Part shown: positions 1-64,000 of the stretch, piece by piece | Layout of the letters: every line of letters begins with the position of its first letter | Numbering within the stretch: the stretch's first letter is position 1 | Sequence record: NC_019517.1 | Source: Escherichia phage FV3 | Reading direction: 5' to 3' (one strand) | DNA length: 64,000 nt | Notes under the pieces: generated by a model | Seen by the model: only the letters and a program-made list of their open reading frames with translations | What the model was told of the DNA's origin: nothing | The model's database searches: none | Program-made: the position numbers and the translations under genes

Positions 1-114
1 TGAAAGCTCTTGTCTGAGAACTGTTAAAACGTGCGCCCAAGAAAACGCTGCACTTGGAATCTACCACAAACGGAAAAGATCAACAAAAAGCTCTCCAAGG
101 AAGACTAAAAAGTC

Positions 115-144
115 TTGACAAAAGTGTTATTAATCTGATATTAT
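115..144 (+). promoter_or_regulatory. sigma70-like promoter (TTGACA, 18-nt spacer, TATTAT)
   Basis: TTGACA at 115-120 and TATTAT at 139-144, ~35 nt upstream of the first ORF start. Confidence 0.45.
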
Positions 145-177
145 CGTTCAGATATTTATAAACCAGGAGAACTAGAT

Positions 178-486
178 ATGCTTAAAATTTTTATTGTTGA
201 AGATAAAGATATTGTCCAGTTGTATGCAAACGAGAATCATAAAGGTATGATCCTGAAGAAGGCAAGCAACCTTCATGAAAACACAATTCAACCTGGTGAT
301 GTAATTAAGATCTCTGGTTATCTGATACCAGACTCCTTGATGAAAATAACTCATCATTGGGGTTCCAATCCGTTCCTTTTTGAAAAGTATTGGGATGTTG
401 AGTCACTTATTGCAGAAAGTGATGATGCATTCCATTACAGCATCCAACCATCTTGCAGAATAACTAACAGGAGGGTCTTTGAGTAG
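178..486 (+). CDS. hypothetical protein
   Basis: 102-aa ORF with ATG start and AGGAGA-like RBS upstream. Confidence 0.5.
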   Translation: MLKIFIVEDKDIVQLYANENHKGMILKKASNLHENTIQPGDVIKISGYLIPDSLMKITHHWGSNPFLFEKYWDVESLIAESDDAFHYSIQPSCRITNRRVFE

Positions 487-1618
487 AGAATATCCACTTA
501 TTGAGTCCATAGATTGTCTTGCCGATCTTCTTGAACCTGACGCTATAGTCTATTATGACTTCGATCAGGTTGCATATCAAGCTGCAGCAAGTTGTGAAAA
601 AAGGACAATTGAGGTAACACATAAAGCCTCCGGACGTAAGAAGGTGTTCAAAACACGAACAGAGTTTTGGGGGAGGCAGAAGAACGCAGTTGGCGGTTGG
701 TTAAAGGCCGAGAACACCAACCGTGAAGCTGCATGTAAAAAAGCTGGCAAGGAGTTTATTCCGTGGACACGTGAAGATTTCGATGTCTTGGATATCCAAA
801 CCCCTGATCCTGTAGAGAACTGCTTGCACACAATTAAGTGTAAAGCTAACGCAGTCCTTAACTATCTTGGTATTCCTGAAGATCGGTGCGTAGGAGTGCT
901 TGGAGGCACAGGTAATTTCAGACTAGATCTTCCCATGCCGGAACGATATAAAGCCAACCGTAACAATACTCTTCGACCACTGTTGCTTGAAGATGCAAGA
1001 CAGTATCTCCAAAAGCAGTATAACGCTCAGGTGATCAACGGTATTGAAGCTGACGACTGGTTAGCTATCCAGCAATTTGAAGGTTGGAACCACTACCAGA
1101 AAACAGGTAAGTTCAACAAGTTTATTATCTCTATAGATAAGGACCAGCGAACACTTCCTGGGCTTGTATTCGATCCGATGAGGAACGATAAAGGTGATTT
1201 TGTAAGAGAAACTCCTATGCTTATTGATAACGGTATGGGTAACATATTCATGAAACCAAACGGAGATGTTGGTGGGTATGGAATGTTGTTCTTCGGTTAT
1301 CAAATGCTATGTGGTGACTCAGCTGACAATATTAAGCCTTACCAAGGTCTTATTGGTAAAGGAAAGTTTGGAGATGCATCTGCATTCTCCTTGCTGTCTC
1401 AGTGCAGCACACCGAAGGAGATGTGGTTAGCAATCATTGATCAGTATAAAAAATGGTTTCCGAAAGGTGCCGTTAAGTATACTGATTTCAATGGTATTGA
1501 CCGTAGGATTTCCGTAGGTCAGTGGATGAGTATAATTTTCGACTGTTTGTATATGAAGCGATCATTCAATGACCAAACAAAACTTGTTAATGTTCTTAGA
1601 AATGTTGGAGCAATTTGA
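479..1618 (+). CDS. 5'-3' exonuclease / flap endonuclease (FEN family, T4 RNase H / T5 D15-like)
   Basis: 379-aa ORF with FEN-family motifs YKANR and GIEADDW; TTG start after AGGAGG RBS, exact start uncertain. Confidence 0.65.
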   Translation: MSREYPLIESIDCLADLLEPDAIVYYDFDQVAYQAAASCEKRTIEVTHKASGRKKVFKTRTEFWGRQKNAVGGWLKAENTNREAACKKAGKEFIPWTREDFDVLDIQTPDPVENCLHTIKCKANAVLNYLGIPEDRCVGVLGGTGNFRLDLPMPERYKANRNNTLRPLLLEDARQYLQKQYNAQVINGIEADDWLAIQQFEGWNHYQKTGKFNKFIISIDKDQRTLPGLVFDPMRNDKGDFVRETPMLIDNGMGNIFMKPNGDVGGYGMLFFGYQMLCGDSADNIKPYQGLIGKGKFGDASAFSLLSQCSTPKEMWLAIIDQYKKWFPKGAVKYTDFNGIDRRISVGQWMSIIFDCLYMKRSFNDQTKLVNVLRNVGAI

Positions 1619-1941
1619 TGACTAAAAACTCTGTAGATAATGCAATTATGGAAGCTGTTTTTGAGGATGACCATACAACAGGCACCATTAAAACAAAAAA
1701 TACATTTATTGTTGCCACAGGTATGTGGCGGTTGTATGAAGATGACACTATTGCATACATCTTGTATACTGATGATTACGCAGATGATCGTGTATGGTCT
1801 GCTGTTTTAAAAGAGGACTGTGAGCTGATCGAGGGTGAGCGGTTATGCATGTTTACCAGTGTGGAAACAGATGTTAAGCTTTGCTCTCTTGTGTTGTTCA
1901 AAGACAAAGCTTATGCCCCAGATGAAGAGGAAACAGTATGA
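1615..1941 (+). CDS. hypothetical protein
   Basis: 108-aa ORF, start overlaps upstream stop (ATGA). Confidence 0.5.
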   Translation: MMTKNSVDNAIMEAVFEDDHTTGTIKTKNTFIVATGMWRLYEDDTIAYILYTDDYADDRVWSAVLKEDCELIEGERLCMFTSVETDVKLCSLVLFKDKAYAPDEEETV

Positions 1942-2567
1942 GAGAAAGACTGCTGTCTATAGACCAGTCTCTTACCCACACGGCCTGCGTTGTATGGGAC
2001 GATGGTAGGCCTGTTCATAAGGTTGTGTTACGAACCCAAAGCTCGTCTGCAAAAGAGAAGAAACCAGGGACGGTTTCTTTTGCAACAGCTGCTGAGCGTA
2101 TTGACTGGATCTGCAAACAGGTTAGATATTATATCCACACGCACCACGTTGACACCGTGGTCATGGAAGGGCTCTCCTTTGGATCGCGAGGAGATGCCAC
2201 ACGTGAACTGGCTGGGTTGTTTTACGGTCTTGAAGTTATGCTCTGGGATGCTTTAGCAGATTGTGAAAATGACGGCCTGTTTAAGGTCCACACAGTGACA
2301 CCAACAACTGCCAAAAAGTTTGCTCGTAGTCATCTTCCTGAAGAACTTGCTTTTGAGGAGAAGAAAAAGCTTGACAAAAAGACGGGTAAAGAGCATACTG
2401 TGAAGAAGCCTGTTACGATGGATAAAAAGTTGATGGTTAAGGCCTGTGAAGTATCTGAACCTGGGTTCCTAGATGGGATCAATTTGGTACAAGGTAAGGC
2501 CGATCTCGCAGATGCTTATTGGATAGGCAGGGCGCATCTGGAGGGATTATCGCAAAGCGTAAAATAA
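1938..2567 (+). CDS. RuvC-like Holliday junction resolvase (RNase H fold)
   Basis: 209-aa ORF; N-terminal SIDQS...TG..VW, central VVMEGLSFGSRGD and C-terminal ADLADAYWIG acidic motifs typical of RuvC-type resolvases. Confidence 0.55.
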   Translation: MRERLLSIDQSLTHTACVVWDDGRPVHKVVLRTQSSSAKEKKPGTVSFATAAERIDWICKQVRYYIHTHHVDTVVMEGLSFGSRGDATRELAGLFYGLEVMLWDALADCENDGLFKVHTVTPTTAKKFARSHLPEELAFEEKKKLDKKTGKEHTVKKPVTMDKKLMVKACEVSEPGFLDGINLVQGKADLADAYWIGRAHLEGLSQSVK

Positions 2568-3094
2568 GAAAGAAAGCTGTCAAAGCCCCCGTTCATAACG
2601 GGTGGCTAAAAGATTCTAAGGATATAGCCAACTTTCGGAAAGAATTGTCAGAAGAGCAGGATGGTCTTGATCCGATCTTGTGCGAACCACTTCGTAAGCC
2701 TTGTTTAGATCATGATCATCTGACTGGTCGTTGCAGGGGTGTTTTGTCCCAATGCACTAATACCTTTGAGGGGTATGTGCTTAAATACTGGATGAAATAC
2801 TGTAACGAGTATACAGATTGCAGTTTATCAGAGGCGTTGCGCCGGATGGCTGACTATCTGGAGAAAGACTACAGCGACTTCCCGCTCCACAAAAACTACA
2901 GGGACGATATGACAAAGTTCTTGAGGAGATGCTCTAAAGCTACGATTATTGCACGGGCAGAATCGGATCTCGATCTTGTCATTAATTCAGAGTACACCAA
3001 GCATGAGGCTATTGAGGCCTACATGCAGGAGTTTATAAAGAAAACTGAGGAGAGAGATTTCTATGGAGACGAAAAAGGTATTCAATCCTTGTGA
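2519..3094 (+). CDS. recombination endonuclease VII-like (T4 gp49 family)
   Basis: CLDHDHLTGRCRGVLSQCTN matches the endonuclease VII zinc/His-Me motif; no in-frame ATG, TTG start at 2519 overlaps upstream gene by 49 nt. Confidence 0.6.
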   Translation: MDRQGASGGIIAKRKIRKKAVKAPVHNGWLKDSKDIANFRKELSEEQDGLDPILCEPLRKPCLDHDHLTGRCRGVLSQCTNTFEGYVLKYWMKYCNEYTDCSLSEALRRMADYLEKDYSDFPLHKNYRDDMTKFLRRCSKATIIARAESDLDLVINSEYTKHEAIEAYMQEFIKKTEERDFYGDEKGIQSL

Positions 3095-3284
3095 TTCAGT
3101 TCTGATCAGGATGAAATACCGTAACTGGAAAGGTGTTGTTGCAGATCGCTGCGTTACTGAGCCTAGTTTATGGTTTGGCTCTACAGATTATCATAAAGAA
3201 GATCAGTGGTTGATGCATGCATTTGATGTAGACAAGGGCGAATATCGTGACTTCGCTTTAAAAGACATTCTTCAGTTTTACTAA
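3063..3284 (+). CDS. hypothetical protein
   Basis: 73-aa ORF, ATG with GAGGAGAGAG RBS. Confidence 0.45.
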   Translation: METKKVFNPCDSVLIRMKYRNWKGVVADRCVTEPSLWFGSTDYHKEDQWLMHAFDVDKGEYRDFALKDILQFY

Positions 3285-3296
3285 GGAATCTTAACG

Positions 3297-4280
3297 ATGA
3301 TGACAAAGTTAACTCTTGAGCAAATTTTAACACTAAAGCAACAGGGATACACCAATAGACAAATTGCTCGTGAATTTCTAGGTCGTGAGTCACGTGAGAG
3401 CTGGATCCGGCTACAGCTTAAACGTGCACAAGAGAATATGTCAGAGATTGTAGGAGAGGCAACGGAGCGCTTCCTTGAAGAACACAAAGGTGCTAAAGTT
3501 TGGGTGTATGATACAGAGACATCCCCAACAAACGGCTGGTTCTTTGGGCATTATAAGACCAACATTCAAACCTGCGGTATTGAAATTATGCCCTATATGC
3601 TAACTTTCGCAGGTAAATGGTTAGACAGCCCCAGTGTGGTTGACTGTGCTCTTCCTGATTACAAAATGTGGGGCGAGGATATCCACAACGATCTTGAGCT
3701 GATTCAAGATTTGTGGTATTATCTGGATAAATGTGATGTAGCAGTAGCACACAACTCTGGTTTTGACTGTGGGTGGGCCAACCAACGATTTGCATTTCAC
3801 GGTTTGCCGCCAACAAGCCCATACAAAGAGGTTGACACCCTCAAGATGATTAAAAAGGCATTCCGTTTGAATGCAAACACGTTAGAGTATGCATGTAAAT
3901 ACTTCCAACTGGCCCGACAGAAACTAATTGACCACACATTTGAAATGTGGATCAAGTGTGTTCATGGTGATCTTGAGGCGTTTAAACAGATGCGGGAGTA
4001 TAATGTTGGGGACATCTTGTCTCTGGAAGGCCTATATTTGCTGGCGCGTCCGTTTGCTAAGCAGCACCCCAACATGTCGTTGTACTACCAAGATGAGGAG
4101 TCAAAAGTTCGTTGCCCACGTTGTGGTGGAGAACACCTTCACGAGGAAGAGGCTTTGGCGTATACTCAACTGAGTGCATTTAAAACCTACCGCTGCGAAG
4201 GTTGTGGATCTGTTGTTCGTGATCGTAACAACATCCGTACCCGAGAAGAGATGAAAAACACCCTGATTCAGATAATCTGA
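3297..4280 (+). CDS. DnaQ-like 3'-5' exonuclease with N-terminal HTH and C-terminal zinc ribbon
   Basis: 327-aa ORF; HTH-like LKQQGYTNRQIAREF, exo motifs VYDTETS, AHNSGFDCGW, YNVGDIL, C-terminal CPRC...CEGC. Confidence 0.5.
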   Translation: MMTKLTLEQILTLKQQGYTNRQIAREFLGRESRESWIRLQLKRAQENMSEIVGEATERFLEEHKGAKVWVYDTETSPTNGWFFGHYKTNIQTCGIEIMPYMLTFAGKWLDSPSVVDCALPDYKMWGEDIHNDLELIQDLWYYLDKCDVAVAHNSGFDCGWANQRFAFHGLPPTSPYKEVDTLKMIKKAFRLNANTLEYACKYFQLARQKLIDHTFEMWIKCVHGDLEAFKQMREYNVGDILSLEGLYLLARPFAKQHPNMSLYYQDEESKVRCPRCGGEHLHEEEALAYTQLSAFKTYRCEGCGSVVRDRNNIRTREEMKNTLIQII

Positions 4281-4287
4281 CAAGTAG

Positions 4288-4310
4288 AGGGAGGCTTGCG
4301 CCTCCCTTTT
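4288..4310 (+). terminator. intrinsic terminator
   Basis: AGGGAGGC-TTGC-GCCTCCCT hairpin followed by TTTT. Confidence 0.5.
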
Positions 4311-4325
4311 CATTTTGGAGGCACC

Positions 4326-5132
4326 TTGAGCAAGAAAGAGTCCAACGACAAATATTACACAGACCCTGAGTATGCAGAATATCTTGTTGGTAAAGTAAAA
4401 GTTAGGTATGGGAATTGTGCATACGTTGAGCCTTCTGCTGGAAAGGGTTCTTTTTCAAAACTATTTTCAGAGATACTGTCGTACGATTTGGTACCAGATC
4501 CTGAATTTGAAGGCCCAACACCGTGTATTAAGGCAAACTTCTTAGAGGTGTACCCTAAGGCTGATGTCTTCATAGGTAATCCTCCATTCGGCAAAAATTC
4601 GTCTTTAGCTTGCAAGTTCTTTAACCACTGTGCATCATTGCTAGAGCCTGGCGGGGCTATAGCCTTCATCTTGCCACGGACATTTGAAAAAATATTTTTT
4701 GCAAACAAGCTGGACATGTCAATGCACCTTATCTACAGCGAAAGGTGCCCCAAGAACTCGTTTTTACTTAACGACAAACCTTATGACGTGCCATGTGTTT
4801 TCCAAATTTGGGAGAAAAAGGTGTGCAATAGGGATCCTGTAGAGATTGGGGAGAATAAGTTATTTTCTTTTAGCACACCAGATGACTACGACTTCTGCAT
4901 AAGACGTGTTGGGTATAATGCTGGAAAAGTATTGGGGGAGGATGACCCAAAATCTGAAGAATCAACATATTTCATAAAATCTTTAGTTGATGGTGTTGAC
5001 AGAGTGTTTGCTGAATGCTATTCTTCTTTTCAAGAAGAAGCAGGTAAGACTGCTGGAATGAAGAGTATAGGCAAGAAAGAACTACAATACATTTTGGAGA
5101 CTAGGTATGATCAAAAGTATAGACTTGACTAA
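4326..5132 (+). CDS. N6-adenine DNA methyltransferase (motif I then NPPF)
   Basis: EPSAGKGSF (motif I) and IGNPPFGK (motif IV); no in-frame ATG before the motifs, proposed TTG start at 4326 after GGAGG RBS. Confidence 0.6.
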   Translation: MSKKESNDKYYTDPEYAEYLVGKVKVRYGNCAYVEPSAGKGSFSKLFSEILSYDLVPDPEFEGPTPCIKANFLEVYPKADVFIGNPPFGKNSSLACKFFNHCASLLEPGGAIAFILPRTFEKIFFANKLDMSMHLIYSERCPKNSFLLNDKPYDVPCVFQIWEKKVCNRDPVEIGENKLFSFSTPDDYDFCIRRVGYNAGKVLGEDDPKSEESTYFIKSLVDGVDRVFAECYSSFQEEAGKTAGMKSIGKKELQYILETRYDQKYRLD

Positions 5133-5565
5133 AGAGCTTACTGATGCAAAGGCTTTTGGTGAGACAGCCGTGCAAAGGGGACAGGCTATGGGGCTGGCAC
5201 TACCTTTTGTCTTAAAAGAGCATTTTACAGATTTTCAGCTTATCCGGGGCGAAAAGGGGATGCTTATTCTGGAACATAAGCTGAGTAAGAAACGTTATAA
5301 AGTTGTTTTTAATTCTAAAGCTCCAACAAAACTTGGATTCAGAACTTACAATCTCAACCCTTCCTATACTAAGGGTGTTGGAAGAGTTGAACAGCAGCAT
5401 CTCAGTGCTAGAGCTTCTTTAGCCCCTTTGATGCTAAATTTCTCAGGTGTGGCTTTGGGATACCTGGATAAGAAAAGAGTTCTTCATGTTCGTTTTACAG
5501 ACTTTGTAACGCTTTTAGCTAACAACGAAGTAGATGAAAAGGGACGTGTAAAAACAAACTTCTAA
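5107..5565 (+). CDS. hypothetical protein
   Basis: 152-aa ORF. Confidence 0.45.
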   Translation: MIKSIDLTKELTDAKAFGETAVQRGQAMGLALPFVLKEHFTDFQLIRGEKGMLILEHKLSKKRYKVVFNSKAPTKLGFRTYNLNPSYTKGVGRVEQQHLSARASLAPLMLNFSGVALGYLDKKRVLHVRFTDFVTLLANNEVDEKGRVKTNF

Positions 5566-5580
5566 TAACGTGCAGTATGA

Positions 5581-5784
5581 TTGGAGACCGCAATGACACC
5601 AGAGTTAACAATTCCAGACAGCTTTTCAGAAAACTTTATCCCAGAAATGATGAATAAGATGCGATCATTGCTTGATCAGATTGAGGAGGCTGTTTGGGAA
5701 GACGATGCCGTAGTAGCTAACGAACTGGTAGATAAGTGTAAAAGTATTATTGATGCAGTTGAAGAATACCACGGAGGTTTTTAA
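5581..5784 (+). CDS. hypothetical acidic protein
   Basis: 67-aa ORF, ATG, stop overlaps next start. Confidence 0.4.
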   Translation: METAMTPELTIPDSFSENFIPEMMNKMRSLLDQIEEAVWEDDAVVANELVDKCKSIIDAVEEYHGGF

Positions 5785-6386
5785 TGGATATTATTGTTCT
5801 TAATGCTCCACCAAGTTCTGGAAAAGACCATATCGCAGATCTTTTGTTGGAAGCCATTCCAAACTCGCATCACCGCGAGGTAAAGGAAATGCTATTCAGT
5901 GTGGCAATTAAGGCAGCTGGTATTTCACCACAGTTGTGGAATGCACTCTATGATCGCCGCTACAAAGAAGAACCGTGCCCGTTCTTAATGATAGACGGCA
6001 AGCATGTTTCTCCGCGAGAATGGATGATCCATTGTAGTGAAAATCTGATCAAACCTATCTTTGGTGAAGATGCTTTCGGTAAGGCCGCAGTCGCATCCTT
6101 GAAGAAAGATTTCCCTGAAGGTAAAGGGGTTGTTGTTTACTCCGATGGTGGCTTCAAAGAGGAGCTGGCATGCCTTGGCGAGTACGCATCCATCACAGGT
6201 GGCGATCTTCTACTGTTCCGTATCCACCGTGAAGGATATGATTGGGGAAATGATTCCAGAACTTACCTTAGCCTAGAGAAGAACGGGATAAAAGGTATTG
6301 AGTTTGATGTTGTTAACCCAGAGGGAGCTCCTTGGGAGTGCGCATCTGAGATTGTGTGCAAGTATATTGATGCTAAAGAGGGCTGA
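5784..6386 (+). CDS. deoxynucleoside monophosphate kinase (phage dNMP kinase-like)
   Basis: 200-aa ORF, N-terminal P-loop IIVLNAPPSSGKDHIADLL resembling T4 gp1-type kinases. Confidence 0.6.
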   Translation: MDIIVLNAPPSSGKDHIADLLLEAIPNSHHREVKEMLFSVAIKAAGISPQLWNALYDRRYKEEPCPFLMIDGKHVSPREWMIHCSENLIKPIFGEDAFGKAAVASLKKDFPEGKGVVVYSDGGFKEELACLGEYASITGGDLLLFRIHREGYDWGNDSRTYLSLEKNGIKGIEFDVVNPEGAPWECASEIVCKYIDAKEG

Positions 6387-6391
6387 GAACA

Positions 6392-6985
6392 ATGCTGATC
6401 GGAATTGATGTAGATTTAACACTGGTAGACTCAGGAACAGCATGGTGGGAGTGGCTAGAGCGTTTATATGGTCCAGCCAGCAAGACAGTCGCTAAACCTT
6501 CTAACGGACTGATGTATTACGATCTGTCAAAGTATTGGCCTGATCGCCCCAAAGAAAACATCATAGGGCCTTTTGATTTCTGGAGTGACCCGTTCCTCTA
6601 CGACTTTCTTAAGCCTGAAGAGGGGGCTATTGAGGTTATGAAAGATTTGGTGGCTCGTGGTCACAAGCTTGCATTTATCTCTGTATGCAAGAAAGGTCAC
6701 CTTGCATCTAAATCAAGGTTCTTAAAGCGTTGGACCAGCGATTTTATGGATCTTGACGATCACACCCAGGGTCACGGCTTCTACGCCACACATTTCAAAG
6801 GTAATGTGGCTGTAGATGTTATAATTGACGACAGGCATGAATACCTGAACCAATTCGCTTCACGCCCTGAAGTTATTAAAATCTTAAAAGACACTCCTTA
6901 TGAGCAATTCGAGGAGTTGAAGGTTAGTGTTGACTATACCGCTAACAGCTGGTATAAAATAGGGAAGTTTTTAGAAGGTATTTGA
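6392..6985 (+). CDS. HAD-superfamily 5'(3')-deoxyribonucleotidase-like
   Basis: 197-aa ORF, N-terminal HAD motif I GIDVDLT. Confidence 0.45.
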   Translation: MLIGIDVDLTLVDSGTAWWEWLERLYGPASKTVAKPSNGLMYYDLSKYWPDRPKENIIGPFDFWSDPFLYDFLKPEEGAIEVMKDLVARGHKLAFISVCKKGHLASKSRFLKRWTSDFMDLDDHTQGHGFYATHFKGNVAVDVIIDDRHEYLNQFASRPEVIKILKDTPYEQFEELKVSVDYTANSWYKIGKFLEGI

Positions 6986-6986
6986 A

Positions 6987-7187
6987 ATGGGCAGATGTTC
7001 TAAAGGTGGCGATCCTGTAGTCAGATACGGTGACTGGCTAGAGGTGTATGATCTGGGTGGTAAGCTGGTGTACGCCTCTAGGATCACCCAAGATATGTGC
7101 TCCGATATGTTTAACAGATACCTTGCATTTAAGGCCAACATAAACCCAGACGAAATTTCCAAAATTAAAACAAGGAGAGCTAAATAA
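6987..7187 (+). CDS. hypothetical protein
   Basis: 66-aa ORF. Confidence 0.4.
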   Translation: MGRCSKGGDPVVRYGDWLEVYDLGGKLVYASRITQDMCSDMFNRYLAFKANINPDEISKIKTRRAK

Positions 7188-8170
7188 TGCTAAAACTGTG
7201 CACTGCAAAGATTATTGCCGACAGCATTTCCGAGAAAGGTAAGCGTATCACTACTTTTGAGCTAGAATATCCTCGAATTATTCACTCAGAGCTTATGACA
7301 CATCGAATGTTCAGCCGAAACGCTATGTCTTCTCGTGCAGTACCTGTCAGCAAGATGCTGCAGCAAATTGTGGAGAATCCGGCAATGCCAGTTCGCTTCG
7401 GTGTAAATAAGCGAGGAATGGAAGATGGAGGGGAACACGATCAAAAGATCCGTGTAGAATACACTGACATGGAGATGACCCCTGAAGAGTTTTGGAAAGA
7501 AGCTGCAAAAAACGCCGCTTGGCATGCAGAGAAGTTCGCCCTTGCTGGTTACCATAAGCAAGTATGTAACCGCTTAGTAGAGCCGTTTCAGCGCATGAAA
7601 ACAGTTGTAACAAGCACCGAGTGGAATAATTTTTTCCACCTGCGTTGCTGGCACGATGCGGATCCTACGATTCAGATGTTGGCTAATTGCATGCAGGATG
7701 CTATTATGAATAGCACTCCTGAAATCCTTAAACCGGGTCAATGGCACACCCCATATGTAGAGCATGTTTATTTGGACGGAGAGTTTAACTACGCTGTACG
7801 TGACACAGAAGGAAAGCTCTGCATTCTCGATACTAAAGAAGCTCTGTCTATTAGTGCTAGTTGCTGTGCACAAGTATCTTATCGAAATATTGACAGCACG
7901 TTTGAAAAGGCAGACAGTGTTGCTAAAAAATTGATTGGTGGGGATCGTATTCATGCAAGCCCTTACGAGCATCAGGCAACACCTATGGATCACGATAACG
8001 CAATGGAACGTTTAAACTACTACCTGTCTTCATGTGAAATCACACAGGACAGCTGTGTTTGGCAGGAAGGTGTAACCCATCAAGACCGCGACGGTAAATT
8101 CTGGTCTGCCAACTTTTGTGGGTGGGTTCAGCACAGACAGCTGCTTAATAACCACTTCATGAAAGGTTAA
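7187..8170 (+). CDS. thyX: flavin-dependent thymidylate synthase ThyX
   Basis: 327-aa ORF with ThyX signature THRMFSRNAMSSR (RHR-x7-S-x-R type, first Arg replaced); RBS AGGAGAG. Confidence 0.7.
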   Translation: MLKLCTAKIIADSISEKGKRITTFELEYPRIIHSELMTHRMFSRNAMSSRAVPVSKMLQQIVENPAMPVRFGVNKRGMEDGGEHDQKIRVEYTDMEMTPEEFWKEAAKNAAWHAEKFALAGYHKQVCNRLVEPFQRMKTVVTSTEWNNFFHLRCWHDADPTIQMLANCMQDAIMNSTPEILKPGQWHTPYVEHVYLDGEFNYAVRDTEGKLCILDTKEALSISASCCAQVSYRNIDSTFEKADSVAKKLIGGDRIHASPYEHQATPMDHDNAMERLNYYLSSCEITQDSCVWQEGVTHQDRDGKFWSANFCGWVQHRQLLNNHFMKG

Positions 8171-8171
8171 T

Positions 8172-8196
8172 CCTATCGCAGCGATAGGTAACTTTT
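8172..8196 (+). terminator. hairpin terminator after thyX
   Basis: CCTATCGC-A-GCGATAGG followed by TAACTTTT. Confidence 0.4.
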
Positions 8197-8199
8197 GTG

Positions 8200-8228
8200 T
8201 TGACTAATAGTATTAGATAATCTATAAT
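8200..8228 (+). promoter_or_regulatory. sigma70-like promoter (TTGACT-17-TATAAT)
   Basis: TTGACT 8200-8205, TATAAT 8223-8228. Confidence 0.5.
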
Positions 8229-8229
8229 A

Positions 8230-8730
8230 ATGGCTCACTTTGTTGGTGAGCCAGAAATGGAGACAGATATGAGTAATGTTATGATTCCTAAAAAGACATT
8301 TATTTCAGTTACTTTAGATTTCCTATCTACTGTTCCCGGGTTTAACGTTCGCACACGAAACGGTCTCCGAGCTGCACTCTTTGCTGTAGGGTTTGATTTA
8401 AAAAATATTGATGTTCTTCGTGGAAAAAACGTTAGATGCAAAAATAAGCCAACCCATTATCGAAAGGCAGATGTATTTGCTGGTGTCATGCGTGCAGACT
8501 TTAGATACCCGCAGATGTATAACGGTGTAGATATTTTAGATGTAGATAAAGCACCCGGTGAGGCAATGCTTGTTCAAGATCTTCCGTATGATATCCCCGT
8601 AGAAGATCGTGTTAATGTGAGAAAGTATACAAAACAATCTGAAAAGGCTGAAGATATTCATATTGTTGATGAACCTTTCAATTTTGAAGATCTGCATCGC
8701 CTGGAAAAATTATTCGGTATTGAAAGCTAA
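8230..8730 (+). CDS. hypothetical protein
   Basis: 166-aa ORF. Confidence 0.5.
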   Translation: MAHFVGEPEMETDMSNVMIPKKTFISVTLDFLSTVPGFNVRTRNGLRAALFAVGFDLKNIDVLRGKNVRCKNKPTHYRKADVFAGVMRADFRYPQMYNGVDILDVDKAPGEAMLVQDLPYDIPVEDRVNVRKYTKQSEKAEDIHIVDEPFNFEDLHRLEKLFGIES

Positions 8731-8740
8731 GGTGGTGAAG

Positions 8741-8971
8741 ATGAGTCATAACTCCAAGTGGAAGGATCTTGGTTTTGCAAGTCGGGCAGAGTATGTTGGT
8801 TGGCTTTGGTTCAACGGTCTGACAAACGATATTAAAATGTATGATGATGTTTATTATGATGAATATACAGGTAAAATTATAAATATCTCTGTAGAAGAGG
8901 ATACTTTTATCCAACAAGACACTGATACCTGCCTTGATAAATACGTTGATGAAGTGGAGGAAGCAAATTGA
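8741..8971 (+). CDS. hypothetical protein
   Basis: ATG at 8741 after GGTGGTGAAG RBS; 76 aa, ends overlapping nrdA start. Confidence 0.4.
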   Translation: MSHNSKWKDLGFASRAEYVGWLWFNGLTNDIKMYDDVYYDEYTGKIINISVEEDTFIQQDTDTCLDKYVDEVEEAN

Positions 8972-11283
8972 TCACCAAGGTAATTAAAAGCAACGGATGT
9001 GAAGTGGCATTCGATCCAGAACGTTTAAATAAGGCAGCTATTTTCGGTGACGACGGTAACGGCAATTGGTCACATATTGCACTTGATGCATACAAACGGC
9101 TGTATGATGGGTGTACAACCAAAGAAGTTAACCAAGCTATCATAGACTCCTGTGTTAGCCGTAAAGACGAAGCTCATTCTCGTATGGCTGGTCGTGTTCT
9201 TATCGGTCAGATTTATAAAGAGGCTTTTGGAGGATTTACAAAGATCCCTTCCTTACCCTCATTTTACAATACCATGGTTGATAAAGGGTATTGGGAGGAT
9301 ATGGGTTATAGCTTTACCGAGTTAAACACTTTAGACGCTGTTATTGATCACAGTAAAGATCTCGGTTATGGCTATGCAGTCCTTAAACAGTTTCGCGACA
9401 AATATGGGATCAAGGATACTCTTAAAGACACCCTGTTTGAATCTCCCCAGATGATGTTTATGGGGATAGCAATGGCTGTCATGAAGAATATGCCGAAAGA
9501 ACGTCGTATCAACGATGTTGTAAAATTATACACTTATCTGTCGGACTTGAAGATTAATGCCCCGACACCGTACTTAAACGGTCTACGCACAGGTAAGACA
9601 GGGTATGCATCTTGTTGCGTAATAAAAGCTGACGATACAGCAAAATCTATTGGTGTGGCACGTGAAGTTGCGTACACAATGACGGTTAACCAAGCAGGTA
9701 TTGGCTACTATCTATCATCAAGATCTGCAGGTGATGGTGTTCGTGGTAACACTATTAAACATATGGGCAAGCTTCCATATTATCGAGGCATTGATGCTGG
9801 GGTTAAGGAGAATAGACAACAATCACGCGGAGGTTCGGCAACGGTATCATTCCTTGCGCTAGATCCCCAGATTGATGAACTGATCCGTTTGAGAAACCCT
9901 ATGACTGTTGCTTCAAAAAGAATCAACACTATGGACTACTCTATAGGTATTAATAGATCATTTATCAACCGTGTGGCTAAGAATTTAGATTGGATGCTTG
10001 TTTCTTATAAGCACGCACCTCAACTGCACGAGGGTATCTTCACCATGTCTATGGATGAGTTTGATGCAGAGGTTGATCGTATCGCTAAAGATGACAGCAT
10101 TCCTAAAACATGGATCCGTGCTAGAGACCTTGCTGTTGAACTGATCACGCAGCGTACCGAGGTAGGCAGGCTGTATGTGTACTGGACAGATGAGATGAAT
10201 AGGCATACACCTTTTAAAGATGTAATCTATTCAAGTAATCTGTGTGCAGAGATAGCCCTTCCGACAAAAGGCTATTCAGATATGCGTAATATCTTCAAGT
10301 ACGATGCTGATGATGGTGAGGTTGCATTGTGCTTCCTATCATCCCTTGTAGCTGGAAGGGTTACCCCAGAGGAGTATGAGGATGTTGCATACTACACTGT
10401 GCTTATGATTGACAATGTTATGGAAATCATGACATATCCGTATGAAAATATGGAGAGCACTGTTAAAAAACGCAGATCCATCGGGGTTGGCCTTACCAAT
10501 ATTGCACATTTTATTGCCAGCCACAAGGTTGCTTACGGGTCTCCTGAAAGTAAACAGCTTGTTCACGATCTTGCAGAGCTTCACAGCTACAGCTTGCATA
10601 AGGCAAGTTTACGATTGGCAAAAGAGCGTGGTGTCTGCGAGTGGATGCATAAAACAAAATACCCAGAGGGTTGGTTACCAATCGACACTTATAACAAAGA
10701 GGTCGATAGTGTGGTGAAAGATCCTTCTCTTAAGCAGGATTGGGAAGGGTTACGTAAAGAAATTATTGAAAACGGTGGACTACGTAATAGCGTTCTTGAA
10801 GCATATATGCCTAATGAAAGCTCCTCGTTGGCAACAAACACAACTAACGGGGTTTATCCTGTCCGTGAGCACATTATCTTTAAAAAGTCGCCACAAGGAC
10901 AGGTGCTGTTTATCGTTCCTGAATATGATGAACTGAAAGAGTATTATACCTCGGCTTGGGACGTTGATACTAACGACATGATTGATATGTATGCTGTGAT
11001 TCAAAAATTCACAGGACAGGCAATCAGTGCTGACCTATATATTGATTACACCAAGTTGAAAGATGGTAAAATTTCAATGAAGGAGCAGCTTGGGTATCTT
11101 ATCCGTGCTACTAAATTCGGGATGAAGACATGGTATTACTTAAACTCTCGGGTTGGTGCTGGTGACTCTTTGACAGAGGAGCTTCACGCGAAGAAACAGG
11201 CTGAAGATGAAACCAGAAAGAACTATCCTTTGATTGCAGATAGTTCAGTTGAAGATCCGTATTGCGAAAGTTGTGCACTGTAA
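8968..11283 (+). CDS. nrdA: ribonucleotide reductase class I large subunit
   Basis: 771-aa ORF; N-terminal ATP-cone (VIKSNGCEVAFDPERL), active-site NLCAEIALP, C-terminal Cys pair. Confidence 0.9.
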   Translation: MITKVIKSNGCEVAFDPERLNKAAIFGDDGNGNWSHIALDAYKRLYDGCTTKEVNQAIIDSCVSRKDEAHSRMAGRVLIGQIYKEAFGGFTKIPSLPSFYNTMVDKGYWEDMGYSFTELNTLDAVIDHSKDLGYGYAVLKQFRDKYGIKDTLKDTLFESPQMMFMGIAMAVMKNMPKERRINDVVKLYTYLSDLKINAPTPYLNGLRTGKTGYASCCVIKADDTAKSIGVAREVAYTMTVNQAGIGYYLSSRSAGDGVRGNTIKHMGKLPYYRGIDAGVKENRQQSRGGSATVSFLALDPQIDELIRLRNPMTVASKRINTMDYSIGINRSFINRVAKNLDWMLVSYKHAPQLHEGIFTMSMDEFDAEVDRIAKDDSIPKTWIRARDLAVELITQRTEVGRLYVYWTDEMNRHTPFKDVIYSSNLCAEIALPTKGYSDMRNIFKYDADDGEVALCFLSSLVAGRVTPEEYEDVAYYTVLMIDNVMEIMTYPYENMESTVKKRRSIGVGLTNIAHFIASHKVAYGSPESKQLVHDLAELHSYSLHKASLRLAKERGVCEWMHKTKYPEGWLPIDTYNKEVDSVVKDPSLKQDWEGLRKEIIENGGLRNSVLEAYMPNESSSLATNTTNGVYPVREHIIFKKSPQGQVLFIVPEYDELKEYYTSAWDVDTNDMIDMYAVIQKFTGQAISADLYIDYTKLKDGKISMKEQLGYLIRATKFGMKTWYYLNSRVGAGDSLTEELHAKKQAEDETRKNYPLIADSSVEDPYCESCAL

Positions 11284-11290
11284 TTTAAAA

Positions 11291-11310
11291 GGGGCTTCGG
11301 CCCCATTTTA
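11291..11310 (+). terminator. intrinsic terminator
   Basis: GGGGC-TTCG-GCCCC followed by ATTTTA. Confidence 0.5.
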
Positions 11311-11321
11311 GAGGTAGAATA

Positions 11322-12410
11322 ATGTCCGTATTTAATACTGAGAACACTGCTCATAAAACTGGTGATTATCCGCTGTTTCTAGGACAGCAGATGGGGATGT
11401 ACGACTCTATTAACAAAAAGTATCCACAGCTGTTTGAACTATACAAAAAACAAAAAGAACAAGATTGGGCAGAGGACGAAGTAGATTTGTCACAGTCTAT
11501 TTCTGATTTCGTAACATGCTCAAAGTCAACTTACGATGTGATGGTGCAGACACTGATGTGGCAATGGGAGGCAGACAGTGTTGCAGCAAGATCTATCATT
11601 TGTCTGTTTTCACCATTTATCACCAACAGTGAGCTTTTCACCTTGTTGATGAAGCAGTCTGAGATTGAGGTTCTTCATGCACTAACTTACTCAGAGATTG
11701 TTAGACAATGCCTTCCTAATGCTCGCGAGATTATAGAAGAGATTCAGGAAAACCAGAACGTGCTGAGCAGATCTGGAATTATTGTCAAATATATGCAAGA
11801 GCTTGAGGTTATTGGTGCAAAATACCGACTGGATCCTTCCAGTGTTGAAGAAGATGTTGTACGGAAATGTATCCTTAGAGCACTTTTTGCACTTTTAGCG
11901 CTAGAAAGTATTGAGTTTATTGCAAGTTTTGCATGTACGTTCGCAGTAGCTGAGCAAGGTATTTTTGTTCAAGTGGCACAACTTGTTCAAAAAATTATGC
12001 TTGATGAAATGCTGCATTCGAAAGGTGATTTTGCTATCATCGATATCCTGCTTGATGATCCTGCATGGGAGCAAAGCTTCCTTGAGATTAAGGGTGAGTT
12101 AAAAGAAATTCTTGACGAAGTGCGGACCAAGGAGTACGGTTGGAGTGACTATATTTTCAGCGAAGGAAGAGCAATTATAGGTCTTAACTCACCATTACTT
12201 AAAGAATGGGTTGACTATAACTGCTCACCGATTTATGATTACTACAACATCGACAAAGACTTTGTGCCGCCAACAAAAGACCCGCTACCGTTTATGCAGG
12301 TGTGGATGAAACCTTCACTGCAACAGACGGCTAACCAGGAAATGTCTAACACTGACTACCGCGTCAACACAACTGTTAACGACGCTGAAGAAGAAATTTG
12401 GGAGTTTTAA
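11322..12410 (+). CDS. nrdB: ribonucleotide reductase class I small subunit
   Basis: 362-aa ORF directly after nrdA; ferritin-like protein with conserved acidic/His ligands. Confidence 0.8.
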   Translation: MSVFNTENTAHKTGDYPLFLGQQMGMYDSINKKYPQLFELYKKQKEQDWAEDEVDLSQSISDFVTCSKSTYDVMVQTLMWQWEADSVAARSIICLFSPFITNSELFTLLMKQSEIEVLHALTYSEIVRQCLPNAREIIEEIQENQNVLSRSGIIVKYMQELEVIGAKYRLDPSSVEEDVVRKCILRALFALLALESIEFIASFACTFAVAEQGIFVQVAQLVQKIMLDEMLHSKGDFAIIDILLDDPAWEQSFLEIKGELKEILDEVRTKEYGWSDYIFSEGRAIIGLNSPLLKEWVDYNCSPIYDYYNIDKDFVPPTKDPLPFMQVWMKPSLQQTANQEMSNTDYRVNTTVNDAEEEIWEF

Positions 12411-12413
12411 TAT

Positions 12414-12692
12414 ATGAGCTGCGAAAAATCTTTTTTCATCATCATTTACGGTAAGGATAACTGCCCACATTGTGTAAGAGCAAAAGAATTTGCAGTCAGT
12501 AAAGGCATACCTTTCGTATACAAGACGCTAGGTGAAGGATACACAAAAGAAGAGCTTATCGAGAAGTGTAGCCCATTTGTTCCCAGAACGTTGCCTCAGA
12601 TCTTCTTGGAAAGCAACCTTGACAGTATCCACATAGGTGGTGCTGACGATTTCATCTCTTTTGTTAAGAATGGTTTTGGAGAGAAAAAGTGA
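12414..12692 (+). CDS. glutaredoxin-like protein (phage NrdC-type)
   Basis: 92-aa ORF with CPHC active site and C-terminal PQIF...IGGADDF typical of glutaredoxins. Confidence 0.7.
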   Translation: MSCEKSFFIIIYGKDNCPHCVRAKEFAVSKGIPFVYKTLGEGYTKEELIEKCSPFVPRTLPQIFLESNLDSIHIGGADDFISFVKNGFGEKK

Positions 12693-13549
12693 AAGTTGTA
12701 AAACGGGACGGTAGAGAAGAGTTTTATAACGGAATTAAGGTGATCAAGGCGGCAGAGTCCGCCTTACTTGAGTCTGGACATACTGAAGAAGAAGCTTACC
12801 GGATTGCCTGTGCGGTTAATGAAGTTGTTGCCAACAATCTGCCAACTGACCAGTGCACGATCTCTGTAAAAAATATCCATATCCTTGTTGAAGATGCTCT
12901 TATGGATATGGGTTTAAAATGTGCAGCCAGAGAATACATCCAGTATAGACAGACAAGAGATAATAACAGAGAGGCAGGTGGAAAACTGCTTGCCGATATT
13001 AGTGGCTTCTTGGATCGTACTTGTGATGAATTTACAAAAGAAAACGCAAATAAGCCTACTAATCATGTACACACTCATCGTGACCTGCTTGCAGGAATCC
13101 TTAGCAAACATCTTGCATCAACACAGATCCTGCCAGACCGTGTCTCAGAAGAGCACAACAAAGGCTTCATCCATGTGCATGATCTTGACTACCTGATCAG
13201 TCCGTTAACAAACTGTTGTTTGGTGAATTATCCGGATATGCTGGAAAACGGATTCAACATTGGCAACGCCCATGTCAGTAAGCCGAAGTCAATAGGGGTT
13301 GCAACAACAATCCTTAGCCAAATCTCTAGTGCAGTAGCTAGTGCTCAATATGGCGGTCAGACCATGAGTCATATTGATCATTATTTGGCACAGTATGCTG
13401 AAGCAACTTATGAGAAGAACCTTAAATTTTGTCAGGAACATTGGTTGCCAGATGCTGAGACTGTTGCAATGCAAATGACAGATAAAGACGTGTTTGATAG
13501 TATGCAAACTTTGCTCTACCAAATCAATACGTTAACTTCTGTCAACGGT
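12689..13549 (+). CDS. nrdD: anaerobic ribonucleoside-triphosphate reductase, exon 1
   Basis: N-terminal ATP-cone (VVKRDGREEFY); reading frame stops 1 codon past proposed 5' splice site; exon ends in T. Confidence 0.75.
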
Positions 13550-14347
13550 TAACAAACTGGCCGTTGTAAAACTCTCCTAACCTCATAAGAGGGGTCGGTA
13601 AATCCGGCTAACGGGGAACGCTAAGGCGAAAGCTATGCCAATCCCGTGACTAGTTCTTACAGGAGTTGGAACGGTTGTAACGACTAACGAAAGGCAGAGA
13701 TGCTTGACAAACATTTCTGAACCGAGTAGTGTAGGGGTTAGTTGAAATACTAACTTCGAAAGGGAGAGACTCTATGAAAAAGATCATTCTTAATGGTGAA
13801 GAATCGAACTACGTGATTGATGAGGTGGGAAACGTATACGGAAAACGTGGAATGCTGCACCCCATATTGTGGGGAGGTTATGGAAAAGGTAACAAGCATG
13901 TTAAACGCCGCTATATGTATTCTTTCAACCACAAAGGTAAGAAGATTCGAATCCAAACTTCAAGGGTTGTTGCCTTGTATTGTTTGCCAGATGTCCCAGA
14001 AGACCCTGAAAACTGGGAAGTGAATCATAAAGATGGCAATACATTGAATGATCATCCGTCTAACCTAGAGTGGGTTTTGCCGGAAGATAATAAGAGACAT
14101 GCTTTCCGAACAGGGCTTTGTCCAGGCAAGTGCTACAGGAAAGTGCAGGCATACCAAGGGAAAACCTTGGTGGGTGAATATCCTTCACTCTATGCCTGTG
14201 CAAAAGCCTTAAATTTGAACGTAGGGAACGTCCATAGGGCTATCGAAGGAAATGCCGAAGGTAAGCATCTCACAATAAAGGGTTATTATCTTATTGAAGT
14301 AGAGTAAGAGATAGTCTGGCCCTGTGGAAACACAGGGGTGGAGACAG
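13550..14347 (+). mobile_element. group I intron in nrdD with 5' catalytic core and 3' HNH homing-endonuclease ORF
   Basis: Intervening ~0.8 kb between two NrdD halves; 13550-13773 is non-coding with group I-like elements (AATCCGGCTAACGGGGAACG, TAACGACTAACG R-like); 3' boundary uncertain by ~10 nt. Confidence 0.6.
13774..14307 (+). CDS. HNH homing endonuclease (intron-encoded)
   Basis: 177-aa ORF with VNHKDGNTLNDHPSNLEW HNH motif; RBS AGGGAGAG. Confidence 0.8.
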   Translation: MKKIILNGEESNYVIDEVGNVYGKRGMLHPILWGGYGKGNKHVKRRYMYSFNHKGKKIRIQTSRVVALYCLPDVPEDPENWEVNHKDGNTLNDHPSNLEWVLPEDNKRHAFRTGLCPGKCYRKVQAYQGKTLVGEYPSLYACAKALNLNVGNVHRAIEGNAEGKHLTIKGYYLIEVE

Positions 14348-15607
14348 CAGACTCCATTCATCACATTAAGTTTAGGGCTGGATACTTCGGTCTTTGGTAG
14401 AATGATTACCAAAAACTACTTGAAAGTTCACAAAATGGGTCTTGGTGAAGAACGGATCACACCTGTGTTCCCTAAAGTGCTGTTCTTCTTAGAGGAGGGT
14501 GTCAACATGAACCCTGGGGATCCTAACTACAATTTGAAACGATTGGCCCTAGAATGCTCTGCAGAGCGGATTTATCCTGACTTTGTTTCTGTTCCGCTAA
14601 ATCGTAAAGTGACAGGTTCAACAGACGGCAAAGTAACAAGCATGGGATGTAGGTCGTTCCTTGGCAAATACGTTACCCCGGAGGGTGATGAAAAATACCT
14701 TGGCAGATTCAACTTGGGTGTTGTTAGCCTTAACCTACCAATGATTGCGGCAAAAGCTAAGACGGAAGGTATTGATTTCTTTGCAGTTCTTGACGAATAC
14801 TTGGATCTTGCATACGAGGCTCACCTTGTAAGGGTTAACCGTCTAAAAGGAACAAAGGCAGGGCAGAACCCTATCATGTGGTGTGAAGGAGCTCTTGCTC
14901 GCCTGGATCCTGAAGAGAGTATCGATAAACTCTTCTATGACGGGTACGCTTCCATCAGTATTGGGTATATTGGTGTGTATGAAACCTGTCAGATTTTGGG
15001 CAGAGAGGGTGACAAGGCTTTAGCTCTTGGAATCCTTCAGCACATGAAAGATGCTTGTGATCGATATAAGAAGGAAAGTGGACTAGCATTTAGCTTGTAC
15101 GGCACACCTTCTGAGAGTTTATGCTATAAAGCTGCAACCTGTCTGGATCGTGAATACCCAGAAGTGTTGAAGCACGAGCATGAATACCTCACCAACAGTT
15201 TCCATCAGCCGGTATGGATCAATAGCTCGCCTTTTGATAAGTGGAAGTATGAGGAAGGTTTTGCTATGATCTCCTCTGGTGGCAACATTGGGGACATAGA
15301 GACACCGAATCTGAAAAACAACTTAGATGCTTTAGAAGCTCTTGTTGATTTCGGATATAAACATATTATGTATTTTGGTATTAACCAGCCTGTGGATAAA
15401 TGTCTTAAGTGTGGATTCTCTGGCGAGTTCAGTGCAACAGCTAAAGGCTTTGTATGCCCAGAGTGTGGAAACCATGAAGAAGGAACGATCAGTGTGATCA
15501 GACGCGTATCCGGGTATCTGTCCAGTCCAAACTCCCGCCCTTACAATAAGGGTAAGCAAGCTGAGGTTATAGAACGGGTTAAGCACTACGGAAGTTGTGG
15601 TTGCTGA
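14348..15607 (+). CDS. nrdD: anaerobic ribonucleoside-triphosphate reductase, exon 2
   Basis: Frame open from 14315; C-terminal zinc ribbon CLKCG...CPECG and glycyl-radical motif RVSGYL. Confidence 0.8.
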   Translation, partial: QTPFITLSLGLDTSVFGRMITKNYLKVHKMGLGEERITPVFPKVLFFLEEGVNMNPGDPNYNLKRLALECSAERIYPDFVSVPLNRKVTGSTDGKVTSMGCRSFLGKYVTPEGDEKYLGRFNLGVVSLNLPMIAAKAKTEGIDFFAVLDEYLDLAYEAHLVRVNRLKGTKAGQNPIMWCEGALARLDPEESIDKLFYDGYASISIGYIGVYETCQILGREGDKALALGILQHMKDACDRYKKESGLAFSLYGTPSESLCYKAATCLDREYPEVLKHEHEYLTNSFHQPVWINSSPFDKWKYEEGFAMISSGGNIGDIETPNLKNNLDALEALVDFGYKHIMYFGINQPVDKCLKCGFSGEFSATAKGFVCPECGNHEEGTISVIRRVSGYLSSPNSRPYNKGKQAEVIERVKHYGSCGC

Positions 15608-15619
15608 TACTTGACAAAA

Positions 15620-15635
15620 GCCACAAGGATGTGGC
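15620..15635 (+). promoter_or_regulatory. intercistronic stem-loop (copy 1 of 2)
   Basis: GCCACA-AGGA-TGTGGC hairpin just after nrdD stop; paralogous hairpin with compensatory changes at 22578-22594. Confidence 0.4.
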
Positions 15636-15670
15636 ATATTGTTGTCACACAGTAAACTAGGAGGTGCAGT

Positions 15671-15787
15671 ATGTCTACAGGTATTTATAAAATTTGCAAG
15701 TGTGGTTGTCATTGCAATCTTCGTTGGTGTAAGGCACTGGACGATTTTATTTGGCATTGTCCTAAATGCGACGCGGAGTATGTATGA
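15671..15787 (+). CDS. small Cys-rich protein (38 aa), putative zinc-binding
   Basis: ATG after AGGAGG RBS; MSTGIYKICKCGCHCNLRWCKALDDFIWHCPKCDAEYV; stop overlaps nrdG ATG (ATGA). Confidence 0.4.
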   Translation: MSTGIYKICKCGCHCNLRWCKALDDFIWHCPKCDAEYV

Positions 15788-16257
15788 ATATTGCCGGGTA
15801 TACAGAGATATCTTACACCGAGGGACCAGGTATTAGGACAGCTTTGTGGGTATCTGGGTGCCCACACGCTTGTCCTGGTTGCTTTAATCAAGCATTTTGG
15901 TCAAAAGATAAAGGAAGAGTGTTCACCGAAGAAGATTTGCAGAAAATTTTGTCGGATTTAGACAATGAATCTGTATGCGGTATTTCTTTACTAGGTGGAG
16001 AGCCTTTGGCTACTTATAATGAGCCAGGTATTATTGACCTTATGAGGAGAATTAAGGAAAAGTTTGGTGACAAGAAAACTATTCTTGTGTATACTGGGTT
16101 CACATTTGAGCATATCTCTAGTGATGTTCTTAAACTGGCTGATATCGTCATTGATGGAAAGTATGTAAAAGATTTACCAACCAAGAAACCATTCCGAGGC
16201 AGCGATAACCAAAGAATGTTTAAAAAGGTAGCAGGAGGTTGGGTTCAGGTTGACTAA
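15784..16257 (+). CDS. nrdG: anaerobic RNR activating protein (radical SAM)
   Basis: CPHACPGC cluster near N-terminus; ATG at 15784 chosen (ORF track start 15766). Confidence 0.8.
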   Translation: MNIAGYTEISYTEGPGIRTALWVSGCPHACPGCFNQAFWSKDKGRVFTEEDLQKILSDLDNESVCGISLLGGEPLATYNEPGIIDLMRRIKEKFGDKKTILVYTGFTFEHISSDVLKLADIVIDGKYVKDLPTKKPFRGSDNQRMFKKVAGGWVQVD

Positions 16258-16260
16258 TTG

Positions 16261-16290
16261 TTGACAAAGTCTTGTTAAGTTGGTTATAAT
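16261..16290 (+). promoter_or_regulatory. sigma70-like promoter (TTGACA-18-TATAAT)
   Basis: TTGACA 16261-16266, TATAAT 16285-16290. Confidence 0.55.
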
Positions 16291-16319
16291 TAGCGTAATG
16301 AAAGCAGAGGAGGTGCCAA

Positions 16320-16433
16320 ATGGCTAAAAAGGCCTTGAAGAAGGCGTACAAAAAAGAGATTGCGCTTGAGCTTAAGAAAAAACACAAGCGTGAAAAGAAA
16401 CATCATGAGGATGAAGAGGGGGTGCAACAGTGA
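16320..16433 (+). CDS. small lysine-rich basic protein (37 aa)
   Basis: ATG after AGAGGAGG RBS; MAKKALKKAYKKEIALELKKKHKREKKHHEDEEGVQQ; stop overlaps GTG of next ORF. Confidence 0.35.
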   Translation: MAKKALKKAYKKEIALELKKKHKREKKHHEDEEGVQQ

Positions 16434-16780
16434 CACAAGAACGTATCGATTTGGCTAATAAGTTTGTAGATCTCATTTTGCCACGGTTAGTTACTCAACA
16501 TGCGGACGCTATTTCTACTAATCTTGATGGCTTACGCCTGATGCTAAATCGCACAGATGACCCTCGTATCCGGGCTGATTTAGAAGCCTCTGCCAACAAA
16601 CTGGAAAAGTTCTTGCAAGTAGACACGCAAGAAGCCTTACACAAGATTATGGTGGAAGGTTTCTCTAAAGAATTTACCATTAAAGAGCTTAAGGAGCTGA
16701 TCCACCAAGAAGAGATGAATATCCGAGTTCAGGCTGTTGCAAGCAGCATGGAAGCGGCTATTGAAAAACTATTGCAGTAA
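16430..16780 (+). CDS. hypothetical protein
   Basis: 116-aa ORF, GTG start coupled to upstream micro-ORF. Confidence 0.45.
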   Translation: MTQERIDLANKFVDLILPRLVTQHADAISTNLDGLRLMLNRTDDPRIRADLEASANKLEKFLQVDTQEALHKIMVEGFSKEFTIKELKELIHQEEMNIRVQAVASSMEAAIEKLLQ

Positions 16781-16818
16781 AAGTACTTGGCACATCTCAA
16801 TCTGAAAGGAGTCCCAAC

Positions 16819-17607
16819 ATGGGTCGAGCTAAAGAAACAAAACGCATGCGTGATGAAGCTAGAGAGGCTCGCAAATCTGATCGCCTGCGTAAGGCTGCTG
16901 AAAAATTTGCTGACGAACGAGAGCACACCGCTCCAGCTCTCCGACCAATGAATAAAAAGCAGCAAAAGTATCTTGATTATCTAGGGTCGCGTAAGATTAT
17001 CATTGTAAACGGTGTGTTTGGATCCGGTAAGACATTCATGGCATCTGCATATGCAGGTGATCTTCTGCGCAAGAACGAGATTGATAAGATCATTGTTGCA
17101 CGTCCTTACGTTCAGACAGGAAAGACTTCAGGATTTAAACCTGGAAATGCAATGCAGAAACTGTGGCCCTATCTTCGAAGCATGATGGACACTATTTGTC
17201 GTCGTGTTGGCAAAGGTGCTTTTGCAGCAATGCTTGGGGACGGTCAGAACAGCCGTATCGAGATTTGTGAGGTTGAAAGCATTCGTGGTCGTAGTTTTGA
17301 TGAACGATGCTTTGTCCTTATTGATGAAGCACAGCAAACTAACCCTGAAGAAATGTTGTCAATTATCACAAGGATCTCTGATCAGGCCACCCTTGTAATT
17401 ATGGGCGATAACAGCCAACGTGACATCCCTGGTAAATCTGGCCTTGCATGGGTGACAGATTTCTTTACTCGTCATCCAGATCCTGAGGTTGGAATGATTA
17501 GCTTTGATAGTCCAGACGATGTCGTTCGTTCCGGGCTGGGTCGTCAGATTGCACTCAATCTTATTGAGGATCGTGCAAATCATATTTGGACTCCTGTTTC
17601 CGAGTAA
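16819..17607 (+). CDS. phoH: PhoH-like ATPase
   Basis: 262-aa ORF; Walker A GVFGSGKTF with PhoH-like context; RBS AAAGGAG. Confidence 0.85.
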   Translation: MGRAKETKRMRDEAREARKSDRLRKAAEKFADEREHTAPALRPMNKKQQKYLDYLGSRKIIIVNGVFGSGKTFMASAYAGDLLRKNEIDKIIVARPYVQTGKTSGFKPGNAMQKLWPYLRSMMDTICRRVGKGAFAAMLGDGQNSRIEICEVESIRGRSFDERCFVLIDEAQQTNPEEMLSIITRISDQATLVIMGDNSQRDIPGKSGLAWVTDFFTRHPDPEVGMISFDSPDDVVRSGLGRQIALNLIEDRANHIWTPVSE

Positions 17608-17612
17608 TACAG

Positions 17613-17640
17613 AAGGGTGGTTATTCCACCCTTAAATATC
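17613..17640 (+). terminator. hairpin, weak terminator
   Basis: AAGGGTGG-TTATT-CCACCCTT after phoH; weak T-tract. Confidence 0.3.
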
Positions 17641-17651
17641 TAAAACAGTTG

Positions 17652-17680
17652 TTGACAAACAGGTGAGCTTTAGATATTAT
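17652..17680 (+). promoter_or_regulatory. sigma70-like promoter (TTGACA-17-TATTAT)
   Basis: TTGACA 17652-17657, TATTAT 17675-17680. Confidence 0.45.
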
Positions 17681-18022
17681 TATTGGACAAAACAAGGAGA
17701 AGGACACAGTATGGCTACAATACAAGAGAGACTGAATAAAATATACTGCCTGTTTGTCTATAACGGTGAGACAATTTTGGCAAATAAGGGATCCAAGAGT
17801 GTGTGGACCAAGGACAGTGGTGGTAACATAATCAACTTAGCGTTGCTACGTGAGCGCAGACACAGATTCTTTATCGAGTCTCGGATTATTGAAAGCAGCA
17901 CCTGCTACAGAACAGGCGATAAAGTAATTGTTGACAATGATACGTGGTATGTGGTAGACTGGCAATCATTGAGCTGTGATGCTTCTGACAATCGTAAGTA
18001 TTCTATAGTGATTGCTAAATAA
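17663..18022 (+). CDS. hypothetical protein
   Basis: 119-aa ORF; alternative ATG at 17711 after AAGGAGAAGG. Confidence 0.4.
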   Translation: MSFRYYYWTKQGEGHSMATIQERLNKIYCLFVYNGETILANKGSKSVWTKDSGGNIINLALLRERRHRFFIESRIIESSTCYRTGDKVIVDNDTWYVVDWQSLSCDASDNRKYSIVIAK

Positions 18023-18082
18023 AGGTAAATGTGAATCAGGTTTAAATAAATAGCTTTCAACTTCCAATATTAAGGATTTCTC

Positions 18083-19132
18083 ATGAATTTAACACCTCGC
18101 AGCACCATGGTACACGGCATGAAAGAAAAACAGAACGGTTTCGAACCTATGAGTAACAAAATGTTTGGTATGCCTGGTGGTATTATGGAAACATACAGCT
18201 ACCCAACACCTGTTGTTGACCACGTTCTTTATATCGACGATTTGGACGACCTACAAGATCATATGTCTCGTCTACAGACGATCCGTATGGCTCAGCCAGA
18301 AGAAAGTATCCGTGTAATCATTAACAGCCCTGGTGGTTGCGTTCACATTGCTATGGCGTATTTGCAGGCATTCCGCGAGTCTCAGGCAAGCGTTGTTGTA
18401 CACGCTGAAGGGATGTGCTGTTCAGCAGGAACAATCTTATGGCTAGGTTGCAAAGAACGAACTGTGGCTCCGGACACAGAATTTATGTTCCACTATTATC
18501 AAGGTGGCACTTATGGTAACGGCGTGAACATGAATACCCAGGTCAACTACTGGAAGAAACGTTTTGAACGCCTGATCGAAAAATACTACGGTGGGGTGTT
18601 AACAGAAGATGAGATCGCATCCATCACAGCTGGCGGTGAAGTGTGGTTAGATGGAGAAGAGCTGGCATCTAGAACTGGTGCTATCATTCTGGACGATGAA
18701 AACATTCAGCGCATTCAGAATGGACAGAAACCGAAAAAGCTTTTGGCAAAAAGTGATGAAGAAGGTGTGCTAGGCGAAGCAGGCCTGCCAGAGATTCACC
18801 AATGCACATCTTTGGACGAGCTGGTTCATGCTGTTGAGTCTGCAAAAGAAAATGGTATGAAAGGTGATGTTCACACTGTGTTCCTGAATCTGCAGATGGA
18901 GAGTGGTGAGACCGTTAAGATTGCACTGGGTGAGATTACCTCGGAAGATCTGCAGCGATTCTCTGTGGTAGAGCTTCAGGACATTTTGTCCCAATTGAAA
19001 ACTACCCTGAACGGAGGTGAAGAAGTTCAGGTGAAAGATAAGACTCGCAAGCGTCTGGTGGACAATATTATTAAAACAGCAAAAGAGCTCAATGAAAAAA
19101 TCCTGGGCGCAGGAATTGTCGAAGAAGCTTAA
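18083..19132 (+). CDS. ClpP-like serine peptidase (S14 family) with C-terminal extension
   Basis: INSPGG, GMCCSAGT (catalytic Ser) and MFHYYQ (His) motifs; ~150-aa acidic C-terminal extension. Confidence 0.65.
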   Translation: MNLTPRSTMVHGMKEKQNGFEPMSNKMFGMPGGIMETYSYPTPVVDHVLYIDDLDDLQDHMSRLQTIRMAQPEESIRVIINSPGGCVHIAMAYLQAFRESQASVVVHAEGMCCSAGTILWLGCKERTVAPDTEFMFHYYQGGTYGNGVNMNTQVNYWKKRFERLIEKYYGGVLTEDEIASITAGGEVWLDGEELASRTGAIILDDENIQRIQNGQKPKKLLAKSDEEGVLGEAGLPEIHQCTSLDELVHAVESAKENGMKGDVHTVFLNLQMESGETVKIALGEITSEDLQRFSVVELQDILSQLKTTLNGGEEVQVKDKTRKRLVDNIIKTAKELNEKILGAGIVEEA

Positions 19133-19145
19133 ACATTAATTCTAA

Positions 19146-19168
19146 AGCCCTCTTCGGAGGGCTTTTAT
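19146..19168 (+). terminator. intrinsic terminator
   Basis: AGCCCTC-TTCG-GAGGGCT followed by TTTAT. Confidence 0.5.
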
Positions 19169-19183
19169 GATCTGGAGATTTGC

Positions 19184-19717
19184 ATGACTTGTGCTAGAAA
19201 ACCTGATGAACAACGTAACGCTTACGACGAGTATGTGACACCGGAGTGGTGTGCAGAAGGGCTGTATGACCTTATTCCGTTCCCAGAAGACTGGACCTAC
19301 TTAGAGCCTTGCAGGAATAGCGCTTCAGGTGTGTTCTACTCCCGTATGCCGTTAGGATCTGCATGGGGAGAAATTCAAGAAGGTGTTGACTATCTGAATA
19401 CAGAATACAACCATGTTGACTGTATTATCACCAACCCGCCGTACAGCCTGGCTCGTGAGTTTGTGGACAAGGCGTTGAAAGATGCCGACGTAGTTATTAT
19501 GCTTTTGCGTCTTAATTTTCTGGAAAGCAAGACCAGATTTGAATGGTGGCTTGATAATGCACCTACCACTGTGATCACAATATCTAAGCGTCCGTCATTC
19601 CAATCCAATGGTAGAACGGATGGGCAGGCATATGCCTATTTTGTATGGGACAAGAAAAACCGTCTAGGCTTGCCGCCATTTATGTGGTTGGCACCACCAG
19701 AGGCAGACTTGAAATGA
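19184..19717 (+). CDS. DNA methyltransferase (NPPY motif), probable N6-adenine
   Basis: 177-aa ORF with DCIITNPPYSLAREF. Confidence 0.5.
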   Translation: MTCARKPDEQRNAYDEYVTPEWCAEGLYDLIPFPEDWTYLEPCRNSASGVFYSRMPLGSAWGEIQEGVDYLNTEYNHVDCIITNPPYSLAREFVDKALKDADVVIMLLRLNFLESKTRFEWWLDNAPTTVITISKRPSFQSNGRTDGQAYAYFVWDKKNRLGLPPFMWLAPPEADLK

Positions 19718-19998
19718 AAATAAGTGCTAAGGACAAGTTGCACCAGTTAGCGCTAAAACGTCCTGTAACGCTTCCTGACGAGCTTAACTCTATTTATGAT
19801 GCGATTGTAGGGGAGATACAAAATAAAGCGTTAGCAGGCTTTCTGGGATGCGGATTTTCGATAAATCTTCCATCGCACCTCTCAGACTACTTCCCACACA
19901 TCGTTGGGGATTTGAGGGCAGGAGGTCTGCAGGTGGATGTTGTTGGCATCTCTCCGGAGAAAAATAACACGGTTGCCTACTTGACAGTAACCTGGTAG
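19714..19998 (+). CDS. hypothetical protein
   Basis: ATG at 19714 overlapping upstream stop (ATGA); 94 aa. Confidence 0.4.
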   Translation: MKISAKDKLHQLALKRPVTLPDELNSIYDAIVGEIQNKALAGFLGCGFSINLPSHLSDYFPHIVGDLRAGGLQVDVVGISPEKNNTVAYLTVTW

Positions 19999-20026
19999 TG
20001 GTGTATTTTGTTTTCAACAAGAGGGG

Positions 20027-20275
20027 GTGTCATCTATGTACAAGTCATTTTCAATCTACTCAAGACAGGCAAAACACTACACGGAGATTCTGATCACTCA
20101 GAAAAAGTCTGTAGAAGGTGAGTGGGAATATCATCATAAAATGTTGCGTCCAGACTGGGTTTTTGATAGACTTATTGCTATGATTCCTCTTGGAGAAGTA
20201 TACCCTCTGACAGGTCATAGGGATGCTTGGGATTTAATTGATTACATAGATTCATTTAAGGAGCCTGGTGTATGA
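20027..20275 (+). CDS. hypothetical protein
   Basis: 82-aa ORF. Confidence 0.45.
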   Translation: MSSMYKSFSIYSRQAKHYTEILITQKKSVEGEWEYHHKMLRPDWVFDRLIAMIPLGEVYPLTGHRDAWDLIDYIDSFKEPGV

Positions 20276-20670
20276 AGATTGAGATCACTAAAGAAGGTAA
20301 GAAAGTGTCTGGCGATTATGCAACAGTAATTCGGGATGTAATGTTTGAAGTAACCCAGATTGGTACGTCTAAGGTTGGTCAAACGGTAAGTGTGCAAGGT
20401 AATATTGCCACAGGTGAAAAGATAATCATTGTGATCAAAGGACAAGACCCTGTGGAAGGAACAGTGGGCCGAGGAGGCTACCTGTGCATTTCTGAAGAAC
20501 CGCGTATGCTGGTTGCTGATGACTCCACAGGTAAAAAGCGGGTATGTAACACGGACGAGGTGATGATTATCTATCCAGTCAACCCAGATGATCCGGCAAC
20601 ATGGATTGTGGGAAATGAAATCTTCTCTTTAGAAGAGTTATCCTTCCCAGCTCCGCGCTCTGTTCAGTAA
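20272..20670 (+). CDS. hypothetical protein (possible small acidic family member)
   Basis: 132-aa ORF starting MKIEIT. Confidence 0.45.
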   Translation: MKIEITKEGKKVSGDYATVIRDVMFEVTQIGTSKVGQTVSVQGNIATGEKIIIVIKGQDPVEGTVGRGGYLCISEEPRMLVADDSTGKKRVCNTDEVMIIYPVNPDDPATWIVGNEIFSLEELSFPAPRSVQ

Positions 20671-20709
20671 TAATTTATCTTACCAGGGACGGTAGAAGTA
20701 GGAGGTAGC

Positions 20710-20943
20710 ATGAAAGTTAAATTTCTTACAGATTTAGGGTACCCTTCCTTGGTTGACTGCGTTGGTAAAATTGTGGAAGCAAAACGACTATCTGCAAACG
20801 ATAATGTTGTCATGGTTAAGGGAAAAGATTTACTATCTGCAGGTGCAGAGTCTGGCAGGATCTCTCCTGACTATACGTATTACCTGTCTTTAAGTAATCT
20901 ACCAGAACGAGGCGGCAAAGGCCTTGAAGTTGTGGAGGAGTGA
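20710..20943 (+). CDS. small acidic protein, MKVK family
   Basis: 77 aa; MKVKFL... ending LEVVEE; RBS GGAGG. Confidence 0.5.
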   Translation: MKVKFLTDLGYPSLVDCVGKIVEAKRLSANDNVVMVKGKDLLSAGAESGRISPDYTYYLSLSNLPERGGKGLEVVEE

Positions 20944-21467
20944 CAGGTATGCTGCTAGTTGATTGGAAAGATTTTTATGGCGATAAAGACCCGAAAGCCT
21001 TTATATATAAACCTTGGAGATACTCAGAGAGTCAAATTGCTGCAATAAACCTTACAGCAAAGCGCCGAAAAATTATCGAAAGTAAATACAGGTACGCTCA
21101 GCTAGTGGCTGGTGTTTCTCCACAGGTAGAGAGTTTTGTGCTTAAACTGTACGAAAAGTTTATGAGTTACGATCTGTCATTCGTGAAGGTGGGTGAGGAT
21201 TTATCCCCTGGTAACAACGTAACACGTTGGAAAGTTTCATGCGACAAAAAACTTCCGGTAAGTATTGAGGTGTGTCGATACTGGGGGTATCATGAGTGTG
21301 GCTTTTATGACTACCATGATGTAGAAATAAAGCCACGCAATCATCTAAGCGACCCAGAAAAAGATTACTTGAAGCATGTGATTCTTTCCATGTTTGGAGG
21401 GTATATCACAGAGAAAAATAGCGAAGACAGAATATCCTTTCTTAACAGTTTGAACCGGGAGATGTAG
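20940..21467 (+). CDS. hypothetical protein
   Basis: 175-aa ORF. Confidence 0.5.
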   Translation: MTGMLLVDWKDFYGDKDPKAFIYKPWRYSESQIAAINLTAKRRKIIESKYRYAQLVAGVSPQVESFVLKLYEKFMSYDLSFVKVGEDLSPGNNVTRWKVSCDKKLPVSIEVCRYWGYHECGFYDYHDVEIKPRNHLSDPEKDYLKHVILSMFGGYITEKNSEDRISFLNSLNREM

Positions 21468-21468
21468 T

Positions 21469-21705
21469 ATGACTATAGACACTGTGCTGGTTTGGTATTG
21501 CGCATTGACCTTTCTGACAATGGTTGTTTTAGCAACTCTTTGCATCATATCTTGTAGAAAAATTAAGTTTGACGACTTTATAACTATAATCACTGCCGCA
21601 CCTTTTTGGCCTGTTGTTCTCTTCATTGCGGTTATGTGCTTGGTGGATCACTGTAAAACCGTCAGGAAAATGAAGGAGGCAGATAAGAATGGTAACAGTG
21701 ACTGA
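21469..21705 (+). CDS. small membrane protein
   Basis: 78 aa with two hydrophobic segments. Confidence 0.45.
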   Translation: MTIDTVLVWYCALTFLTMVVLATLCIISCRKIKFDDFITIITAAPFWPVVLFIAVMCLVDHCKTVRKMKEADKNGNSD

Positions 21706-21907
21706 AACTGTTTATACTGTTCTTAGGGAGATTGCATTCTATACAGACCTTAGTTCAGTATCTTCATGGGAAAAGAGTGTGTATTTAAAATGGTGCGTGA
21801 AATTAGAGGGGACCTTCTAATGTTTCAAGCCATGTTTATTGAAATGCTCTCCGGAGTATTACTGCTGGTAGCCATTTTGGGTGGTGCGGCGCTAATGTAT
21901 AATTATC

Positions 21908-22111
21908 TTGAAAAAGGGGACAGTAATGACAAAAAATAAATCCTTAGAACAGGCTGAAAACCTTCTCCACGAGCTGGTAAAGGAGTGGAAAGTTGAATAC
22001 TCAGATTTTAATGCAAGAGAGGGGGAAGATTATTGGCCTACGGAGCGCTCAGAGGGAGAGTGGTATCAAGATTTCATAGAATGGTTATATCAGACGTGCG
22101 ATGAGGGGTGA
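21908..22111 (+). CDS. hypothetical acidic protein
   Basis: 67-aa ORF; likely ATG start at 21926. Confidence 0.4.
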   Translation: MKKGTVMTKNKSLEQAENLLHELVKEWKVEYSDFNAREGEDYWPTERSEGEWYQDFIEWLYQTCDEG

Positions 22112-22569
22112 CGATGTTTGTTAAATATGTAAAAACGTGCCTCAACAACCTTGGTAGAGAGCATTGGTACACCTTGCTTGAAAAAGGAGAAATTTTAACA
22201 AAATCTGGAAAGATAACTCTGATACCTTTGGATGATAAAGACCCGTCACTACTTGTCATAGATGATTACGTTACAGGTGTGTCGTACGAGGTCTCTGTGG
22301 AGAGGTTAATACGCAGATCTGGAGGGCCTTATGACCGAAGAGAGTATGTTTTCGATTCTGTTACAGAGAAGGAGGATCCGTCTCTAATGTTTAGGATGGT
22401 AATCAGGGATATGAAATCATCTATAAATAGGATTGTAAAGGACATTAAGGAGCCTTTTAGGGTAAAAGTTAAGAAGTTTTTTGATTCTAAGATTAACATA
22501 CTCGCCGTTGTGCTAGGCGTAATTCAACTTCTGTTAATTTTGCACTATCTTGAACTGTTGTTCAAGTAG
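22108..22569 (+). CDS. hypothetical protein with C-terminal TM segment
   Basis: 153-aa ORF. Confidence 0.5.
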   Translation: MTMFVKYVKTCLNNLGREHWYTLLEKGEILTKSGKITLIPLDDKDPSLLVIDDYVTGVSYEVSVERLIRRSGGPYDRREYVFDSVTEKEDPSLMFRMVIRDMKSSINRIVKDIKEPFRVKVKKFFDSKINILAVVLGVIQLLLILHYLELLFK

Positions 22570-22577
22570 TGTGCAAC

Positions 22578-22594
22578 AAGGCACAAAGGATGTG
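22578..22594 (+). promoter_or_regulatory. intercistronic stem-loop (copy 2 of 2)
   Basis: GGCACA-AAGGA-TGTGCC immediately after stop of 22108..22569; compensatory to 15620-15635. Confidence 0.4.
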
Positions 22595-22629
22595 CCATGA
22601 TTAAATAAACTAAGAAAGAGGTAGAGAGA

Positions 22630-22977
22630 ATGCCAAAGATTAAGTCGATATTAATGTGGGCAGCTGTTGTGGCTTTTGTAGGATACTGGACTTGGGAAAC
22701 TGAATTAAAAGATATCGGGTATACCAGTCTTGAGAGCAAGGCATGCATTGGCATAACCGATGCATTCAGGCAAAATGCTATGGATCACGAATGTGTCGAT
22801 GCAGATATAGATGAGAAACTGTCTAAGGACAAGGATTTTTACCATGGTCATGCCTTGCTTGATAGTGGTGACACTGTAGAATTCTGGTCGTGGTTCCGTG
22901 AAGATGGAACAATAAAGACAGCAGTAAAGATTTCCAACAAAGAGTTAATGCTGTTGCAGCAGAAGGAGGTGCAATGA
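22630..22977 (+). CDS. hypothetical protein with N-terminal TM/signal segment
   Basis: 115-aa ORF; RBS AAGAGGTAGAGAG. Confidence 0.5.
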   Translation: MPKIKSILMWAAVVAFVGYWTWETELKDIGYTSLESKACIGITDAFRQNAMDHECVDADIDEKLSKDKDFYHGHALLDSGDTVEFWSWFREDGTIKTAVKISNKELMLLQQKEVQ

Positions 22978-23261
22978 TCTGGATATCCTACACTGATGGC
23001 ACCATGCTGTATACTGCAGGTACTAGGTATGAAGTTCAGGAGGACGATAAAAAATTTATCGTAAAAACATTTGACAAGGACGAAAACCTTTTGTTAGAAT
23101 TGACTTACAAGGTTGGGGAGGTATCTAGCATCCAATTGGATTGCGGTCATAAAGATAACCCACTCAAGAAACCTGGGGTAGGTAAAGCTTCAGAAGAACG
23201 CCTGTCTCGTATTGCAGAAAGCGTTTCTGCACAAAAATCTAAGAAGGGGACTAGAAAATGA
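22974..23261 (+). CDS. hypothetical protein
   Basis: 95-aa ORF. Confidence 0.45.
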   Translation: MIWISYTDGTMLYTAGTRYEVQEDDKKFIVKTFDKDENLLLELTYKVGEVSSIQLDCGHKDNPLKKPGVGKASEERLSRIAESVSAQKSKKGTRK

Positions 23262-23452
23262 AAAACTTACGTTTTAACACTTATTACTACAACACTTTGA
23301 ATGATTTGTATTATATTATTCGAAGTAAAAGTCCTGAAACAGTCCTATTCTGCCGCGAACCTTTCAAAGGGGAGGAAGTAGAGTCTGAGATGAATGTTAG
23401 CCATATTACCTCTTTGTTGCTCTCAGGTGCAATGGAAGAAGCAATATTCTAA
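23258..23452 (+). CDS. hypothetical protein
   Basis: 64-aa ORF. Confidence 0.4.
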   Translation: MKNLRFNTYYYNTLNDLYYIIRSKSPETVLFCREPFKGEEVESEMNVSHITSLLLSGAMEEAIF

Positions 23453-23470
23453 ACCAGGCGGGAGGGTTTT

Positions 23471-23656
23471 ATGAAGCACTATTGCCTGTTTGGTAGGATG
23501 GGTGTAGAGTGTGATTGGGTTTTCTTAAAACTTGTCAGCATCCGAGAGTCAATCCCAGAGGAAGAGCAAGAAAGTGAGCTGATGTCATGGATCAGCTATT
23601 ACGGCAACACTTTCCGGTATGTCAAAATGGAAGGGCTGCCAAGCGAGGATGATTGA
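23471..23656 (+). CDS. hypothetical protein
   Basis: 61-aa ORF. Confidence 0.4.
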   Translation: MKHYCLFGRMGVECDWVFLKLVSIRESIPEEEQESELMSWISYYGNTFRYVKMEGLPSEDD

Positions 23657-23751
23657 TTATGATTGCATCAATATTAACGTTTATGGGTGGCGTGGCGGTC
23701 GGATTCATTATTTGCCTGTTTATAGTGATTATGTCTATGCGAGGCTGACTT

Positions 23752-24036
23752 ATGAAACTGTTCGAGTGGTTTAAAAAGTTTAAATACCGGGCCGTTGCTG
23801 TATCGAAATGGACTGTCCGCTGGGTGGACAATGATGGAACACAAATTCCAGGTGATCAGGATACCGGATACTGGGTTATGATGGAGAACGGATTTGGGAA
23901 AAGGAAGTTTAAATGTGTTGGTGCTCCTACCCTTTTAAATGTTAGAAGTGTGCCAGGGTACAGCACTCTGGTTGTTTGGGAGCTATCCGGTGTTCCTCCT
24001 GCCAATGTGCAATACTTGCCAAATTCAGAAAAATAA
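23752..24036 (+). CDS. hypothetical protein
   Basis: 94-aa ORF. Confidence 0.45.
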   Translation: MKLFEWFKKFKYRAVAVSKWTVRWVDNDGTQIPGDQDTGYWVMMENGFGKRKFKCVGAPTLLNVRSVPGYSTLVVWELSGVPPANVQYLPNSEK

Positions 24037-24048
24037 AAGGAGAAAATA

Positions 24049-24333
24049 ATGAGCAATGGTATTAGCAACAATGCTGCAGAGTTTAAAGTGATCTGTAAAG
24101 GCACTTATTGGATAGTGAAACAGAAGGTGTACCTATTCGGTTTCATACCGTTTTGGCAGAGATTTTGCTGGGGAGCTAACGAGCTTAAGAGATACGCCAC
24201 CAAGGCTATGGCACTTATTGGTATAGCTGAATACATTGCTGCCAGGGACAGAGAGGGGAAAACTTGTTACTACACTGCTGACGAGATTCGTAACAGTGTT
24301 TACGTTCCACAACCGCCCGATGGAGACCGCTGA
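24049..24333 (+). CDS. hypothetical protein
   Basis: 94-aa ORF; RBS AAGGAG. Confidence 0.45.
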   Translation: MSNGISNNAAEFKVICKGTYWIVKQKVYLFGFIPFWQRFCWGANELKRYATKAMALIGIAEYIAARDREGKTCYYTADEIRNSVYVPQPPDGDR

Positions 24334-24557
24334 TGAAAGTGAAAGTTTTAGATTCAAACTTCTATATTGGTCAAGAGCCTTTAGTTGGAAAAGTGTTTAC
24401 CGCTATCCCTAACGAAGATTATCCTGACCTTTTAAAAATAAAAGGGGAAGATCTTATTGCCGCTGGCGCGTCTCAGGAATGCTTTGACAGTCAGTGGGCC
24501 TACAACTTTGCCCTAGGGGAGGATGTGGAGATAGTGGAGGACGATTATGAAGGTTAA
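24333..24557 (+). CDS. small acidic protein, MKVK family
   Basis: 74 aa, MKVKVLDSNFYIGQ...; tandem paralog of next gene. Confidence 0.5.
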   Translation: MKVKVLDSNFYIGQEPLVGKVFTAIPNEDYPDLLKIKGEDLIAAGASQECFDSQWAYNFALGEDVEIVEDDYEG

Positions 24558-24801
24558 AATTCTTGACTCTAACGTCTACTTGGGACAATCATTCCTGAAG
24601 GGAAAGGTAGTACCTGCTGTATACTTCGAAGGGTTGCCGTGGGATGATCCTGTGCGGCAAAATCACAGCTATGTAGGCCACAATGTGGTGTTCATTTTGG
24701 GATCAGACCTGATCGCGGCTGGTGCTCCGGAATATTATTTCGGAGAGGACTCGTATTATGCCTTTGGGGTAGGGTCAGATGCAGATATTTTAGAGCCGTG
24801 A
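24547..24801 (+). CDS. small acidic protein, MKVK family
   Basis: 84 aa, MKVKILDSNVYLGQ... Confidence 0.5.
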   Translation: MKVKILDSNVYLGQSFLKGKVVPAVYFEGLPWDDPVRQNHSYVGHNVVFILGSDLIAAGAPEYYFGEDSYYAFGVGSDADILEP

Positions 24802-25212
24802 TTGGGGACTGTTGTGAAAAATAAACTGTTCAAAGTTACAATGAAAATTCGCGGAGCTTGGAGCGTAAAGCAAGGGCGTATCCCGGAATTTGAGAAAGAC
24901 TTCTACGTAGTCTCCACCTCTGAAGAGGCTGCATGCTGGCAGGCTGGCTATGCCTATGCAAGAACTTGGTACGAAGGGTACCAAACTGGGGGCTATGACG
25001 GAGAAATTGTCAGTAAGGGTGTGGAAGAAATTAATGTGTTGACAAGTGAAAAAGTTTTTGTTATAGTGCATCCTGATTCCAGAGTGAAGCATTACTGGAA
25101 TGCCAGAACAAAAACCTGGACACCATTTGCAGATTCTGCTACACCACTTTTAAACCAGAAAGCTCTTGACTCTGCCCCGAGCTACGGGGTTGTTGAAGAA
25201 AAAATAAGCTGA
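24802..25212 (+). CDS. hypothetical protein (paralog of 27016..27411)
   Basis: Shares HP.S...YW....WTP motif with 27016..27411; start uncertain (ATG at 24841). Confidence 0.45.
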   Translation: MGTVVKNKLFKVTMKIRGAWSVKQGRIPEFEKDFYVVSTSEEAACWQAGYAYARTWYEGYQTGGYDGEIVSKGVEEINVLTSEKVFVIVHPDSRVKHYWNARTKTWTPFADSATPLLNQKALDSAPSYGVVEEKIS

Positions 25213-25229
25213 AATAGTGGGGTACTTAC

Positions 25230-25520
25230 ATGATGGATTTAGTTTTGGATACTGATAACACCGAATCGTTTAAAAAAGATGGTGTAATAAGCATGGACCA
25301 ATCCTGCCATGCCAAGATTGACTCAAAATGGACCTACAAGTTTGACGGTGAGATCTTCGCAAATGATGAGAAGGTTGTGGATGCTGTAGCCATTTTAAAC
25401 GCTTTAGGGTATGACCCTGTGAACTCATTGATCAAGGATCCTGTTGAGTTTGCAGAGTATGTTCGTAAAATGGCAGATCTTGCAGTAGATATTTTAAAAA
25501 CTATCGACGACAAGCTGTAA
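25230..25520 (+). CDS. hypothetical acidic protein
   Basis: 96-aa ORF. Confidence 0.45.
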   Translation: MMDLVLDTDNTESFKKDGVISMDQSCHAKIDSKWTYKFDGEIFANDEKVVDAVAILNALGYDPVNSLIKDPVEFAEYVRKMADLAVDILKTIDDKL

Positions 25521-25526
25521 AAACTG

Positions 25527-25555
25527 TTGACACAACATTTGATCTTTAGTATCAT
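25527..25555 (+). promoter_or_regulatory. sigma70-like promoter (TTGACA-17-TATCAT) upstream of hpf-like gene
   Basis: TTGACA 25527-25532, TATCAT 25550-25555; followed by hairpin 25564-25584 and RBS AAGGAG. Confidence 0.5.
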
Positions 25556-25602
25556 TATTTCCAAAGAGGGTTTGGTTCCCTCTTCTTTAAAAGGAGCACG
25601 TT

Positions 25603-25920
25603 ATGCAGATTGAAATTACTGGCAACGTAGAGATCACTGAAGGTATGGTGTCTTTCATTTCCCACAAAATGTCCAAACTGGAGCGTTTGCACCCATCTGC
25701 CAACTATGCACGTGTGAGTGTAAAAGTTGAAAATGATCACCAGGAAGTTATGGCTTTTATTTTTGACAATTCTGGGAAAGAAGTTATCGCCAAAGCTAAA
25801 GGTAGCGATGCTTACGAGGCAACTGACCGTATGGTGGATGTTGCAGCACGCCAGTTGGCTAAATGCGGTGGAAAGAAAGGTAAGGGAAAAGGTAAAGTAA
25901 AGATTGACTTTTGGGATTGA
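25603..25920 (+). CDS. hpf: ribosome hibernation promoting factor homolog (HPF/RaiA/YfiA family)
   Basis: 105 aa; MQIEITGNVEITE...KLERL...VSVKVE...AKAKGSDAYEATDRMVDVAARQLAK aligns along its length with bacterial HPF as recalled; Lys/Gly-rich tail. Confidence 0.75.
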   Translation: MQIEITGNVEITEGMVSFISHKMSKLERLHPSANYARVSVKVENDHQEVMAFIFDNSGKEVIAKAKGSDAYEATDRMVDVAARQLAKCGGKKGKGKGKVKIDFWD

Positions 25921-26057
25921 GGTGCTACAATGAGTATGATTAAGAAATTAGTCCCAAATGTAGAGATTGCATGCTTTGAAATTATGTTTGCAATCGCAGT
26001 TGTAGTTAATGTGTTAGGTTACGACTATTAATATCAAATAATTGAGGAGACCTCTAA

Positions 26058-26327
26058 ATGAAAATTAAATTATTCAAAACTGAGCTGGCAGACAAAAACT
26101 GCGGACTGGTTGAAGGCATGATCGTTGAAGCACAACCAGTGGACTACATGAAGGTGGTTCGTGATGCTCTGGGTGAAGGTTTTGATCTGATGGAGCCAGC
26201 TCTGCGAGAAGATGTCATCGAGATGGCTAAAAAGCACACACCTGAAGGCTTGGTAGTGTTTGTTGCTCCAGGTAACGGAGAAGAGTTGATTGTAACTCCG
26301 GATGTGTATGAGGTTGTAGAGGAGTAA
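26058..26327 (+). CDS. small acidic protein, MKVK family
   Basis: 89 aa, MKIKLF... ending YEVVEE; RBS GAGGAGA. Confidence 0.5.
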   Translation: MKIKLFKTELADKNCGLVEGMIVEAQPVDYMKVVRDALGEGFDLMEPALREDVIEMAKKHTPEGLVVFVAPGNGEELIVTPDVYEVVEE

Positions 26328-26415
26328 TCTTGGGTTAGCCATACTTCCTCGACAAGAAAGGTTTGTAATTATTTGTGGGAAAGGAATCCCCATCTCTTAC
26401 CAGAGGTGATACTGT

Positions 26416-26679
26416 ATGATTGTTTATTTTAAAACTTCAGGTGGATACCCTGATTCTCAAAGCTTGATTGGAAAAACGTGCACAGCATACTCGCCTCTTG
26501 ATGATGAGGTAAGTGATACCCTACGAAATATGTATCGGATTGATCCACAAGAAGCTTTTGATCAGAACCTTGTATTTGTCAAGGGCTCAGACATGAAGTC
26601 TTTGGGGGCATTTCCTGAAGCAGATGATAATGCTGTTTATTCGTTTATGACCCCTTTTGAAGCTATGGTTGTTGGGTGA
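26416..26679 (+). CDS. small acidic protein (probable family member)
   Basis: 87-aa ORF. Confidence 0.45.
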   Translation: MIVYFKTSGGYPDSQSLIGKTCTAYSPLDDEVSDTLRNMYRIDPQEAFDQNLVFVKGSDMKSLGAFPEADDNAVYSFMTPFEAMVVG

Positions 26680-26683
26680 GAAT

Positions 26684-27016
26684 ATGAAAGTACGCTTTAT
26701 TGGTGAAACAATTCCTGTGCATCTCCGGTCGCCTGAGGATTCTGCAGATCTTGCATCTCAAAAGGCCAGAGGGTATGATAAGAAAGTAATCTCAACCGAT
26801 GTAGAGCTTGAGGCTACCAGTCTGCCTGACCCTGCTGCATTCTTTAATCATTATGGATACTATTTCAGCAATCTGATGAATATCGGTGAGCTTGTGTTTA
26901 TTAGTGGTGGAGAAATAGTTAGCAAGCTTGGCGGCGATCCGGATGTCTTTCATGAAACCTGCCCTTTTGCATTTGTGGTAGGTTCAGATGTGGAAGTTAT
27001 TGAGGAGGTGCGGTAA
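26684..27016 (+). CDS. small acidic protein (probable family member)
   Basis: ATG at 26684 (MKVRFIGE...), ends VEVIEEVR. Confidence 0.45.
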   Translation: MKVRFIGETIPVHLRSPEDSADLASQKARGYDKKVISTDVELEATSLPDPAAFFNHYGYYFSNLMNIGELVFISGGEIVSKLGGDPDVFHETCPFAFVVGSDVEVIEEVR

Positions 27017-27411
27017 TGGTAAGTCTATACCGTGTTGAGTATAGCTCAGATACTGTATACAACGTAAGAAGCAAAGATCGTAGCGACAGAGTGCAAGAAA
27101 TGTATGTTCTTGCCGACAGTCCGTTATCTGCAGCGTTTAAGGCAGGAGCTCTTGCATCTCGTTGGAAATTCGAGGGTGGATCTTTCTATGAAGAAACTCT
27201 TGAAGATTCTGTTGTTATTTCTTCTGTAGAGGTTTCAACTGACTACGAAGGGAAAAAGTTCGTAATGCGGCACCCACACAGCAACATTGCGTACTACTGG
27301 GATGTTCTGAACAACGAGTGGACTCCAGATCTTCAGAAGGCCACTGTTCTGACTCCGTTCTTGGCAGATAAGTTCCCACCAGAAGGTAATTTATCTGCAC
27401 TGTTTCAGTAA
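27016..27411 (+). CDS. hypothetical protein (paralog of 24802..25212)
   Basis: 131 aa; shared HPHSNIAYYW...WTP motif. Confidence 0.5.
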   Translation: MVSLYRVEYSSDTVYNVRSKDRSDRVQEMYVLADSPLSAAFKAGALASRWKFEGGSFYEETLEDSVVISSVEVSTDYEGKKFVMRHPHSNIAYYWDVLNNEWTPDLQKATVLTPFLADKFPPEGNLSALFQ

Positions 27412-27429
27412 TTTTATTCTACACAGGTG

Positions 27430-27458
27430 TTGACAACACCAACCCTGTGTGCAATAAT
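27430..27458 (+). promoter_or_regulatory. sigma70-like promoter (TTGACA-17-AATAAT)
   Basis: TTGACA 27430-27435; TGTGCAATAAT resembles an extended -10. Confidence 0.4.
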
Positions 27459-27487
27459 ACCTTCATCTTAACAAGACAGGAGACTGA

Positions 27488-27748
27488 TTGATGAAGATTA
27501 AATTGAAAAACCTTGAAATGGCAGAGGTTCAGGAAGGTGTTGATTTCCGCTCTAAAGATGGCGACATCTTAGAGGCGAATATCCCGACCTATAAGTTGAT
27601 TAAAGGTTTTGGCAACGTTCCTGAAGAGGATATTACAGACATTCTTATGATGTTGATCCTTGACGGGACCGTGTTTGTAGGTGAAGGTGAGAACGCTATT
27701 GCAATCCCAGGCCATTTTTATGAAGTAGTTGACGAAGAGGTGCTGTAA
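27488..27748 (+). CDS. small acidic protein, MKVK family
   Basis: 86 aa, MMKIKLKNLE... ending YEVVDEEVL. Confidence 0.5.
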   Translation: MMKIKLKNLEMAEVQEGVDFRSKDGDILEANIPTYKLIKGFGNVPEEDITDILMMLILDGTVFVGEGENAIAIPGHFYEVVDEEVL

Positions 27749-28099
27749 ATGAAAGTAGAGATCACAGGTTTTGATATGAATGTGGTTCCGGAAGATATTT
27801 TAGCTAAACTTCCGGAAGGTTTTGGTAACGGTGTTGTGGTGGATGCTGTCCCTCCTACCAAAGACATTCTGCTGCAGTATGGTGTAGCAGAGGAAGATGT
27901 CGATAAAGTTCTTACAATGATGGCAATAGACCGTGTTGTCGTTGTTAAAGGTCTTGAAGGTTTTGATGACGATCCTCTGATTATTCGTGGTGATGACTAT
28001 CGCATCATCGACAACGAAGGCCAAGAGTTCTACGAACCTTCTGCTGAAGATGTTCTTAACTTACTACTGGAAGCAGGCACCGAAGAGGAGGAAGAATAA
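27749..28099 (+). CDS. small acidic protein, MKVK family
   Basis: 116 aa, MKVEITGFDM..., poly-Glu C-terminus. Confidence 0.5.
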   Translation: MKVEITGFDMNVVPEDILAKLPEGFGNGVVVDAVPPTKDILLQYGVAEEDVDKVLTMMAIDRVVVVKGLEGFDDDPLIIRGDDYRIIDNEGQEFYEPSAEDVLNLLLEAGTEEEEE

Positions 28100-28428
28100 T
28101 GAAAATTGATCCGTTACTAAAGGCTCGTGCAGAAAAAGCATACACTATCAAGCTGACCTCTCTGGTCCCTACTTGTCATCCGGATGTAGGTTGGCCTGAA
28201 GGCCTGGTAGAGGGGACTGTAACAGCTGCATACCTTCCTAACATCAAATACCTCATGGAGATCTTGGAGATGGATGAGGAAACGGCAGAACAGTTCCAGT
28301 TAGACATGAAGCAAAGTGGGACTCTGGTTATTCACGGGTGGTATAATACTAAAGATGCAGAAGATCCCCTGGTAACTTCTAATCTGGCATATGAAATCTT
28401 AGGACCTTTGAACTTGGGGGAAGACTAA
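28099..28428 (+). CDS. hypothetical acidic protein
   Basis: 109-aa ORF, ATGA-coupled to neighbours. Confidence 0.45.
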   Translation: MKIDPLLKARAEKAYTIKLTSLVPTCHPDVGWPEGLVEGTVTAAYLPNIKYLMEILEMDEETAEQFQLDMKQSGTLVIHGWYNTKDAEDPLVTSNLAYEILGPLNLGED

Positions 28429-28715
28429 TGAAAGGTTTGGTTAAGATCAAGATTAAAGACACCAAGGGAGAACTCAGCCATTTTGGAATTAACGATGGTG
28501 ACGAGCTGATCGCCCACCTGCCTACCAAGGAAGTTGTAAGCAAAGCTGTTGCCGGAGAAGAAGATGCAATGCAGGCTGCAGGTGTGGATGAAAACTATGT
28601 AGCAATGTGTATGTGCCGAGATCAGGTTGTTCTGTATAAAGCGTATCGACCAAATGGAGCACCTGAGTGGCTTGTTTTCCGACCCGAAGGGTATGAAATT
28701 TTAGAGACGCTATGA
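28428..28715 (+). CDS. hypothetical protein
   Basis: 95-aa ORF. Confidence 0.45.
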   Translation: MKGLVKIKIKDTKGELSHFGINDGDELIAHLPTKEVVSKAVAGEEDAMQAAGVDENYVAMCMCRDQVVLYKAYRPNGAPEWLVFRPEGYEILETL

Positions 28716-28804
28716 TAAATCTTGCCAAGGTTGCAACGGCACTGTTAATTATTTGCTGGATAGTGACCTTGGCACTATGTCTTGTATTTCATTAAGGGGG
28801 CTGT

Positions 28805-29068
28805 ATGAACATCCTGATGTGGGTTGTGGCAGTGGCGTTTGTTGCGTGCCTCTCTTGTTGGGTTGCTGTGAGGATTTCTATAGCCACTCTTCGGAAATTA
28901 GGGTTCTCAGAGTGGGATATTAATATCCTCTCTTTTCGCAATGAGACGATCTCAGCTGCCTTACTGTGCAAGAAGTTCAAGTGGAAACCTTGGGAGGTCA
29001 TGAGCTATCTAAGAACAGGGGATATTCCTGAGAGATTTAAAAAAGTTCTTGACGGCGAAGATAAATGA
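28805..29068 (+). CDS. small membrane protein
   Basis: 87 aa with N-terminal TM segment. Confidence 0.45.
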   Translation: MNILMWVVAVAFVACLSCWVAVRISIATLRKLGFSEWDINILSFRNETISAALLCKKFKWKPWEVMSYLRTGDIPERFKKVLDGEDK

Positions 29069-29096
29069 TAGTATAGTTACTAACAAGAGGTGAGGA

Positions 29097-29237
29097 ATGA
29101 CTGATTTTACTGAAGCTTTAATGATGGCCTTATCCGTTTTAGCGCTATCTGTGTGTTTTGGGGCGTTATTCACATCTCTGGTTAAAGTTTTACATACCAT
29201 ATTATCACCCAAGGAGCACAGTAATGACGAAGATTGA
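29097..29237 (+). CDS. micro-ORF encoding 46-aa hydrophobic peptide
   Basis: ATG after GAGGTGAGGA RBS; single TM-like segment; not in ORF track (<60 aa). Confidence 0.35.
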   Translation: MTDFTEALMMALSVLALSVCFGALFTSLVKVLHTILSPKEHSNDED

Positions 29238-29475
29238 CTTAAATGCTGGAGACCATGTTGTTGTCAAATGCATCGGAGATTATCTTGGATTCACAATCGG
29301 CAATACTTACGAGGCGGTAGTGGCGAAGGTTTACCATGATAAAGTCCTCAGCCTTGTATTTGACTGTGATGATGACGGAGATGACCGCTACGTCTGTGAG
29401 GTGCTGGCTCGTGACGATAGTGAAGACCAGAAATTCCTGGTTACCGAACTGAACGGTATTTTTGTAGAACGTTAA
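29224..29475 (+). CDS. hypothetical acidic protein
   Basis: ATG at 29224 after AAGGAG RBS (ORF track start 29158). Confidence 0.45.
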   Translation: MTKIDLNAGDHVVVKCIGDYLGFTIGNTYEAVVAKVYHDKVLSLVFDCDDDGDDRYVCEVLARDDSEDQKFLVTELNGIFVER

Positions 29476-29503
29476 TTTAAAACAATATAAGGAGACTCTT
29501 ACT

Positions 29504-29809
29504 ATGGCTAAATCTAAAGTTGAACTGTTCACCTCTCTTCCTTCTGACACTGCAGAGCGTGATCGCCTCCGTAAAACAATTGAAGAGCTGGTAGAACTTC
29601 AGCTTCAGATTAAAGATCTGAAAGACGCTATCAAGGATATTATTCTTGTCGAGAAACAGGATCACCTGTATTCTCCTAAGTTTATCAAGTCCTTGGTGGC
29701 TACCGAATTCGATATCCGCTACGAGGCTGAAAAACGTCGAGCTAAAATCGAAGAAGAGGTTGAGCACATGTCTGAAGCAGACATTCTGTTCAAACGCTCT
29801 GCAGAATAA
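29504..29809 (+). CDS. hypothetical coiled-coil protein
   Basis: 101-aa ORF; RBS AAGGAGA. Confidence 0.5.
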   Translation: MAKSKVELFTSLPSDTAERDRLRKTIEELVELQLQIKDLKDAIKDIILVEKQDHLYSPKFIKSLVATEFDIRYEAEKRRAKIEEEVEHMSEADILFKRSAE

Positions 29810-29814
29810 CGACA

Positions 29815-29840
29815 AAGAGGGGTCTTGGCCCCTCTTTTTA
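29815..29840 (+). terminator. intrinsic terminator
   Basis: AGAGGGG-TCTTG-GCCCCTCT followed by TTTTTAC. Confidence 0.55.
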
Positions 29841-29862
29841 CTATCTATGAAGGAGATCAGAA

Positions 29863-30189
29863 ATGCTAATGCCGATTACTGTAAAAGAGCTAAATGAACG
29901 TGATGCAGGGGGCCTATGGCCTGCGCGGAAAATACGCTGCGTTTATATGAAAGAGAATCTTGAGCACCTTGATCAACAGATTGCGGTGGGGGATATTTTC
30001 GAAGTTTTCTATTCTAATCGCCGCAACTGGGAAACCATTCAACCTTCAGGTTTTGTTCTTGCCAAACTTGATACCGGAGAAGTGATTATCCCTGGGCTGG
30101 ATATTGTCTTCGAAATTATCCAGGAGTGGGATCCTGATAAGATTAAATATGAAGAGTTATTCGGTGAAGGTATTATCAAGCCTGTGTGA
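29863..30189 (+). CDS. hypothetical protein
   Basis: 108-aa ORF; RBS GAAGGAGA. Confidence 0.5.
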   Translation: MLMPITVKELNERDAGGLWPARKIRCVYMKENLEHLDQQIAVGDIFEVFYSNRRNWETIQPSGFVLAKLDTGEVIIPGLDIVFEIIQEWDPDKIKYEELFGEGIIKPV

Positions 30190-30497
30190 GGTGGATTATG
30201 TCTACAACGACAGCTAAATACTCCTATATGCCAGCAACCTCCGCAGAAATAGACTTCAGTTTCGATGTGTTTCCATTGTTTGAGATAGTCCTGGCATACC
30301 CAACAACTATATCTACTCCTGAATCACTTGTGCCTATTAAGTTGCAGAACGCTATGCATTCCATGCACTACAACAATAAATGCAGGCACAGATGGTGTCA
30401 GGACGAGGAAAAAGATCTAGATAGTTTGAAAGATTTTGACAATCACCTTTTGACCCCTTTCAGCTACTCTAACCTGGACAAGCCCTCATGGGTATAG
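30186..30497 (+). CDS. hypothetical protein
   Basis: 103-aa ORF. Confidence 0.45.
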   Translation: MRWIMSTTTAKYSYMPATSAEIDFSFDVFPLFEIVLAYPTTISTPESLVPIKLQNAMHSMHYNNKCRHRWCQDEEKDLDSLKDFDNHLLTPFSYSNLDKPSWV

Positions 30498-30522
30498 CAA
30501 AATATCAAATTTAAGGCACCTA

Positions 30523-30548
30523 GGACGCTCTGTGGCGTCCTTTTCTTT
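30523..30548 (+). terminator. intrinsic terminator
   Basis: GGACGC-TCTGTG-GCGTCC followed by TTTTCTTT. Confidence 0.55.
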
Positions 30549-30710
30549 ATCTGGTGCACGATTGCATACCTTGGGTAGTTAATCTCATTACAGAGCGTTT
30601 AATAGCGGCCTGTAAACAGATCTCTATTTCGAGCGTAGCGAGAACGCACGTCCGTTTTGACCCAAATCACCATACGCTCGGATTTTAACCAAACCCTCGC
30701 GGCGTTTCTG

Positions 30711-30739
30711 TTGACACATTACCGCTCCTGTGATAGTAT
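30711..30739 (+). promoter_or_regulatory. sigma70-like promoter (TTGACA-17-TAGTAT)
   Basis: TTGACA 30711-30716, TAGTAT 30734-30739. Confidence 0.4.
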
Positions 30740-30857
30740 CCTCACATAGTTTGTAGAATATGAAATACGCAATGAAAACATTATCTGAGGTTTTAGTGGT
30801 GATCCTGATGATCATTACGTCCATAGCAGTTGTTGCCGGAATACTCACGGGTGGAAC

Positions 30858-31046
30858 ATGACCAACACACATGCACCTAAAGAGACATCTGAAGAAGCGA
30901 CTATAGAGAAAAACTTCAATTCTGAGGATTCTTTATCTCCGTCTCAGGTAGATCCTGAGGCTGATGACCTGACGTGGGAAGACATCGTAGACATCTGGTT
31001 CTCTATCATGCCTGAGCACGAAGAGTTCAGAGGTGGGAGACTATGA
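30858..31046 (+). CDS. hypothetical acidic protein
   Basis: 62-aa ORF. Confidence 0.4.
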   Translation: MTNTHAPKETSEEATIEKNFNSEDSLSPSQVDPEADDLTWEDIVDIWFSIMPEHEEFRGGRL

Positions 31047-31165
31047 AGCACCGAGCCCACATAAGTTTATCATGCTAAAGCATGGCCTGAAGAGGCAAAC
31101 GTGCATAATTCCAGTGCATTGGAACGTATAACCCTGTTCACACTCTCATTTCCAGAGGAGATTTT

Positions 31166-31381
31166 ATGAAGATAGAAATATTTGGTGGAGCTGACAACAC
31201 TCGTGGCCTGATTTACCTTGAATTCGATGAATCATACCTGCCAGAGGTGTTAAATATAGACTCTGTTGCTGAGGCTTTGGGAGTAAACCCTAAAGAACTC
31301 CACTCTTGTGCTGAGATCGATGGTTGGGAAGAGACCATGAACATTGATTTCAGTGAAGTAGAGGATGAACCGCTGGACTGA
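31166..31381 (+). CDS. small acidic protein, MKVK family
   Basis: 71 aa, MKIEIFGGADNT...; last rightward gene before strand switch. Confidence 0.5.
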   Translation: MKIEIFGGADNTRGLIYLEFDESYLPEVLNIDSVAEALGVNPKELHSCAEIDGWEETMNIDFSEVEDEPLD

Positions 31382-31593
31382 CACACAATTAGCTGCCCGG
31401 CTAAAGTGCTGGAAGCACCTATAACACATCTTTCAACTAAATTTCCTACCACCACAATCACTTACCTCCCACACATGACTGTTTGCTTGTTTAGTGAGCA
31501 GTCATTCCTTGACATTCTTGCCTATCCTGATAAAATTAAGTTCTTCTCTTTTCTTTTACCGAGTAATTCGGGTTTTCTGTTCTCTTCGGTTTG

Positions 31594-31810
31594 AAGGGGT
31601 ATGGAGATACACCTGAGTGAACAGGGTGAACAACCGAACCTTTAGCTATGGCATTAGCATGGCGAAGCGGACGGGTGACGAAAGAGGGGCCGGAGGACAC
31701 CAGTCACTGCCATATGGTATATGGGTGATAACCTGAAGAGTCTGAATAAGTGTTTAAGTACCAGTCAGAGGAAAAGGTGAATGGTAGCCGAAGGGGGAGG
31801 GGGGTTTCTT
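31594..31810. other. G/purine-rich non-coding segment, candidate structured RNA
   Basis: No ORF >=60 aa on either strand; composition unlike flanking AT-rich DNA; ends in G-run GGGGGAGGGGGG; strand undetermined. Confidence 0.3.
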
Positions 31811-32589
31811 GTATCTTTAATTTGTATACTTTATATACACTTGTAAACCAATTCAATTAGAATATGGATACCACACAAAGTGGATAGAGGCAAATATTCC
31901 CTATTAAACTTGAATTATTTATAGAAAATACCACAACACTGCTTAAGTCTTTGATTTTACACACAAATATTACAAATATCCTGCCTCTATATTTAACATA
32001 CCTGTAACATATTCCATACTCTCCCTGATTGATCAATTCCCCAACTACATCCCCATATTTTCCCTTCCTGTACTACCCCTGCCCCGCCGGGAGTCCCGTC
32101 ATATCTGGCTTTCCAGCAAATATCACACCCACAAATATCATTGCCTGAAGAGGGTTTCATCCCATAATACCTGCCTTACCCGAAGAGCGCTTCATACACC
32201 ACGTAAATTTTTTAATTGACCTGCAATTTTCCTGCAGACCCACCCCCTGCCCAGCCGGAGAGGTTGGCTTTTCCCACACAGGCCTGAAGAGTCAGCCAGA
32301 AATATCTGAAGGGGGTCCAGTTCTACCACGATTTTGACCTGACCTACAGGAGCGCTGCCAGGCGGACGAAATGGGAATACTTCTCATTCTTATAACAATT
32401 CTCAAATATCGGGGCAGTGAGGCAAATTAATAGGCGAGGCCGTTCACACAGTGGCACAACATTTGCAAGCTATTTTGCGGGGGTGAATGAGAATACCTAT
32501 CATTGTGAGAATAGTTATCATTACGGGCAATTTAACATAATACCCATTATGCGCACCACTGGCGATACATACAGGGATTGATAACATGG

Positions 32590-33230
32590 GTTACTGTTTA
32601 CGCATATAACAATTGTATTTCTTATTATTTGTGGGGGATATAGTTAGCAACCAATAGATTAGTTATTAACCTGCGGACTTCTGACCGTCTAGACGTCCAA
32701 ACGCCCACACCACAAGGATTATACATACACTCCTGCATGTAAACAGGGCCGCAAAAATGCTACCATACCAGTTTGTAAATTTTCCATGCAGCACTTGACA
32801 AAGAGGAGAAAAACTTGTCTGACACACTGGACACCTTATACACCTTATACACTTTCGATACAATAACGATTGTTATTATTTCATGTTTCACTGTTCACGT
32901 ATAGATTGTTCCTGCATAGACTGTTTACGCCTGGATAGTTTACACCTTGACAGTTTACGCAGATATGATAAGCCATGACATTCGTTTGCATAGTTGCCTT
33001 ATTGTTACAGGTAAAACAATTACATTGTTAACTATTTCTTATCTTTCTCTTAGTCATCTAATGATTCCAGTCAGTATAGTTATGTACAGTAAACATTAGA
33101 CGACTAAATATTTCTCTGATTATAGTAACCTATCGTGACAATTTCTAACTGTTTACGAAAAATGTTGACACCTGGGCAGGTTTATGTTATGCAGTTTGTA
33201 CGAATAATTATTTTGTACAGGTATTGACTA
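32590..33230. repeat. iteron-like degenerate direct repeats (TGTTTACGC family) in non-coding strand-switch region
   Basis: CTGTTTACGC / TGTTCACG / GTTTACAC / AGTTTACGC / TGTTTACG / GTTTGTACG copies, densest 32889-32960; AT-rich; no convincing ORFs. Confidence 0.4.
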
Positions 33231-33605
33231 TTCCGTTATTCTGTGGTTGGAATAAATACTTTGCAGGCTATAGAATGGTGATCGTACGTGGATTCTGAGA
33301 TCTGTCGGCTATAGTTACACCCGATTTTTCACGTAGGACACGCTTTTTGGTTTGTGTAAGTGTATGACTTATAAGGGTTTTTAATTGTTGACAGTATACT
33401 GAAGATGTGCATCAGGTTAAATTTTGTGCAATAGCTGCATTACGTGCAATTTTGGGAGAGAAAACGGGTAAAAATAGCACCGCTACCACACAATGAAAGG
33501 TTATGCAATAGCTATTTTACATGTATATTTGTACAGTGTGCGGGATTGATGGCTCGTCAATTATTCCACTTGTCAGGTAGGGCCGTTTATGGTAGGAAAA
33601 GAGCA

Positions 33606-33633
33606 GACAAAAAGAAAGGGGCCTAAGCCCCCT
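33606..33633 (-). terminator. intrinsic terminator (leftward transcripts)
   Basis: GGGGGC-TTA-GGCCCC hairpin followed by U-run on minus strand, just after stop of 33647..33910. Confidence 0.45.
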
Positions 33634-33646
33634 TGATAATGTTGTA

Positions 33647-33910
33647 TTATTTGTTGCTCATCCAGTTTTCCCAAGCTGCCTGATAATCTGCCTCACTGCG
33701 GCGGATCTCTTCTTGTTCTTCAAGCCGGATCTCTTCTTCCAGGTACCCAAGGATATCGGATTTTTTGGTCTGGCGTAACATCCAATCATCTTTTTTACGA
33801 GTAAAGATCTTGTACGCTTTCTCGCAAACCTCTTTTTTACTACCTTTTTGGACTTCAAGAACTTTGTAGGCCATGTACTGAACTAGTTTGAGCTGATCAA
33901 GACGTTTCAT
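33647..33910 (-). CDS. hypothetical protein
   Basis: 87-aa ORF. Confidence 0.5.
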   Translation of the reverse strand: MKRLDQLKLVQYMAYKVLEVQKGSKKEVCEKAYKIFTRKKDDWMLRQTKKSDILGYLEEEIRLEEQEEIRRSEADYQAAWENWMSNK

Positions 33911-33973
33911 GATGTTTACCTCTTTATGGGGTTCTGGTTTGGTGTGGGCCTTTTGGCCCGTGTCATTATCTTA

Positions 33974-34246
33974 TTACTTGCGGCGGCAAAATTCAAGCGT
34001 TTTTAATTGATAATCTTCCTCAGCCTGGAGTACAACCGCCTCGATCATTTCGTTGGCATTGGTGAAGCCATACCCTTTAGCGAACTCATCCGCGCCACCT
34101 TCGTGATCATGTTCTGCGTTCATCGCTTCCACAAAATGGAATTCCAGGTTATTGAGATAAGGGCTTGATGTTCCGTCCTCTTTTTCGATGAGATCCCAAA
34201 TAGCATTAAAACGTGATTCGACTTCTTGGTTAATCCAGCTTGACAC
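33974..34246 (-). CDS. hypothetical acidic protein
   Basis: 90-aa ORF. Confidence 0.5.
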   Translation of the reverse strand: MSSWINQEVESRFNAIWDLIEKEDGTSSPYLNNLEFHFVEAMNAEHDHEGGADEFAKGYGFTNANEMIEAVVLQAEEDYQLKTLEFCRRK

Positions 34247-34586
34247 GGCGTTTTCCTCTCTTCTGGTTGTTGTGTGGGCACTTTTGCCCCTTCAAGGTAA
34301 ATGCTACCCCACCACCCGGCAGATGTCAACGGTTTTTATAGTTTTTTATATAACGGGCACCCCTGGTGATTGTCTCCCCCCGTCGCCAGGTGCCGCCCGT
34401 GAAACAAGTATAACAAAAAACAGGACCATTGCAAGCCCTGTTTATTATCTTAAAACCAGGTGCCAACCGTTTCCAATAGATCACTGACTATCAGGACAAT
34501 ACTGATCAGCACATACCTAACCATAAAGGGAAAGATCGCCAACATTGCCGCCACGATCCCCATGGTGATAATTATCTTTCTCATGA

Positions 34587-34871
34587 TTAACGGGTCACGT
34601 AAGTTTTCCCGTTTACTGTTATCGGCAGATCCTCCAGGTCTGGATCTTCTTTAAGGTCGCGAGCAAGCTCACCGCACCGGATGCCCTCGAATCCGTAGTA
34701 CTCTGTTGTGCCGTCCTGGAAAGTTTTTGCGGCAAGGCATAACCGATAAGTAACACCGATTTGATTGACGGCATGGATATCAGTTAGATCTACCTCTTTT
34801 GCCAGCTCTTTAGCCATTACAGGCGCATTAAGTCCAATAACCAGGGCAACCACTGCGATCATCTTTTTCAT
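34587..34871 (-). CDS. small secreted protein with signal peptide
   Basis: 94 aa; N-terminal MKKMIAVVALVIGLNAPVMA. Confidence 0.5.
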   Translation of the reverse strand: MKKMIAVVALVIGLNAPVMAKELAKEVDLTDIHAVNQIGVTYRLCLAAKTFQDGTTEYYGFEGIRCGELARDLKEDPDLEDLPITVNGKTYVTR

Positions 34872-34960
34872 GTTGTCTATCCTCTTTCTGCTGCGTTTAA
34901 GGCGGTTACCGCCGCCTGTTTATGCTTTGTTAGTTAATGGGGCGTACGGTATAGATTAAA

Positions 34961-35185
34961 CTATGCTGTACGCTCAACTATAACAACGGCTTGAGGGATC
35001 TCACCTTCCACCACTATCAAGGCTTTTTTCTGCGTGATAGATATCTTTACCCGCTTCAGCGTGGCGGTAAAATCTTTCATTTCGTCACGTGGTGTTTTAG
35101 TGCAATACCAGATCTCAGGCTTACCTATTTGCAAGCCGCGTAAAAATTCCGTTTTGCCTGTTTTGTTCGTGATCATTTGTTTCAC
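34961..35185 (-). CDS. hypothetical protein
   Basis: 74-aa ORF. Confidence 0.45.
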   Translation of the reverse strand: MKQMITNKTGKTEFLRGLQIGKPEIWYCTKTPRDEMKDFTATLKRVKISITQKKALIVVEGEIPQAVVIVERTA

Positions 35186-35363
35186 CTTACCCGATACCGT
35201 GGGAAGATAGGATCATGTTAGCCATAGTTGCAACCACTCCAACCGATAATGCCATGCCAACTACTACAACCGTGAAAATTTTTTCTAACATGATTCCACC
35301 CTCATTAATGGGCGTTGCCTTATTGCCCCGCCCTATGTCGTACACTTTTCTTCTGATCCTCTG

Positions 35364-35627
35364 TTAGCATACGATAGCGATCACGCCGCCACAAATAAAA
35401 GGTAAATCAAAACTGTCTAACTTGCAAGCTATTTTTAAACGAAAGGCAACATAAAAGAAAAGTTGCAAACAATCGATCATTGTGTTAGCTGTTGAAACGC
35501 TGCCAGCATTAAACACCACCCCGCCCACGGCGTTAAACGTTGCGTTACTCACGAAAGTGAAAAGGCAAGCGATCACGGTGGCGATCATAATGTTGCGTTT
35601 TGTCAATCTGTAAATGATGTTTTTCAT
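35364..35627 (-). CDS. small membrane protein
   Basis: 87 aa, two hydrophobic segments. Confidence 0.45.
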   Translation of the reverse strand: MKNIIYRLTKRNIMIATVIACLFTFVSNATFNAVGGVVFNAGSVSTANTMIDCLQLFFYVAFRLKIACKLDSFDLPFICGGVIAIVC

Positions 35628-35696
35628 TCTGTCATGTTGGCGGCATCATTGCCGCCCTACGAAATACATTCTACCCGATTTGTAATTGTTGTCAAA

Positions 35697-35921
35697 CTAA
35701 TTTTTACAAGGGATCAGTAAACTTCTTGCTACTGCTTCGCGTAGTCCTTGACTTTTTATCAGATCTATTGTTGCAGGATGGCAAGTAAAAGCCTTTGACC
35801 ATTTTTGATCCCCTGGTTTACGGGCAAAAATGTAAACTTCCCCGTCGATTTCATCCCAACGAGTATTGCTTGTTAGTTTTTTAAGCGCCATGATGATTTC
35901 CCTTTTAGTTGTGAGCGGCAC
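35697..35921 (-). CDS. hypothetical protein
   Basis: 74-aa ORF. Confidence 0.45.
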   Translation of the reverse strand: MPLTTKREIIMALKKLTSNTRWDEIDGEVYIFARKPGDQKWSKAFTCHPATIDLIKSQGLREAVARSLLIPCKN

Positions 35922-35966
35922 TATTGCCGCCCTATGTGATACATCTTAAACTAATTTAAAACGTTG

Positions 35967-36200
35967 TCAACACTTTTCAAAAAATTTTTCTGCCGTGATA
36001 TTCTTCCCGGTAGGGTTCGCTACTTTCAAAATTTTATCATGCACTGGACGCCCAAAAGAATAAGCGCCGTACACAGTGCACCAATAATCGCCGTCAGGCT
36101 GTACTATTACCGCCGCATAGGGTACGCCTTTTTCGTTTTTGCTGACAAAATAGATCACATTGCCATTAATAGCCTCAGCGCGTTTAATTTGTTCCATCAT
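35967..36200 (-). CDS. hypothetical protein
   Basis: 77-aa ORF. Confidence 0.45.
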   Translation of the reverse strand: MMEQIKRAEAINGNVIYFVSKNEKGVPYAAVIVQPDGDYWCTVYGAYSFGRPVHDKILKVANPTGKNITAEKFFEKC

Positions 36201-36266
36201 GATGATTCACCTATCTTTATTTTTTTTTCATAGTTTCAGGAGGGGCCTTTTTCGGCCCCGCCAGGC

Positions 36267-36566
36267 TTATTTATTGATGGCGTGCAGCGGGAAAGGTACG
36301 CCAGGTTGATAGATAACTTTTACAACCTCATCGGGGCAAAAGAAATTACAAAATTCACCCCGATAAGCTTCATCTTCTTTTAATTCTTCATCAACATACT
36401 TAAAAAAGTAGTCGATGCTTGGATAATCCTGGCCGGGATTATAGTCGACCATTGTCAGGACTAGTTCAAGATCGTTGCGCAGGATATGCATACCCGCTTT
36501 TAAGTATTTTGCTTCCATTTCTACTACATCGCCAACGGTAACAATAGCCATGATTTTAACTCCCAT
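36267..36566 (-). CDS. hypothetical protein
   Basis: 99-aa ORF. Confidence 0.5.
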   Translation of the reverse strand: MGVKIMAIVTVGDVVEMEAKYLKAGMHILRNDLELVLTMVDYNPGQDYPSIDYFFKYVDEELKEDEAYRGEFCNFFCPDEVVKVIYQPGVPFPLHAINK

Positions 36567-36777
36567 CTATCCGGTTAATGATTGGGGGGCCGCCCCCCCT
36601 GGCACGTCCTATTATCCATATTGTAGGGCTTGATGCAAGTACTTCTTTAAAAATTTTTAAGCGCCTTGGGGGCCGCTGTAGCGCTAAAATAACAAAGGCC
36701 ATGCAACCGCATAGACTTTATGTGATTATGTCGCTGCAGGCCCCGCCACGGGCCTTATTTTGCATCATTTGCCGGAA

Positions 36778-37083
36778 TTATCTGGAGAAAACATCGTTCA
36801 CAATAGCGATCACAATGCCGCCCACCTTGTCACGGTCAACAATGCACAAATCACCATAGATCATGTGGTAGTCTGGATGATCTTTCACGGAATAGTCAAT
36901 GAGTGTCTTCTTATCGTCCAGCTTTTTGACTTCCATGGTCATTGTAATGAATTGATCGTTAAAGGCACTATTGCGGAAGACCATTACCTGGCCGCCTTGA
37001 CATCCAGTGATCTCAACTTCCACGCCGTCTACGATCTGACCATCAAAGAAATAAAGATTATTGGCGGGTATAAACATGATCAT
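36778..37083 (-). CDS. hypothetical protein
   Basis: ATG at 37083 (MIMFIP...) after AAGGAG RBS. Confidence 0.5.
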   Translation of the reverse strand: MIMFIPANNLYFFDGQIVDGVEVEITGCQGGQVMVFRNSAFNDQFITMTMEVKKLDDKKTLIDYSVKDHPDYHMIYGDLCIVDRDKVGGIVIAIVNDVFSR

Positions 37084-37121
37084 TGCTCCTTTTTGCACTG
37101 ATTATTTTAACAGGGTTTAAA

Positions 37122-37170
37122 TTTACTTTATTGATGGCCCTGGAGTCAAGGCCATCTAAAAATAAACTTT
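37122..37170 (-). promoter_or_regulatory. repeat copy 1 of 3: promoter-like element with -35 inside a palindrome
   Basis: On minus strand GATGGCC-TTGACTCCAG-GGCCATC then 17 nt then TAAA(C/T)T; ~47-bp core near-identical at 40841-40888 and 41463-41510. Confidence 0.5.
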
Positions 37171-37369
37171 ACAGGCCTACAATATCTTTAATTCGTTTTA
37201 CTGCTGCCTCAGCGCCTTGAGGGTAAAAATTATGGTAACCAATCACGCGGGTAATACTGATCGCCGCCTGATGATCTTCATAATACCCCTTGAATATTTC
37301 TTGACCATCAACCAGCACAGCAATTTTTTCTTCTTTTTTGAAGTTAATAACGCGGATATTGTTGCTCAT
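37169..37369 (-). CDS. hypothetical protein
   Basis: 66-aa ORF. Confidence 0.4.
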   Translation of the reverse strand: MSNNIRVINFKKEEKIAVLVDGQEIFKGYYEDHQAAISITRVIGYHNFYPQGAEAAVKRIKDIVGL

Positions 37370-37516
37370 TTTGTTTCTCCTTTTGGAACTTTGTCTGTGT
37401 GGTGGGGAGTGTCTCCCCGTTGATTGTTATTATCCATATTTTTGACCGGGTTGCAACACCCCGGAAGAAAAATTTTTTGAAAAAAGTTAGGCCCCCAGGG
37501 ATCGGGGGCCGTTATC

Positions 37517-37636
37517 AGTTACTTACAGCGATAAAATACATCCCTACGCCTAACAATATTTCAAGGGCGATGATCTCAAGCCATACCATAACACGGCGCG
37601 CCTTATCGGTGCGGGGCTTATCCTTGGGTGTCATCG
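37517..37636 (-). CDS. micro-ORF encoding 39-aa hydrophobic peptide
   Basis: ATG after AGGGGGAG RBS; MTPKDKPRTDKARRVMVWLEIIALEILLGVGMYFIAVSN. Confidence 0.3.
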
Positions 37637-37654
37637 TCTCCCCCTTTCCTCCTG

Positions 37655-37876
37655 TTAGTAGTGACGTGGTTTACAATGGTCCCCAGGAGTACTATCGCCA
37701 CGCACATTACGAGAAAAATTATTTCTTCCGTTGTTCGGTCCATTATTATAAAAGTCCTCAAGATCAGGCCTAAAAGTAAATCCTTCGTTATTGAATCCAT
37801 CCCGCCAGGCGGCTGGCCTCAAATCTTCACTAAATGGATTAATTAACGTGGCATTATTTAAACGGCTGGCCCACAT
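37655..37876 (-). CDS. hypothetical Asn-rich protein
   Basis: ATG at 37876 after GAGAGG RBS; overlaps end of next gene, low confidence. Confidence 0.3.
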   Translation of the reverse strand: MWASRLNNATLINPFSEDLRPAAWRDGFNNEGFTFRPDLEDFYNNGPNNGRNNFSRNVRGDSTPGDHCKPRHY

Positions 37877-38225
37877 ATTTTCTATTCCTCTCAAATAGGC
37901 GATCCGCCTCAGTTAAACAAATCTCATGGGCGTGATCTCTGGTTTTAGCTTCATCGAAAACCTGTTGTGCAAGGCTGCAACGTAGGGAGACTGGAAGATC
38001 GCTATAATAGGCGTTAACAAACGTTTGAGCGTCGTACAGGTCTGAAAATACTTTACCCTTTCTATTATTCCCCTTGTCAACAATTGCAAGGATAACCAAT
38101 ACAATAGTTGCAACCACCCCCAGGAAAATAGATATAATAAACCATAAAAAGGCGGATCTCCCCATCTTGCCAGCGATCCAGGCGTTAAACAAGGCAACCA
38201 ATATAGCCAAAATAATAAATTCCAT
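37854..38225 (-). CDS. membrane protein
   Basis: ATG at 38225 (MEFIILAILV...) after AGAGG RBS; two TM segments. Confidence 0.5.
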   Translation of the reverse strand: MEFIILAILVALFNAWIAGKMGRSAFLWFIISIFLGVVATIVLVILAIVDKGNNRKGKVFSDLYDAQTFVNAYYSDLPVSLRCSLAQQVFDEAKTRDHAHEICLTEADRLFERNRKYVGQPFK

Positions 38226-38289
38226 TCTATGTACCTCTTTTACAGTTCTGATCAACAATAAGGCGGCAAATATGCCGCCTGTTACCTGA

Positions 38290-38670
38290 TTAAAAATTAT
38301 CGCCGTAAATCTTTCCGCTTTCTACCCATACCACCACGCGAGGCATACTATCCCACACGTCTTGTTTTAGATTGAGCGCGTGCAATTCTTCGGTGGTGCT
38401 CATACCGGGCACGGGCTGATTGTATACTGCAAAACGACCACCCGCATAATCATAGGCCAGGGTTAAATCACACTGGATCATCTTTTTGATCATGGCATTA
38501 AGCATGGCGTTAGCCGCATACTGATCACGTTTTAAAGGCAACTCTTTGATTAGTTTGCGATAGTTTTCGATATGGTCGCACACTGTTTCACGCGGAAGAT
38601 CTTTCATATCTTCACGGAATGTAACCAGGTTAAACATAACGGTGTCAATAGCCTTGGTAGTGTTTTTCAT
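38290..38670 (-). CDS. hypothetical protein
   Basis: 126-aa ORF. Confidence 0.5.
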   Translation of the reverse strand: MKNTTKAIDTVMFNLVTFREDMKDLPRETVCDHIENYRKLIKELPLKRDQYAANAMLNAMIKKMIQCDLTLAYDYAGGRFAVYNQPVPGMSTTEELHALNLKQDVWDSMPRVVVWVESGKIYGDNF

Positions 38671-38758
38671 GATTTTATCCTCTTTGTTTTGTGTGGGGCA
38701 AGACGTTTGCCCCTTGAGTTTTAATATAGCAGGTTTTTAGATTATTGCAACACTTTAT

Positions 38759-39382
38759 TTATGAAAAACTCATCTCCCCATATTCATCCACATCAAACCT
38801 CCAATCATTGGCCTCAATAAGGCCGATCAGGTTTTCGGTAGTGAACTGTTCTAGATAGGCCTCCTCCAGGTCTACGTAAACCTTGCGGGATAGCTCCCGT
38901 ACCGTCTCGGTGATCAGCTCTTCCAGGTCTTCCACTTTGTTTTCTTGTTTAGCGGTCAGATCTAGCCATGTGGTATCAATGTACCCGCTTACAGTGTTTT
39001 CATGGCTGTAATGGCTGTACTTGTCGCGTTCAATACTGGCGGATAGTTCGCCATCGTGCATTGTGCCGAACAAGTGACGAATTGATCTGAACTTGGTCAG
39101 GGCCTTGACTTTACGCAAGAATTTTTCTAAGTCTACATTTTCAGCACTGATCGATGCGCCATCGCCTTGACACCAAAAGCCGGACCAATGTACTTCGGTA
39201 TCTTCAAGGCCGTACTCTGGAAAAACTTGTTCTTTATAGTATTCAATTACATTTTCTGCGAAAAAATCATCCCCGCTGCGTTCTTCTCTTTCGCGGACCA
39301 TTTCAATGGCTTTTTCTTTTTGTTCGTCGGTCAGCACGTCGAAAGATAAATTGTAACCTGTGGTAATGTTAACGGTGGTCAT
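38759..39382 (-). CDS. hypothetical acidic protein
   Basis: 207-aa ORF with HWSGFWCQGDGASI motif; family not recognised. Confidence 0.5.
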   Translation of the reverse strand: MTTVNITTGYNLSFDVLTDEQKEKAIEMVREREERSGDDFFAENVIEYYKEQVFPEYGLEDTEVHWSGFWCQGDGASISAENVDLEKFLRKVKALTKFRSIRHLFGTMHDGELSASIERDKYSHYSHENTVSGYIDTTWLDLTAKQENKVEDLEELITETVRELSRKVYVDLEEAYLEQFTTENLIGLIEANDWRFDVDEYGEMSFS

Positions 39383-39410
39383 GATATTTTCTCCTGTTTT
39401 CTTTGTTAGT

Positions 39411-39468
39411 GGCGGGAAGTTTTCCCGCCTATGTTTTTAATTATACTTATTGAGATCTACTTGTCAAC
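39411..39468 (-). promoter_or_regulatory. sigma70-like promoter (TTGACA-17-TATAAT) followed by GGCGGGAA/TTCCCGCC palindrome
   Basis: Minus-strand TTGACA (plus 39463-39468) and TATAAT (plus 39440-39445); perfect palindrome 39411-39429 between promoter and RBS. Confidence 0.5.
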
Positions 39469-39717
39469 ACTATTTTTTAAATTATTGTGGCGCAAAATGT
39501 TTAAAATCTCCTCAACGTCATCAACACGGCGGCAATTTTTAAACGCTACCAATTGCCCCATGATTTTAATCACTGGGCGGCCTTGCCAGTGCCCCTGAAG
39601 AAAGCGCGCCTTGACTTTATCGGTGGAACTATCACGCCACCAAATAGCCTTGTTGTTGCAGTAGTAAAAATTATTCAGGATAACATCAACTTTATCAAAA
39701 TTTTTTAATTTACGCAT
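39457..39717 (-). CDS. hypothetical protein
   Basis: 86-aa ORF. Confidence 0.45.
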   Translation of the reverse strand: MRKLKNFDKVDVILNNFYYCNNKAIWWRDSSTDKVKARFLQGHWQGRPVIKIMGQLVAFKNCRRVDDVEEILNILRHNNLKNSVDK

Positions 39718-39936
39718 GGCGTTTACTCCTTTCTCTCTTTGATGTGGTTAGTATAGCTAACCTGTTGACGATGTCAATGATATTTTTAACGCCATAAAAC
39801 GGCCCTAGGCGATGCTTTCAGGTTAAAGGGGGGCGATTGCATAGGTGGGGGCCTTTTTGGCGCTTACAGGGCCAACCAGGGGCGCTATTCGTAGGATAGA
39901 AATAAAAAGCCCCGCACAATGGCGGGGCGTTGGTTG

Positions 39937-40158
39937 TTATTTGTCTTTATGGCGGTATCGTTCTGCCTGTCGTTCACGTTCCAAAAGTAGGCCGGGCAAT
40001 TTACGATCATAATGATTCCGCCAGATCTTCCCAAACCTTTTTGGCTTATTCAGTTTATTGTTGCGCTGTCGGCGTTCTGGCAGCTCTTCGGAATCATGAG
40101 GGCGCTTTACAATTTTCTCGAAATTAATTTTCATATATTCCCCCCTTGCTAACTTCAA
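39937..40158 (-). CDS. small basic protein
   Basis: 73 aa, Arg/Lys-rich. Confidence 0.4.
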   Translation of the reverse strand: MKLARGEYMKINFEKIVKRPHDSEELPERRQRNNKLNKPKRFGKIWRNHYDRKLPGLLLERERQAERYRHKDK

Positions 40159-40477
40159 TATTGGCCTGAATAGCCCGGATACGGCGCTTTATAACTTCCT
40201 GATCTGTGTGGTCGTATCCCCAAAAGTCTACAATTTTTGCGCCCCCCGCCTCCAGGCGGTATAGTGTTTCCTGCATTTTGTAAGCCGGGATCGGTCGCGG
40301 TGTTACTTGGTCGCCTTCTTTATTTTTATACTTTATAATATAATCTTCGTTATCGTTGAATGTCCAAAATGGATATTCTGCAAGGGCGGTACTTCCTCTT
40401 TCCTTTTTATCCTGGATCTTGTTTACAATTAAAGCCGTAGCAATAGCGCCAATAATAAAACTAGCCCCGCTGATCAT
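40124..40477 (-). CDS. membrane-anchored protein
   Basis: 117 aa with N-terminal TM segment. Confidence 0.45.
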   Translation of the reverse strand: MISGASFIIGAIATALIVNKIQDKKERGSTALAEYPFWTFNDNEDYIIKYKNKEGDQVTPRPIPAYKMQETLYRLEAGGAKIVDFWGYDHTDQEVIKRRIRAIQANIEVSKGGIYEN

Positions 40478-40553
40478 GTGTACTTTCTCCTTTCATGGTG
40501 TTAATAAATTATCTTTATAGATGGCCCTGCAACCAGGACCACCGAAAAAATAA

Positions 40554-40799
40554 CTATTTCACAATGCCTACAAAACAGATCCCGCCTTCACCTATGTAAG
40601 CAATATCGGTAACTTTATAATTTGTCAAGATCTGCTTATTTAGTTCATTAATAAAATCGGTCATTGCGTTGGTGTAGTTGTCTTCCATGTCTAGGGAATA
40701 ATCCCAGGCGTAGACCTTTTTACGCCCGAAGCCTTTTACCATGATACGGGCGCTTTTGGTGTTGGTGGGCGCATAATATTTTGTGATTAGTGCTGCCAT
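40554..40799 (-). CDS. hypothetical protein
   Basis: 81-aa ORF; RBS GAGGAG. Confidence 0.5.
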   Translation of the reverse strand: MAALITKYYAPTNTKSARIMVKGFGRKKVYAWDYSLDMEDNYTNAMTDFINELNKQILTNYKVTDIAYIGEGGICFVGIVK

Positions 40800-40840
40800 G
40801 GGTTTTAACTCCTCATTAGTTCAGTGTTAACAGTGTAAAG

Positions 40841-40888
40841 TTTACTTTATTGATGGCCCTGGAGTCAAGGCCATCTAAAAATAAATTT
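40841..40888 (-). promoter_or_regulatory. repeat copy 2 of 3: promoter-like element with palindrome
   Basis: Near-identical to 37122-37170; immediately upstream of 40554..40799. Confidence 0.5.
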
Positions 40889-41229
40889 TACTCGTTTTCT
40901 TCCAGCTCTGAAAGCTCTTCTTTCACTTCTTCCAGCTCTGTCTGCAATTCCTGGTATTCTTCATCGTCCTCAATATCCAGGCTGTCGATGTAGTCGCTAA
41001 ATCCGCAGCGGTAAGCGATAGGATCTAACTCCTTGAGGATACGCGACGGAAGAAAAGAAATGTTTCCGATCATAATTTCGCCGTAGATCTCGTCTAGCCA
41101 TTCATCATAGTTTTCGTCGTACTTGTCCTCGTCGATTTCAAAGTTATCGATCTTGTTCTCAAGGTCTGCGATCTGTTTTTTCAGCGCGGCGATCTGCATA
41201 GCTTTTTCTGCGGCGGTCATAGTAGTCAT
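40888..41229 (-). CDS. hypothetical acidic coiled-coil protein
   Basis: 113-aa ORF; RBS AAAAGGAGAAAA. Confidence 0.5.
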   Translation of the reverse strand: MTTMTAAEKAMQIAALKKQIADLENKIDNFEIDEDKYDENYDEWLDEIYGEIMIGNISFLPSRILKELDPIAYRCGFSDYIDSLDIEDDEEYQELQTELEEVKEELSELEENE

Positions 41230-41253
41230 GGTGTTTTCTCCTTTTTTGTGTTT

Positions 41254-41308
41254 TGGGAAGTTTTCCCGTTTACGTGTTTAAGTATACCGATTTAGGTTAG
41301 CTTGTCAA
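41254..41308 (-). promoter_or_regulatory. sigma70-like promoter (TTGACA-16-TATACT) followed by GGGAA/TTCCC palindrome
   Basis: Minus-strand TTGACA (plus 41303-41308), TATACT (plus 41281-41286); palindrome GGGAAGTTTTCCC 41254-41266. Confidence 0.45.
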
Positions 41309-41428
41309 TTAAAAATTTAAGAAAAATTTTGCAAAACTGTTGGCGCTACTCATTAACATTTGCGCCAGGATGTAACCGACAACGCAAACGATAATAGTTA
41401 CCTTTGTGTATTGGCGTGTAGTGCTCAT
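41309..41428 (-). CDS. micro-ORF encoding 39-aa hydrophobic peptide
   Basis: ATG at 41428 after AAGGGGG RBS; downstream of repeat copy 3. Confidence 0.35.
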   Translation of the reverse strand: MSTTRQYTKVTIIVCVVGYILAQMLMSSANSFAKFFLNF

Positions 41429-41462
41429 CTTAAAGCCCCCTTTTTCGCTTAGTTGAGACTAG

Positions 41463-41510
41463 TTTACTTTATTGATGGCCCTGGAGTCAAGGCCATCTAA
41501 AAATAAACTT
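41463..41510 (-). promoter_or_regulatory. repeat copy 3 of 3: promoter-like element with palindrome
   Basis: Near-identical to 37122-37170. Confidence 0.5.
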
Positions 41511-41913
41511 AATAAGTTTTCAGTACTTTCCCGTCCAACCTGTCAAGCTGGATCTCGATAGCTGCAGAAAATCTATTGTACACCACGTCGCCCATAGAAT
41601 CCAACCAATCTATGACGTTATATACCTGCTCTTTATTCTTACAGGTCCGGATCCGTTTCATGATGTAAGCCGGATCAATATTGGTACTCTCGTTGGTGTT
41701 CCCCTGTACCTGGTTTGCCGTATTAGTTACATCTTTAATGGCCTTTACCACCACCTGGAATGGCTTTAAGGTGCCTTTTGCGTTCATCTCACGCGCTTTT
41801 GCGGCGCGGTTGTTGTATGTTACACAACGGCGGCAAATGTTGATCAAATGCATGTCAATAATTTTTTCATCGTTTGCCAGCTCGTTCATGATGCGGCGTA
41901 CGTTCTTATTCAT
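41509..41913 (-). CDS. hypothetical protein
   Basis: 134-aa ORF. Confidence 0.5.
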   Translation of the reverse strand: MNKNVRRIMNELANDEKIIDMHLINICRRCVTYNNRAAKAREMNAKGTLKPFQVVVKAIKDVTNTANQVQGNTNESTNIDPAYIMKRIRTCKNKEQVYNVIDWLDSMGDVVYNRFSAAIEIQLDRLDGKVLKTY

Positions 41914-41933
41914 GATCTTTTTCCTTTATGTTG

Positions 41934-41989
41934 GCGGGAAACATTCCCGCCTTTTGTGCCCAGTTTACTTGAATTTTGCAGCGTGTCAA
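41934..41989 (-). promoter_or_regulatory. promoter-like element (TTGACA-..-TAAACT) followed by GGCGGGAA/TTCCCGCC palindrome
   Basis: Palindrome GGCGGGAAACATTCCCGCC 41934-41952; minus-strand TTGACA at plus 41984-41989. Confidence 0.4.
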
Positions 41990-41995
41990 CAATTT

Positions 41996-42394
41996 TTATT
42001 CGTGGGCGCATGTTACAATGTGCTTTTTATAGCCCAGGCGGTCAGCAAGTGCCGCCAAAAACTCTTCTTCGTAGATCCAGCCGTCGGCAGTGATCCCCAT
42101 AGCATTTAATGCGCTCTCAAGTGCTGCGTTGGCTTTATCATAACCGTGACCGCTCGCCTTGCCGCCAGTATAGCCGTACTTATTGTTCTTGTTGTCGTGT
42201 ATCCAAAAAACGCAGTAGTAAGTGTTCCCGCTGGCGGCGGCATAATACCGGATCTCAGCTACTTCGTGCAAATTATTGTCATCGTCCAGGCCCACCAGAT
42301 TATAGGCCTTGTAAAATCCACGATCACGGCGGCAGTTCTTGACATCAGAAAAAGAAAAGTCCGCATTATCAAAATTAAAGGTGGTGGTTTTCAT
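41996..42394 (-). CDS. hypothetical protein
   Basis: 132-aa ORF. Confidence 0.5.
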   Translation of the reverse strand: MKTTTFNFDNADFSFSDVKNCRRDRGFYKAYNLVGLDDDNNLHEVAEIRYYAAASGNTYYCVFWIHDNKNNKYGYTGGKASGHGYDKANAALESALNAMGITADGWIYEEEFLAALADRLGYKKHIVTCAHE

Positions 42395-42458
42395 GATTTT
42401 ATCCTCTCAGTGTCTTTTGTGCTTTTAGTGTATTTGGTGTCGGCCTATATGTCAATAC

Positions 42459-42656
42459 TTATTTTTTATTAAACCAGTGGTTGATCTGGCCTTTTGTCAG
42501 GGCGCAACGATTAAGCTGTTGCCGGGTATAGCTCTGACCGCGACGGAATTTATAAAGGCCTTGCCCGTTGTTGATGGTCACATCCACCTGGCAAATCATT
42601 TGATCGGTGACCACCTGGCGAGTGCTGCGACGTACTTTAATTCCGTAGGCGTTCAT
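42459..42656 (-). CDS. hypothetical basic protein
   Basis: 65 aa; RBS GAGAGG. Confidence 0.45.
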   Translation of the reverse strand: MNAYGIKVRRSTRQVVTDQMICQVDVTINNGQGLYKFRRGQSYTRQQLNRCALTKGQINHWFNKK

Positions 42657-42741
42657 GATTTTTTATCCTCTCTGTTAATTAGTGTGGTGTTGTTCACCTT
42701 GCGAGGATAAGAATAACAAAAACTGTCCGAGCTGTCAACCA

Positions 42742-42920
42742 CTAGTTAAAATTATTTTTTGGGTAGAATTCTCCAGCCGCCGCCCCTGCCAGGTTGACCA
42801 TCATTTTTTCGTACTCTTCTTTATGTTCCAACGCTTCCGCCATAGCCTTTTCAACCAGGGCGATAGCCTCAGCGTTATTAATAGCTACATTTTCCAGGGG
42901 GATCCTATTACCTTTCATTT
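42742..42920 (-). CDS. small protein (~58 aa)
   Basis: ATG at 42920 after GAGGAGG RBS; not in ORF track. Confidence 0.4.
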
Positions 42921-43083
42921 TTGTACCTCCTCTTCAATTGTTACCTATCCTATAACATAGGCCCACCAGGCTGGCCCCGCCAGGTTGCAGCGGTTAGCGC
43001 ATCAGGTTAGAATTTTTTTTTTTTTGAAAAGTGTTGACAGCGGCCCCGCCAGGTGGCACAATATACATATCGAAAGGACGGCA

Positions 43084-43290
43084 GGCACCGGTGACGGGGG
43101 AGACAACCACCGGGGATGGGCGCTGCATGAAATGAGAACGATTATCATTATCGTCTAAAAATTTATGCAAAAACTTCTTGCTTTCTTTGTCCTGTGTGAT
43201 ACTATAATAACAAGCCGGGGCAGTAGGGGCCGGGAGACAATCACCGGGGGTGCCCGTTATTCTGCAAACGAGAATGATTATCATTCAAAA
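43084..43290. repeat. imperfect ~70-bp direct repeat pair
   Basis: Both copies share GGGAGACAA(C/T)CACCGGGG and GAGAA(C/T)GATTATCATT. Confidence 0.4.
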
Positions 43291-43399
43291 TTCTAAATGA
43301 GAACTTTTCGCATTTCATAAATTTAGTTAGCATGCTAATTACCTACCGTGACAATTCTATATAAAATAATACCTCATAAAATATTCCCATATAGAAATT

Positions 43400-43600
43400 T
43401 TAAAAATCCATTTCTGAAAACGAAAAATCGCTTTCGTTCCCAAAAATTTTAGATCTGGTGCTGGACCAATTTCAAGAAAATCCGATTCAGAAAACGAAAA
43501 ACAGATCGAGTACCGAAAAATTTATCGAGAAAAATTTTCAGAAAATCCAATCTTTGAAATGAAAAACAGATCGAGTACTGAGAGAGATGTATCAAAACTT
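43400..43600. repeat. tandem imperfect direct repeats (~65-75 bp period, three copies)
   Basis: Units begin AAAATCC(A/G)(T/A)T..GAAA(A/T)(C/G)GAAAAA; two units also share CAGATCGAGTAC; further AAATCCATTTT motifs at 43750-43860. Confidence 0.45.
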
Positions 43601-43891
43601 ACTGATAATAATTAACTTATTGTCATAAAAGGCCGAAAGTAAGTTGGGAAAGTTCTGGTAGAAGGGTGAGAGTGTGTGCGGAAAATCTGGAACGGTGATT
43701 TGAAGTACGGTGCGAACGATAGGATGATCAGCACAGCTTATCGTGCCTGTCTTGAAAAAATCCATTTTAGTTTTCGATCCATTTTCTGATTTTCTAAGAA
43801 TTTTAAAATATCCGGCCAGGTAAAATATCAAAAGGAGGAAATCCATTTTAGAAATCCTCCTTATGTTTGATGTGCCAGGGATTTTCAAGTA

Positions 43892-44221
43892 TCAACTATC
43901 TTTGTTTTTAGGCTTGTACATGCGTAGAGGTATAGTTTTTATAACATTCCATCTCCCCAACCCTTCCCAGTTCCAGTTGTGGGCGTGATACCCAGTTATG
44001 CATGCACTGCTGGAGTGATCATAGGCATAGGAGAACGCTATGCGTAACAGATGAGGCCAGTCTTTCCACGGCTGTGGTCCGTAAGCCTTTCTCCAACACC
44101 GACACAAACTAAATGTCTCAAGAATAGGCAGGATAACAAATCCATACACCACCACCAAGATGATCAGCGCAATGATTGTCAGGAATACATACCCTGCAGT
44201 TGAAATGATGATCTCTGTCAT
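43892..44221 (-). CDS. membrane protein
   Basis: 109 aa, N-terminal TM segment. Confidence 0.5.
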   Translation of the reverse strand: MTEIIISTAGYVFLTIIALIILVVVYGFVILPILETFSLCRCWRKAYGPQPWKDWPHLLRIAFSYAYDHSSSACITGYHAHNWNWEGLGRWNVIKTIPLRMYKPKNKDS

Positions 44222-44421
44222 TTGTCATCCCCTTTACGAATATAGATGTGTGAGCCTGCCTGTATATAAATTTCTCGACCATCTTCTGCAAAAATATGGA
44301 ATACACGGTCACCTTCGTATTCAATACGGGATATCTTCATAACGGTCTTCCCACCCGGAATGCGGATCTCATCGCCTACAGCAATGTTCCATGCAGATTT
44401 AAGCTTAAACATCAGCACCAT
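44218..44421 (-). CDS. hypothetical protein
   Basis: 67-aa ORF. Confidence 0.45.
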   Translation of the reverse strand: MVLMFKLKSAWNIAVGDEIRIPGGKTVMKISRIEYEGDRVFHIFAEDGREIYIQAGSHIYIRKGDDK

Positions 44422-44650
44422 CCTTTGGTAGCTTGAACTCTGGCATAGCCATATACGCTACAACAGGGTTGTGATCAAAGTAGAACTGACCATTAATTAC
44501 CCCAGTTTTGTGCACATAGCCACCAGATCCTGCAAGAACAATCTCGCAAGCTCCGAAATCTACATTGCCATTCTTGTCAGCCATGGCTACGATATACTTT
44601 CCGAGAGGCATGTTTTCAACGCCGTCTACGAATGTCCACCCTTTGTTCAT
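44405..44650 (-). CDS. hypothetical protein
   Basis: 81-aa ORF. Confidence 0.45.
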   Translation of the reverse strand: MNKGWTFVDGVENMPLGKYIVAMADKNGNVDFGACEIVLAGSGGYVHKTGVINGQFYFDHNPVVAYMAMPEFKLPKDGADV

Positions 44651-44670
44651 ACTTTATCTCCTGCACTTTC

Positions 44671-45003
44671 TTAAGGTAACCAGTAAACAATCTCGCCTTT
44701 CAGCTTCATGTCGTTTCCAACATAAATTTCCCAGCCATCCATCTTAGCAACTGCAGGCCCAAAGTCATCAGCACCCCTTACTTCTTTCCAGGTACCGTAG
44801 TCAGGCTGCCAGATATAAAAACCGCCTTCCTTATCCCATGCACCTGCAACTACGCCCAGTAGACTGCCCATTGCAACAATGGTGGGCCGTGGGAATAATA
44901 CATCTACAGATGCGCCGCAATATCGGGTATCTTTTAAATTACAATCCCAAAAGATGTCTGCCAGTGTAGCGGCAATAGCTTTACGTCTTTCTAATGTTAC
45001 CAT
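44671..45003 (-). CDS. hypothetical protein
   Basis: 110-aa ORF. Confidence 0.5.
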   Translation of the reverse strand: MVTLERRKAIAATLADIFWDCNLKDTRYCGASVDVLFPRPTIVAMGSLLGVVAGAWDKEGGFYIWQPDYGTWKEVRGADDFGPAVAKMDGWEIYVGNDMKLKGEIVYWLP

Positions 45004-45010
45004 ATCATAC

Positions 45011-45202
45011 TCACTTGTTGTTAATAAGTTCTAAAACTTTCTGTCTTACTTTGTCAAGGTCTGTTGATTCAAAAACTGTGCGATATCCCCAACTTTGCCC
45101 ATAGGAGTGACTGCAATCCCCGTAGCACCATTGCTCAATTTGATAGTATTCAAGGAACGGGTGCTGTCTAACTATGATACCATCCCGGTTAAAAATTACC
45201 AT
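45011..45202 (-). CDS. hypothetical protein
   Basis: 63-aa ORF. Confidence 0.4.
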   Translation of the reverse strand: MVIFNRDGIIVRQHPFLEYYQIEQWCYGDCSHSYGQSWGYRTVFESTDLDKVRQKVLELINNK

Positions 45203-45265
45203 AATACATCGCTCTCTGTTAGTTTATGAGTATATTATACACTGCAGTTTTCAGATGTCAACCTC

Positions 45266-45517
45266 TTACAGATTGCTCCAGTACAATCGGCATTTACATT
45301 TTGGGCAATGAGGTTCTTTTATGTAATAACCGTCAGTCTTTGGAACACTTTTTGGTGCAGTTTTAATATTGTACCTGGTAAAACATCGGAAGCAGGTTAC
45401 CTCTCCGATCTGCTGATCGTTGATCCACTCGCCAGAGTAAAGCTCTTTCTTGTTTCTCATAATTCTCTCCCAAATCCTCTGCAATCTTATACCAAAATCT
45501 CCAGCCAGAAAGCACAC
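45266..45517 (-). CDS. small zinc-ribbon protein
   Basis: 83 aa; CFRC...CPKCKC. Confidence 0.45.
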   Translation of the reverse strand: MCFLAGDFGIRLQRIWERIMRNKKELYSGEWINDQQIGEVTCFRCFTRYNIKTAPKSVPKTDGYYIKEPHCPKCKCRLYWSNL

Positions 45518-45711
45518 GGGAACACTTTGAGGATTGAATCTTTACTTGGCTCGGAAGTTCTTTTTCCGTATGGTAGGTAGAAATACCCTCCTGCAGATTC
45601 GAATATAGCTCCTTCGGTTGTATCTACCACAGCAAGAATTAAGATTTTAGTCTCCACAGTGCTCTCCTCTCTTAGTTGTTGTGGAAACTATATCACCTCA
45701 GAAGATGGTCG

Positions 45712-46269
45712 TCAACACTTTTTGTACTCCACCACAATCACATCAATGTCTGTGGTGGCAAGATTAATGACGTCTTCCACGTGTTCCCACTTTAGACCAC
45801 CAATACCGCATCCGATTTTAGGAATGTAGAACGGTAATGACATACCTTTGAATACCTCGTTGACTCGCTCAAAGCCTTTCATGATTGAGAAGTATTCAGC
45901 ATTGGGCCCTGGGTAGAACTGGGTATACAGGTTGATTCCATATACGACCCTGTTCTTGGCAAAATGCTCCCAACAAGAAAACATGCCCAGCTTGTCTAGA
46001 TTACCATAAGCAGTCTCTTTGTCGGCTGCCAGTGCTTGAGGGAACTCACGGGCAATATCTTTCGCTATACCTGCACCCATTGTGTGAAAGCAGTTACAAC
46101 CGTGGATCATGTGGCCTGACCCTTTCTTGAAAATGGAGATTAGATCTCCACCTATAGTATCAATAATCACGGTATGCCAGCTCCTCTTCCGCAATTTCAA
46201 AAAACTCAGTCCAGCACTGTGGCATATTGGAGTTACCGAAGTGGCTTTCATAGTAAAGGTTCTCACCAC
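45712..46269 (-). CDS. macro-domain protein (ADP-ribose binding/processing)
   Basis: IIDTIGGDL...MIHGCNCFHTMGAGIAKDI and IPKIGCGIGGL match macro-domain Gly-rich motifs; N-terminus overlaps upstream ORF, start uncertain. Confidence 0.6.
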   Translation of the reverse strand: MVRTFTMKATSVTPICHSAGLSFLKLRKRSWHTVIIDTIGGDLISIFKKGSGHMIHGCNCFHTMGAGIAKDIAREFPQALAADKETAYGNLDKLGMFSCWEHFAKNRVVYGINLYTQFYPGPNAEYFSIMKGFERVNEVFKGMSLPFYIPKIGCGIGGLKWEHVEDVINLATTDIDVIVVEYKKC

Positions 46270-46585
46270 TCGGAAGATAGAAATCTGTTACCTCGTAGAA
46301 TCCACAATCGTCGCACTCACCTTCTTCAAACTTGGCCTCAACCTTGATACCGAGGAAGGTGAAAAGTTTATGGATATCTTCAGTTTCGAACTCCCAGTGA
46401 ATGTTGTTTTCCGCATCGGTGTAGAACTGGATCAGCAGACCATTGTCCAGTTTACCAAAATACTCTGTGAAGTAACTTCCTTCCCAGAAATCTTTATGAC
46501 AAATAATATCCATGCGTTTGCCCATAATAATGGTGTGAGCGTTTTGGGCATCGTCACGAATCAGTTTTGGCATTTCATAGGTCAT
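46160..46585 (-). CDS. hypothetical acidic protein
   Basis: 141-aa ORF. Confidence 0.45.
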   Translation of the reverse strand: MTYEMPKLIRDDAQNAHTIIMGKRMDIICHKDFWEGSYFTEYFGKLDNGLLIQFYTDAENNIHWEFETEDIHKLFTFLGIKVEAKFEEGECDDCGFYEVTDFYLPSGENLYYESHFGNSNMPQCWTEFFEIAEEELAYRDY

Positions 46586-46653
46586 CTTAGTTCTCCGGGT
46601 TCAACAGGTGGTGGCGCTATAGGAAGATCATAAAACATGGCTATCACATCCTC

Positions 46654-46851
46654 TTACACAGGAATTGCTTCAAATAGACCGTTATCTATACCGTCCTTCA
46701 GATAGAGATTATATTCTATGTCGGTATCTGTATAAAGGGCAGCATCCAGCATTCTATCTGTGAGTCCATCCATCGGGTGGAGAAACCACCACCCACGCCA
46801 GTCAAAGTAACAGCCTGGTGCATCTTCTCTTACACGTATTCGATAAATCAT
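46654..46851 (-). CDS. hypothetical protein
   Basis: 65-aa ORF. Confidence 0.4.
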   Translation of the reverse strand: MIYRIRVREDAPGCYFDWRGWWFLHPMDGLTDRMLDAALYTDTDIEYNLYLKDGIDNGLFEAIPV

Positions 46852-46947
46852 GGGCAGTGGCCTCCTGTTAGTTATACATCCCAGTTTTCTTCGTTCATCA
46901 CGTCCTCCCGTTCTATGAAGTTATAATTGCACACCTTTCAATCTGTG

Positions 46948-47364
46948 TCAACAGAAAACTTCAACAAATTCTTCCACAGTTTTAATGTCGTGGGAAAAAG
47001 GTTTACGGCTATAACGGGCAATAGCACTATCAACCATCGCCCGGTACTCCAAATCTTCAGAATATTTCATGAAGCATTGTAGCGTCTCTGGACAGATAGC
47101 TAAATAGCTCCACCACCCCTCTTCAGATTGGTAGTCGAATCCCATACTCTCCAACCATGAAGCATATACGCCTGCACCCTCAAGCCAGTGAGTATTTTCA
47201 TCCAGAAACTTGTTAATAGACATGTGAGCTTCTAAGCATTTATCCAGCTCTTTCCCGTTAACCAGCCACGCACTGACAGTGGCGCATCCAAGGTCCACAG
47301 ATTGAGTTGATAGATTGTATTGGTCATAGTTCTCAGGTTTAACAATGATATCTTCTAATGTCAT
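46948..47364 (-). CDS. hypothetical protein
   Basis: 138 aa; RBS AAGGAGA. Confidence 0.5.
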   Translation of the reverse strand: MTLEDIIVKPENYDQYNLSTQSVDLGCATVSAWLVNGKELDKCLEAHMSINKFLDENTHWLEGAGVYASWLESMGFDYQSEEGWWSYLAICPETLQCFMKYSEDLEYRAMVDSAIARYSRKPFSHDIKTVEEFVEVFC

Positions 47365-47382
47365 TTTTCAGATCTCCTTATA

Positions 47383-47411
47383 CAAAAATGCCCCACCCTT
47401 TCGGGCAGGGC
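47383..47411 (-). terminator. intrinsic terminator after SSB-like gene (repeat of 58383-58410)
   Basis: Minus-strand GCCCTGCCC-GAAA-GGGTGGGGC hairpin followed by U-run. Confidence 0.5.
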
Positions 47412-47426
47412 TATGTTAACTAGATG

Positions 47427-48653
47427 TTAAAAAGGAATGTCATCATCAAAGGCGTATTGTGCCGGATTCTGATCCATCGGGTCATCTCCGTCATCATCTA
47501 CAGGAGGGGCGTCTACAGTGTTTTGCTGTGGAGTGGCTTCCTGTTTGGCAGCTTGAGGTTCTTGATGCTCAGTAGTCCCCGCACCATTCTTGATCCAATC
47601 GTACAACGGTTCAGCAAGATTAGTCAAGACATCTTTTGCCTCTGCAGTAATTGCTGCTGCAAAATCATCAACTTTCGTTTTCTTGTCAATACGGCGACAA
47701 GCGTTCAATACCGCGTTACCAACACTGGCACCTACTTCATCTTCAGTCCGGTTGGTGGCTTGAGCGTACTCTTTCTTAAGCTCGATGGTGACCACGTGCA
47801 ATGTTTTAGCCACATCTAAAGGGCTGTCAATCTTAAACCCGCGATCCAGAATGATCTGCAACGCATTGATACTGTGCCCTGTCTCTACACCAATGGGGTC
47901 GTAAGAGGATTTACGCTTACCACCAGAACCTTGTGTACCGTTCTCTGCTTTAGGCGGGTAGGCCTTGAAGCCGCTGATAATATTCCCGGTGTCTTTGTCA
48001 ACAATAGCTGCAACACGACCGCCAACCACCAGGTCTTTAAGCTGCTCATCGGAGACAACCATAGCACCTTCGCCAATCTTGTGGTCATTGACAGTAACCA
48101 CGTTACCAACAATCTGAGTCACATCACCATAGATGCGTAAAACGTCCTGATTGGCATTCTGCTGAGGTTTCTGCTTTTGGCCTTGTGATTGTGTGCCTTG
48201 TTGCTGTTTTTGTTGCTGTGGAGCTGCTGGAGCCTCTCCTGCCCCCAGCTTAACCATTTTAGCCAATGAGCCTTTGTAGTAGGTCTTACCGTTATGCTCA
48301 TTTGCCTTTAAAGGGATATTTACGATCCATCCTGGCGTTACTGTTTCCCACTTGTCATCAATTTTAACAGAGACGGAATCTTGATGACCAGGTTTGAGCA
48401 ATTTATCACCCATGCTGATCCAAACTTCTTCACCACCTTGAAGTAGGTTATCAGAAGAATCCAGTTCAGAAATCAGTAAAGAGATGGTGTGACTGGACTC
48501 GATTTTCTTACCTTGCCACACAGTGGTTTTAATACCTGTTGTAGGATCAGCACCTTTGATAGGTTTGATGCTGACACGTTTAATCATGCCGTGAGCCAGT
48601 AAAACAGTTTCACGCGGATTCATCGGGTTGGCAAATTGTTGAATAACGCTCAT
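47427..48653 (-). CDS. single-stranded DNA-binding protein-like, C-terminal DDDIPF tail
   Basis: ATG at 48653 (MSVIQQ...) after AGGAGA RBS; Gln-rich linker; last six residues DDDIPF as in bacterial SSB. Confidence 0.6.
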   Translation of the reverse strand: MSVIQQFANPMNPRETVLLAHGMIKRVSIKPIKGADPTTGIKTTVWQGKKIESSHTISLLISELDSSDNLLQGGEEVWISMGDKLLKPGHQDSVSVKIDDKWETVTPGWIVNIPLKANEHNGKTYYKGSLAKMVKLGAGEAPAAPQQQKQQQGTQSQGQKQKPQQNANQDVLRIYGDVTQIVGNVVTVNDHKIGEGAMVVSDEQLKDLVVGGRVAAIVDKDTGNIISGFKAYPPKAENGTQGSGGKRKSSYDPIGVETGHSINALQIILDRGFKIDSPLDVAKTLHVVTIELKKEYAQATNRTEDEVGASVGNAVLNACRRIDKKTKVDDFAAAITAEAKDVLTNLAEPLYDWIKNGAGTTEHQEPQAAKQEATPQQNTVDAPPVDDDGDDPMDQNPAQYAFDDDIPF

Positions 48654-49018
48654 TATTTGTCTCCTTGTTCTTCGTTGGTGTTTGCTGTGTGTGCAAACCC
48701 TGCTTGAATTAATTTGTCCTGCACTTGAGCCAACAGGCCCATTGCAAAACTTGTCGTCCCAGAAAGGGCCATTAGCATATCTCGTTGCTGAGCTACCCAA
48801 CCTAAGGCATAATCCAAACGACGATATTTTTCTTCTTCGCGCAGAGCCTGAAATAATTGTTCAGCCTCTGGTTGTTGTGTGAGCTCCTGAAGTCTCCCCA
48901 TGAAAGAAGAGAGCACTAGCAGGAGAGACACCTGATCTTTGCTTAACCCTAAGAAAAATTCTTGAGGTTGTTCTTGCTCGTTCATCGCAACCGACGCTTG
49001 ATCGTTCATTTGTTCCAT
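48653..49018 (-). CDS. hypothetical acidic protein
   Basis: Probable start MEQMNDQ; stop overlaps SSB start (TAATG). Confidence 0.45.
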   Translation of the reverse strand: MEQMNDQASVAMNEQEQPQEFFLGLSKDQVSLLLVLSSFMGRLQELTQQPEAEQLFQALREEEKYRRLDYALGWVAQQRDMLMALSGTTSFAMGLLAQVQDKLIQAGFAHTANTNEEQGDK

Positions 49019-49100
49019 TATGGAATCTCCGATTTTATTTGAACAACATAAAGGAGACACCATTTTAGCATCTCCTTCTGTAAATTACAACAGATATTTG

Positions 49101-49346
49101 TTAGCCAATTACTTCGAAAGTACCCCAACTCCCGTTCAGCAGGCAGGTGATCGGATCACCATCATCATCAATTATTTCAAAGTTTTCAACATCCAGAATA
49201 TGGTCATCGAACACAATACTTTCGTCACCACCGCCAGAAACAACAGTGTATTCCTTACCTTGAGTCAAGTTTTGACACCCTTTGCCACCAAAACCCACTT
49301 CAACACAACGCACTTTCTGTCCTGCACGAGCAACTACTTCAGCCAT
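49101..49346 (-). CDS. hypothetical protein
   Basis: 81-aa ORF. Confidence 0.45.
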   Translation of the reverse strand: MAEVVARAGQKVRCVEVGFGGKGCQNLTQGKEYTVVSGGGDESIVFDDHILDVENFEIIDDDGDPITCLLNGSWGTFEVIG

Positions 49347-49363
49347 CTTAAGGTCTCCTGATA

Positions 49364-49666
49364 TTAATCGTCAAGTTCAAAATAGATTTTAACAGCTTCA
49401 TCAAAGATTGGAATCCCGATGTTGTTGATAAGCTGCCAAACTACCATATCTTTACCGGGATCTGGGAGAATGTCAACCTTTCTCCATGCACTGTAGACCC
49501 AGTTTGGACCACCTTCTGCGCTAATTGGAAGATTTTCACCAGCTTCCTGCAGATACTTATACAGCAAAAGATATTCTGGGTACTCTAGAACACTATCCTC
49601 TGTGGTATACAATAGTTCACGGTATACTTTCAGGAATCCTTCTGGTGTAATGTTTTCAGTCTTCAT
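49364..49666 (-). CDS. hypothetical protein
   Basis: ATG at 49666 (MKTENI...) after AGGAGA RBS. Confidence 0.45.
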   Translation of the reverse strand: MKTENITPEGFLKVYRELLYTTEDSVLEYPEYLLLYKYLQEAGENLPISAEGGPNWVYSAWRKVDILPDPGKDMVVWQLINNIGIPIFDEAVKIYFELDD

Positions 49667-50060
49667 TTGCTGCTTCTCCTGCATTCATCAGATCTGCCAT
49701 AGCGTCACCCACGAATAGGACAACCACGTCGTTGACAGCGTCAGCATCATCTTTATTAATGTTGCTGAATTTGGGGCACACTGCAATGACCATATATACC
49801 CCGTTGCCCAACTGAACAGTGCGTGTAGTGCACATCAGTGTGGTGTTTGTGCCTTCTTTAAAGGCAAATCCTTGCAGACGTTCTTCCAGAGAGTCGCCTG
49901 TTGATTTCAACAAGGCAAGATCGCCCAATGCGTAGGTAGTGTCCTCATAGGTCAGTCCAGAGGTCAGTGTTGCCTTTCCATCAGAAACTATAATAACCCC
50001 ATCGGCACCGTCAAGCTCAGAGGCTTCAAAGATATTGATATCCCAAATGTTTTTCATCAC
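49656..50060 (-). CDS. hypothetical protein
   Basis: 134-aa ORF. Confidence 0.5.
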   Translation of the reverse strand: MMKNIWDINIFEASELDGADGVIIVSDGKATLTSGLTYEDTTYALGDLALLKSTGDSLEERLQGFAFKEGTNTTLMCTTRTVQLGNGVYMVIAVCPKFSNINKDDADAVNDVVVLFVGDAMADLMNAGEAANED

Positions 50061-50389
50061 TCTGCCTCATCATCTAAGTAATCATCAAGAGAGGTGAAGA
50101 TTTCACCGAAGTATTCTAAGATTTCTAGCTCGCGTGTGGTGCAGCAAACATAATCTCCCTGGTCGTCCTTGATAGTAGCCTCTTTACCCAGCACATCCAC
50201 TTCAAATTCGTCGTTCAACAGGACGGCCCCTGTGTAAACTTTGTCAGCTGTGCAGTCCCGAAAAGCAGAGTCCTTTTCCAGATAGTCTGGCTTAACCTTG
50301 GCTTTAATTCGTTGATATTGTTTGGTCATTGCTGTGGTCCCCTTTCGTTTTGATAGGGCCATTATATTAGGCCCCATCACTGTTGTCAA
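50057..50389 (-). CDS. hypothetical protein (paralog of 50393..50647)
   Basis: Shares KxKP..L..D.AF(R/K)DCT motif with neighbour. Confidence 0.5.
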   Translation of the reverse strand: MTTVMGPNIMALSKRKGTTAMTKQYQRIKAKVKPDYLEKDSAFRDCTADKVYTGAVLLNDEFEVDVLGKEATIKDDQGDYVCCTTRELEILEYFGEIFTSLDDYLDDEAE

Positions 50390-50392
50390 GTA

Positions 50393-50647
50393 TTAATGTT
50401 CAGGTTTTACAAAAACTACTTCATTAACAGTGCACCAGACAGAGTCTCCTTCATCATCTTTAAAGGTAAGGCACTGGGCTGAGTTTTCCAGCTCATCAAT
50501 CTCTTCTTGTGATAAAGGGGCCCCTTCTTCCAGAAGGGCTTTTACCAGAGGGTTCTCACAAAACTCTGCTTCATAAATTGCACCGACTGTGCAATCCTTA
50601 AAAGCTCGGTCATTTGCAACGCATTCTGGCTTCAAAGTAATTTTCAT
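50393..50647 (-). CDS. hypothetical protein (paralog of 50057..50389)
   Basis: 84-aa ORF. Confidence 0.5.
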   Translation of the reverse strand: MKITLKPECVANDRAFKDCTVGAIYEAEFCENPLVKALLEEGAPLSQEEIDELENSAQCLTFKDDEGDSVWCTVNEVVFVKPEH

Positions 50648-50723
50648 CTTGGCAGTCTCCTTAGTTATTTAAAAATCAACGCTCTGTTTGTGTGAAGCAT
50701 CTTATATCCAATCTTACTTCTTG

Positions 50724-51122
50724 TCAATGGCTATTTTCAATCATCCACACAGGGTCGAGGTAAATTTGTTGGCGTTTTGCCCAATGACAAACTTCATTGT
50801 ACATCTGAATCTCTTTATCTGTCAATTCACGAATAGGCTCATCTATGCCCTCATTTTTGTGGTAATCCCAGTCGGCATCGATTTCCCACAACCATGACTT
50901 ATGATCTTCACGCTTACGCACACAGAAGTCCCCAGGACGGCCTGCCAGTGCATTTAAGAACTCGTTCTCCGCTCGCTCCTGGAGAATACTGAGGAGCAAA
51001 ACGTTGGAGCACGACCGTAAGATATGCTTCAGCTCACAATCATCAATCTCAACTTCAATACGTTGCTTGACTGTGTGGGTACCTTTTACTAACATTCTGC
51101 CTCCTCTAGACAAACTCTGCAA
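50724..51122 (-). CDS. hypothetical protein
   Basis: 132-aa ORF. Confidence 0.5.
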   Translation of the reverse strand: MQSLSRGGRMLVKGTHTVKQRIEVEIDDCELKHILRSCSNVLLLSILQERAENEFLNALAGRPGDFCVRKREDHKSWLWEIDADWDYHKNEGIDEPIRELTDKEIQMYNEVCHWAKRQQIYLDPVWMIENSH

Positions 51123-51300
51123 GGGTTGTGTTGTTCACTGCACCGCAGTAGATGGAATACCCCAACCCATTATGGTGCAGAAACCACGGCACACCTTGGT
51201 CATCCTTCACGTATACATCTCCATTTTCCGTAAAGGGCCAATACTCCTCTCCGATGGTAAAATACCTACTCATACCTTCAGCCAGATACTTTACTTTCAT
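51106..51300 (-). CDS. small protein, member of three-gene tandem paralog set
   Basis: 64 aa; shared VKDDQG.PWFL-type motif. Confidence 0.45.
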   Translation of the reverse strand: MKVKYLAEGMSRYFTIGEEYWPFTENGDVYVKDDQGVPWFLHHNGLGYSIYCGAVNNTTLAEFV

Positions 51301-51524
51301 AGATCCTCTTCAACAGCTACAAACTTGGCAAGTAGGGTGGTTCCATAGATATGATACTCACCATTTGCCAGATGGGAGATAAACCAGGCAACACCTTCCT
51401 CGTCTTCGATCATATTGTTCCTGCGATCCTTATCGTAGTAAACCTTGTAGACCTTACCTTCTTCAAAGAATGACAGGTCTGTCATCTTTTCTTCTACAAA
51501 CGTCGCTTTAACCAAAGTTGTCAT
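51297..51524 (-). CDS. small protein, member of three-gene tandem paralog set
   Basis: 75 aa; shared IEDEEGVAWFI motif. Confidence 0.45.
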   Translation of the reverse strand: MTTLVKATFVEEKMTDLSFFEEGKVYKVYYDKDRRNNMIEDEEGVAWFISHLANGEYHIYGTTLLAKFVAVEEDL

Positions 51525-51805
51525 TGATCTGCCTCCTTCTTGTTGAGCCGGAACACTGCAATAATAGCATTTCCAAGATGCAGTGTCAAATCATTTCCCA
51601 GATACCATAACATTCCACGGTCATCTTTAATGAAAGGGTAACAATCCGGTGCCTTCCAGACATTATACACTTTGCCGACCTGAAAGAAATCAGGCCCTGT
51701 TGGAATTTTAGTACCTGGCCACACTTGAGACACCTGAACGCACTCTACCTGCATAATAACAGGAATAGTCATGGAGGTAAATGTTTTTGTCGGTTCTACT
51801 ACCAT
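51521..51805 (-). CDS. small protein, member of three-gene tandem paralog set
   Basis: ATG at 51805 after GAGAGGAG RBS; IKDDRGMLWYL motif. Confidence 0.45.
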   Translation of the reverse strand: MVVEPTKTFTSMTIPVIMQVECVQVSQVWPGTKIPTGPDFFQVGKVYNVWKAPDCYPFIKDDRGMLWYLGNDLTLHLGNAIIAVFRLNKKEADQ

Positions 51806-51854
51806 AAAAGTCTCCTCTCTATCTAACAACACTTCCGTGTGTTGATAGTTTACA

Positions 51855-52208
51855 TTAGTGACAATCGCCCCAGTTACGACCACACAAGTATTCACCTGTG
51901 ATCTGGAACGGAACGCCCATCATTTTAGAAGCTTGCCAGAAGCAATGCACCACCATTTCGCCCACAGGGCTCCAGATAAGTTCAAGCTTTCCGTCCTCGT
52001 TCAAGATAGGATCGTATACCGTATTTCCATCCTTGTCAACCACTTCGTTTCCGTCCTCATCCTTGCGTGCCTTTTTGTACTTATGACCGTCGAACACATG
52101 AAGTTTGGCCTCCTGCTCTGCCTTAAATGCTTCCAGTTCTTCGATTGTGTCGAAGGTGTACACAGTCTTATACTTCGGTGTGTCAGGTACTTGAAGTTGG
52201 TACTCATC
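51855..52208 (-). CDS. DNA polymerase (family A), exon 2
   Basis: Begins DEYQLQV (motif C continuation) and ends GRNWGDCH, matching the T7 gp5 C-terminus (DEIQVG...GPNWAICH) as recalled. Confidence 0.75.
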   Translation of the reverse strand, partial: DEYQLQVPDTPKYKTVYTFDTIEELEAFKAEQEAKLHVFDGHKYKKARKDEDGNEVVDKDGNTVYDPILNEDGKLELIWSPVGEMVVHCFWQASKMMGVPFQITGEYLCGRNWGDCH

Positions 52209-53050
52209 CAACAGTTCAGGTAGGTCGTTAAGCTACCCCGCACCATTACGTGCATAGCCATACAGTTTCCCGTATGGATCGGACTATCTCACTGCCTTGT
52301 TACCAAGGCACCTCTCATTTCGACCGCACTTGCTGGCCTACTCTACTCGCTTCTTCACACCAAACTATGTTGGAGCTATGCTTTCGATAGTCTCTGAACG
52401 TTACTACCAGGTGTAGTTTTTAGAGATATGTTTCCACTGTCTTCTTTGCTTTATGGCCCTGACCGTTTCATAAGGATACCCAAGATCCCTAATCTCACAT
52501 TGTCGTAGACCGCTCTGTAACAGTTCGCAAATCTCAATTACCTCATCCTCGGTCAGCACAGCATTGGCATTATACTCGCCGACTGGCCTTACTCTGAGGT
52601 CATTATCGTAGGCGTGTTTGATATTTCCACCAGGGGTGGTCCACTCCAGGTTCCAGTATGCATTGTTGTACTTATTTCCATCCTTATGGTTCACCCATGT
52701 GAGCCTTTCAGGATCAGGGTTTGATACAAAGCATTCGGCAACTAAGTGGTGGACACCTTTTGTGTACTGCTTCCCCTCTATGAACATGGTCACGCAAAGG
52801 TAACCTCGACCATTATCAAAACAAAACATTGTTGTATGATCACGTTTCGATAAAGGTATTGTTCCATCATCAAACACGGTATACCCGTGATAATCAGCTG
52901 ATCTAGCCATTTTAACTACACCCCTTTAGTCTTCGCTGCGGATTAGCATATTGAGCTTTTACCATGTTTAGGTGTAAAAGTCAACTTAGCCTTCCCGTCA
53001 ATTAAAGAGGTTTTCGACGTGCATCACTGCACGAAGCCACAATGTTATTT
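52209..53050 (-). mobile_element. group I intron with HNH homing-endonuclease ORF, inserted in DNA polymerase motif C
   Basis: Exon 1 ends ...YYH with T before the intron and an immediate stop; intron ends in G before GAT GAG; 5' part has AATTGACGGGAAGGC (Tetrahymena AAUUGCGGGAAAGG-like), 3' part has GTTCAGAGACTATCG and GAGATAGTCCGATCC (R/S-like P7 elements). Confidence 0.8.
52404..52910 (-). CDS. HNH homing endonuclease (intron-encoded)
   Basis: 168 aa; WVNHKDGNKYNNAYWNLEW; paralogous to the nrdD intron endonuclease. Confidence 0.8.
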   Translation of the reverse strand: MARSADYHGYTVFDDGTIPLSKRDHTTMFCFDNGRGYLCVTMFIEGKQYTKGVHHLVAECFVSNPDPERLTWVNHKDGNKYNNAYWNLEWTTPGGNIKHAYDNDLRVRPVGEYNANAVLTEDEVIEICELLQSGLRQCEIRDLGYPYETVRAIKQRRQWKHISKNYTW

Positions 53051-55474
53051 ATGGTAATAAATAATACGACGAACACCTTCATCGTACCACCCACGCTTCA
53101 CCATTTGGTGGTGCATGAGTATCCCAACTAAATCACACAACGATGCACCGCCATTTTGTTGGTATGCATTAAGTAAAGAGTGTTTAGATCGGGTCCAGAT
53201 GGCATGACCATCAAAAGAGTAGATAAACTTCTTACCAGTTGCTTCCCAGAATTTCTCCAGATCCTCTTTACGCCCCTTAAGACCGGGGTTGGCATCCCAA
53301 AGCGCATCGATTACCCTTTGCCCCAACTCTGGAGAGATATCCAGCATGTCTGCAACTTTATCTTTTTGTGCCCCGTACATAACCCCATACGTGATAGGTT
53401 TACCGTCGTTACGAGACACCTCTCTGCCTGCTACTTTTGTATATGCCTCAGCATTGTTTTGGTGTGCGTCCCCGTTACTTACAACATCATAATACAGGCC
53501 GTTGTCAAACTCAAAGGCACCCCAAGCCCCGATAAGCTGCTCTAAGTTAGACCCGTCAATACCGATCTCAAAGTATCCTGGAGGAACACCCCACAGACTA
53601 CGCATCTCTTTACCCATAACCACTTTAGGAGATGGTTTAGGCATGTTTGCACAAATACTGTGTTTCTGTCTGGAAGTGTTTGTTAATCCAGAACTTTTAG
53701 CAGGAAGCTTATGGTCAATCTTCAAACGTGGGTGATTAAGAAGACCAGTATCAACCTTATCCTCCTTGATTGGATCAAGTACCGATCTACGGTTTCGCAA
53801 TGATAACCACAAAACGATATCTTTAGCCATCTCTCCGTTCAATTTTTCAAGATTAGGGCATAGGTGCCCAAACGTGTCTTTCAGTTGTGGAGAGGTAATA
53901 AGTGCTCTGGCCTTTCTACGTATCTTCCCAAACACTTCCTTTTTAACCCTTTCTGAGTTAGGGAAGCTTCGGAACTTATGCACAGTTGTCTGAAACTTGG
54001 CATCAGTTTTGTTCCAGAAGTTGATAATTAGGTCACAATACTCTGACTCCAAAAGCTCGTCCATATATGCATATACTCGTGCATCAACATCTGCATCAGG
54101 TAAAGCTTTCTTCTTGCTGTCTTTAGTTACATCCTTAGTTCTCCACATTGTTGGGAGCCAACCAGCACTGATCAGGTATCTCTTAATATCGTCCTGGTTG
54201 CTGATCTTCATAGGTATCTTGCAGTCAGGCATCCGCTTCTGCTGTAGATCACTTATTGCCTGGTCCATTAGCTCTTTAGGTAAAGGATGTGGTGTAGAGG
54301 TCCCTTTAATATACCCCCTTAAGAAATCAGCCATCTTATCGGGATCTTTGCAGCCCATCTCTTCACACCATTTTATCCCCATTTTGCTGACATCCCCTGT
54401 GGAGGTAAATGCTCGCTTAGGAGGAGCTTTGAACTCTAAAGCGCTCATGTCCACAGGATAGCCAAGCTTGTCTTTTAACCATTTCCAACCATTATTGGAG
54501 ATTGTCCCATCCTGGTTAAACGGCTTTTCAGGGAACTTAGGCCGCTGAGACATTGATAACTCTTTTAAAGGAAGTTGTGGTTCAACACGATCAGCGATCT
54601 CTTTCATCCACGCATCGCAGCGGTCACGTAAAGCAATAGCCCCATCTATGTCGAAATACACACCCTGTCGAGCCTGCAGCTCCATCAGGAAATGCTGCAG
54701 CATGCCTCGGCGTAATGCATTCTTCCAGGTAATCTTCTTGAATCCTTTAGGCTTCTCTTTGGCAGGGTCATACATAAAGTTCTGCATGTCAGATTTGCCG
54801 TAGAATACACCTTTTGATTCCGCTACCAACTCTTTCCAGAGCAACTCCTGGATGATAACGTCCTCGAACACACGATCCACATATTTCCACAGCGGAAGCT
54901 CACGCCAGTCATCGATTTGAACTTTCTGGTTACCAAGGGCGTAGCCCCATGCCATAAGGCCATGAGGCCCAACAGGCTGCATTTTCTTGGTAACTGGATT
55001 AAATACTGCGTCCGGACAACCTTTTGGCAAAGGTCGGTCAGGCCACAAGATTCGACTCATAGCCAACGTATCAAACAGATTAACCTGGTGGTCGTTGATA
55101 GTTCCCATACATTTAGGGTCACGGAACATATCAAAATGAACACCGGATAATCTTTCCATCAGCATAAAGTCATAGCTGTAGCAGTTATGGCAGTTCAAAG
55201 CTGTAGGTGACCAGTCTGAGTTACCTGTAAGCCAACCTTCCAACTCTGAAAAATCTGCTATGCGAACATCAAAATCTGTATAAAGGGTCTTCTTTGCCAG
55301 GATGAAGTTCTTAGCCTTCTCTACATCCTCTTCAGAGTAGTGTGTGCGGTCATTTAGAGGAAGGAACAGCATAAAACGGTTCTTATTCAACTCTTTAAAC
55401 AAACCGCAGTGATAATAAAGATCTGGGTCTTCCAGCAAGCCAGAGGCCTCAAAATCGAACGACCACATGCTCAT
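53051..55474 (-). CDS. DNA polymerase (family A), exon 1 (3'-5' exonuclease and polymerase motifs A/B)
   Basis: Exo I FDFEASG; motif A GIDGSNLEQL; motif B RNDGKPITYGVMYG; FDGHAIWTRSKHSLLNAYQQNGGASLCDL parallels T7 gp5; frame stops one codon after H of the HDE motif. Confidence 0.85.
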
Positions 55475-55532
55475 ATACAGTTCTCCTTAAAGGGGAGGCG
55501 GTTGTACTACCCCTCCCACTCTTGGTTAAACA

Positions 55533-57596
55533 TTAAAAAGGTGTTTCGTCGTCTTCAAAACCGGGGACGTGGTTAGAGGACGGATCATCATACTGAGGAT
55601 CTTCCTGCGTGTCAACTGGGGTAACAGTAGGAGTTACAACCTTATCAGCCACAACCTTACCCATGGGGGTTTCCACAACTGCATGATCCTGATCCTCAAA
55701 CATAGCCTGAGGTCTCCAAACAACCTCCCCACCTTCTCCGTCTGTAAACATCTGCATTTCTTTATCCCAATACCAATTGCTGGCATCGTGGAACTTGCCT
55801 GTGTGAGGATCCATAACCAAAGTGTCCGCAATACCTAACGTTTTTGCTGGGCGGTTTTTAAGACCTACTAGACGGACACGTCCACGGGAACGATCCACCA
55901 TCTCTTCTGCCTCTACCCCAACAACTACCCAGCTAAGTTGCTCCAATCCGGCGCTACCACGAAGGTTCTCTTTTCGTACAGGATACCAGAAAGGCAACGG
56001 ATTCCCATCCTTATCCTTAGGAGGTATAATCTCTGTGCGCTTCAGGTGAGCAATAACCAAGATAAACACATTAAACTGCTTACAGAACGCAGCTAGTTGA
56101 GTCATAGCCATGTCAAGTTCTTTGCGCTCATCCTTAACATTAAGCCCTGAAATCACCATGGACAGGTGATCCAGCACAATGTAACGGCAGTGATACAGGC
56201 ACACCATTTGTTTAAGCTTAGTGATCAGCTCATCCACAGGGATGGAGCCGAAATGCTTGAACACTTTGATTTTTCCGGCCTTGGCCCAAGATTGATGAAT
56301 CTCAGCGTGCTCCTGGTCGGTCAGGAACTGACTGGGGTCTTCAACAAACTCTTTAACATCAAACCCCAACTGGTTAGCGTATAGAGAGTTGATTGCTTCC
56401 TCCGGATCCTCTTCAAGGTGAATCAGGCACAGGCGATCATCCTCTTCATAATCATCAGCTTTAGGGCATGTTGGATCCATCAAGTATCTTGCAATGCAGT
56501 GCTCCAGCTTCTTGGCTACAGTTGTTTTACCACCGCCAGATGGGCCTGTCAGCATCATCAAGGTGCCTTTGTGGAGTCCTTTCAGCATCTTCTGCAGTTT
56601 AGGGAACTCTGCGCTGATATCTACGCCATTGGAAGTCTTCTTACGAAGGGATTCAATAGAGAAGTCTTCTAAATCAGATACAGCATCAGGCACATATTTG
56701 ACTGGGTGACGGAACATGTTGACAATATCTTCCAGCTTTTTAGCCTTCAGCATGTCACGGATATCTTTTACACCATCAGGGTCGTTTACCTCACCTGGGT
56801 ATTCCACGTGGTAAACGTTATCAGCCATCAAAAATGCTGCGATATTATGTGTGGCTTCAACACCTTTGATAACGTGTTTTTGCTTCTCTATCTCGTTAGC
56901 TGCATCGTTGTCCATTGCAAGGACTACTGTTCCATAGCTACGGATAAATTTCTCATTGTTCGCAAAAGTGTCTACGGCGTTTGCACACCCGCAGTTAATT
57001 CCAACAAAAGGTAGGCAGGGTTTTCCTGCCAGATCGCCGCCGTTGATAACTGCATCGATCCCATCCTGAACTTCTTTAGCCCACTGCTTCACCTTTGCGG
57101 GGGCTTTAGCATTGGTGAGAATACTTTTTACTTGTATCTGATATGCAGCCTGCCATGCTGCAATAACATCTCCTTCCCCCTCACAAACGTTAATCTGCTT
57201 GCGGTTGTTGGAAGATGCACACAGCTTTTGACCAAACATCTGGGAGTTGGCCTTTACTATGCCAACAACCGAGAAATGGCCCCTTTGCTCTTTAGGGATT
57301 GTCCAGTCACGCTTTTTAAAGCCAGATAGATTACCGTAGCGGTCATAATACGGGAAGTAGGTGGCAGTAACAGTTACACCATCCTCTTGAGATAGCGATG
57401 ATCGTACACCAAAATATTGTGCAGCCATCAGTCCAATATTTTGTTGTGGAACAGGGACAATTTTAGTATTTTCTAAAACAGTCTCTACAGTTTCAACTTC
57501 TTTTTCATCACGATAGTCTCGTTTCACACTTCCCCCACTTTTATATTTGGTTGCTTTCGGGTTTGGCTCACCGAAACGGTTGTATGCAGATGCCAT
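55533..57596 (-). CDS. primase-helicase (T7 gp4-like)
   Basis: TOPRIM-like CEGEGDVIAAW; Walker A MMLTGPSGGGKTT; DnaB-family helicase region; acidic C-terminus ending DDETPF; ATG at 57596. Confidence 0.8.
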   Translation of the reverse strand: MASAYNRFGEPNPKATKYKSGGSVKRDYRDEKEVETVETVLENTKIVPVPQQNIGLMAAQYFGVRSSLSQEDGVTVTATYFPYYDRYGNLSGFKKRDWTIPKEQRGHFSVVGIVKANSQMFGQKLCASSNNRKQINVCEGEGDVIAAWQAAYQIQVKSILTNAKAPAKVKQWAKEVQDGIDAVINGGDLAGKPCLPFVGINCGCANAVDTFANNEKFIRSYGTVVLAMDNDAANEIEKQKHVIKGVEATHNIAAFLMADNVYHVEYPGEVNDPDGVKDIRDMLKAKKLEDIVNMFRHPVKYVPDAVSDLEDFSIESLRKKTSNGVDISAEFPKLQKMLKGLHKGTLMMLTGPSGGGKTTVAKKLEHCIARYLMDPTCPKADDYEEDDRLCLIHLEEDPEEAINSLYANQLGFDVKEFVEDPSQFLTDQEHAEIHQSWAKAGKIKVFKHFGSIPVDELITKLKQMVCLYHCRYIVLDHLSMVISGLNVKDERKELDMAMTQLAAFCKQFNVFILVIAHLKRTEIIPPKDKDGNPLPFWYPVRKENLRGSAGLEQLSWVVVGVEAEEMVDRSRGRVRLVGLKNRPAKTLGIADTLVMDPHTGKFHDASNWYWDKEMQMFTDGEGGEVVWRPQAMFEDQDHAVVETPMGKVVADKVVTPTVTPVDTQEDPQYDDPSSNHVPGFEDDETPF

Positions 57597-57600
57597 GAAT

Positions 57601-58362
57601 TTACTGCCCATTAATTCTGCTCCTTACTGCAGGCTCGTTTGCTAAGAATACAGCTTTAGCCCAGCCACGTGGTGTAAGGCTTCGAATCATCTTCGTCCTT
57701 GCACTCTTTCCACCTAGCTTAGCGTGTTGCATAGAATAACCACTGACCGCATCCACTATTTGCGGGACAGGTTTTGTGGCTGGGATTATAAAGCCATTGC
57801 CTATCCAACCGCAAGTTATTTTTGGGTAGGCATCACGTGGAGCTATAAATTCAGGAAACCACGGGTTTACATCATCTTCTGGTAAATAACCGCCATAATC
57901 CGAAGGATGAAAACGATAATCAGGTTTACGCCACAGCGTTGACATAACCCCTACAGGGTTCTCTACATGCCACGGGCAATCATAAATCTCTCCCAACTCT
58001 TCTGCAACCCGAGCATCTTTTACAGCATTAATTTGGATCAGAGGGTCTTTAGCCAGCTTTTTCTTAAAATGTGCAGCACCTGATACCGCCAAATGCGTGC
58101 ACGGAGGAAACGCAAGAATAAAGTCTGGAGCAGGATACATGCAAAAAGTTTCCTGAGGGAACCACGGATCAATCCAATAATCCACATAGTGAATATTGGG
58201 GTGATCGGTTATCACCTCCGCATAACTGCCGTGGTCAGCACCTTCTGCATTAAAGCACAGGCACAGATACCCAGCTTTTGCCCAGTCAATGACTGCACCA
58301 CCAGACCCATCAAATAGACTCCACACAACACCTTTGTGGTGGTGTTCTTTGTAGATAAATTT
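57601..58362 (-). CDS. minimal C5-cytosine methyltransferase-like protein (no obvious target-recognition domain)
   Basis: Motif I-like LFDGSGG, motif IV-like FPPCTHLAVSGA (PC), motif VI-like WHVENPVG; ~254 aa; TTG start at 58362 after AGGAGA RBS. Confidence 0.45.
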   Translation of the reverse strand, partial: KFIYKEHHHKGVVWSLFDGSGGAVIDWAKAGYLCLCFNAEGADHGSYAEVITDHPNIHYVDYWIDPWFPQETFCMYPAPDFILAFPPCTHLAVSGAAHFKKKLAKDPLIQINAVKDARVAEELGEIYDCPWHVENPVGVMSTLWRKPDYRFHPSDYGGYLPEDDVNPWFPEFIAPRDAYPKITCGWIGNGFIIPATKPVPQIVDAVSGYSMQHAKLGGKSARTKMIRSLTPRGWAKAVFLANEPAVRSRINGQ

Positions 58363-58382
58363 CAATTTGCTGTCTCCTAATG

Positions 58383-58410
58383 CAAAAAGCCCCACCCTTT
58401 CGGGCAGGGC
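58383..58410 (-). terminator. intrinsic terminator (repeat of 47383-47411)
   Basis: Same GCCCTGCCC-GAAA-GGGTGGGGC hairpin plus U-run, after stop of 58417..58899. Confidence 0.5.
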
Positions 58411-58416
58411 CTAGTG

Positions 58417-58899
58417 TTAAACCCGGATACCTATTGTATACTCAGTAGATACCAATGTCAAATCTAAATTTAAAATTTCTTGCATCTCATAGTATGCGTC
58501 CAGGGTGAGATACATTTCCCCATCCTTTTCCACATACTTGTCAAGGTGTTTGAGGCACTTTGGATAACTATCAAGAGCCGCCTTTAAGCACTCAAACTCT
58601 GTGCTGTTGATAAATCCTTCCATCTTGGCTACCCGTTCTGGGGTAACGATAGCACTGTAGTGAGATTTAGCTTCCTGAATGCAATGGGTCCAAGCATCGA
58701 CTTTCTCTTCGAAAAGTCCGAAGAACTTCTTCTTGGTGAGCTTCAGATTCTTTAAGTGCTTAAGCACTCGGTTGCCGATCACAGACACATCACGAAACTT
58801 AAGGATCACTTTGTCAATATCCTCGCGGCCTATTTTCACAAAGCAAGCCTCACACATTTCAGGAGAGGCATAGCCTACCTTCCACATAAAATCTGACAT
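58417..58899 (-). CDS. hypothetical protein
   Basis: 160-aa ORF. Confidence 0.5.
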   Translation of the reverse strand: MSDFMWKVGYASPEMCEACFVKIGREDIDKVILKFRDVSVIGNRVLKHLKNLKLTKKKFFGLFEEKVDAWTHCIQEAKSHYSAIVTPERVAKMEGFINSTEFECLKAALDSYPKCLKHLDKYVEKDGEMYLTLDAYYEMQEILNLDLTLVSTEYTIGIRV

Positions 58900-58911
58900 A
58901 ACACTCTCCCC

Positions 58912-59310
58912 TTATTCCTGAAAAGCAACGATATCATATGAACTTGCAGACGAGCCTGGTGAAGAGTGACTCCAGTCTAGGTCATCAGAGTAGTCGGCAT
59001 ACTGTGCACCACTCCTCAGTTTGTATTTTACCCACTTACCTGGCGCAGGGTTTTCACCACCTTCCCATGCTTCCCAGCCTTCTGGCAAACCGTTGTCTTG
59101 AGAGTAGTCGTCCACCTCACTAATAATCTTAGGGTTTGGCACCAAGATTCCTGCTGGTTCTTCCTTCTTAGCAAGTGTCCACACAATGTATGTGTCTGAA
59201 CAGGAACATGTCAGTAAAGTATACCCACTGTTCAGAACTTCTGCAAGCTCTTTTTCAGCATCTTCCAATTTGGTTAAGTGGTATTGGATAATCTTCACAT
59301 CTGTAATCAT
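58912..59310 (-). CDS. hypothetical protein
   Basis: 132-aa ORF. Confidence 0.5.
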   Translation of the reverse strand: MITDVKIIQYHLTKLEDAEKELAEVLNSGYTLLTCSCSDTYIVWTLAKKEEPAGILVPNPKIISEVDDYSQDNGLPEGWEAWEGGENPAPGKWVKYKLRSGAQYADYSDDLDWSHSSPGSSASSYDIVAFQE

Positions 59311-59612
59311 TAGAAGCCCCCTACTTCTTCAGCAAATGCTGCTGCTGTTGTCGCTGCATCCAGATATGATTCTAATTCACGGGCTGCACGTTTGTAAATC
59401 GAGTGTCGCAGATTGTTTGGTAGTTGATGAAAGTCCACCTCTTCTCCGTTGTGGTAGACATGTAAATCGGTAATTTGTCTAAATCCATAATAATCAACAT
59501 CAGAATCACGGCACTCCGGATCTGGCAACTGGACAACTGCCTGAGCCTCTACAGTGAGCATATCGTCAAGTTCGAAATCGATTTCAAAAGTGTATGGTTT
59601 ATAACGCTTCAT
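59310..59612 (-). CDS. hypothetical protein
   Basis: 100-aa ORF. Confidence 0.5.
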   Translation of the reverse strand: MKRYKPYTFEIDFELDDMLTVEAQAVVQLPDPECRDSDVDYYGFRQITDLHVYHNGEEVDFHQLPNNLRHSIYKRAARELESYLDAATTAAAFAEEVGGF

Positions 59613-59671
59613 TATTCGGTGTTCTCCTTATCTTGTGTGGAGAGTAGACCTCCCCTTCAATGTTTTAAATA

Positions 59672-61015
59672 TTACTCTAAATCTTCTTCTGAGTCAAACT
59701 TATCTTTCACAACCAAGTTCGGGGCAAGTTTATAATAGCGAAAGCCCCCGCCACCGTGCCAGTTTACAGATTTAGAAATACCACTTTGATCTTCGCCATC
59801 GATCACTTTTTGCAAGCGCGGGATGATATGGGTATGACAATGATCACCTAGCTCGACCGAAATCCAACGTCTTTTCATCTTGTGAGCTACAGCAGCAGTA
59901 GTTCCTGAACCGCCGAACGAATCCAAGACTAAATCCCCTTCTCGCGTACACATTTCGAAAATCCGCTTTAAAAGCGCTTCGGGTTTTTTCCCATTTTTGA
60001 AACTAACGCCTCCTTCATTTGCTATTCCATTCCAACTAATGTCAGTCCAAACATCAGTTATTAGTTCAGCAGGCTGCATCTCACCGTCAATTTCCAAAAG
60101 CCTATTAGAGTAAAATACCATTTGCCTGCCATTTACAATATAAAAGCCTTCGACATCCTCATTTGGATGTACATAAACCTTATCCCTATCTTTCTTTGAC
60201 TTCTCGATAGTTTCTTTTCTCTTTATCTTAGCACCACCGCCAATTGCAACGGATTGAAATACACGTTCTGCATTATCAATTGCAAATTGTGCTAATTCAT
60301 CATCAAATGTATCAGGCAGTTTTTTCTTGGCCTCTTTTGTATCTTTATAGCCATTGGCCTTTGCAAACGCATCGGCAATACCGCACCACGTCCAACTTTT
60401 ATAATGGTCATCCGGGTTTAATAGATATTTGTTATATCCCGTATCATATCCTTTAGGTATATAGATTTTGTTAAGCGGCTTCTTGGTACGATCTTTTGCA
60501 TATACAAGCAAAAAGTTTGCTGTGGAGAAAACTGTAGTTCCTGTTGCCTTAAAGCCCGAAGGACAGTTTGTGGTCATCGATATGGTATTTAACTGATTTG
60601 CACGACCAAAAATCTCGTCCATCAAAACTTTTAAATAAGCCATTTCGCAGTCATCTAAGTGAACAAATATTACTCCATCATCGCTTAGCAGATTACGAAT
60701 TATTTCTAACCTGTCCCGCATTAAGCCCAGCCAAATGGAGTGCTCCAGGCTATCATCGTAGTGCTCAAAATCCCTTCCGGTATTGAATGGCGGGTCTATG
60801 TAAACACACTTCACTTTGCCTGCATACTCTTGCTCTAGTGCCTTCAATGCCAGTAAGTTATCGCCAAAAATCAGTTTATTATCAAAAATATCGTTTTCGG
60901 TCACCTTTTTACTGGCGTGATAAGACTTGCTCGTGTCTTCTAACAAAATGCACGGATCTAACTTTTTTCGCTCGTTTTTGCCTGTCCAGGTAAGCTCTAA
61001 TTTGGTTTTGCTCAT
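59672..61015 (-). CDS. DNA methyltransferase, N6-adenine/N4-cytosine beta class (Type III Mod-like)
   Basis: LIFGDNLLALKAL, VKCVYIDPPFNTG (DPPF), C-terminal VLDSFGGSGTT (motif I); ATG at 61015 after GGGGAGAG RBS. Confidence 0.7.
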   Translation of the reverse strand: MSKTKLELTWTGKNERKKLDPCILLEDTSKSYHASKKVTENDIFDNKLIFGDNLLALKALEQEYAGKVKCVYIDPPFNTGRDFEHYDDSLEHSIWLGLMRDRLEIIRNLLSDDGVIFVHLDDCEMAYLKVLMDEIFGRANQLNTISMTTNCPSGFKATGTTVFSTANFLLVYAKDRTKKPLNKIYIPKGYDTGYNKYLLNPDDHYKSWTWCGIADAFAKANGYKDTKEAKKKLPDTFDDELAQFAIDNAERVFQSVAIGGGAKIKRKETIEKSKKDRDKVYVHPNEDVEGFYIVNGRQMVFYSNRLLEIDGEMQPAELITDVWTDISWNGIANEGGVSFKNGKKPEALLKRIFEMCTREGDLVLDSFGGSGTTAAVAHKMKRRWISVELGDHCHTHIIPRLQKVIDGEDQSGISKSVNWHGGGGFRYYKLAPNLVVKDKFDSEEDLE

Positions 61016-61079
61016 CGTTTGGTGCTCTCCCCAGTTTTGTGGGGAGGAGTTCCTCCCCTTTATACTCACGTCTTACTAA

Positions 61080-61418
61080 CTACTGAAGATCTTCAGAGTC
61101 AAGCTCAAAAAGAATCAAACTGTGCATGTTTGCAGAGAGCTCAACACACTCCGCAACGATAAGGGTCTGATAGTAAGGTTCAGCACCCTCGATGTCTTCG
61201 TTAAAATCCACAACAAGGTAGTCACCTTTGTTAAAGGTGTATTTGTCAGATGTAAACGCAAACCCTGCCCAGTCCCCTACAGGGTCTTTATCGATCACCT
61301 TTGTTAGCAGGAGGTCTTTTTCACGAGATCTTTTAGTAAAATCGTGAATCACAACAGCCTTCTCTTCAGGATTTGGATTGCCACACACGTAGTTAACTAT
61401 ATTTCTCCACAAACTCAT
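61080..61418 (-). CDS. hypothetical protein
   Basis: 112-aa ORF. Confidence 0.5.
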   Translation of the reverse strand: MSLWRNIVNYVCGNPNPEEKAVVIHDFTKRSREKDLLLTKVIDKDPVGDWAGFAFTSDKYTFNKGDYLVVDFNEDIEGAEPYYQTLIVAECVELSANMHSLILFELDSEDLQ

Positions 61419-62785
61419 ACGTCCCCCTTTTCCACTCTAGTTTCAAAATCTTTCCTGACTTTCTCGTCTAAGCCAGGGAAAGTTGTATTATAAAACTCTA
61501 CGACTCGCGGGTCAACAATAATATCCACCTCTCTTAATGGACGCAACAAGTTTATTCCTTGTATCGTCTTAACCCGACTCAAGGCAACATACGTCATTCC
61601 GGGAGAGAAAGCTCCGTTCTTTCCGAGGTCCAGGTTGTAACAATCTAGCGTAAGTCCTTGACTTTTATGCGATGTTACTGCGTACCCCGATTTCAAAGGG
61701 AGTTGCTCATAAGACCCGATCACAACCCTCTCTATGAACTTCTCCATCTTCCTTTCGGCAATATTGTACCTCTGGGAAGGTTTGTACTCGTTATTCTCCC
61801 ACAATCTCGGCTCAATTTCGACCTGTGTCCCGTCTTCTAGCTCAACTACCACGGATTTGGTCTTGAATTTTACCACTGTGGCACGTGTCCCGTTGACATA
61901 ATACGGAACTTTGTGAGTAGGGTCAACATCGTTTGAGGTTATCATAACCTTCATCCCTATCTTCAGCCTCATTTCCTGCTCCACAGGCAGTGTGGAAGGG
62001 AACTTGCCCTTCATTTTACCAATGTAGGTCTTCTCTGGGGCCTTGATGGCATCATAGAAACGTCTGTTCACCTCCTCTGCTTGCTTATTGGTGGCACAGA
62101 TGGTCAAGGCATCTGTTGGAACACCGCCATGATAGCAACGAGTGTTAAGCTCTGCTACAACCTCTTTTATGCGACGACCTTCACGAACACAGTTCAACAT
62201 TGTGGCGAAGCGAACAGATTCCTGACGGAACTGGTCTACTAAGGCTATATTGTGAAGATTAAGATCCTCCCAAGATTCTGTATAGCAACACAGATCTGTG
62301 TGGTAGAAGTTGAAGTAGGCTTCTTTCTCCATGGAAGAGACAACTGGAGGTGCTTGGTAGAAATCTCCAAACAATAATACCTGAATGCCTCCGAAAGGTT
62401 TGTCATTTTTCCGAAGAAAGCGGAGTTTTCTGTCCATCTCTATGAACTTGTCAGCACGGATCATGGAGATTTCATCGATAATTAGGATGGTAAATGCCTT
62501 GCTTTTCAGAGGCTTTGCTGTTTTTGCCCTTATTGCTGTCCAGTCTGACTCCATGCTCACACCTGCGGCAAGATCGAAAGTTCGGTGCGCTGTTGCTCCA
62601 TTAACGTTTAAAGCGGCTACCCCTGTCGGGGCAACCGTTATGCAAGAGTCTCCATACATGGACTGGATCATGTTGATAAGATATGTCTTCCCGGTTCCAC
62701 CCGGTCCACTTACGAAGACATTCTCACCACTCATAATTGCAACAAGGGCAGCATCTGTGCCTACATCGTACTGCCCTTTTTCCAT
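61415..62785 (-). CDS. Dda/RecD-like SF1 DNA helicase
   Basis: Walker A VSGPGGTGKT, Walker B IIDEISM, motif YAVTSHKSQGLTLD, C-terminal SH3-like region. Confidence 0.75.
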   Translation of the reverse strand: MEKGQYDVGTDAALVAIMSGENVFVSGPGGTGKTYLINMIQSMYGDSCITVAPTGVAALNVNGATAHRTFDLAAGVSMESDWTAIRAKTAKPLKSKAFTILIIDEISMIRADKFIEMDRKLRFLRKNDKPFGGIQVLLFGDFYQAPPVVSSMEKEAYFNFYHTDLCCYTESWEDLNLHNIALVDQFRQESVRFATMLNCVREGRRIKEVVAELNTRCYHGGVPTDALTICATNKQAEEVNRRFYDAIKAPEKTYIGKMKGKFPSTLPVEQEMRLKIGMKVMITSNDVDPTHKVPYYVNGTRATVVKFKTKSVVVELEDGTQVEIEPRLWENNEYKPSQRYNIAERKMEKFIERVVIGSYEQLPLKSGYAVTSHKSQGLTLDCYNLDLGKNGAFSPGMTYVALSRVKTIQGINLLRPLREVDIIVDPRVVEFYNTTFPGLDEKVRKDFETRVEKGDV

Positions 62786-63990
62786 TACGCCTCCTCGTAG
62801 ATAATGTCGATAGTGTTGCCGTCGCGGTCAACCACGTACTCGATTGGGTCTCCATCTTTGCGCGATTCTGGAGCTACTACGATTTCGTAGCGGCATGCAC
62901 GGCACTTAGCGCTGTTGTGTTGGTAAGGTACACTGACTACATCGGCAGGGTCAACCATAACCGTCATCACAGTGCCGTAGCTCTTTGCATACTCTTTGCT
63001 GGCACAGTGCAGGCCATAAGAGCATGCAGCTTCCGGATCATCCTCTACAAAGTTACGAGGCATGGATACAAAAGCTCCCTGGTATTGTGGGACTTTACCA
63101 CTGTGCCAATCCACCCACTTGTCGCCGTTAAACTGAACCCCTTTGTAGCAAATGATTCGACCATCTTCTGCAACCTGAATGTCGTTTGCCTGCATAAAAT
63201 CGTAGAGCATGTTTACAGATTTTGCAGACGGATTGCGTAACAGGCGAACTAGGAATTTCACATAGCGGTCATCCAGTGTTCCATCTGCATAATCTTTCTC
63301 AATTTTCTTTGCAATGGTAGATCGCATCTCTACACCGTAGTAGTAGAGCTTACCATCTTTCATGATCAGGTTGTCTGCCAGTGTAGTGAACTCATTCTTG
63401 CGTTCCAGCCAGATAAGGATTTCACCAATTGCCTCGTCATATTCCTGAACAGAGATATGGTCGAAGACTTTCTGGTAAACTTCCTCACTTTCGCTACGGC
63501 GAATTTCAAAAATACCTTCGTTGCAGGTGATCTGGAGGAGTTCTCCGCAAATAACTACCAAAGGCTCGATGCTTCGAGTCTGCTGCTGAGACACACTGCT
63601 CACCACCTCCAGCACCGGGTCTTTGACTTCTACCGAAGGTTCTTCTGACTTAACTGCTACCCCAGTGAACCCCACACCGTGAACAACACACAGTGGGTAT
63701 ACCACGCCCCAACGTTTAACGGAACCTTCGCCTAAGTCTAAGATCATGGCGTACTTACCGTTATCTTCCAGCCCATATCGAAATAAACGGGCCTCTTCAC
63801 GGGTTTCAAAATCCTCACGGGTGTAGCAGACGCTGTCACGGTCAGGATCGAACAACTCTGGAGCACCCACTGCCAGTGTCCAGGTTGTGTCACCTTTCTC
63901 AATGGCGCATGTGAAACCTTTCTTCTCAAGTTCTGCACGGCGGTCTCGTGCTTCTTTACGGGTTTTGAAATGTTCGTAGATGAAAATCAT
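62785..63990 (-). CDS. hypothetical protein with N-terminal tandem ~35-aa repeats
   Basis: 401-aa ORF; two N-terminal repeats (FKTRKEARDRRAELEKKGF... / FETREEARLFRYGLEDNGK...). Confidence 0.5.
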   Translation of the reverse strand: MIFIYEHFKTRKEARDRRAELEKKGFTCAIEKGDTTWTLAVGAPELFDPDRDSVCYTREDFETREEARLFRYGLEDNGKYAMILDLGEGSVKRWGVVYPLCVVHGVGFTGVAVKSEEPSVEVKDPVLEVVSSVSQQQTRSIEPLVVICGELLQITCNEGIFEIRRSESEEVYQKVFDHISVQEYDEAIGEILIWLERKNEFTTLADNLIMKDGKLYYYGVEMRSTIAKKIEKDYADGTLDDRYVKFLVRLLRNPSAKSVNMLYDFMQANDIQVAEDGRIICYKGVQFNGDKWVDWHSGKVPQYQGAFVSMPRNFVEDDPEAACSYGLHCASKEYAKSYGTVMTVMVDPADVVSVPYQHNSAKCRACRYEIVVAPESRKDGDPIEYVVDRDGNTIDIIYEEA

Positions 63991-64000
63991 CTTGGTCTCC

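Follow-up and report, generated by a model that had tools for sequence, protein, structure and literature searches.

A standalone macrodomain protein of Escherichia phage FV3, best read as a Vequintavirus member of the T4 Tk.4/AdfM anti-DarTG2 family

Introduction

In the DarTG2 system, DarT2 ADP-ribosylates thymidines in single-stranded DNA and the macrodomain of DarG2 reverses the modification (PMC13309987). A DarG2-like macrodomain of chimalliviruses, AdfM (PhiKZ gp104), strips DarT2 modifications from DNA and protects against DarTG2 (PMC13309987). The same name is borne by a protein of T4. In the HIDEN-SEQ preprint of November 2025, a T4 transposon library was screened on DarTG2-expressing E. 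coli; tk.4 was the single significant hit, its clean deletion sensitised T4, and the gene was renamed adfM (anti-DarT factor Macrodomain), the authors proposing from the genetics that it removes ADP-ribose from DNA (10.1101/2025.11.20.689424). On a defence-free host, 45 of the 46 TA sites of tk.4 were disrupted, and the preprint's supplement puts bas54_0092 of the Vequintavirus Bas54 in the class 'Non-essential' for E. coli K-12: insertions disrupted 31 of its 31 TA sites, and the conditional comparison given there revealed no significant shift for it (10.1101/2025.11.20.689424). Within the Tk.4 family, DarTG2 resistance has been shown for T4 tk.4 only.

Two further biochemical precedents are relevant. 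SCO6735, an orphan Streptomyces macrodomain, is a hydrolase of thymidine-linked ADP-ribose in DNA, and it can rescue cells from DarT; the Q85A mutation abolishes its activity and N27S nearly does so, and a water-mediated, Gln-positioned mechanism has been proposed (PMC9411070). The NADAR domain is a guanine-ADPr DNA glycohydrolase in DarG1 and in the phage protein AdfN. Here, we examine how a macrodomain gene of Escherichia phage FV3 compares with these systems; the window referred to below is the whole stretch of 64,000 nucleotides that was analyzed (NC_019517.1).

Results

The gene, its start and its expression signals

The macrodomain gene encodes a protein of 152 aa and lies within a longest ORF of 185 aa at 45712..46269 (minus strand). 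The features that define it are:

45712..46170, minus strand: macrodomain gene, with GTG start at 46170-46168 and TGA stop at 45714-45712
46181..46186, minus strand: Shine-Dalgarno sequence GAGGAG, 10 nt upstream of the GTG and within the 3' end of the upstream gene
46160..46170, minus strand: 11-nt overlap GTGATTATTGA, which takes in the macrodomain start codon and the TGA that ends the upstream gene of 141 aa
46160..46585, minus strand: upstream gene of 141 aa (PHROG_8157, a family with no functional annotation), whose TGA stop at 46162-46160 overlaps the macrodomain start

The original prediction regarded the start as ambiguous and had the 5' end overlapping the upstream ORF by ~90-110 nt. 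The gene is shorter than the longest ORF: the start resolves to GTG 46170, from which the overlap is 11 nt. The 152-aa CDS is the annotators' choice in phages A51.2, Murica, JLBYU08, magaca and Bas54, and in Murica a ribosome-binding site is annotated at the position equivalent to the GAGGAG. All the Vequintavirus orthologues that we extracted open with GTG as 'VIIDT', and the homologue from the Krischvirus RB49 opens with ATG as 'MIIDT'. Further, the alignment of T4 Tk.4 to the window protein runs from Tk.4 residue 1, and a confident β-strand at residues 2-8 opens the predicted structure of the 152-aa protein. Start/stop overlaps of this type are a typical arrangement for translational coupling. 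We saw no functional link between the upstream 141-aa gene and the macrodomain gene, and treat the former as context.

A promoter and terminator scan around the macrodomain gene returned sites no more numerous than in shuffled sequence, the sole terminator-like site nearby lying upstream, 3' of an SSB-like gene. Within macrodomain codons 8-12 there is a hairpin with a perfect 6-bp stem (GGAGAT-CTA-ATCTCC, 46135-46149, minus strand) followed by ATTTTC, and Murica carries a 'terminator' annotation at the equivalent site. In the window this hairpin did not pass the terminator scan, and it may be no more than a consequence of the conserved codons for GDLIS.

Macrodomain identity and the Tk.4/AdfM family

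The protein matches the Pfam profile PF01661 with 26.0 bits against a gathering cut-off of 22, over profile positions 1-117 of 118, which is the outcome of the Macro-family search proposed along with the original prediction. Both Gly-rich motifs quoted there are present in the ORF at 45712..46269 (minus strand), and the macrodomain fold that they had suggested is confirmed by the Pfam match together with fold prediction: the window protein displays the three-layer α/β/α macro fold, with TARG1 as a top structural match of the predicted fold and Poa1p as an equally good one. Thus, the gene is real, the macrodomain call is correct, and the protein is a standalone macrodomain of the ALC1-like class belonging to the T4 Tk.4/AdfM family. 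Several GenBank records already label the gene a macrodomain; for the window itself, these results are mostly confirmation of a gene annotated before.

The membership in the Tk.4 family is evident from 39% identity to T4 Tk.4 over the full length (residues 1-150; E-value 7e-43), from a match to the PHROG_335 profile (E-value 4.3e-59) and from three blocks common to both proteins: HGCNCFHTMG[AS]G, NLYTQFxPGPNxEY and P[KR]IGxGIG. Relatives were detected by tblastn in 2,810 of 50,697 phage records, including T4-like phages, whose copy occupies the tk.4 locus flanked by tk and vs, and Felix-O1-like, PaP1-like and Vi01-like phages. A profile search against 1.84 billion cluster representatives recovered 1,270 clusters (50% identity) at E <= 1e-30. 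The family is mostly standalone, with 212 of the 258 retrieved representatives being 140-180 aa long and 13 being at least 250 aa. A homologue in the bacterium Pelagimonas (P0057) occurs in a genomic context with no DarT neighbour. Among six Vequintavirus orthologues, dN/dS is 0.05-0.15, indicating purifying selection on the protein, although the gene is dispensable on K-12.

Of the longer representatives, ten were scanned, and NADAR fusions were found in three, one of them also with DUF4326, and a DUF4326-only fusion in a fourth. The architectures are Macro-NADAR-DUF4326, X-Macro-NADAR and DUF4326-Macro (proteins P0144, P0204, P0206 and P0142), and a Macro-NADAR fusion is located on virus-like metagenomic contigs (L017:6268-7686). 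The fused macrodomains bear the H-N-D-N-Y-T-Q signature of the standalone members (see below). The Macro-NADAR fusions may combine, in one polypeptide, the erasure of thymidine-linked and of guanine-linked ADP-ribose from DNA, which would make sense as an answer to both DarT types.

The active site

Conservation was assessed in an alignment of 259 sequences (the 258 cluster representatives and the window protein). The stretches of the gene that encode the predicted active site are:

46093..46104, minus strand: codons of H23-G24-C25-N26, N26 being the conserved macrodomain Asn (N22 in DarG, N27 in SCO6735)
46069..46077, minus strand: codons of G32-A33-G34, aligning with the first Gly-rich ADP-ribose/phosphate-binding loop
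45919..45933, minus strand: codons of N80-L81-Y82-T83-Q84, with Q84 at the position of the catalytic Lys
45796..45813, minus strand: codons of G120-C-G-I-G-G125, aligning with the second Gly-rich, diphosphate-binding loop

The near-fixed columns are H23 (251 of 259), N26 (257), D50 (257), N80 (257), Y82 (256), T83 (249), Q84 (256), G120 (256) and G122 (257), and this family signature is complete in the window protein. More generally, G32-A-G34, G120-x-G122-x-G-G125 and N26 are invariant or near-invariant in the family alignment. H23 aligns with H24 of SCO6735 and H23 of Poa1p, the Poa1p sequence in our alignments having been checked against PDB 6LFQ. In profile and multiple alignments, the Q84 column holds Lys in DarG (K80), TARG1 (K84) and PhiKZ AdfM (K78), Gln in SCO6735 (Gln85) and BT1257, and Ser in Poa1p; G124 stands at the position of TARG1 D125. 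With Gln at the catalytic position, the window protein and T4 Tk.4 thus resemble SCO6735 and not DarG. The near-invariant D50 is a mark of the Tk.4 family, the same column being Tyr in SCO6735, BT1257, DarG, PhiKZ AdfM and Poa1p.

Genomic setting

The 2.5 kb around the gene share 95-97% nucleotide identity with over 100 members of the genus Vequintavirus, rV5-like phages that infect E. coli, and the window's first 25 kb match this group too. A plus-strand block from 1 to ~30.5 kb is devoted to nucleotide metabolism (ribonucleotide reductases, thymidylate synthase, exonucleases), and a minus-strand block comprises rIIA/rIIB, helicase, primase and DNA polymerase, followed by a putative SSB and many small genes. 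The macrodomain gene sits in the latter, downstream of the polymerase and the SSB-like gene, so that its earlier description as lying among early/replication genes is fair. Searches of the neighbouring ORFs against Pfam, NCBIfam and PADLOC gave no match, and nothing was matched when the upstream 141-aa gene and the other neighbours were compared with the DarT-binding half of DarG and with defence and anti-defence families (Pfam, NCBIfam, PHROG, PADLOC). Neither the Rfam scan nor the tRNA scan of the window gave a hit.

One neighbour recurs in other phages:

45266..45460, minus strand: zinc-ribbon gene of 64 aa (CxxC...CxxC, PHROG_4864), two genes downstream of the macrodomain gene

In the Krischviruses RB49 and Phi1, this gene directly abuts and overlaps the macro/tk.4 gene, with 77-78% identity (RB49 L011:3446-3640), and in KPKp, the sole Klebsiella phage record comparable for both positions, it lies at most ~1 kb away. 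Since it occurs in 294 phage records against 2,810 for the macrodomain gene, it is not an obligate partner; we regard the zinc-ribbon protein as a possible candidate partner of the macrodomain protein. The closest homologue of the window protein beyond Vequintavirus is likewise from RB49, a T4-like phage, at 66% amino acid identity (L011:3001-3456) as against 39% for that of T4. Together with the zinc-ribbon neighbour common to both, this suggests, on sequence grounds, that a small gene cassette was exchanged laterally between rV5-like and RB49-like phages.

The window holds some further features of note. The two gene blocks meet at ~30.6-33.7 kb, where the stretch 32593-32965 has no ORF of at least 100 aa, no tRNA and no Rfam match. 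It contains four copies of the 16-nt motif ACTGTTTACGCATATA, of which three recur at intervals of exactly 30 nt; the copies adjoin an AT-rich patch and a change of GC-skew sign. These repeats look iteron-like and may mark an origin or regulatory region. The HIDEN-SEQ preprint describes a ~2-kb intergenic region of Bas54 that tolerates no transposon insertions (10.1101/2025.11.20.689424), and this may be the region to which the window junction corresponds. Within 12689-15607, the anaerobic ribonucleotide reductase is apparently split between plus-strand ORFs at 12689-13552 and 14324-15607, with an ORF of 177 aa (13774-14307) between the halves; in the related phage EmilHeitz, the intervening ORF is annotated as a homing endonuclease, inside a two-piece 'join' CDS. 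Such a layout resembles an intron that carries a homing endonuclease gene; Rfam intron families have no match at the split reductase.

A NADAR (AdfN-type) gene has been reported in the Vequintavirinae Bas60-62, and none was found among the window ORFs scanned. One candidate for it, the 175-aa ORF at 20940-21467 (plus strand), was set aside, having no Pfam, NCBIfam or PDB match and only a PHROG with no functional annotation (13467); the annotation of the BASEL phage EmilHeitz calls it a 'putative glycosidase'. Outside the window, EmilHeitz clusters an RNA ligase, a sirtuin-domain protein, a polynucleotide kinase and a phosphoesterase, followed by six tRNA genes (L007:1-1859, L015:1689-4814). 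This is likely an NAD-linked RNA-repair module and may constitute a second site for ADP-ribose chemistry in Vequintaviruses.

Discussion

Predicted function and its alternatives

We infer the substrate, mechanism and anti-DarTG2 role of the window protein mainly by comparison with its relatives, and consider it rather likely that it is an orphan, 'antitoxin-like' eraser that counters DarTG2 through catalysis of the SCO6735 type. Under this proposal, the gene would be expressed from the early/middle replication-gene transcription block. Host DarTG2, once triggered, would have DarT2 ADP-ribosylate thymidines of single-stranded phage DNA and so block replication. The two Gly-rich loops of the macrodomain would bind the ADP-ribose, and hydrolysis of the thymidine-ribose bond would yield free ADP-ribose and restore replicable DNA. 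In this step, Gln84, held by Asn26, would probably position the distal ribose for attack by water; the lysine mechanism of DarG and TARG1 probably does not apply. The original prediction of a counter-defence against ADP-ribosylating host systems draws support from the DarTG2 genetics on T4 tk.4, a family member 39% identical to the window protein.

A bolder form of this proposal, to which we assign a low probability, is that Tk.4-type AdfM is a mechanistically distinct Gln-based eraser, marked by D50, with substrates perhaps beyond thymidine-ADPr DNA. If so, the wider range could include ADP-ribosylated protein or RNA, or by-products containing ADPr that arise from the phage's sirtuin/RNA-ligase module, and one small phage gene that is widespread in the records searched might disarm several ADP-ribosylating defences.

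Closely related is the alternative that the protein erases ADP-ribose from other macromolecules, namely protein (Glu/Asp-ADPr) or RNA (CmdT-type modification of mRNA), besides or instead of DNA, and would thereby shield factors of the phage or the host against ADP-ribosylating defences or toxins. Such a broader role is possible, given that SCO6735, with the same Gln, is bifunctional, its substrates being thymidine-ADPr DNA and Glu/Asp-ADPr protein (PMC9411070). TARG1 is among the top structural matches, and RNA-ADP-ribosylating defences such as CmdTAC exist, with T-even phages among their targets. However, the Lys84/Asp125 dyad of TARG1 is absent, with Q84 and G124 in its place, the macrodomain-type hydrolases assayed were inactive on guanosine-ADPr RNA in a study of RNA-ADPr reversal, and the literature that we found contains no genetic link between the Tk.4 family and a protein- or RNA-ADPr defence. 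We deem this alternative unlikely.

Next in rank, and also improbable in our view, is a Poa1p-like ADP-ribose-1''-phosphate phosphatase, which would remove the soluble by-product that NAD-dependent RNA repair or tRNA ligation leaves behind, or some other small derivative of ADPr. Poa1p is an equally good structural match and has His23 in common with the window protein, and Vequintaviruses bear the RNA ligase, sirtuin, kinase and phosphoesterase module elsewhere in their genomes. Yet the long-standing 'phosphatase' annotation derives from the A1pp motif and is an old motif-based transfer, not an assay, and the T4 tk.4 phenotype is DarTG2-specific (10.1101/2025.11.20.689424). At the active site, Poa1p has Ser at the family's near-invariant Gln84 and an insertion of ~20 residues that the window protein is missing; of the sites mutated in Poa1p, H23 is conserved, and S30 corresponds to a variable family position, where T is found in 180 of 259 sequences and also in the window protein (T30). 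The genomic evidence also tells against a phosphatase: tens of kb separate the macrodomain gene and the RNA-repair module, the annotations of the Vequintavirus genomes inspected include no KptA/Tpt1, and tk.4 is retained in T4-like phages that have no sirtuin.

Least probable is that the protein regulates the ADP-ribosyltransferases or sirtuin of the phage itself or acts as their eraser, or that it degrades or acts as a sponge for ADPR-derived immune signals (such as Thoeris gcADPR). Regulation of phage ADP-ribosyltransferases had been part of the original prediction and finds no support, no ART being annotated in the Vequintavirus genomes inspected along their length.

The rV5-like phages are broad-host-range coliphages that feature in therapy and biocontrol collections. 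If they carry a functional AdfM-type gene, it is predicted that they would not be restricted by DarTG2-bearing strains.

Comparison with known macrodomains

Among the candidates rejected is a true DarG (PDB 5M3I, 5M31/5M3E, 7OMU). The window protein scores 44.2 bits against the cut-off of 250 for the NCBIfam equivalog NF048014, covering only model positions 9-143 of 338; its 152 aa are macrodomain only, with no C-terminal DarT-binding domain and no darT neighbour, and the catalytic lysine of the Taq and Mtb DarG (K80) is replaced by Gln84. With the PADLOC DarG profile PDLC02990, the window protein has an E-value of 2e-12 and T4 Tk.4 one of 1e-9, as against 4e-39 for PhiKZ AdfM, which is the DarG-like one of the three. 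Human TARG1/OARD1 (PDB 4J5S) was rejected for its Lys84/Asp125 dyad, which is Q84/G124 here, and a MacroD/YmdB-like OAADPr deacetylase is not the closest structural or sequence class. Yeast Poa1p (PDB 6LFQ) differs by its Ser at position 84 and its large insertion.

The chimallivirus AdfM is, like the window protein, a standalone phage macrodomain bearing the shared name, and it acts on DarT2-modified DNA (PMC13309987). However, PhiKZ AdfM is only 22% identical, belongs to a separate lineage and retains the DarG lysine as K78; it is imported into the phage nucleus (PMC13309987).

SCO6735 (Streptomyces coelicolor, PDB 5E3B) and BT1257 (Bacteroides, 2AFC/2FG1) are 21-26% identical to the window protein. 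As in SCO6735-type hydrolases, Q84 and N26 align with Q85 and N27. In contrast, Ala33 stands for Lys34 and Gly24 for Val25 of SCO6735, the Tyr of both SCO6735 and BT1257 is the near-invariant Asp (D50) of the Tk.4 family, and the five-to-six-residue longer mobile loop of SCO6735, with its Lys89 and Lys94, is absent; in SCO6735, Lys34 and this loop serve DNA binding.

The closest described system is T4 Tk.4/AdfM (PHROG_335), which is likewise a standalone protein of ~150 aa with Gln at the DarG-lysine position, is likewise non-essential on K-12 (for the window protein, by way of bas54_0092, its 97% identical Bas54 orthologue) and likewise comes from a large, virulent myovirus, in which its gene belongs to an early/middle block. 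The two differ in lineage, Vequintavirus as against Tequatrovirus, and the tk/vs locus is absent around the window gene. The phage family made up of AdfM proteins of the T4 type is very large; its members have an SCO6735-like Gln, as against the Lys of DarG, and are sometimes fused to NADAR, traits that offer testable points on how phages reverse DNA ADP-ribosylation. Given that the gene was already annotated as a macrodomain and that the function of the family was reported in 2025-2026, the window protein is a further member of a kind already known, best read as the Vequintavirus representative of the T4 Tk.4/AdfM anti-DarTG2 family with an SCO6735-like Gln active site.

Follow-up and report, generated by a model that had tools for sequence, protein, structure and literature searches.

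In the rV5-like (Vequintavirus) coliphage FV3, the gene for the T7-type family-A DNA polymerase is very likely interrupted, between the His and the Asp-Glu of catalytic motif C (H|DE), by an 842-nt IA2-type group I intron with an ORF for an I-HmuI-like HNH endonuclease, for which both splicing and homing can be proposed by analogy. The gene lies on the minus strand of the window, by which we mean the whole 64,000-nt stretch of FV3 DNA that was analyzed (NC_019517.1), and its parts are as follows, in the order of transcription.

53051 to 55474, minus strand: DNA polymerase exon 1, 808 codons with the exonuclease domain and motifs A and B, ending ...IIYYH (from the ORF list and the T7 gp5 alignment).
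52209 to 53050, minus strand: predicted group I intron, 842 nt, IA2-like, starting AAAUAAC and ending ...CUGUUG (from its absence in intron-less alleles, Rfam model RF00028, and covariation).
53037 to 53054, minus strand: P1, in which exon CCAU plus intron AA (53054 to 53049) pair with the guide UUGUGG (53042 to 53037), invariant in 12 of 12 homologs.
52931 to 53036, minus strand: predicted 5′ half of the core, with P2, the P3 5′ strand, P4, the P5-P5a-P5b arm, P4′, and the P6 5′ strand (from the Rfam alignment, covariation, and the minimum-energy fold of an ORF-less sibling).
52916 to 52930, minus strand: P6a/P6b 5′ strands (ACUA and GGUGUAG), complementary to CUACACC plus UAGU at 52416 to 52403.
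52404 to 52910, minus strand: 168-aa ORF (...VNHKDGNKYNNAYWNLEW...) for a putative I-HmuI-like HNH homing endonuclease (from similarity to PDB 1U3E and a match to Pfam HNH_3 below its cut-off).
52209 to 52403, minus strand: predicted 3′ half of the core, with P6′, the P7 5′ strand (52392 to 52388), P7.1, GUA, P7.2, P3′, P8, P7′ (52286 to 52282), P9, P9.1, P9.2, and omega-G (from the Rfam alignment, covariation, and fold).
51855 to 52208, minus strand: DNA polymerase exon 2, with 117 codons before the stop, from the catalytic Asp-Glu (motif C) to the C-terminal GRNWGDCH.

Exon 1 belongs to an 809-aa ORF (53045 to 55474, minus strand) that ends ...IIYYHK, with its stop one codon after the His, and exon 2 to a 118-codon ORF (51855 to 52211, minus strand) that reads (TTG)DEYQLQV...GRNWGDCH. 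Conceptual splicing of the two gives a 925-aa polymerase, in which the split falls between His808 and Asp809. Residues 468 to 658 of T7 gp5 align with this protein through the junction, with E values of 2e-13 to 6e-16 (the latter for the spliced protein), and motifs A, B, and C are collinear in the two polymerases: motif A (D) is GIDGS vs. GIDAS in T7 gp5, motif B (K..YG..YG) is KPITYGVMYGA vs. KTFIYGFLYGA, and motif C (HDE), which spans the junction, is YYH|DEYQL vs. WVH|DEIQV. Pfam DNA_pol_A scored exon 1 alone at 27.9 bits, below the cut-off of 34.3. Judged by its sequence, the gene is that of a T7 gp5-like family-A polymerase split in motif C. The ORF list and the alignments thus agree with the initial annotation, which had recognized a T7 gp5-like C-terminal region in an 809-aa ORF that stops one codon past IIYYH, and the end of gp5, read as (M)DEYQLQV...GRNWGDCH, in the downstream ORF, with HDE cut between H and DE.

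Comparison with intron-less alleles placed the edges of the insert exactly where they had been drawn at the outset, after a U and ending in G. In phages nom, slur16, Murica, and Pr121LW, exactly 842 nt are absent and the polymerase is a contiguous protein of 925 aa. Exon 1 is collinear with the nom polymerase, the spliced window product is identical to it at 916 of 925 positions, and moving the boundary by one base either way breaks the match. Since intron-less alleles are found in phages that are ∼95% identical and lack exactly these 842 nt, the insert is not there by chance. It is preceded by ...UACCAU (U at 53051), runs into a UAA stop after a single codon, and has as its last base the G at 52209 (omega-G). 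Its precise removal restores the reading frame, with a predicted spliced junction ...UAC CAU|GAU GAG..., that is, ...UAUUACCAU|GAUGAGUAC... (also written TATTACCAT|GATGAGTAC).

The distribution of the intron is patchy. Sequence comparison matched it to 111 records. Among ∼115 rV5-like records, about half are intron-less, a quarter have the intron with its ORF, and a quarter have an ORF-less intron. Intact introns without an ORF are common, and they come as a SYGMH1 type of 328 nt and an rV5 type, which measures 276 nt and is present in about a quarter of the relatives. There are two classes of empty site, a Murica type (GATGAGTACCAA) and a nom type (GACGAATATCAG). Synonymous changes are clustered beside the insertion site in some empty alleles, with the nom/slur16 class showing four of them within the 12 nt adjoining the site when compared to the intron-plus flank (GAC GAA TAT CAG vs. 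GAT GAG TAC CAA).

A search of the whole window with RF00028 at its gathering threshold (50 bits) gave no match, while in E-value mode the model aligned over its full length (positions 1 to 253) with 30.4 bits and an E value of 1.6e-5, leaving a 510-nt insertion in P6. The covariance-model check that had been proposed for the intron was thus negative at the gathering threshold and positive in E-value mode. The score stays below the threshold because the ORF insertion is penalized, and we did not take it as a refutation since the alignment is full length and ORF-less siblings pass (SYGMH1, rV5, and 18-1-2 score 75.6, 64.7, and 91.2 bits, respectively). Outside P6, the core of SYGMH1, which has a 14-nt hairpin in place of the ORF, is ∼99% identical to that of the window. 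The sequences initially singled out as P4- and P7-like were located in the insert and correspond to P4 (AAUUGACGGGAAGG), the P7 5′ strand (GUUCAGAGACUAUCG), and the P7 3′ strand (GAGAUAGUCCGAUCC). The U·G wobble pair at the splice site in P1 is formed by U53051 and G53040, and it was found in all 12 homologs. A possible P10, read from the sequence, would pair the first four nucleotides of exon 2 (GAUG) with intron CAUU. P7.1 and P7.2 lie between P7 and P3′ and are joined by G-U-A, and by this criterion, as quoted in PMC3428280, the intron would be assigned to the IA2 type. In the window, P7.1 is expanded and followed by GUA and then by GGCC...GGUC, and the rV5-type sequence is UUCC-GAAA-GGAA GUA GACC...GGUC.

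We measured covariation in 12 homologous introns from the same YH|DE site, which come from four Vequintavirinae genera and from Aeromonas and Pseudomonas phages. Across the 65 pairs counted, 95.8% of the cells pair, compared to 34 to 39% when the partners are slid, and 26 pairs show double (compensatory) changes, compared to 2 to 8 in the slid controls. The observed pairing and covariation values were reached by none of 500 shuffles. Covariation is strong in P2, P3, P7, P7.2, P8, P9, P9.1, and P9.2, and compensatory change has kept the core helices P3 to P8, including the P3/P7 pseudoknot (covarying pairs number three in P3, one in P7, three in P7.2, and four in P8; P4 is mostly invariant). 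MAFFT misplaced distal P5a/P5b and the inner P8 pair, where length varies between lineages. P5b and the inner P8 pair were excluded from the count, and the P5a cells that were retained pair in just 73 to 75% because of this misplacement. Phages phiTE, CB7, and 4L372D were left out of the alignment (A2) because their ORF starts within P5, which makes its excision ambiguous. Minimum-energy folding of the ORF-less sibling recovered the P5 arm, P6a, P7.2, P8, P9, P9.1, and P9.2 (z = −2.6). The compensatory changes clearly point to purifying selection on the ribozyme core.

The ORF (510 nt) is looped out of P6. In a phmmer search, it matched I-HmuI (1U3E) with an E value of 3.5e-6, NHKDGNKYNN...NLEW aligning with DHKDGNKDNN...NLRW, which supports the earlier prediction that the insert encodes an HNH endonuclease. 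The position of Asp74 in I-HmuI is occupied by Asn, and the Pfam HNH_3 match is weak, at 17.7 bits against a cut-off of 24.8. A Shine-Dalgarno–like AAGGGG lies inside the P6a/P6b 5′ strands, just upstream of the start codon, and these strands have a compensatory variant in Av-05 (GGUAUAG/CUAUACU). Translation of the endonuclease from the folded intron would probably be limited by pairing of the ribosome-binding region with the ORF's own 3′ end (GGUGUAG/CUACACC). Going by the known behavior of the family, the predicted endonuclease would presumably be active and promote homing in FV3, for which the patchy distribution and the synonymous changes beside empty sites are indirect evidence.

The YH|DE site is also occupied in phages Av-05, 18-1-2, A5-4, SSE121, PVP-SE1, phiTE, CB7, and CR9, in Aeromonas phages phiA009 and 4L372D, and in Pseudomonas phage SPA01, and the same core is spread over at least four Vequintavirinae genera, the Aeromonas Plateaulakevirus, and the Pseudomonas Pakpunavirus. 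Two versions of it lack an ORF, others have an I-HmuI-like HNH gene in P6 or a distinct HNH gene that starts in L5, and in PVP-SE1 a LAGLIDADG gene follows the P7 5′ strand. CB7 and phiTE (Certrevirus) belong to the same subfamily, Vequintavirinae. The CB7 intron, between CB7_51 and CB7_49 and with CB7_50 as its HNH gene, splices in vivo, as determined by RT-PCR and Sanger sequencing (PMC7344957). The phiTE intron is 95% identical to it, and both have the exon context of the window, UACCAU|AA(A/G)UAACAUUGUGGC... and ...UUG|GAUGA. The 3′ core of the phiTE intron is 74.8% identical to that of the window over 141 nt, with compensatory changes in the shared helices, as expected of a homologous ribozyme. 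In contrast, the HNH gene of CB7 and phiTE is different and shorter (127 aa), starting in the P5 loop and reading through P5′/P4′, and motif B of these phages is interrupted by a further intron, absent from the window. We infer from the RT-PCR on the CB7 ortholog that the FV3 intron splices as well.

From the Asp705/Asp882/Glu883 triad, we take Pol I position 881 to be the His of HDE in motif C. The introns of PhiI and W31 are at Pol I site 881 (PMC3428280) and therefore, by textbook Pol I numbering, at the site that is occupied in FV3. Going by their description, these introns share with that of FV3 a T7 gp5-like family-A polymerase as host gene, the insertion site, subgroup IA2, an HNH ORF in P6a, and a ribosome-binding site thought to restrict endonuclease expression. 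They differ in that their hosts are small podoviruses, while the window comes from a 137-kb myovirus, and in that self-splicing and homing have been demonstrated for PhiI, while for FV3 they are predicted. In Bacillus phages SPO1 and SP82, too, the gene for a family-A polymerase is interrupted by group I introns, which encode I-HmuI and I-HmuII, and the ORF in the window is a homolog of I-HmuI, a nicking HNH enzyme. The introns of SPO1 and SP82 differ from that of FV3 in position, which is Pol I 674 rather than 881 (PMC3428280), and in having a Gram-positive host, and the searches run detected no similarity between their ribozyme sequences and that of the window. The td, nrdB, and nrdD (sunY) introns of T4 are of the same design, with a gene of nucleotide metabolism or replication as host, an endonuclease ORF off a peripheral helix, and an early stop codon, but the host genes and the endonuclease families (GIY-YIG I-TevI, I-TevII) are different. 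A second HNH-bearing intron is present in the window, in nrdD (13550 to 14347).

We propose the following sequence of events. P1 would form in the pre-mRNA by pairing of the guide UUGUGG with CCAU at the end of exon 1 and the two intron bases that follow, with U·G at the 5′ splice site. The core (P3 to P8 with the P3/P7 pseudoknot, P7.1/P7.2, and P9 to P9.2) would fold, and an external guanosine would attack after U53051. The freed exon would then attack after the terminal G52209, which would join the exons into an mRNA for the 925-aa polymerase. Unspliced RNA, with its stop one codon into the intron, would yield a protein that lacks the carboxylates of motif C, so that splicing would be needed for replication. 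During co-infection, the I-HmuI-like enzyme would presumably nick or cut the polymerase gene of intron-less relatives close to the insertion site, and repair would copy the intron in.

Could the insert instead act at the protein level? Inteins are indeed known from this gene: elsewhere in exon 1, phage VB-EcoM-WM has a 323-aa insertion in frame, which gave no Pfam match and is read as an intein from its terminal residues (C...GN|C). For the insert in the window, however, an intein or other in-frame insertion is refuted by the sequence and was rejected: 842 nt is not a multiple of three, the exon frame is closed by the UAA one codon in, the ORF is in a different register with its own start codon, and no Hint-type sequence is present in the insert. 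It is also highly improbable that the gene is split without splicing, by an intron that has degenerated or by a free-standing endonuclease cassette, and that the polymerase is assembled from two polypeptides. NrdA of Aeromonas phage Aeh1, split by mobE, reportedly consists of two such assembling polypeptides. Exon 2 is readable from the TTG at 52211, relatives have two distinct "DNA polymerase" CDSs in their GenBank annotation, and one HNH-associated insertion did not splice in CB7, the one in the gene for nicotinamide phosphoribosyl transferase (PMC7344957). Yet the orthologous CB7 intron does splice (PMC7344957), no Shine-Dalgarno sequence was seen upstream of the TTG (...CCUGAACUGUUGGAUG), two polypeptides would part the His from the Asp-Glu within one active-site β-hairpin, and the core shows purifying selection with compensatory changes and is kept even in ORF-less forms.

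A functional ribozyme in an intron that is no longer mobile is an unlikely alternative in its turn, in which the HNH ORF would be inactive or irrelevant and the patchiness would come from recombination between co-infecting rV5-like phages and occasional precise loss. The many intact ORF-less introns would fit, as would the HNH_3 score below the cut-off and the alleles of Murica and Pr121LW, which are empty although their exon haplotype and flanks are identical to those of intron-plus CM1; either the endonuclease does not sweep through all alleles or the intron is often lost. But the ORF, intact at 168 aa, is conserved in about 29 phages with 94 to 99% aa identity, it retains the H...N...N motif aligned with I-HmuI, and SPA01, a distant relative, has a ∼50% identical homolog at this position of the intron, a placement that is difficult to account for unless the endonuclease drove the spread. 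Taken together, five independent lines of evidence (the boundaries in intron-less alleles, the RF00028 core, the covariation and P1, the homology to I-HmuI, and the RT-PCR on the CB7 ortholog) support the reading of the insert as a group I intron that encodes an HNH homing endonuclease and splits motif C, in line with the initial annotation, which had argued for self-splicing-intron architecture and against both an intein and a two-subunit split.

This is a familiar kind of selfish element at a site already described in other phages, and finding the intron changes no concept. The motif-C site of phage family-A polymerases might, as a tentative and rather doubtful extension, be an arena where several unrelated endonuclease genes and a single ribozyme lineage come together and part again independently, and where target alleles become resistant; the nom/slur16-type allele would then be endonuclease-resistant, or "immune". 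Very close relatives differ in intron state alone (empty, ORF-less, or ORF-bearing), and many of them are phages of the BASEL collection or other cultivable K-12 phages, such as the intron-plus HeinrichReichert and the intron-less EduardKellenberger and JohannBauhin. Such near-identical relatives are therefore handy for homing and marker-exclusion experiments. For annotation, the element would account for the truncated polymerase and the orphan "hypothetical protein" or second "DNA polymerase" in rV5-like genomes. The rV5 paper gives a polymerase of 775 aa and mentions introns in the terminase gene only (PMC3606486); annotation of the rV5-like polymerase as a single joined 925-aa CDS is warranted. 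The Vequintavirus coliphages would thereby join the phages whose essential replication enzyme relies on RNA self-splicing, and Pol I site 881 (H|DE), first described in T7-like podoviruses, is occupied, in large myoviruses that infect Escherichia, Salmonella, Cronobacter, Pectobacterium, Aeromonas, and Pseudomonas, by a ribozyme that is widely shared.

The window comes from an rV5-like coliphage (Vequintavirus), and its region 51800-55500 is matched by 121 phage records, mostly with 90-99% identity. GenBank records of close relatives display the split, with 'DNA polymerase family A' listed twice plus an 'H-N-H homing endonuclease'. In the window, the T7 gp5-like polymerase gene is laid out as follows.

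Polymerase gene and insert junctions (a vertical bar marks the insertion point)
55474..53045, minus strand: 809-codon ORF, ending ...RRIIYYHK and a stop
52910..52404, minus strand: 168-codon ORF, between the 809-codon and 118-codon ORFs
52211..51855, minus strand: 118-codon ORF, reading (TTG)DEYQLQV...GRNWGDCH and a stop
5' junction of the insert, minus strand: ...UAUUACCAU|AAAUAACAUUGUGGC...
3' junction of the insert, minus strand: ...CCUGAACUGUUG|GAUGAGUACC...

Given these junctions, the 842-nt insert (53050..52209) separates an exon 1 of 808 codons from an exon 2 of 117 codons plus the stop. Natural intron-less alleles pin these boundaries to the base. In phage nom, the polymerase is a single annotated CDS of 2778 nt, and joining the window exons at CAU|GAU gives a 925-aa protein identical to the nom polymerase at 916 of 925 positions. 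The nom nucleotide junction is CCAT|GAC, and a one-base shift of the boundary in either direction spoils the match, so a U does precede the insert and its last base is a G, as the initial annotation had proposed. The type genome rV5 (L005, DQ832317; 356..3307) mis-annotates this gene, since its polymerase CDS covers exon 1 only, small 'hypothetical' ORFs (225-227) are annotated over exon 2 and a 276-nt ORF-less intron, and the 5' end of the CDS is unlike that of relatives, with an indel likely.

T7 gp5 residues 468-658 can be aligned to the joined C-terminal region (E 2e-13 with this fragment as the query, 6e-16 with the whole protein), including motif A (GIDGSNLE vs GIDASGLE in T7) and motif B (KPITYGVMYGA vs KTFIYGFLYGA), and the alignment crosses the junction unbroken. 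Since YYH|DEYQL aligns with T7 WVH|DEIQV, catalytic motif C is split between its His and its Asp-Glu, which bears out the first reading of the sequence. An N-terminal FDFEASGLLE lies opposite T7 SDIEANALLE (Exo I), a stretch that is not significant by itself. Unspliced RNA, with a UAA one codon into the insert, would yield a polymerase without the motif-C carboxylates.

In a covariance-model search, no Rfam match was found anywhere in the window at gathering threshold, and in E-value mode the group I intron model RF00028 aligned over its entire length (positions 1-253) to 53060..52259, with 30.4 bits and an E of 1.6e-5 (7e-4 when computed for the whole window). This alignment assigns 510 nt to the P6 loop. 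We attribute the low score to an insertion penalty because ORF-less versions from SYGMH1 (328 nt, 75.6 bits) and rV5 (276 nt, 64.7 bits) and the version from Avunavirus 18-1-2 (91.2 bits) all exceed the 50-bit threshold.

For comparison, we gathered the introns that also interrupt the polymerase at YH|DE in Av-05 and 18-1-2 (Avunavirus), A5-4, SSE121 and PVP-SE1 (Seunavirus), phiTE, CB7 and CR9 (Certrevirus), Aeromonas phiA009 and 4L372D (Plateaulakevirus), and Pseudomonas SPA01 (Pakpunavirus). The Aeromonas and Pseudomonas phage polymerases are very divergent (LDYH|DEFAV and IAYH|DEAQLEV), and all gathered introns start A(A/G)(A/G)U.. following ..UACCAU and finish ..UG ahead of GA(U/C)GA. Covariation was assessed by applying a hand-drawn P1-P9.2 structure to 12 aligned cores with the ORFs excised. 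Standard pairs filled 95.8% of cells, against 34-39% when 3' partners were slid by 1-3 columns, and both partners had changed in 26 of 65 pairs, compared with 2-8 pairs after sliding; none of 500 shuffles reached the observed values. These changes fell in P2 (6/6), P3 (3), P7 (1), P7.2 (3), P8 (4), P9 (3), P9.1 (2), and P9.2 (3). P1 is invariant except for a single A-U to G-U change, and the splice-site U.G wobble is present in 12 of 12 cores. Between P7 and P3', the window intron has P7.1 and P7.2 with a GUA joint, an arrangement quoted as diagnostic for subgroup IA2 (PMC3428280). As an independent check, minimum-energy folding of the ORF-less form reproduces the P5 arm, the P6a hairpin, P7.2, P8, P9, P9.1, and P9.2 (z = -2.6). 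A P10 is predicted in which GAUG, the four bases that open exon 2, pairs with CAUU directly 5' of the guide sequence.

The literature already describes the design, the insertion site, and even an orthologous intron. The self-splicing introns of T7-like PhiI and W31 (Bonocora and Shub, 2004) lie at E. coli Pol I position 881, those of SPO1, SP82, Bastille, and Pf-WMP3 at 674, and that of phiL7 at 676 (PMC3428280). The carboxylate triad of Pol I is Asp705, Asp882, and Glu883, so that position 881 is the His preceding the catalytic Asp, which makes it the site of the window intron. In CB7, the insertions with HNH genes between the polymerase pieces CB7_49/51 and CB7_51/53 are spliced out, as demonstrated by RT-PCR and Sanger sequencing (PMC7344957). 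The CB7 motif-C intron is CB7_51|CB7_50|CB7_49; it is 95% identical to that of phiTE and shares its junctions UACCAU|AAGUAAC and UUG|GAUGAA. The rV5 paper lists a 775-aa polymerase and introns only in the terminase (PMC3606486), and a full-text literature search for an intron in a Vequintavirus polymerase found no describing paper, its only matches being two Certrevirus papers.

The best explanation, which we hold with high confidence, is a group I intron that self-splices; the full-model alignment, the scores of the ORF-less siblings, and the covariation all uphold that original interpretation. A polymerase made as a non-splicing split gene is very unlikely, because no ribosome-binding site is seen ahead of exon 2, selection acts on the ribozyme even where the ORF is missing, and splicing is known for the orthologue. 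The same points sustain the earlier rejection of a two-subunit split, and frame and stop codons exclude an intein, again as originally judged. The self-splicing group I intron is probably also mobile; that it splices yet active homing has ceased is a weaker alternative. The analysis itself establishes the boundaries, the conserved fold, the homology of the endonuclease, and the patchy distribution, whereas splicing in this phage, masking of the ribosome-binding site, and homing are inferred.

In line with the first annotation, the insert encodes a probable HNH endonuclease: over the HNH region its 168-aa product is similar to I-HmuI, the endonuclease of an SPO1 intron (1U3E, E 3.5e-6), with a weak match to Pfam HNH_3. 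By tblastn, relatives of the ORF occur in 1590 phage records; beyond Vequintavirus and Av-05, the nearest is in Pseudomonas SPA01 (~50% identity, same intron position). The ORF loops out of P6. Directly upstream of its AUG, ACUA and GGUGUAG overlap a Shine-Dalgarno-like AAGGGG and have their complements in CUACACC and UAGU, which make up the ORF's last codons and stop. Av-05 has a compensatory pair (GGUAUAG/CUAUACU) at the corresponding stem, and SSE121 has an 11-bp stem, AGGAUCAAUGA/UCAUUGGUCUU, that includes the start codon. The folded intron may thus mask translation initiation of its own endonuclease, as has been proposed for other phage introns.

The intron is patchily distributed, and the matched span in close relatives falls into discrete length classes.

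Length classes of the matched span (shares estimated from an evenly spaced sample of relatives)
Full length, with the 842-nt insert: CM1, APECc02, FFH2; about a quarter of the sample
~514 nt shorter: SYGMH1, HMD-6, JLBYU08, JEP1; a few in the sample
~566 nt shorter: rV5 itself, RudolfGeigy, PDX; about a quarter of the sample
Exactly 842 nt shorter: nom, slur16, Murica, EduardKellenberger, and many others; about half of the sample

In SYGMH1, a 14-nt hairpin (CAUCC-GAGA-GGAUG) replaces the ORF, and the remaining intron is ~99% identical to the window's. The flank adjoining the insertion site (52208..52197 in the window, compared with relatives' records L004, L017, L018, and L019) distinguishes two classes of intron-less allele. 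Intron-plus alleles (window, SYGMH1, CM1, and rV5) read GAT GAG TAC CAA after the site. Intron-less Murica and Pr121LW have this intron-plus flank (GATGAGTACCAA), Murica equalling CM1 exactly over >30 nt downstream, and intron-less nom and slur16 read GAC GAA TAT CAG (GACGAATATCAG). The latter flank has four synonymous differences in 12 nt, where the remainder of the gene would predict ~0.54 (Poisson P ~0.002, position set a priori). These differences could be co-conversion tracts or endonuclease-resistant target variants.

Elsewhere in the window, nrdD (anaerobic ribonucleotide reductase; 12689..15607, plus strand) is split by a 798-nt insert (13550..14347) between exons covering Pfam NRDD profile positions 1-154 and 155-562. 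The insert lies after a U and has G as its last base, with a possible P1 (CAACGGU/GGCCGUUG) containing a U.G wobble, an HNH ORF (13774..14307; Pfam HNH_3, E 6e-7), and a weak RF00028 match at its 3' end (25.1 bits). It is probably a second group I intron. Present in about 33 of 119 relatives, it is missing from rV5, where AAC GGG CAA ACT encodes the same residues as the joined exons AAC GGT|CAG ACT. The 16-19 unannotated 'Campylobacter phage' records MG0656xx (H12, H16, H17, H25-27, and others; stated host C. jejuni) are 86-94% identical to the window's polymerase and nrdD regions and look like rV5-like coliphages, mislabelled or co-isolated.

Across relatives, three endonuclease genes of unrelated origin sit in different loops of this one ribozyme core. 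In PVP-SE1 (L010, 1201..2119), the P6 hairpin is ORF-less and a LAGLIDADG gene follows the P7 5' strand; phiTE (L011, 1950..2636), CB7, and 4L372D (L013, 959..1698) have a different HNH gene starting in the P5 loop, whose first codons, AUG GG. AAU CAG CAG, double as P5'/P4'. This fits independent invasion of one intron by several endonucleases. A second intron site, in motif B (…ITYG|I/VMYGAQ…), is occupied in Av-05 (L006), 18-1-2 (L007), SSE121 (L009), phiTE, and CB7 (L020), usually with another HNH ORF (18-1-2 and CB7 reach RF00028 scores of 47-47.5 bits); the window has no such second intron. The close relative Escherichia phage VB-EcoM-WM (L002, PQ014731; 2160..3131, minus strand) has an in-frame 323-residue insert in polymerase exon 1, GDAH|CYSGDTQILT...VAVCGN|CNNAKAY, with Cys for the host Gln; by its termini it looks like an intein, and a Pfam search of it gave no match. 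The relatives FFH2, WalterGehring, navn, and O157 typing phage 4 (H21, H37, H55, H83) match query positions 1 to 3676 only, and their records include a further HNH or AP2-domain gene adjoining the polymerase, which suggests a free-standing endonuclease inserted directly upstream of its start. With the motif-B intron, the intein-like insert, and the three endonuclease genes, relatives show the polymerase gene to be a hotspot for selfish elements.

Follow-up and report, generated by a model that had tools for sequence, protein, structure and literature searches.

The minus-strand open reading frame at 57601..58365 probably encodes an active SAM-dependent DNA cytosine-C5 methyltransferase that methylates a short specific sequence and belongs to a large family of short, stand-alone phage enzymes. 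It lies in the window, that is, the whole 64,000-nucleotide stretch of Escherichia phage FV3 DNA analysed here. This reading draws on family membership, fold, conserved catalytic residues, gene context and the formation of 5mC by a relative that is 54% identical; the activity, target site, timing and anti-restriction role of the window protein are what we infer. As judged from its sequence, the window ORF is a known, already annotated short phage cytosine-C5 DNA methyltransferase and not a new kind of enzyme, because its relatives have already been named accordingly and the 54%-identical enzyme forms 5mC. It thus carries little weight as a discovery, the gene being conserved and annotated and its family having a characterised member.

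The gene and the elements around it were located as follows.

57601..58365, minus strand: C5-cytosine DNA methyltransferase CDS, 254 aa (TTG start, TAA stop, 765-nt annotated counterpart)
55533..57611, minus strand: primase-helicase gene (ORF with AAA_25 and DnaB_C domains)
58387..58412, minus strand: terminator-like hairpin, an 11-bp stem followed by TTTTGCATT (consensus scan and sequence)
58433..58461, minus strand: putative sigma-70-like promoter match TTGACA-17-TACAAT, 11/12 (consensus scan only)

The TAA stop of the minus-strand methyltransferase ORF occupies 57603-57601. The longest reading frame in the ORF list runs from a GTG at 58395 to this stop and comprises 264 aa, whereas a TTG at 58365-58363 gives 254 aa. 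As the GTG falls within the terminator-like hairpin (58412-58387), the TTG has GGAG ahead of it, and a 254-aa product matches two counterparts, the TTG was preferred as the probable start. These counterparts are the cluster representative P0001 in a large protein database (254 aa, 98% identical to the window protein) and the 765-nt CDS annotated 'Dcm-like C5 cytosine methyltransferase' in phage EduardKellenberger (MZ501061). A first-pass annotation of the window had placed the ORF at 57601-58362. The ORF is indeed real, about 254 aa long and situated beside the primase-helicase gene, but its end was set 3 nt short and 58362 is not a start codon. The minus-strand orientation was absent from that annotation.

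On the minus strand the gene order is rIIB, helicase, a small ORF, a Mod-like N6/N4 methyltransferase, three small ORFs, the methyltransferase ORF, primase-helicase and DNA polymerase. No Pfam domain was found in the three small ORFs neighbouring the C5 methyltransferase. The ATG of the primase-helicase gene (57611-57609) and the methyltransferase stop overlap by 11 nt, which suggests that translation of the two genes is probably coupled. The hairpin sits directly upstream of the ribosome-binding site of the methyltransferase gene, and an annotated 'terminator' feature underlies the matching region of MT682716. The putative promoter is located upstream of the hairpin, within the 3'-terminal part of the gene that precedes it. 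A 12-kb region surrounding the ORF is 96.7% identical to Escherichia phage vB_EcoM_SYGMH1, and its identity to many rV5-like Vequintavirus phages is about 92%; the window is rV5-like Vequintavirus DNA.

Six segments of the protein were assigned in the 254-aa numbering.

58297..58317, minus strand: motif I, LFDGSGG, SAM-binding loop, residues 17-23 (alignment with the family)
58075..58110, minus strand: motif IV, FPPCTHLAVSGA, residues 86-97, with the presumed catalytic Cys89 (family alignment)
57949..57972, minus strand: motif VI, WHVENPVG, residues 132-139, with Glu135 (family alignment)
57814..57840, minus strand: PRDAYPKIT at the motif VIII position, residues 176-184 (Lys182 invariant)
57715..57801, minus strand: variable segment of the GYSxQH type in place of a target-recognition domain (TRD), residues 189-217 (family alignment)
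57637..57714, minus strand: C-terminal signature GGKSARTKMIRSLTPRGWAKAVFLAN, motif X equivalent, residues 218-243 (family alignment)

The FDGSG of motif I is conserved across the family and, when PDB sequences were searched with a profile, aligned to the motif I of both DNMT3B and M.HaeIII. P87, P88 and C89 of motif IV are invariant in the 26-sequence family alignment, and FPPC aligns with the PC of DNMT3B, E. coli Dcm and CmoX. E135, N136 and P137 of motif VI are invariant in the same 26 sequences, the V of the canonical ENV being replaced by P. At the motif VIII position, Lys182 is followed by Ile183, so that the window protein reads K-I where most of the family reads K-K; position 183 holds Leu in its nearest relatives and Lys (K176) in the Dcm of phage K42. 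The C-terminal signature contributes ten invariant residues (G218, G219, T224, K225, I227, R228, S229, L230, P232 and R233), and the model places Arg228-Ser229 in the loop preceding the last helix (233-251). Taken over the whole family alignment, FDGSG, PPC, ENP, the Lys of 'AYPK' and 'GGKS-RTK-IRSLTPRG-A-AV' vary little or not at all. Motifs I, IV and VI, exactly as the first-pass annotation had quoted them, are all present in the protein. At the level of sequence, these motif matches are beyond chance.

The remark in the same annotation that the protein is too short for a normal TRD also holds. Only 92 residues separate motif VI from motif X here, versus 193 in CmoX and 211 in E. coli Dcm, and only 45 lie between Lys182 and Arg228, the motif VIII and motif X positions. 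The QxRxR of motif VIII, motif IX and the GN of motif X were not found in the window protein, either in its sequence or in the family alignment. The segment in place of the TRD, residues 189-217, comes in two separately conserved variants in the family alignment, GYSxQH and DNPGW, and has the lowest pLDDT in the model (73-83). This segment may set the specificity of the enzyme.

The window protein matched phrog_757, 'DNA methyltransferase', with E=4.4e-87 (residues 10-261 of the 264-aa form). A large protein database contained 3545 homologues, and the profile built from 26 of the homologues matched 2032 clusters (50% identity), of which 926 lay below 1e-10. With few exceptions, the family members are stand-alone proteins of about 210-260 aa with a median of 233 aa, compared with 254 aa for the window protein. 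By tblastn, a homologue turned up in 1502 phage records, chiefly those of Escherichia, Klebsiella and Salmonella phages, and in 114 of these records the identity was at least 95%. The gene has already been annotated in more than 100 rV5-like genomes; the GenBank relatives, 98-99.6% identical in protein, are named 'Dcm-like C5 cytosine methyltransferase', 'DNA cytosine methyltransferase' or 'DNA methyltransferase'. Since the DNA there is only about 92% identical, this protein conservation indicates purifying selection on the protein. The first-pass annotation had overlooked both this existing annotation and the characterised family member, K42 Dcm.

Searches with general models gave fainter signals. 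No Pfam or NCBIfam model matched the window protein, and PF00145 gave no match at E up to 10. However, 18 of the 26 family members matched PF00145 weakly (best E=1.3e-6), which bears out the description of the protein as C5-methyltransferase-like. When phmmer and the family profile were run against PDB sequences, DNMT3B and M.HaeIII were the sole methyltransferases retrieved, with insignificant scores covering motifs I-IV only; a profile of the C-terminal half alone retrieved no methyltransferase and no sequence match among solved structures. An AlphaFold2 model computed on the family alignment reached a pLDDT of 88.4 and a pTM of 0.88. Foldseek comparison of the model with the PDB put DNMT3A/3B on top and also returned a prophage cytosine methyltransferase. 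In a viral structure library, phage 'DNA-cytosine methylase' models matched with TM scores up to 0.81 (query-normalised) and 0.91 (target-normalised). The predicted model thus has the C5-methyltransferase fold.

The experimental evidence comes from the Dcm of phage K42, whose genome is 95.4% identical to that of KarlJaspers/Bas06. All four retron Ec86 escapers of K42 (4/4) carried lesions in the 711-bp 'dcm', and expression of this gene was toxic only when retron Ec86 was present. Purified msDNA contained more 5mC when K42 Dcm was expressed, as measured by LC-MS/MS targeted at 5mC only, while the C82A/E128A/K175A/K176A mutant gave no such rise; K175 and K176 were called substrate-binding residues (all bioRxiv 10.1101/2023.08.16.553469; later published as Cell Rep 2024 43:114857, according to later citing papers). 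The KarlJaspers (Bas06) gene bas06_0055, which has the same annotation and the equal length of 711 bp, was used as the counterpart of K42 dcm. It replaced P0070, whose numbering fits C82, E128, K175 and K176, as the stand-in. Over 235 residues, the bas06_0055 product and the window protein share 54% identity (E=2e-86). Three of the four mutated residues, C82, E128 and K175, match C89, E135 and K182 of the window protein, and K176 matches Ile183.

The target sequence is a separate question. The K42 study took CCWGG from E. coli Dcm; its only test was the mutation of the msDNA CCTGG, no sites were mapped, and the control msDNA from host MG1655 contained little 5mC (bioRxiv 10.1101/2023.08.16.553469). 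MG1655 carries its own dcm. Little control 5mC in a dcm+ host is hard to square with a shared specificity of the two enzymes, unless msDNA is out of reach of host Dcm. Alignment of the family profile (A1) with E. coli Dcm by hhalign was insignificant (probability 0.35%, motif IV alone aligned); sequence thus backs neither the label 'Dcm-like' nor the CCWGG site. In a count of CCWGG and other palindromes, CCWGG occurs in the window at 0.91 of the Markov expectation, being neither depleted nor enriched, and this count does not discriminate between specificities. The rV5 genome paper gives no methylation data and no informative digestion data, and methyltransferase genes and restriction resistance are not simply linked in the BASEL paper. 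As the window protein has the GYSxQH and the K42 enzyme the DNPGW variant, we infer that their specificities may differ.

It is improbable, though conceivable from its own GYSxQH variant and the invariant Arg in the cofactor-side motif X loop, that the rV5-type enzyme writes a mark other than CC(5m)WGG. Such a mark could be a new short recognition sequence, which would then be read by the smallest known C5-methyltransferase recognition element. More radically, it could be 5-carboxymethylcytosine made from host carboxy-SAM, as in CmoX.

The small size of the recognition region invites the reading of an active C5-methyltransferase with little or no specificity, acting on most cytosines or within a context of one or two bases. 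The short distances between motifs VI and X and between the motif VIII and X positions agree with it, as do a motif IX that is not recognisable in the family and the lack of a mapped site for any family member. The first-pass annotation had likewise offered a sequence-relaxed methylase. However, Webervirus FZ10 encodes a homologue 48% identical to the window protein, and FZ10 virion DNA was cut by HaeIII, BamHI, EcoRI and EcoRV. HaeIII cannot cleave GGCC when the inner C is 5mC; its cutting of FZ10 DNA therefore makes global non-specific methylation unlikely. DNMT3A/B, the closest folds, are CpG-specific with an equally small recognition element, and two separately conserved variants of the variable segment are what would be expected of a specificity element. 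Broad 5mC would also expose the phage to McrBC in K-12 strains, which are routine hosts for such phages. We thus consider methylation without a specific target unlikely.

Three further readings concern the chemistry, the substrate and the activity itself. A CmoX-like carboxymethyltransferase would use carboxy-SAM from host CmoA and produce 5-carboxymethylcytosine instead of 5mC, and the invariant Arg in the motif X loop is the feature that brings it to mind. It is very unlikely, since K42 Dcm raised 5mC itself and wild-type CmoX takes carboxy-SAM only. Profile comparison with a CmoX-family alignment was weak (15% probability, motifs I-IV only) and, like the hhalign comparison with E. coli Dcm, gave no placement of motif X at the level of single residues. 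A gap-free sequence register would set Ser229, not Arg228, opposite CmoX Arg350, and G-R-S at motif X is likewise present in DNMT3A, which is a genuine methyltransferase. No gene resembling CmoA or CmoY was found nearby, where three neighbouring ORFs are without a Pfam domain. Methylation of RNA (DNMT2-like tRNA m5C) or of free nucleotides in place of DNA is scarcely credible: DNA enzymes score higher (13.5 down to 10.1), the 54%-identical homologue modifies the DNA part of msDNA, and the gene is situated in the DNA replication module. The earlier suggestion that the protein may act on another substrate is accordingly unsupported in view of that homologue, which raises 5mC in DNA while its catalytic mutant does not. 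The rV5-type copy could, at the extreme, be a relic that has lost catalysis, or a protein that binds DNA but has no transferase function, as it scores below every curated threshold (Pfam, NCBIfam) and departs from K42 Dcm at one of the four mutated positions, Ile183 versus Lys176. With all catalytic motifs intact and invariant and the protein under purifying selection in more than 100 rV5-like genomes, we give this almost no chance. A sequence-specific DNA cytosine-C5 methyltransferase remains our preferred reading.

The window encodes three other methyltransferase-like ORFs.

19184-19717: adenine-type methyltransferase ORF, NPPY, 177 aa (phrog_799, E=4e-67)
59672-61069: Mod-like methyltransferase ORF, DPPF, 465 aa (N6_N4_Mtase, E=3.9e-42)
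4296-5132: methyltransferase-like ORF, NPPF, 278 aa (weak Eco57I-type and phrog_799 matches)

A count of four methyltransferases in the window, as proposed in the first-pass annotation, was confirmed, and a regex scan of all window ORFs of at least 90 aa turned up no fifth long ORF that carries a methyltransferase motif IV. The product of 19184-19717 shares 98-99% identity with the 'putative N6 adenine methyltransferase' of BASEL Vequintaviruses. The Bas51 enzyme of that name methylates GATC, as revealed by nanopore sequencing, and triggers retrons Asa1 and Squ1; the Bas51 retron escape mutations in the methyltransferase are D69G, D79G and T83P. Asp69, Asp79 and Thr83 stand at the same positions in the 19184-19717 product by manual count, and the ORF is the counterpart of the Bas51 GATC adenine methyltransferase. 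The Mod-like gene is missing at the same locus from phage EduardKellenberger and is thus an accessory gene. The product of 4296-5132 belongs to phrog_5172, a family without assigned function.

In the mechanism that we propose for the C5 enzyme, Cys89 of PPC would attack C6 of a flipped-out cytosine, Glu135 of ENP would protonate the cytosine N3, and SAM, bound in the FDGSG loop, would donate its methyl group to C5. The target would be read by a very small, DNMT3-like recognition element in place of the usual TRD. Given that the gene is part of the replication module and probably translationally coupled to primase-helicase, the enzyme would mark newly made phage DNA at its short specific sequence. 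The methyl mark may protect phage DNA against 5mC-sensitive restriction enzymes. This protection would come at a cost, as host immunity may sense the same activity: the related enzyme triggers retron Ec86/Eco1, and the mark would likewise be visible to 5mC-dependent type IV restriction. In the case of the relative, the retron senses an activity that presumably shields phage DNA from restriction. The rV5-like phages used in therapy or biocontrol may accordingly be vulnerable to retron Ec86/Eco1 and to 5mC-dependent restriction. A methylome of this very common family of 210-260 residues would show how so small a protein reads DNA.

Compared with known enzymes, the window protein shares only 12-16% identity with mammalian DNMT3A/DNMT3B, which are noted among C5 enzymes for how small their recognition element is. 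Unlike them, it is a stand-alone protein without regulatory domains, and neither CpG specificity nor the DNMT3 oligomer interfaces find support here. The classical C5 enzymes of PF00145 (E. coli Dcm, M.HhaI and M.HaeIII) are about 100 residues longer between motifs VI and X and possess the QxRxR motif VIII, motif IX and motif X GN that are missing here. The hallmarks of CmoX are an SPPC motif and Arg350 at the position of M.HhaI Asn304 in motif X (PMC12783734). The window protein has FPPC, not SPPC, and presents Arg228-Ser229 in the corresponding loop, the register relative to Arg350 being taken from sequence alone. SpCmoX of Synechococcus phage S-B43 (PDB 8YF3) is a 372-aa protein with a full TRD and a clear PF00145 member; the CmoX, CmoA and CmoY genes are adjacent in S-B43, whereas neither CmoA nor CmoY is near the gene in the window. 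SpCmoX makes a DNA cytosine C5-carboxymethyl mark, while the relative of the window protein makes 5mC.

That relative, K42/KarlJaspers Dcm, resembles the window protein in architecture, size, the FDGSG, FPPC, ENP and IRSLTPRG motifs, and the catalytic Cys and Glu together with the first Lys. The window protein differs by a 10-residue N-terminal extension, by K-I for K-K and by its GYSxQH in place of the DNPGW segment. Its gene lies beside primase-helicase in a 137-kb myovirus, whereas that of K42 belongs to a 51-kb siphovirus of the Drexlerviridae.

Upstream of the short cytosine-C5 methyltransferase gene, a consensus scan returned two elements:

58461-58433, minus strand, near-consensus sigma-70 promoter match (TTGACA-17-TACAAT)
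58412-58387, minus strand, strong terminator-like hairpin

The ribosome-binding site of the gene lies immediately 3' of the hairpin, and the sigma-70 match is located upstream of it. A promoter match followed by a terminator-like hairpin is an odd arrangement. The stretch with both elements (58387-58461) could be a 5' leader or an attenuator, or the sigma-70 match may be due to chance.

Homologue clusters P0241, P0252 and P0270 and the viral structure models BFVD A0A6J5SE15 and A0A6J5NPY6 show the short methyltransferase domain in larger proteins as well. It was observed at the C-terminus of 400-450-aa proteins and also within uncultured-phage proteins that exceed 1100 aa. One of the latter carries an annotated helicase/UvrB N-terminal domain.

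The short C5-methyltransferase gene is present in some 39 records (MG065635-MG065690) that bear the name 'Campylobacter phage' and give C. jejuni as host. Those among the matches listed shared 98-99% identity with rV5-like coliphages in these proteins and about 92% DNA identity over the 12 kb region around the gene. The records appear to be coliphages that were given a Campylobacter label on deposition.

Two further methyltransferase-like genes of the window gave the following matches:

59672-61069, minus strand, Mod-like N6/N4 methyltransferase (PF01555, E=3.9e-42)
4296-5132, plus strand, 278-aa NPPF protein (phrog_5172, a family with no assigned function)

DNA comparison of the region revealed the Mod-like gene in WalterGehring, isim, APECc02 and others. 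At this locus in phage EduardKellenberger, a 113-aa ORF directly adjoins a 100-aa ORF and the Mod-like gene is missing. The gene is therefore an accessory insertion. The NPPF protein weakly reached Eco57I (E=0.004) and its N-terminal half weakly matched phrog_799 (E=1e-13), and an adenine methyltransferase is a plausible assignment.

Palindromes were counted over the whole window on both strands and compared with the Markov expectation. GGCGCC (9.8 expected) and CTCGAG (5.2 expected) were both completely absent, and GAGCTC, GGWCC and GTAC were depleted (observed/expected 0.43, 0.62 and 0.63, respectively), while GATC (1.07) and CCWGG (0.91) showed no depletion. The missing and depleted palindromes are consistent with restriction-site avoidance at sites lacking protective methylation.

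The K42 'Dcm', a 54%-identical relative of the short enzyme, was studied in MG1655, a host with its own dcm gene, and no target site was mapped (bioRxiv 10.1101/2023.08.16.553469). In the empty-vector control of that study, msDNA 5mC was low and the retron did not self-activate. Either msDNA is out of reach of host Dcm, or the phage K42 enzyme differs from Dcm in specificity.

The Bas51 N6 adenine methyltransferase methylates GATC, as detected by nanopore sequencing, and escapers of retrons Asa1 and Squ1 were mutated at its Asp69, Asp79 and Thr83 (PMC12548924). The 177-aa NPPY protein of FV3 (19184-19717, plus strand) possesses all three residues, and its identity to the protein annotated as 'putative N6 adenine methyltransferase' in BASEL Vequintavirus phages is 98-99%. 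FV3 therefore probably encodes two potential retron-trigger methyltransferases, the NPPY protein and the short C5-methyltransferase.
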